Assembly: GCA_037446635.1 (NCBI GenBank)
Contig: JBBIIG010000088.1
Span: forward strand, 1 to 14,105
Length of the DNA stretch: 14,105 bases
Reading direction: 5' to 3'
DNA from: a bacterium
GTDB lineage: Bacteria; Zhuqueibacterota; Zhuqueibacteria; Oceanimicrobiales; Oceanimicrobiaceae
The notes under the pieces were generated by a model. The model was not told where the DNA came from, did no database searches, and worked only from the letters and a program-made list of their open reading frames with translations. Position numbers and translations under genes: made by a program. Each line of letters opens with the position of its first letter. Within the stretch, counting starts at the first letter, position 1. Shown piece after piece: positions 1-14,105 of the stretch.

Positions 1-2
1 TC

Positions 3-242
3 GAGTCGCTGTTTCACAAACCGGAAGAAGCGCTGGAGATTTCAAAAAAATACAAAAGCTGGATTTGCGATGAAAAGCTGATGAAACTCGCGAAGCAAGA
101 GAGCATCTACATGCACTGCTTGCCGGCCGATCGCGGCAACGAAGTTACCGATGCGGTGATTGACGGCCCGCACTCGGTGGTGTATCAGGAAGCGGAAAAT
201 CGGCTGCACACTGCGAAAGCGATCATGGCGCTGACGATGTGA
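3..242 (+). CDS. Aspartate/ornithine carbamoyltransferase-family protein, C-terminal fragment (5' end outside window)
   Basis: Not in the ORF track. Manual translation from base 3 gives [79 protein letters not shown], with the HCLP and EAENRLH motifs of OTCase-like transcarbamylases. TGA at 240-242. Confidence 0.9.
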
Positions 243-246
243 TCGC

Positions 247-306
247 TGATTGATGATTGAAACTTGGTAATTGGAATTAGTCAATAATCAATAGACAATA
301 ATCAAT
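247..306. repeat. Degenerate 7-mer inverted repeat arms (TGATTGA-type, then TCAATAA-type)
   Basis: tgattgatgattga ... tcaataa tcaatag acaataa tcaat; the two arms are approximate reverse complements. Confidence 0.7.
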
Positions 307-1682
307 TGAAAGACAAGTTTGATCTGCTCGTTGTAAACGGTGAAGTCATAACCGAAAGAGATTCCGAAAAGCTGGATGTCGGAATTCGAGACGCAAGAGT
401 TGTGGCCCTCTCTCCGAGCTTGAAGGGGAATTCGGATCGCGTCATCGACGCCGCCGGCAAGCTCGTCTTCCCCGGTTTCATCGATGCCCACACCCACATG
501 GGCATCCCCATCATGAACACTTATTCCAGCGATGATTTTGAATCGGGCTCCGTCGCCGCGGCGTTCGGCAGCGTTACTACGATTATCGATTTCACCGTGC
601 AAGAAAAGGGACAGACGCTGGCGGATTCCGTCGCAGTGCGAATCGATAAGGCCCGAAAAAGTCATGTCGATTACGCCTTGCATGTGAACATCACCGATCA
701 GCCGGAGAAGCGACTGGATGAAATTCCTGCCATCATCGCCGATGGTTTTACCTCGTTCAAAGTTTTTTCGACGTATCGGCAAGCTGGCATGATGATCACC
801 TGGGATGAATTTCGAAAAGTCTTGCAGCAGGTGAATGCACACGGCGGACTGCTTTGTTTGCACGCCGAGGACAATGATTTGGTGGAAACCCTCACTGCTG
901 AACATTTGGCAGCCGGCCGAAAAGCCGCTATCTTTCACGCCCGCAGCCGCACCGCCGAGGCCGAGGCAAAAGCCATCACCCGGGCTGCAGAAATTGCCGG
1001 TGAATTGGGGGCGAGCCTCTACATTGTTCACGTCAGCAGCCAGGCCGGTTTGGAAACGGGTTTGAACGCCCGGGCGCGCGGCGTCAACATTTATCTCGAA
1101 ACCTGTCCGCAATATTTGGTTCTCACCGAAGAATGCTATCGCCGCGAAAATGGCCACCGCTGGATCACCACGCCGCCGCTGCGCACGCAACAAGATTGCG
1201 AAGCATTGTGGCAGGCCCTTGCTGACGATCAAATCGATGTAGTGGCCACCGATCACTGTCCCTTCACCATTCAACAAAAAGACGCCAGCCGCGGGGCCTT
1301 TCATCTCACACCCAACGGTTTGCCGGGCGTGGAGGCGCTCTTTCCCCTGCTTTACACGTATGGTGTCGCACACGGACGAGTGACGCTGCCGCAACTGGTG
1401 CGACTGTTAGCCAAACGGCCTGCCGAAATTTTTGGCCTCTATCCCCAAAAGGGGACGATTCAGATTGGCGCGGACGCCGATTTGGTGATCTGGGATCCGA
1501 ATGCGGAAGAAGCGATTGCCGCCAAACATTTGCACGGAAAAGCCGACTGGTCGCCGTATGAAGGGATGCCTATTGCTGGGAAGTTGGAGTACACAATTCT
1601 GCGCGGCCAGGTTCTGGTGCAGGGCGATGAGTTTGTAGGGCAGGAGGTGAGGGGGGTAGAGCGTAGGGTGGCAAAGCGCTAA
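306..1682 (+). CDS. hydA: Dihydropyrimidinase / D-hydantoinase (cyclic amidohydrolase)
   Basis: 458 aa. Metal-ligand motifs PGFIDAHTH, SFKVF (carboxylated Lys), HAED, VHVSS and ATDHCPF; also PNGLPGVE and GADADLVIWDP. TTG start. Confidence 0.92.
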   Translation: MKDKFDLLVVNGEVITERDSEKLDVGIRDARVVALSPSLKGNSDRVIDAAGKLVFPGFIDAHTHMGIPIMNTYSSDDFESGSVAAAFGSVTTIIDFTVQEKGQTLADSVAVRIDKARKSHVDYALHVNITDQPEKRLDEIPAIIADGFTSFKVFSTYRQAGMMITWDEFRKVLQQVNAHGGLLCLHAEDNDLVETLTAEHLAAGRKAAIFHARSRTAEAEAKAITRAAEIAGELGASLYIVHVSSQAGLETGLNARARGVNIYLETCPQYLVLTEECYRRENGHRWITTPPLRTQQDCEALWQALADDQIDVVATDHCPFTIQQKDASRGAFHLTPNGLPGVEALFPLLYTYGVAHGRVTLPQLVRLLAKRPAEIFGLYPQKGTIQIGADADLVIWDPNAEEAIAAKHLHGKADWSPYEGMPIAGKLEYTILRGQVLVQGDEFVGQEVRGVERRVAKR

Positions 1683-1925
1683 TTGCTACTTTGTAAAGCT
1701 TTTTAGCGCGTCTGGATTAGACTTAAATCCTTGCCAACACCAGCAGCGATGTCAAAGAATACGACAACGAAGGCAAGCCGCACCATCTCATGGGCGACAC
1801 GATTGCCGATAAAAATCTGATTCGGAAATCAAATCTTTTTTAGGTTCTTTGTCATTCAAGTTTTTCAAGCGATAGCTTTGCCAGTTATTTGCAGGAAGTG
1901 AACATTCGGCGGATGTCTCTACCGG

Positions 1926-2082
1926 GGGGCGGCCGTCGCGGGGCCTCAGGAACCCGCGGTTCCAAATTGACCATTCACAATTGGACGTTCACAATTGACA
2001 ATTGTAGTTGAGGGACGCAAATTGTGAATAGTGAATGGTTAATTGTGAATTGAGAATTCTAAGAGGATGAGATGGCCGCCCC
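1926..2082. repeat. Nested inverted-repeat structure between convergent genes (possible terminator/processing stem)
   Basis: Outer stem GGGGCGGCCGTC (1926-1937) / GATGGCCGCCCC (2071-2082). Inner 7-mer arms 1965-2006 (aattgac cattcac aattgga cgttcac aattgac aattgta) and 2020-2058 (aattgtg aatagtg aatggtt aattgtg aattgag aatt). Confidence 0.8.
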
Positions 2083-2098
2083 GTTTAACCGCTGACAC

Positions 2099-3142
2099 CT
2101 ACTTCTCCACCACCAGCATCCCATGACCATCCGGATCCCGCACCAGTAACCCCTTTTTATATGCTAATTTATTCTCTGAAAGCGATACCACTCCGGGCGT
2201 GACAAAATTAGCCTTCCCGCCGCGTAGCCGCTGAAACGCCGCTTCGACGTCGCGGATGATAAGCGCGGTCTGCCAGTGCATGATGTCGTTGGCGCGGATG
2301 TCCACCGGCGTGGGGCGGCCGTCGCGCGGGGTTAGATATTCGAGAAATTCAATACCTGGCCCGCGTTCGGAGCGCAGCCCGGTGATACGCAGCCGAGCGC
2401 CAAACACGTTGTTGAGATGCTCCTGCTCGGTTTCGTAATTCTCGCTTTCGCCAGCTACGCGCAGTCCCAAGAGATCGCGATAAAATTTCAAGCTGCGTTC
2501 GGTATCCGAGACCACGATGGCGGTGTGATCGATTCCCAAAAACAAATTGTCAGTTGGCCTCTGCCAACGCGGATCGCCTTTGCCGGGCGGGAAGTAAATG
2601 ACCTCGAGGTTGTGGTTATCGGGATCGCGAAAATAGAACGCGCGAATGCCGGCCGCGCCCTTGTTCCAATCGGGAATGCGCTGCGGCGCGGTGGAGACGT
2701 GCTGCACTTTGAACTCGCGCAATCGCTGGTAGGCTTTGTCCATGTCGCTCACCACAATCGCGATGTGCTGGAACCAGTGATCGTTGCTTTTGGCGTCCAC
2801 GGGAATGGGGCGACCTTTGGGCGTGAGATACTCGGTCAATTCGATCAGCTCATCGCCGAGCTGCATGCGCACCACGCGCATCCGCAGGCCGAACAGTCCC
2901 TGCAAGTGTTCGTACTCGCTGCCCCAGACTTCAACATCGGAAATTTTTTGGAAGGCCAGCACCTCCGAGTAAAACTCAACGGAGCGATCCATGTCCGACA
3001 CCGTCATGCCGATGGCATCGACGGCTGTAACTGTTCCCTGCTCGTTGAGCTGAGCAACAGCGCTCATCGACGCGAGAATCATCAGCGCCAGCAGCGCCCG
3101 GGAGATGACAATTGCAGCATTTTTGATTTTTTTGCCAAACAT
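2099..3142 (-). CDS. VOC-family (glyoxalase/bleomycin resistance/dioxygenase) two-domain protein with predicted signal peptide
   Basis: Repeated VOC motifs: IGMTVSDMDRSVEFY, HIAIVVSDMD, YFRDPDNHNLE, IDHTAIVVSDTERSLKFY, RDPDGH. Start moved to ATG 3142, which follows a GAGAGGA RBS. Hydrophobic N-terminus ends in AVA-Q. Confidence 0.88.
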   Translation of the reverse strand: MFGKKIKNAAIVISRALLALMILASMSAVAQLNEQGTVTAVDAIGMTVSDMDRSVEFYSEVLAFQKISDVEVWGSEYEHLQGLFGLRMRVVRMQLGDELIELTEYLTPKGRPIPVDAKSNDHWFQHIAIVVSDMDKAYQRLREFKVQHVSTAPQRIPDWNKGAAGIRAFYFRDPDNHNLEVIYFPPGKGDPRWQRPTDNLFLGIDHTAIVVSDTERSLKFYRDLLGLRVAGESENYETEQEHLNNVFGARLRITGLRSERGPGIEFLEYLTPRDGRPTPVDIRANDIMHWQTALIIRDVEAAFQRLRGGKANFVTPGVVSLSENKLAYKKGLLVRDPDGHGMLVVEK

Positions 3143-3168
3143 ATTTCTGTCCTCTCTTATTCGTTCAT

Positions 3169-3207
3169 AATTCACAATTGATAATTGTCAATTGACAATT
3201 GTGAATT
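3169..3207. repeat. Near-palindromic 7-mer array
   Basis: aattcac aattgat aattgtc aattgac aattgtg aatt; the ends AATTCACAATTG / CAATTGTGAATT are perfect reverse complements. Confidence 0.85.
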
Positions 3208-3241
3208 GCTAACCGCTAGGATGTCGAGCTTGAGCTTGACG

Positions 3242-3304
3242 GCCAAACTGAAGTTTGGCACTCCAAAATTGCACGCCCAGCCGCAAAGCGGAGCTTCGCG
3301 TTAC
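3242..3304 (-). repeat. Two tandem REP-like hairpins
   Basis: Minus strand reads GTAA-CGCGAAGC-TCC-GCTTTGCG ... GGAG-T-GCCAAACT-TC-AGTTTGGC, i.e. a tetranucleotide foot plus a short palindrome, the REP architecture. Confidence 0.6.
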
Positions 3305-3318
3305 ACGCTGCGTTGAAA

Positions 3319-3789
3319 TTAATTTTTGTGTTCGGGTTTCTTTTTCAGAAACTTCGGCCAGTTTTCGTCGCCCTTAGCAATGTTGCTGGAAATGTCCGCT
3401 TCCCAAAGTTGCCTGGCTTCCTGGTTGTAGTTCAAATAGAGCTTCCCGTCCACGATTTTCCAAACTTGCGGATCGCCATCAGCAGTATATCCGCGGCTGA
3501 CAGCATAAGCACAATATCCGCCGTATTGCGGCGCGTACTTCTCTGTATTCTTCGTAAACGCGTCGCGATTGGCGGCGCTGCTGAATTGCCAAACGGCGCC
3601 GTTCCACTTGTGCTGAAATTCCGCGCGGCCGGCGACCGGCTTGCCTTCTGTGAAATAAGCCACCGCGTCGTATCCGCGCAGCGCCAGTCCTTTGTCGTTT
3701 TTGTTTACGGGATCAACGCCGCCGCTCAGTGAATTCGAACAGGCGATATAAAACAATAGCAAGAGGAGAAGGCTGATCATTTTTTTCAT
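3319..3789 (-). CDS. YHS-domain-containing lipoprotein (YHS (seleno)protein family, Cys form)
   Basis: Motifs ALRGYDAVAYF, WQFSSAANRDAF, YAPQYGGYCAYAVS, IVDGKLYLNY. Start moved to ATG 3789 (RBS GAGGA). Signal MKKMISLLLLLLFYIA-C has a lipobox-like Cys. Confidence 0.88.
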   Translation of the reverse strand: MKKMISLLLLLLFYIACSNSLSGGVDPVNKNDKGLALRGYDAVAYFTEGKPVAGRAEFQHKWNGAVWQFSSAANRDAFTKNTEKYAPQYGGYCAYAVSRGYTADGDPQVWKIVDGKLYLNYNQEARQLWEADISSNIAKGDENWPKFLKKKPEHKN

Positions 3790-3804
3790 GTTTGTTCCTC
3801 GTGA

Positions 3805-3949
3805 TTTGTTTGTTGTCCGTGGTCCGTTGTTTGTTGTAATGGTCAATGGTCAATTGTGAATTGTGAATTGCTAATTGCTAATTGCTAATTGCCAACTGCT
3901 TACTGCTTACTGCTTACTGCTTACTGACAACGGACAACTGACAACTGAC
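3805..3949. repeat. Composite morphing 7-mer tandem array
   Basis: GTTGTCC-type units 3812-3837, then 16 in-phase units 3838-3949: aatggtc x2, aattgtg x2, aattgct x3, aattgcc, aactgct, tactgct x3, tactgac, aacggac, aactgac x2. Confidence 0.95.
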
Positions 3950-3952
3950 CAA

Positions 3953-5521
3953 TCACCCCATTCTCTGCAGAAGATGCTCTCCCACCCGCAGCGCATTCGC
4001 CATGATCGTCAACGCCGGATTCACCGCCGCGCTCGATACAAAGAAACTGCCATCGACGACGTACAGATTGTCCACGTCGTGGGCTTTGCAGTTGGCATCC
4101 AGCGCCGAAGTCTTGGGATCGTTGCCGAAGCGAATGGTGCCATTCTGGTGCGCCACCCCGGCCAGCGGAATACGCTGTCCGACGAACAGACTGCGAGCAA
4201 ACAGACCCACGTGGCAATCGTGTCCGTGCATCGGACATTTGGTTTGCTGCTTCAGCAAATCTTTTAATTTGGCGATCAGCCGCTTGTGGCCTTCTTCGTT
4301 GTTTGGCTTATAAGTGAGGACGATGTTGCCCTCGCGATCAAGAGAAACCCGATTGTTGGGATCGGGCAAATCCTCCGACGTCAGCCAGAAATCCAACGAG
4401 TGTTTCGCCATCAATTCCAACGTAAAACCTGGAGCGATCGCCGGCGCGCCGGCTTTCAACGTTTCACCGTCGAGTTTGCCGACAAAAGAAATGTGGCCCA
4501 TGGGATAATCCCATTCTTTGGACGCGAAATAAAAATCATTCACCCCCAACGTTTTTTGAAAGATGGTCGGGTTGGGACATTTGGAGATGGCCATCATCAC
4601 CGAGTTGACGTGGCCCATATAGTGGCGGCCCACCACGCCCGAACGATTGGCCAGGCCATTGGGGTGTTTGTCGTTGGCCGAGCGCAGCAGCAGCGCTGCG
4701 GAGTTGATGGCGCCGCACGACACCACTACCACATCGGCGGACAGTTCCTCGGTGGAACCGTTGCGGCTCACCACTACTTTTTTCACCGTTCGTCCCGAGG
4801 CGTCGGTGAGCAGCTTTTCCACTTTCGCGTTCGTCATCAAAGTGATGTTGGAATGTTTGAGCGCTGGATCCACAGCGCACACTTGCGCGTCGGATTTGGC
4901 GTTGACCAAACAGGGGAAGCCGTCGCAGGTCTCGCAGCGAATGCAGGCGCTGGCGCGGCGATTTTTTTCGTTGAGCATGACGCCGATTGGTACGTGAAAC
5001 GGCTTGAGTCCCAGCGCTGCAAAATCATCGCTGAGCTGCTGAATGCGCGGCTCGTGGCTCACCGCCGGATAGGGATAGGGCGCGGTGGCCGGCGGCTCGG
5101 TCGGGTCTTCGCCGCGCTGGCCGTGCACGTGGTAAAGGTTCTCCGCTTCGGTGTAGTAGGATTCCATCTCGTCGTAACTGACTGGCCACGCCGGCGAAAC
5201 CCCGCCGTGGTGGCGGATTTCGCCAAAATCTTCTTTGCGCAAACGAAAGAGCGCGGCACCGTAAAATTTGGTGTTGCCGCCAACGTAGTAGTTGGTGTGC
5301 GGATGCAGCTCCTTGCCGTCTTTGTCGCGCCATTTTTCTTGGGTTTGATACTTGCCCTCCACGTTGACGGCGCGCGGATCCCAGTTGGCTTTCTCGCGCG
5401 GCACATAATCGCCGCGTTCCAGCAGCAAAATCTTTTTACCCGACGGCGCGAGTTTGTAAGCGAGTGTGCCGCCGCCGGCGCCTGTGCCGATGATTATAAT
5501 ATCGTAGTGGTTGGTTGCCAT
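3953..5521 (-). CDS. GMC-family FAD oxidoreductase
   Basis: 522 aa. N-terminal GTGAGGG FAD motif, VGGNTKFYGA, Cys cluster CIRCETCDGFPC, C-terminal AHQNGT and NPALTIMANALR. RBS AAGGAG. No signal peptide. Confidence 0.93.
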   Translation of the reverse strand: MATNHYDIIIIGTGAGGGTLAYKLAPSGKKILLLERGDYVPREKANWDPRAVNVEGKYQTQEKWRDKDGKELHPHTNYYVGGNTKFYGAALFRLRKEDFGEIRHHGGVSPAWPVSYDEMESYYTEAENLYHVHGQRGEDPTEPPATAPYPYPAVSHEPRIQQLSDDFAALGLKPFHVPIGVMLNEKNRRASACIRCETCDGFPCLVNAKSDAQVCAVDPALKHSNITLMTNAKVEKLLTDASGRTVKKVVVSRNGSTEELSADVVVVSCGAINSAALLLRSANDKHPNGLANRSGVVGRHYMGHVNSVMMAISKCPNPTIFQKTLGVNDFYFASKEWDYPMGHISFVGKLDGETLKAGAPAIAPGFTLELMAKHSLDFWLTSEDLPDPNNRVSLDREGNIVLTYKPNNEEGHKRLIAKLKDLLKQQTKCPMHGHDCHVGLFARSLFVGQRIPLAGVAHQNGTIRFGNDPKTSALDANCKAHDVDNLYVVDGSFFVSSAAVNPALTIMANALRVGEHLLQRMG

Positions 5522-5536
5522 AACTTCTCCTTAAAT

Positions 5537-5618
5537 TTTGTTTGTTGTCCGTCGTCAGTTGTCAGTTGAAATTGACCATTAACAATTCACCGTTCACCAT
5601 TCACGATTGGCTATTGGA
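5537..5618. repeat. Composite 7-mer array overlapping the aquaporin stop codon
   Basis: gttgtcc gtcgtca gttgtca gttg, then aattgac cattaac aattcac cgttcac cattcac gattggc tattgga. Confidence 0.88.
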
Positions 5619-6416
5619 AACCGACGATTTATTTGCACTCATATACCCACACCTGAAAATGCATCTCTTATCGTTATGATGATGCAGCTTGGCGCAAATG
5701 ACGTTTTGAATGCCGCGCTGGCGAACGTAAAGTTCTGCGGCCAACAGCATCCCGATGGTCGGCGCGGTGAAATAAATCCACAACGTATTCCACAGGTGCG
5801 GCGGCACCGCGGAGGCAAAGGTGCGCGCCGGATTCATGCTCATGCCGGAGAACGGCGCTTCGAAGGCGATGTAGGTTGCCACCAAACCGCCGGCGAAAAC
5901 CCCGGTCAGGCGCGCCAAATTTTGGTTATTGCTAACGTGCAAAATCGTGGTCATCAAAATAAAAGTGATAATAACCTCGGCGATGAAGGCGATGGCAATT
6001 CCGTTTTCGCCTGGCAGGGTGGCCACGTAATTGACGCGGGGATCGGCGATCCAATTTCGCAGCAGTGCCGCACAGAGAAGCAATCCAAAAAGTCCACCCG
6101 CGAATTGCGCCAGCATATAGAAAATAGCGTCCCAGCGCTGAATCTTGCCTAAGCGGAAGAAGGTCAGCGTCACCGCCGGATTGAAGTGCGCGCCGGATCG
6201 CTTTCCAATTGGCGAGTAAATGATGGCGATGGCGGTAAGTCCCATTGCCAAGCCCATGATCACTCGGCGCAAAAAAGCATCCGGCAGCGCCTGCCGAATC
6301 GGCGAGGCGGGATGTTCCAGAATCACTCCGAACATGCCCGCGGAGATCATGAATAATCCCAGCTCCGCAGCTTCCATCAGGTATTCGGGCCAGTGGTCTC
6401 GCAATGCTTTCTTCAT
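5601..6416 (-). CDS. MIP/aquaporin family channel with Cys/His-rich C-terminal tail
   Basis: 271 aa. SGAHFNPAVT and GMSMNPART NPA boxes, about six hydrophobic segments, tail CAKLHHHNDKRCIFRCG. Confidence 0.93.
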   Translation of the reverse strand: MKKALRDHWPEYLMEAAELGLFMISAGMFGVILEHPASPIRQALPDAFLRRVIMGLAMGLTAIAIIYSPIGKRSGAHFNPAVTLTFFRLGKIQRWDAIFYMLAQFAGGLFGLLLCAALLRNWIADPRVNYVATLPGENGIAIAFIAEVIITFILMTTILHVSNNQNLARLTGVFAGGLVATYIAFEAPFSGMSMNPARTFASAVPPHLWNTLWIYFTAPTIGMLLAAELYVRQRGIQNVICAKLHHHNDKRCIFRCGYMSANKSSVSNSQS

Positions 6417-6433
6417 TTAATGAACCTATCGCT

Positions 6434-6519
6434 TGTGGATTGATGGATTACTGGATCAATGGATTAATGCAAAAGCAGGTACATTGATCCATTGATCCAA
6501 TACTCCATTACTTCCCACA
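6434..6519. repeat. 8-mer inverted repeat arms (hairpin)
   Basis: ggattgat ggattact ggatcaat ggattaat (6437-6468) / attgatcc attgatcc aatactcc attacttc (6483-6514), closed by tgtgg/ccaca. Confidence 0.9.
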
Positions 6520-6520
6520 G

Positions 6521-7861
6521 TTAAACCATCTCAGCTACCTTCTTCACTGTAGTCTGTTGATAATCATCTTCCCCGTGCGACACGCTCGGCGCGCGGAAAG
6601 TTTGAAACTGCACAAGATCTTTCGAGAAGATCAGATCAAGCGTCCAATCTATCGCGACGCGGATTTTCTTTTCTAATCGCGGCAGCTTGCTCAGATAGAT
6701 CGAGCGCCACAGCCACCAGGCGATGAACCCGGAAAAATTGAATCCGAGAATGTTGGCCACGCCCGTGCGCCGGCCAATGGCCGCGAGTTGGCCGATGGTT
6801 TTAAAGACGAACGACTTTTTCCGCCGGCCGCGAATGGCAGCGGCGATGTTATTCGCCAAAACTTTGCCCTGCCGTAACGCGTGTTGCGCGGTGGGTGGAT
6901 AATATTTTCCGGGATTCTGTTTGTCGGGAATCGCGGCGCAATCGCCAACTGCCCACACGCCCGGCCATTCCGGAACTTCCATGTTTTCATCAACCAGAAT
7001 TCGGCCCTTCTCCCGTTTGCAGGGCAATCCCTGCAAAAGCGGATTCGGCGAGGTGCCGGCGGTCCACACCAGCGTGTTGGCTTTGATTTCGGAGCCGTCG
7101 CTGAGCACAATTCCGTCGTCTGAAATTCCAGCGACTCGGGTGTTGACGCGAATCTCGACCTTGCGCTCGGCTAATTTTCGCTGCGCGTACGCGCCCAATC
7201 TTTCGCCCAACTCCGGCAAAATGAATTTGCCCGGATGCACCAACACCACGCGGATAAGATCTTCGCTGAGATGCGGATAAAACTCCACGGCCTCGCGCAG
7301 AAAGTCGTTGACGGCGGCAATGGTCTCGACGCCAGCGAATCCGCCGCCGGCCACCACCACGCTCAGAAAATGCTCGCGCCCGATGGTGCATTCGAAGTCG
7401 GCCTGTTCCAAAAGATCGATCAGACGATTGCGCAGCGTGATGGCATCGCCCAGCGATTTCATGGTCAGCGCGCGCTGCTGCAAACCGGGGATGTTGAAGA
7501 AATTGGTGATCGACCCCAAGGAAATCACGAGGTGATCGTAAGTCAGCTCATGATGGTGATGATCGTCGCCGTGCGAAACCACCACCGTGCGACCCGGCAA
7601 ATCGATCGACTCCACGTCGCCTTCGAAAAAACGCACGCGCTTCAGCAGCTTGCGAATGGGGTTGACGATGTGCGTCATGTCGAGATCGCTGGCCGCCACT
7701 TCGTGCAGCATCGGCGTAAATAGGATAAAATTGTCCCGATTCACCAGAGTAACTTCGATGCCGGGATCGCGGGCGAGAGTTTTCTCCAACTGCAGCGCCG
7801 TATAAAGTCCGGCAAAGCCGCCGCCGAGGATCACAATATTCTTCTGTTTTTCGCTATTCAT
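6521..7861 (-). CDS. ndh: Type II NAD(P)H:quinone oxidoreductase-like flavoprotein (NDH-2)
   Basis: 446 aa. Two GGGFAG Rossmann motifs, FTPMLHEVA, WAVGDCA, quinone-site-like PTAQHALRQG, C-terminal amphipathic GFIAWWLWRSIYL. Confidence 0.88.
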   Translation of the reverse strand: MNSEKQKNIVILGGGFAGLYTALQLEKTLARDPGIEVTLVNRDNFILFTPMLHEVAASDLDMTHIVNPIRKLLKRVRFFEGDVESIDLPGRTVVVSHGDDHHHHELTYDHLVISLGSITNFFNIPGLQQRALTMKSLGDAITLRNRLIDLLEQADFECTIGREHFLSVVVAGGGFAGVETIAAVNDFLREAVEFYPHLSEDLIRVVLVHPGKFILPELGERLGAYAQRKLAERKVEIRVNTRVAGISDDGIVLSDGSEIKANTLVWTAGTSPNPLLQGLPCKREKGRILVDENMEVPEWPGVWAVGDCAAIPDKQNPGKYYPPTAQHALRQGKVLANNIAAAIRGRRKKSFVFKTIGQLAAIGRRTGVANILGFNFSGFIAWWLWRSIYLSKLPRLEKKIRVAIDWTLDLIFSKDLVQFQTFRAPSVSHGEDDYQQTTVKKVAEMV

Positions 7862-7899
7862 AGAAATTGCTCCAATACAAATATGCGTTGAGGGACACT

Positions 7900-8043
7900 G
7901 AAGTATTGGATTGATGGATTAATGGAGCAATGTCAAACGAGAGAAGAATTTTAAATTTTGATTTCTGCAATTTGCATTTTGCATTTTCATTCACAACTGC
8001 CTGTCCAATCCATTAATCCATTAATCCATCACTCCATTACTCC
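7900..8043. repeat. 8-mer inverted arms enclosing a 7-mer array
   Basis: gaagtatt ggattgat ggattaat ggagcaat (7900-7931); loop 7-mers aatttta aattttg atttctg caatttg cattttg cattttc (7947-7988); tccaatcc attaatcc x2 atcactcc attactcc (8004-8043). Confidence 0.9.
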
Positions 8044-8068
8044 AACAACTCTGCCAACCACCAACAGC

Positions 8069-8773
8069 CTACTGAACGTCTACTCGATTCCACAACGTGA
8101 TCTCCGTCTTCCAGCCTTCCTTCTGTCGCTTTTCGAAGGAGGAGCGGAGATGCGGCGTCAGCTTGTGCGTTTCGAGATCCGCCGGGCTGCGCCAGATTTC
8201 AAAACGAAGAAATTCATTCTTTTTGGTTTGCGACTGGTAGAGATCATATTGGATGCATCCCGGCTCGGCCAAAGTCGGCGCGGTGAGTGAAAGCAAATGA
8301 CTCTTCAGATCATCCTCTTTTCCTTCCAGCCCGTGAATGAAGGTGAAAGCCGTCAGTGTGCCTTCATTGATTGGATCGGCGGCCGCTTTGCCATCGCTGG
8401 ATTTCGCCGCTGGCGTTTTCATCTCCACGATAATGCCGCGGGCATCAGTATCGCCGATGTTCAGCGGCGAGTGGGTGACCGCCTCGCCGTACAAAACGTC
8501 GCCGGCCCGGGTTTCGCGGATGACGGTTTTGCCATCCGGGAAAGTGAATTTAATTTTTAACGGAGTTAGCACGTAAGTGACCGCGGCTGGATGCGAATGA
8601 AAATCCTCGGTGTCGCCTTTGCGCAGCGTAAACTCCATCACTCGCACGCGATCGTTTTCTAACAGCACTTTGTAGTTATTTGGATAGAGCGGTACTGGAT
8701 CCTGAGCCATGGCGCGCGCCGCCAAACTCATTATGGTAATAAAGCTCGCTATCAAAATTTTATTGATGAACAT
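8069..8773 (-). CDS. Exported cupin-like domain + antibiotic biosynthesis monooxygenase (ABM/putative quinol monooxygenase) fusion
   Basis: Signal ending AMA-Q. Cupin part YKVLLENDRVRV..FHSHP..THSPLNIG. ABM part EPGCIQYDLYQS..FEIWRSPADLETHKLTPH. RBS AGGAGG. Confidence 0.8.
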   Translation of the reverse strand: MFINKILIASFITIMSLAARAMAQDPVPLYPNNYKVLLENDRVRVMEFTLRKGDTEDFHSHPAAVTYVLTPLKIKFTFPDGKTVIRETRAGDVLYGEAVTHSPLNIGDTDARGIIVEMKTPAAKSSDGKAAADPINEGTLTAFTFIHGLEGKEDDLKSHLLSLTAPTLAEPGCIQYDLYQSQTKKNEFLRFEIWRSPADLETHKLTPHLRSSFEKRQKEGWKTEITLWNRVDVQ

Positions 8774-8799
8774 AACGCCTCCTTCTTTTTGTTGGCTCC

Positions 8800-8839
8800 A
8801 TTAAACCATTAATCCATCACTCCATCACTCCATTACTCC
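8800..8839. repeat. Single-arm 8-mer array
   Basis: attaaacc attaatcc atcactcc atcactcc attactcc; no complementary arm in the same spacer. Confidence 0.88.
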
Positions 8840-8845
8840 ACGTTT

Positions 8846-9880
8846 TTAAAACCCCGTTCCTTTGGTATTCAACCGAACTCGATAAATGGCCGTGTTCGAA
8901 GTAATAAAGAGCGTCGAGCCGTCTTCGCCAAAGGCGCAGTTGCCGGTGGCCACGCCAAAATCGATCATGCCAAGCAGGGCGCCATCCGGCGCGATGAAAT
9001 AAATTCCCCCCGGTCCGCCGCCGATGACGTTGCCGTGCTGATCCACTTTCAAGCCGTCGGGGACGCCTGGTTTGTCTTTGTTCAGTTCCGATCCATCGAG
9101 CAAAACGCGGCCACCAGTGATCGCGCCGTCGTCTTTCACATCGAAGGCCATCCAGCGGCGCAGCCCGGAATCCGAGAGGTACAAAGTTTTCTCATCCGGC
9201 GAGAAGGCGATGCCGTTGGGCGCCTGCAAATCTTTGGTGAGCAGGGTGAGCTTGCCCTCCTTCGAAAGTCGATAGACGCCCTGAAAATCCAACTCTTTGT
9301 TTGGATCATCAAAAACGCCCGGCAGCCCAAACGGGGGATCGGTGAAATACATGTCGCCGTTGGATTTGAAAATCACATCGTTGGGACTGTTGATGCGCTT
9401 GCCTTGATAGCGATCCACTAGCGTGGTTTTCTTGCCATCGGCTTCGAGGCGAGCGATGCGGCGGTCGCCGTGTTCACAGAGCACCAGCCGTCCCCTGGTG
9501 TCGAAAGTCAGACCATTGGAGCCGGGTTCTCTGCCGGTAAACGGCTCTTTGCCGGTGTAGCCGCTGGGTTTCAAAAACAGGCTCGTGCCTTCTCCTTCTT
9601 TCCATTTCATCACCGCGTTGTTGGGGATGTCTGAGAACAGCAGATATTTTCCCGCGCGATTCCACACCGGGCCCTCGACCCAGGAAAATCCGTCCGCCAA
9701 CTTTTCCACGACGGCGTCTTTTGGGACGAGTTCGTCGAAGCGCGGATCGAGCCGCACGATTTTGGGGTACTCATTCGTTGCGGCGGCGGCCGGCGGATGG
9801 TGCGAAGCGATGTCGGTCAACAACTGATACAAGGCCAGCAGTGCCATGACGAAGTAAACGGCTGGAAAAAGTTTTTTCAT
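8846..9880 (-). CDS. SMP-30/gluconolactonase/LRE family protein, exported or membrane-anchored
   Basis: 344 aa. WVEGPVW, LLFSDIP, GSNGLT, NSPND, YFTDPPFG, PNGIAFSPD, PDGLKVD; hydrophobic N-terminus. Confidence 0.92.
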   Translation of the reverse strand: MKKLFPAVYFVMALLALYQLLTDIASHHPPAAAATNEYPKIVRLDPRFDELVPKDAVVEKLADGFSWVEGPVWNRAGKYLLFSDIPNNAVMKWKEGEGTSLFLKPSGYTGKEPFTGREPGSNGLTFDTRGRLVLCEHGDRRIARLEADGKKTTLVDRYQGKRINSPNDVIFKSNGDMYFTDPPFGLPGVFDDPNKELDFQGVYRLSKEGKLTLLTKDLQAPNGIAFSPDEKTLYLSDSGLRRWMAFDVKDDGAITGGRVLLDGSELNKDKPGVPDGLKVDQHGNVIGGGPGGIYFIAPDGALLGMIDFGVATGNCAFGEDGSTLFITSNTAIYRVRLNTKGTGF

Positions 9881-9908
9881 CGCTAAGCCTCCAGTGAATT
9901 TTTAAAAA

Positions 9909-10070
9909 TGTCATTTCGAGCGAAGCGAGAAACTTGGCGGAGAATCGACCCAGCAAATGCGCTCGCAACCGATGTGGTCTGAGGACGAATTTCTAACCGC
10001 CAGATTTCTCACCTCGACAATCGGCAGAGCCGATCCGCTTTGCGGAAAAACGTCGCGGTTCGAGATGACA
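9909..10070. mobile_element. MITE-like / palindromic repeat element, 162 bp, non-coding
   Basis: Terminal inverted repeat TGTCATTTCGA / TCGAGATGACA (10 of 11 match). Internal GCGAAGCGAGAAA pairs in part with AGATTTCTC. Resembles the widespread GTCAT..CGAGCGAAGCGAG..ATGAC palindromic repeats. Confidence 0.6.
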
Positions 10071-10085
10071 ATTTATTCTATCAAT

Positions 10086-11738
10086 CTACTTCTTTGTCAA
10101 CTCATCCGTCTTCACCACCGGCCGCACGCCGGCAACTCTCAGCGGCATGCGATAGAGTCCGCTGCGGGCGCAGAGATAGAGCGTCTTGCCGTCGTCGCCC
10201 CACGCCAGGTTGTGAATGTGCTTCGGCGCGATGATCGTCCCCAAGTGTTTACCCGCCGGTGAAATCACCCACAATCCGCCGGGTCCGGAAACATAAAGAT
10301 TGCCCTGCTCATCTACTTTGATGCCATCGAGCGCGTCTTCTCCCGGCGCGCTGGTCATGTCGAAAAAGATTTGCCCGTTGGAGAGCGTGCCGTCTTTCTT
10401 CGCTTCGTAGCGCATCACTACCTTTTTGTTTTCGTCCCAGTTGCCGACGTAGAGATATTTTTCATCCGGCGAAAACGCGATGCCGTTGGGCCCGCTCAAT
10501 TCTTTGCTGAGGAGTTGGAGCTTGCCTTTGTAGATGGAGTAGATGCCGCTGAACGGCAGCTCTTTGCGCGGGTCGTCGAAAAACTTGGGCAGACCGAACG
10601 GCGGATCGGTGAAGTAAAGCGTGCCGTCCGATCGATAAATAAGATCGTTGGGACTGTTGAGCCGTTTGCCCTGATAACGATCCGCCAACACCGTCACCTT
10701 GCCGTCCTTTTCCAGCCGGCTGACGCGGTGGTTGCCGTGCTCGCAAATGGTGAGCCGTCGCTGCGAATCGAGCGTGAGTCCGTTCGAGCCCGGCTGGCCG
10801 TACTCGGAGACATCGCCGCCGGCGTAGCCGCTGGGGGTGCGAAAAATTTCGAGCTTGCCAGTGTTGTTGCCGGCCGGCGTGAATTTGTAAATGATGTTGC
10901 TGTTGGGATCGCTGAATAACAAATAGCCGCCGTCCGCAATCCAGATGGGACCTTCGGTGAATTTAAATCCTTCCGCAAGCTTGAAGATTTTCGGATTCGG
11001 CCCGACGATGGCGTCGATGCCCGGATCGTTGCGGATGATCTGCACGTTCACTTCACTCGGAGTCAGTGCAATCGGCGCGGTGCTGCCCGGATAAAAATTC
11101 AGCCGGGCGAATCGCATCCAGATGAAATTCGTCGGGGGATTCGAGATCGGACCGTTGATGCCAAAAATTGCCAGTTGGATCTTTTGGCCGGGCTGAACGT
11201 TGCGCCCAACGATCAACCGGTTCGGCGCGTTCCAGCCGCTGATCACCGAGCCGCCCATTTGTCCCAGCGCGCGCGACAGTTCGCCGTCCACCCAGATTTC
11301 GGCGTAGTCATCCAACGCCGTCTCAAACACCACGGTTGAGCCGCTCGGATCAAACTCGCCGATGCGCTCCGGAATCGTGACGTTGATGCGGTACCAGTTA
11401 AAACAGATTCTCCCCGTGGAGCGCCGCGTGGCGAGCGTGGTGGCGTCGATGGCTTGCCACTGCGCGTCGTCAAAATCCGCGCCGCCGGCTTTGGGAGTGT
11501 AATCGTACGTCTTCACCGGCGCGCCGGTGGGCTGATTGTCCAGCCCCGGCCCGGTGAAATCCACTTCGATGATTTTGGTGTCGCTGTAGCGCCACTGCCC
11601 GTTGACCATCTGCACGCCGTCAGCAGTAGCGAGATCGATCACGGCTTGCGGTTGGCCGGCGGGAATATCCGCCGTGGTTTGCGCCTGGGCCGCGGCGGCC
11701 AGCAATAGTGCTATCCCAAAGAGTAGCTTTAATTTCAT
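10086..11738 (-). CDS. Exported SMP-30/gluconolactonase with N-terminal galactose-binding-like (GH2 sugar-binding-type) domain
   Basis: 550 aa. Signal ending AQA. N-domain DFDDAQW..WYRINVTIP..DDYAEIWVDG. C-domain FTEGPIW, GSNGLT, NSPND, PNGIAFSPD, DGIKVD. RBS GGAGG. Confidence 0.9.
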   Translation of the reverse strand: MKLKLLFGIALLLAAAAQAQTTADIPAGQPQAVIDLATADGVQMVNGQWRYSDTKIIEVDFTGPGLDNQPTGAPVKTYDYTPKAGGADFDDAQWQAIDATTLATRRSTGRICFNWYRINVTIPERIGEFDPSGSTVVFETALDDYAEIWVDGELSRALGQMGGSVISGWNAPNRLIVGRNVQPGQKIQLAIFGINGPISNPPTNFIWMRFARLNFYPGSTAPIALTPSEVNVQIIRNDPGIDAIVGPNPKIFKLAEGFKFTEGPIWIADGGYLLFSDPNSNIIYKFTPAGNNTGKLEIFRTPSGYAGGDVSEYGQPGSNGLTLDSQRRLTICEHGNHRVSRLEKDGKVTVLADRYQGKRLNSPNDLIYRSDGTLYFTDPPFGLPKFFDDPRKELPFSGIYSIYKGKLQLLSKELSGPNGIAFSPDEKYLYVGNWDENKKVVMRYEAKKDGTLSNGQIFFDMTSAPGEDALDGIKVDEQGNLYVSGPGGLWVISPAGKHLGTIIAPKHIHNLAWGDDGKTLYLCARSGLYRMPLRVAGVRPVVKTDELTKK

Positions 11739-11759
11739 GATTTGTCCTCCATTCGTGGC

Positions 11760-11869
11760 GGAGTAATGGAGTGATGGAGTAATGGAGTAATGGATTTATG
11801 TTCTTGAGACGGCGCCAATCCATTCATCCAAAAACACATCACTCCAAAACTCCAGTACTCCACCACTCC
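11760..11869. repeat. 8-mer inverted repeat arms
   Basis: ggagtaat ggagtgat ggagtaat ggagtaat ggatttat (11760-11799) / gccaatcc attcatcc aaaaacac atcactcc aaaactcc agtactcc accactcc (11814-11869). Confidence 0.92.
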
Positions 11870-11880
11870 AATAGTAATAG

Positions 11881-12354
11881 TTATTGAATCGCTGCAGCCG
11901 TGACCGCGGCCCCGGCTTTGGCGATGTCTTCGTCTTCCTGCGGTGTGTTGCCGCTGACGCCAATCGCGCCGATCACTTTGCGGTCAACAATGATGGGGAC
12001 GCCGCCCTGCAGCGGGGTCGCGCCGGGCAAAGCGAGTGCAGCCACCCGGCCCTCGCGTACTTGATCCTCGAAGACCTTGCTGGGCCGGCGAAAAATGGCC
12101 GCGGTGCGCGCTTTGCCAATGCCAACCTCGACGCTGGCGACCTGGGTATCGTTGAGCCGCTCGAGAAGAATGAGGTGACCACCGTCATCCACGATGGCGA
12201 TAACCACGGTCGCGCCCCGCTTGATGACCTCCGCCTCAGCCGCCGCGGCGATCTTTTTCGCGGCTTCCAGCGTCAGCACCTGTTTCACCGGCAACTGCGC
12301 TAAAGCCGGCGCGGCCAGCAAAAGCGCGATTCCAAAAGCTTGTCGTAATTTCAT
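11881..12354 (-). CDS. GlcG/HbpS-family heme-binding protein, exported
   Basis: IAIVDDGG..LERL, GKARTAA, GGVPI..GAIGVSG..DEDIA. Start moved to ATG 12354 (RBS GGAG); signal ending ALA-Q. Confidence 0.9.
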   Translation of the reverse strand: MKLRQAFGIALLLAAPALAQLPVKQVLTLEAAKKIAAAAEAEVIKRGATVVIAIVDDGGHLILLERLNDTQVASVEVGIGKARTAAIFRRPSKVFEDQVREGRVAALALPGATPLQGGVPIIVDRKVIGAIGVSGNTPQEDEDIAKAGAAVTAAAIQ

Positions 12355-12374
12355 GACTTGTTCTCCAACGTTGT

Positions 12375-12497
12375 GGAGTAATGAAGTTTTGGAGTAATGG
12401 ATCACGTTTGCCGTCTGCCTTTTGCCGCTTCACATTAATCCAGCAATCCATTAATCCATCACTCCAAAACTCCATCACTCCAGAACTCCAGAACTCC
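12375..12497. repeat. 8-mer inverted arms enclosing a short 7-mer array
   Basis: ggagtaat gaagtttt ggagtaat ggatca; loop cgtttgc cgtctgc cttttgc; eight NNNA(A/C)TCC units 12434-12497. Confidence 0.92.
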
Positions 12498-12506
12498 ATC
12501 CCGCCT

Positions 12507-13385
12507 TCACCCGATAACTTTGACCACGTAGTAGTCGATCTTCCCGTTGACTTCTTTGAACCAGTGCGGCACGCCCTGCGGCACGATGATGACGTCGCCT
12601 TTGGTGATCTTGCGGGTCTCACCGCCTTCAATTGATTTGCCGCGGATTTCGCCCGGGGCGGTGGTTTGGCCTTCAACCACGGCGCCGCCGGTTACGAAGG
12701 TGGCCGAGCCATCCAGCACGTAAATGACGTCGGTTTCCCAGGCGTGGACTTCCGCCTGTCCGGCGGCGTTGCGGTGGCTGGCGTGCACTTTGTAATCGCC
12801 GACTTCAATCAGCGGCTGGCCTTTCACAAAGGCCGCGGCGACTTTGTCGTTTTTGAGATAAAAAACATCATCGTTGGCCGCTCCATTCGTGGCGGCTGCA
12901 AATGATTTCGCGGCCTCGGCGCCGGCGAGGGCCAGCTCCTCATCCTGCTGGGCGCTGGCGGCGCCGCTGACGCCAATTCCCCCCACCACCTGATCGCCAA
13001 CGACGATCGGCACGCCGCCCTGCAGCGGAGTGAAGAATTCATCCGGCAGCGCGATCATCGGCGTGCGGCCGTCGCGAATAATTTTTTCGAAGACCGCCGT
13101 GGGACGCTGAAACAACACCGCCGTCCGCGCCTTGCCAATGGAGATGTTGGCGCCGGCGGCAAACGTGCCGTCTAACCGCTCGAGGGCAATCAAATTTCCG
13201 CCGTTATCCACCACCGCGATGACGCCGCCGGGCGCATTGAGCCGGCGCGCCTCGGCCACGGCCGCGGCAATCACTTTCTTCGCGCCATCGAGCGTCAGCG
13301 ATTTTTTCTCGGTAATTTGTCCCGCTGCTGCCATTCCAAACGTCAGTAGCAGCAGCGTAATCAGTATATTTCGTATTGACTTCAT
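12507..13385 (-). CDS. Exported GlcG/HbpS heme-binding domain + C-terminal cupin fusion
   Basis: 292 aa. GlcG motifs IAVVDNGG, GKARTA, GGVPI, GVSG. Cupin motifs EVHAWETDVIYVLDG and KGDVIIVPQGVPHWF. RBS AGGAGG. Confidence 0.9.
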   Translation of the reverse strand: MKSIRNILITLLLLTFGMAAAGQITEKKSLTLDGAKKVIAAAVAEARRLNAPGGVIAVVDNGGNLIALERLDGTFAAGANISIGKARTAVLFQRPTAVFEKIIRDGRTPMIALPDEFFTPLQGGVPIVVGDQVVGGIGVSGAASAQQDEELALAGAEAAKSFAAATNGAANDDVFYLKNDKVAAAFVKGQPLIEVGDYKVHASHRNAAGQAEVHAWETDVIYVLDGSATFVTGGAVVEGQTTAPGEIRGKSIEGGETRKITKGDVIIVPQGVPHWFKEVNGKIDYYVVKVIG

Positions 13386-13405
13386 TTTGCTCCTCCTTGC
13401 ATTTT

Positions 13406-13486
13406 GGAGTATTGGATTGCTGGATTATTGGATCAATGGGAAACAAGCTTTGCCAAAAATCCATTAATCCAGCAATCCATTAATCC
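13406..13486. repeat. 8-mer inverted repeat arms
   Basis: ggagtatt ggattgct ggattatt ggatcaat (13406-13437) / aaaaatcc attaatcc agcaatcc attaatcc (13455-13486). Confidence 0.9.
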
Positions 13487-13491
13487 AACTG

Positions 13492-13528
13492 AAAATCGCA
13501 CCGGCCCGGCTGTTTGGCCGGGCCGGTG
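13492..13528 (-). terminator. GC-rich hairpin after the DM13-like gene (weak intrinsic terminator or mRNA-stabilising stem)
   Basis: Perfect 12-bp stem CACCGGCCCGGC (13499-13510) / GCCGGGCCGGTG (13517-13528) with a 6-nt loop, followed on the minus strand by CGATTTT (short U tract). Confidence 0.6.
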
Positions 13529-13538
13529 GTTCAAAAAG

Positions 13539-13958
13539 TTATTTGCTGGTCAACTGCACGGTGCTTTCAAACTCGGCCTCTCCCAACAACGCTTCCGCCC
13601 ACGAGCAGTAGATCTGCACTTTGGCGATATCTTTGATGTAAGAGGGAACGGTGATGGTCTTGTTGAATTTCTCTTCTTTGCCCTCCATGTTCTTTTTGAT
13701 CATACAGCGGTTGAGCAAATAGACGTTACCTTTGGAGTCCACAATTTGAATATGCGGATCCGGGGTTTCCGGAGTTTTGAAATCATCCGAAAACGTCAGC
13801 ATGTCTTTGTCGCCGTCTTTCCAGTGGGTCACCGTGCCGGTGTTGGCCTTCGCGCCCTGGAACGGCTTGCTGGTGTGTTTATCGCCGGCAAAGCCGCTGA
13901 CCGCAAAAAAGGCAAGCAGTGAAAGGATCAGCGTGACAGATTTGATTAGGGATTTCAT
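13539..13958 (-). CDS. Exported hypothetical protein, DM13-like
   Basis: 139 aa. Signal ending GFA; RBS GAGGAG. FKTPETPDPH and VQIYCSWAEALLGEAEF resemble the DM13 pattern GPD(L)H..V.IWC..F...FG.A. The CDS is solid; the family call is tentative. Confidence 0.7.
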   Translation of the reverse strand: MKSLIKSVTLILSLLAFFAVSGFAGDKHTSKPFQGAKANTGTVTHWKDGDKDMLTFSDDFKTPETPDPHIQIVDSKGNVYLLNRCMIKKNMEGKEEKFNKTITVPSYIKDIAKVQIYCSWAEALLGEAEFESTVQLTSK

Positions 13959-14035
13959 AGTAAATGCTCCTCTCTTTGTTTGATATTAGAGTTTGTTTAA
14001 TAACTGAATTGTTTCTGTTGACTCACTGTTTTGTT

Positions 14036-14105
14036 GGAGTGCTGGAGTATTGGATTAATGGATTAATGGATTAATGGATTAATGGATTAATGGATTAATG
14101 GATTA
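14036..14105. repeat. Tandem 8-mer (GGATTAAT)n running off the window end
   Basis: ggagtgct ggagtatt, then six perfect GGATTAAT units (14052-14099) and a partial GGATTA. Confidence 0.97.

What the first reader, a model, noticed from the sequence alone, without database searches (positions are those of the whole stretch)
247..14105. Systematic intergenic punctuation by phase-locked 7-mer/8-mer inverted repeat arms
Seen: every intergenic spacer except 9881-10085 carries degenerate tandem repeats of fixed period (7 nt at 247-5618; 8 nt at 6434-14105). These are essentially absent from coding regions and mostly ordered arm/anti-arm. Many genes are therefore bracketed by mutually complementary arms, and most spacers can also fold on themselves. 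Inference: this is an RNA-level grammar (processing, stability or translation control of a long polycistron), or the footprint of a mechanism that writes short repeats at gene boundaries. No protein in the window explains it. From unverified memory, similar arrays often lie beside four-helix-bundle (23S rRNA IVP-like) genes; none is present here.
Basis: partly seen in the sequence, partly recalled or inferred. Interest (0 to 1): 0.85.

Follow-up and report, generated by a model that had tools for sequence, protein, structure and literature searches.

The report
Empty repeat-armed cassettes filling operon junctions
Twelve of the 13 gaps between genes here hold runs of 7- or 8-base repeats, mostly as mirror-image pairs, and the same repeats bracket small four-helix-bundle genes elsewhere in this genome, so the gaps are most likely gene-less copies of a mobile cassette rather than control signals for the neighbouring genes; if so, they would tie an orphan protein family to unexplained bacterial repeat DNA.

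Summary
In detail: 12 of 13 spacers carry period-7/8 arms. Genome-wide they are about 11-17-fold above shuffles, nearly absent from coding DNA, and the 8-mer arms run G-rich then C-rich in 94 of 94 two-arm spacers.

They look like empty cassettes. All 5 four-helix-bundle (PF05635, IVS/Avd-like) genes of the genome sit between such arms, two with the window's units, and the unit tracks the protein clade across relatives. The window's first spacer is filled by such a gene in 3 of 14 relatives. The 'exception' (9881-10085) is an empty copy of the palindrome around a GIY-YIG gene. Homologous junctions in distant bacteria are compact, and occupants turn over (8 of 12 shared junctions differ in unit).

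Against an RNA grammar: partner arms are no more complementary than non-partners, and loop modules occur in both orientations. The mobilising enzyme is unidentified and no RNA data were obtained.

Gene-less inverted heptamer pairs are in print (Xanthomonas); the protein link was not found in 10 searches. This scan has reported the same cassette many times on other DNA (96 notes) and once in this genome.

The parts
243..306 (+). Empty 7-mer cassette (GATTGAT-type arm, short loop, CAATAAT-type anti-arm abutting the TTG start) between a carbamoyltransferase gene and an amidohydrolase gene; the same unit flanks the four-helix-bundle gene at C44:13657-13977
   Evidence: the orthologous junction is filled by a four-helix-bundle gene in G001, G006 and G013
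1965..2058 (.). Inverted 7-mer pair (ATTCACA-type first, GTGAATT-type second; reverse order) in the convergent spacer
3169..3208 (.). Loop-less palindromic 7-mer pair, reverse order
3213..3312 (.). Short REP-like hairpin modules, dispersed in the genome (12 hits); an 18-nt match to the flank of a Y1 transposase gene is weak
3812..3949 (-). Long compound 7-mer array whose units grade from one to another (GTCAGTT, GCAGTAA, AATTAGC, AATTCAC, AACGGAC on the mRNA)
5544..5608 (-). 7-mer arm and anti-arm; the arm overlaps the 3' end of the aquaporin gene
6436..6507 (.). Empty 8-mer cassette: arms 6436-6467 and 6484-6507; same unit as flanks the four-helix-bundle gene at C44:15233-15550
   Evidence: (z -5.9)
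7899..8044 (.). 8-mer cassette (arms 7899-7930, 8005-8044) with a nested 7-mer module in the loop (7930-8002; 19 genome hits; 75-76% like two other spacers of relative L277)
8793..8840 (-). Single 8-mer arm (G-rich arm on the mRNA)
9908..10072 (.). Non-periodic long palindrome; empty copy of the element on both sides of the GIY-YIG gene at C4:20504-20722 (29 genome hits)
11759..11870 (.). Empty 8-mer cassette (arms 11759-11798, 11839-11870); most distant homologues have a compact junction
   Evidence: (z -9.3)
12374..12498 (.). 8-mer cassette (arms 12374-12405, 12435-12498) with a short nested 7-mer run (12405-12427)
13405..13487 (.). Empty 8-mer cassette (arms 13405-13436, 13456-13487), downstream on the mRNA of a G+C-rich hairpin at about 13499-13528
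14035..14105 (+). 8-mer arm of at least 8 units, cut by the contig end
2099..13958 (-). Host gene cluster of 11 genes (glyoxalase, YHS, GMC oxidoreductase, aquaporin, NDH-2, ABM-domain protein, two gluconolactonase-like, two HbpS-like, one without a Pfam match), patchily spread across phyla
1..1682 (+). Carbamoyltransferase 3' end (to 242) and amidohydrolase (306-1682), a gene pair kept in 14 relatives

Best explanation
The spacers hold 7- or 8-base repeat arms that are most likely gene-less, non-autonomous copies of small mobile cassettes whose full form is arm, four-helix-bundle (PF05635, IVS/Avd-like) gene, anti-arm. Shown: the layout, the fixed G-rich-then-C-rich order of the 8-mer arms, a position behind stop codons in transcribed spacers, filled and empty states of one junction, and one unit per protein clade. 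Inferred mechanism: (1) the pentameric protein binds its own repeat units, which would explain why unit and clade go together and why the TGGA core is constant while the rest drifts; (2) cassettes are copied at the DNA level into gene junctions, often into or beside an existing hairpin and near a sister copy, giving nesting, local runs of one family and replacement of the occupant; (3) the gene is often lost and slippage changes the unit number; (4) on the mRNA the arms would form long stems that RNase III could cut as it does in 23S rRNA intervening sequences, which would make the inserts tolerable. The strand-transfer enzyme is not identified; a host recombination or repair function is my guess. 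GxxExxY and GIY-YIG genes have parallel arm families, one of which fills the remaining spacer.
For: 5 of 5 PF05635 genes in the genome are flanked by complementary arms, each with its own unit, two matching the window's units. They have 36-43% G+C against a CDS median of 54% and are co-directional with both neighbours. In this genome and relatives, 28 of 90 gene hits with full flanks have up-unit = reverse complement of down-unit within 1 mismatch, against 3 of 644 control small genes. Units track clades across families: TGGA 8-mer (3 rows 97/91; 4 rows 99/98), GTGAGAC (6 rows, 100/100), AGGTATA (4 rows, 98/100), GATTGAT (5 rows, 100/100). The 8-mer query matched in 8 of 21 genomes with the 8-mer pattern and 0 of 20 without. 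The junction at 243-305 is filled in 3 of 14 relatives, 0-8 nt long in 3 (one estimate unreliable), and otherwise variable; homology with G001 ends at the stop codon and resumes at the start. Order 71 of 71 and 94 of 94. Divergent spacers 2 of 244 against co-directional 146 of 2883. Neighbours share a family 47 of 122 times against 28 +/- 4 permuted. Shared loops: 77 same-sense and 67 opposite pairs. The protein fold matches pentameric XCC0516 (TM 0.92) and Avd (Z 14.5, rmsd 1.6, 101 residues; next unrelated 12.1). Avd binds an RNA stem-loop with all five protomers (10.1101/2023.10.23.563531, passages). The Coxiella IVS has heptamers before its ORF and RNase III cuts there (PMC4990558, passages). 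RNase III is encoded.
Against: No transposase, nuclease or RT belongs to the cassette. The genome's only RVT_1 match lies next to cas1, and three of the four Y1 transposase matches show their own, different flanking repeats (by eye). No target-site duplication was seen (3.30 against 3.21 +/- 0.14, 93 elements). 13 of 21 genomes with the 8-mer pattern gave no match to the 8-mer protein, among them G002, G021 and G032 (98-99% complete; 34, 22 and 19 pattern hits) and G001 (74% complete; 124 hits). 45 of 90 gene hits lack a called arm on one or both sides. Five GTGAATT-type spacers and two window spacers have the reverse order. Occupancy of a junction is conserved more than chance (12 both, 4 G000 only, 10 G001 only, 100 neither), which also fits selection for a hairpin there. 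One nested module is orientation-biased (12 against 3), and G.U exceeds A.C on the transcript strand (65 against 35). The three filled copies of the first junction look like one subfamily (by eye), so they may reflect one old insertion and repeated loss. Kin are not independent in any cross-genome count.
Confidence: 0.62

Rival explanations
1. Selected RNA punctuation: the arms are processing, stability or translation signals of operons, read by RNase III and perhaps by the four-helix-bundle protein as a regulator that also brackets its own gene.
For: [quoted passage not shown]
Against: Partner arms are no more complementary than non-partners (0.834 against 0.834; 0.485 against 0.488 at variable positions); no wobble bias in the core (14 of 923 against 13 of 749), and the G.U excess is also expected from C-to-T deamination of the non-template strand (own knowledge); the same operon lacks arms in distant hosts; SD frequency is unchanged (66 of 151 against 722 of 1681).
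Confidence: 0.18
2. A template-directed writer: the four-helix-bundle protein, with a host or borrowed polymerase or RT, synthesises periodic arms de novo around whatever lies at a gene boundary.
For: Avd-like fold, and Avd partners an RT; arms are family-typical rather than mirror copies and grade from outer GAGT to inner GATY units on both sides (p about 0.001); loops are heterogeneous and either way round; the 8-mer family is the outer layer in the three-part nested cases.
Against: No RT is linked to the cassettes; in two G001 junctions the inner family looks like the newcomer (by eye); similar composite elements recur at different junctions, as copying predicts.
Confidence: 0.12
3. Neutral slippage microsatellites plus decayed remains of old vertically inherited genes, with no active spread.
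For: Unit numbers vary from 3 to 12; broken four-helix-bundle genes occur (internal stop in G001); one junction may be old insertion plus loss.
Against: Slippage gives no fixed inverted order (94 of 94), no shared loops at dispersed sites, no period tied to protein family (7 in 100 of 118 four-helix-bundle arms; 8-10 in 45 of 45 GxxExxY arms), and no arms at junctions that are compact elsewhere.
Confidence: 0.08

Closest known systems
ORF-bearing intervening sequences of 23S rRNA (Coxiella helix 45, S23p/PF05635; PMC4990558, passages read)
   Same: Same protein family in the filled form; terminal complementary arms; tandem heptamers just upstream of the ORF; RNase III substrate there.
   Different: Here between protein-coding genes, well over a hundred gene-less copies, many unit families including an 8-mer; excision not shown.
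REPIN-RAYT systems (PMC3116915, abstract read; PMC3733652 and PMC8266576, search listing only)
   Same: Inverted doublets forming hairpins in extragenic space, many empty copies, one cognate single-copy gene flanked by the same repeat, one repeat family per gene family.
   Different: Arms are tandem arrays of 7/8-mers, not short palindromes; the cognate gene is a helical bundle with no known catalytic activity, not a Y1/HUH transposase.
GGGAATC heptamer repeats of Xanthomonas and Nostoc (PMC4692102, sections 10 and 15 and passages read)
   Same: Intergenic, about four units, 70-75 inverted pairs per genome, close behind stop codons, rare between divergent genes.
   Different: Studied as G-quadruplexes; no partner gene, filled form or turnover in the parts I read; units here lack G3 tracts.
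TAACTGA repeats of Beggiatoaceae and cyanobacterial heptamer repeats (PMC4679880, abstract and passages read; the name STRR is recalled)
   Same: Intergenic heptamer runs inside operons, ending next to start codons without an SD, like 281-306.
   Different: Described as direct repeats of one unit with a proposed translational role; 'four helix' does not occur in that text.
Avd of diversity-generating retroelements (4DWL, 8UB7; 10.1101/2023.10.23.563531, passages read)
   Same: Fold (Z 14.5); pentamer that grips an RNA stem-loop.
   Different: 11-12% identity; no RT, template repeat or variable repeat next to the cassettes.

Membership tests
23S rRNA IVS | Located within a 23S rRNA gene helix | tested here: not met
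   All window elements and 5 of 5 filled copies lie between protein-coding genes; no Rfam rRNA match in the window
23S rRNA IVS | Cargo ORF of the S23p/PF05635 family | tested here: met
   Filled forms only; none in the window
23S rRNA IVS | Terminal complementary arms forming a long stem | tested here: met
23S rRNA IVS | Excision by RNase III without religation | not testable with these tools
   rnc is present; no RNA data
REPIN-RAYT | Inverted doublet in extragenic space, many copies | tested here: met
REPIN-RAYT | Cognate Y1/HUH transposase flanked by the same repeat | tested here: not met
   4 Y1 matches, none flanked by the window's 7/8-mer arms (read by eye)
REPIN-RAYT | Arms are short palindromes (REPs) | tested here: not met
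   Arms are periodic tandem arrays
MITE (classical) | Target-site duplication | tested here: inconclusive
   No excess of shared words in 15-nt flanks of 93 elements; element ends are ill-defined and copies old
Diversity-generating retroelement | Avd-fold accessory protein | tested here: met
   Z 14.5, rmsd 1.6, 101 aligned to 4DWL; TM 0.72
Diversity-generating retroelement | Linked RT with template and variable repeats | tested here: not met
   Single RVT_1 match in a 97% complete genome, next to cas1 on another contig
Gut-1 RNA motif (lead from e1-4152942) | Covariance-model match | tested here: inconclusive
   Not among the 6 Rfam matches at E up to 1 in the window; none reaches a gathering score

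The most novel reading that the evidence does not exclude
A class of transposase-less mobile elements: small RNA-binding four-helix-bundle pentamers each recognise their own 7/8-mer array, and their cassettes home to operon junctions, nest in and replace one another and rival GxxExxY and GIY-YIG cassettes. Bacterial heptamer repeats and ORF-bearing 23S intervening sequences would be the debris and one landing site of this single system, with a readable protein-to-repeat code.
Probability: 0.3. Interest if true: 0.9.

Novelty: new variant of a known kind. Interest (0 to 1): 0.7.

Why it matters
The excess of 7-base repeats in bacteria, the origin of 23S rRNA intervening sequences and the role of the very common PF05635 proteins are each treated as open in the papers read. 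This genome links them and makes the link testable: five proteins with distinct cognate units give a direct binding matrix, and one junction is seen compact, empty and filled across relatives. If the cassettes move without their own transposase, the mechanism is new; a programmable repeat-binding ring would also be useful as a tool.

Tried and rejected
- Unit-by-unit covariation between partner arms: none; only weak correlations of position-6 C fraction and of unit number (p 0.04 each, uncorrected).
- Wobble preference in the core: none.
- Stop codons enriched in upstream units (28 of 61 against 16 of 66): explained by base composition (shuffles 0.53 and 0.31); rejected.
- Target-site duplications: none seen.
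- Similar loops lying near each other: not significant (5 of 149, p 0.08).
- Flank duplex energy as a classifier: noisy (18 of 89 four-helix-bundle, 9 of 27 GxxExxY, 13 of 150 controls beat the cut).
- Rfam: only sub-threshold hairpin matches.
- Cassette proteins in viruses: no match in viral contigs or phages with the two queries used; 30 plasmid records matched, mostly cyanobacterial.
- The residue-to-unit covariation lead (e1-707729) was not tested.
- No complex prediction was sent, since the pentamer follows from likeness to 2GSC and 2RLD.
- The direction of nesting (inner or outer younger) could not be settled.
- Literature searches that did not show the protein-plus-arms unit outside rRNA: (open-access text only; no supplements were read).
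Full report
OBSERVATION. The window is the whole contig C88 of a 4.64-Mb, 52.5% G+C genome. It holds 13 genes in two convergent units, none of which is a nuclease, transposase, RT or PF05635 protein by Pfam (one has no match). TRF finds period-7 or period-8 arrays in 12 of 13 spacers. With my own gene calls, intergenic tracts of period 7, 8 and 9 number 180, 219 and 57 against 13-16 in shuffles, and period-7 and period-8 tracts are about 30 and 80 times denser than in CDS. The 8-mer family (TGGA core) runs G-rich arm first and C-rich arm second in 71 of 71 two-arm spacers by a strict pattern and 94 of 94 by a looser one. It is rare between divergent genes (2 of 244, against 146 of 2883 co-directional and 9 of 258 convergent). 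Complete 8-mer spacers fold with z -3.5 to -9.3 against dinucleotide shuffles, on both strands; two 7-mer spacers do not fold better than shuffles. Exceptions: a GTGAATT-type subfamily has the reverse order in 5 genome spacers and at 1965-2058 and 3169-3208.

THE PARTNER GENES. The genome has five TIGR02436/PF05635 genes. Each lies between an upstream array and its reverse complement, each with its own unit; C44:15233-15550 carries the window's 8-mer and C44:13657-13977 the unit of 243-306 (read by eye; the automatic caller confirmed both arms in 2 of the 5). All five are co-directional with both neighbours and low in G+C. Forty of 41 genomes searched have the family. I analysed 89 relative loci (29 returned automatically and 60 picked by hand from the 150 listed of 204 matches, favouring genomes with many or no 8-mer hits) plus the five own genes. 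Of 97 ORF hits, 90 had flanks of at least 120 nt; 45 had arrays on both sides and 28 had complementary units within one mismatch, against 3 of 644 control small genes, one of them a GxxExxY gene. In a tree of 86 proteins (103 columns, many forks weak) units follow well-supported clades across families; one 8-mer sits inside the AGGTATA clade, so period 8 probably arose more than once. The 8-mer protein matched in 8 genomes, all among the 21 with the 8-mer pattern, and in none of the 20 without; 13 pattern-bearing genomes gave no match, some of them near-complete. Its close relatives lie in at least three different gene contexts. The model (pLDDT 97.7) matches XCC0516 and BT_0352, then Avd. Two of four cyanobacterial plasmid copies viewed have both heptamer arms.

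OTHER CASSETTE FAMILIES. Four of four GxxExxY genes have their own arms (by eye). In 29 relative loci the 45 arms called have period 9 (27), 10 (13) or 8 (5), never 7, whereas 100 of 118 four-helix-bundle arms have period 7. All 13 spacers are therefore occupied by repeat elements, and those with an identified partner are gene-less copies.

COMPARATIVE EVIDENCE. Homologues of the minus-strand cluster occur in many phyla. Their junctions are mostly compact and lack arrays: 2 of 53 same-pair junctions in 46 loci, and 3 of 219 junctions in 80 metagenome loci, all three in the closest relative L277 (78% nucleotide identity), which keeps 8-mer arms with different loops. Two L277 spacers resemble the window's 7899-8044 spacer, a different junction, at 75-76%. 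The first junction could be read in 14 relatives (of 19 with the downstream gene): three carry a four-helix-bundle gene with GAATTAC-type arms (the same-genus copy has an internal stop), three are 0-8 nt (one estimate unreliable), and the rest hold 24-405 nt, some with other repeat types by eye. Against 80 of about 680 contigs of the same-genus genome (17 chosen for hits), 126 orthologous junctions gave arms in both 12, only here 4, only there 10 and neither 100; with contigs taken by number alone 4, 3, 7 and 80 (p 0.003). Of the 12 shared, 8 have a different unit family. The site persists and the occupant turns over. Within the genome, neighbouring elements share a family more often than chance (47 of 122 within 6 kb, permuted 28 +/- 4), and 27 of 286 spacers mix families, often nested. 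Of 55 loops, 149 pairs are similar: 77 in the same sense relative to the transcript, 67 opposite, 5 tied (pairs are not independent and one hairpin module dominates). One nested module is biased 12 to 3.

TESTS OF THE RNA-GRAMMAR READING. Partner arms are no more complementary than random family members. Both arms grade from outer GAGT to inner GATY units. G.U mismatches exceed A.C on the transcript strand (65 to 35), but the core shows no such bias and deamination would give the same sign (own knowledge). Pairing across a gene is about as strong as within a spacer, so bracketing is a by-product. No RNA evidence was obtained.

MECHANISM. Shown: anatomy, polarity, clade-specific units, filled/empty/compact states, turnover, nesting, local clustering. 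Inferred: cognate binding by the pentamer (by analogy to Avd, which holds a stem-loop with all five protomers, passages), DNA-level copying into junctions, loss of the gene, and RNase III cutting of the stems (by analogy to the Coxiella IVS, where cleavage falls at the first heptamer, passages; rnc present). Not found: an enzyme of movement or target-site duplications.

RELATION TO KNOWN SYSTEMS. It works like an IVS in build and like a REPIN in population structure, but fails membership of both (not in rRNA; no cognate Y1 transposase) and of DGRs. Gene-less inverted heptamer pairs with the same placement are described in Xanthomonas (PMC4692102), and heptamer runs before start codons in Beggiatoaceae (PMC4679880), so the punctuation pattern itself is not new. 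The protein-plus-arms unit outside rRNA did not appear in ten searches of open-access text; subscription papers and supplements were not seen. My cassette reading was written down before I opened the scan's notes. Those notes report the same cassette in at least 93 genomes and once in this genome; they are not independent evidence. The label KSB1 for the host comes only from those notes.

VERDICT. A real feature. Best read as empty copies of repeat-armed four-helix-bundle cassettes (0.62). New variant of a known kind; interest 0.7.

Noticed in passing
genome C25:56152-56487, C12:15332-15679, C31:8905-9255, C92:6861-7193; loci L182-L211: GxxExxY genes carry their own inverted arms of period 8-10; the C92 copy is absent from the orthologous junction in G001 (653 against 56 nt).
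   Followed up: partly
window 9908-10072; genome C4:20504-20722: Long palindrome family with 29 copies that brackets a small GIY-YIG gene.
   Followed up: partly
genome C2 near 6928, C20:44462-49101 and others: A double-hairpin module of about 45 nt (49 hits) sits in 13 8-mer loops in either orientation; its partner gene was not found.
   Followed up: partly
L212:1-3601 (genome C44:12800-16400): Two different four-helix-bundle cassettes fill consecutive junctions of one operon; the 8-mer gene's ORF ends inside its own anti-arm.
   Followed up: partly
window 2099-13958: An 11-gene cluster (HbpS-like, gluconolactonase-like, GMC, aquaporin, glyoxalase, YHS) recurs in shuffled order in Acidobacteriota, Thermodesulfobacteriota, Planctomycetota, Bacteroidota and others; the HbpS-cupin gene had a full-length match in only 1 of 40 relatives. 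Function not examined.
   Followed up: no
genome C27:438-4738: A 985-aa reverse transcriptase ORF lies directly upstream of cas1 and a small cas2-like ORF (cas2 by eye).
   Followed up: no
window 281-308: The anti-arm ends directly at the TTG start with no Shine-Dalgarno sequence, as in G001 and as described for Beggiatoa TAACTGA repeats.
   Followed up: no
window 1690-1960: The non-periodic part of the convergent spacer has only one other genome hit and is unexplained.
   Followed up: partly
window 13499-13528: G+C-rich hairpin behind the last gene; a hairpin lies at the same junction in several distant homologues that lack arms (by eye).
   Followed up: no
L381, L384 (Nostoc and Aulosira plasmids): Plasmid four-helix-bundle genes bracketed by GGAGTCA/TGACTCC heptamers; most of the 30 plasmid hits are cyanobacterial.
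   Followed up: partly
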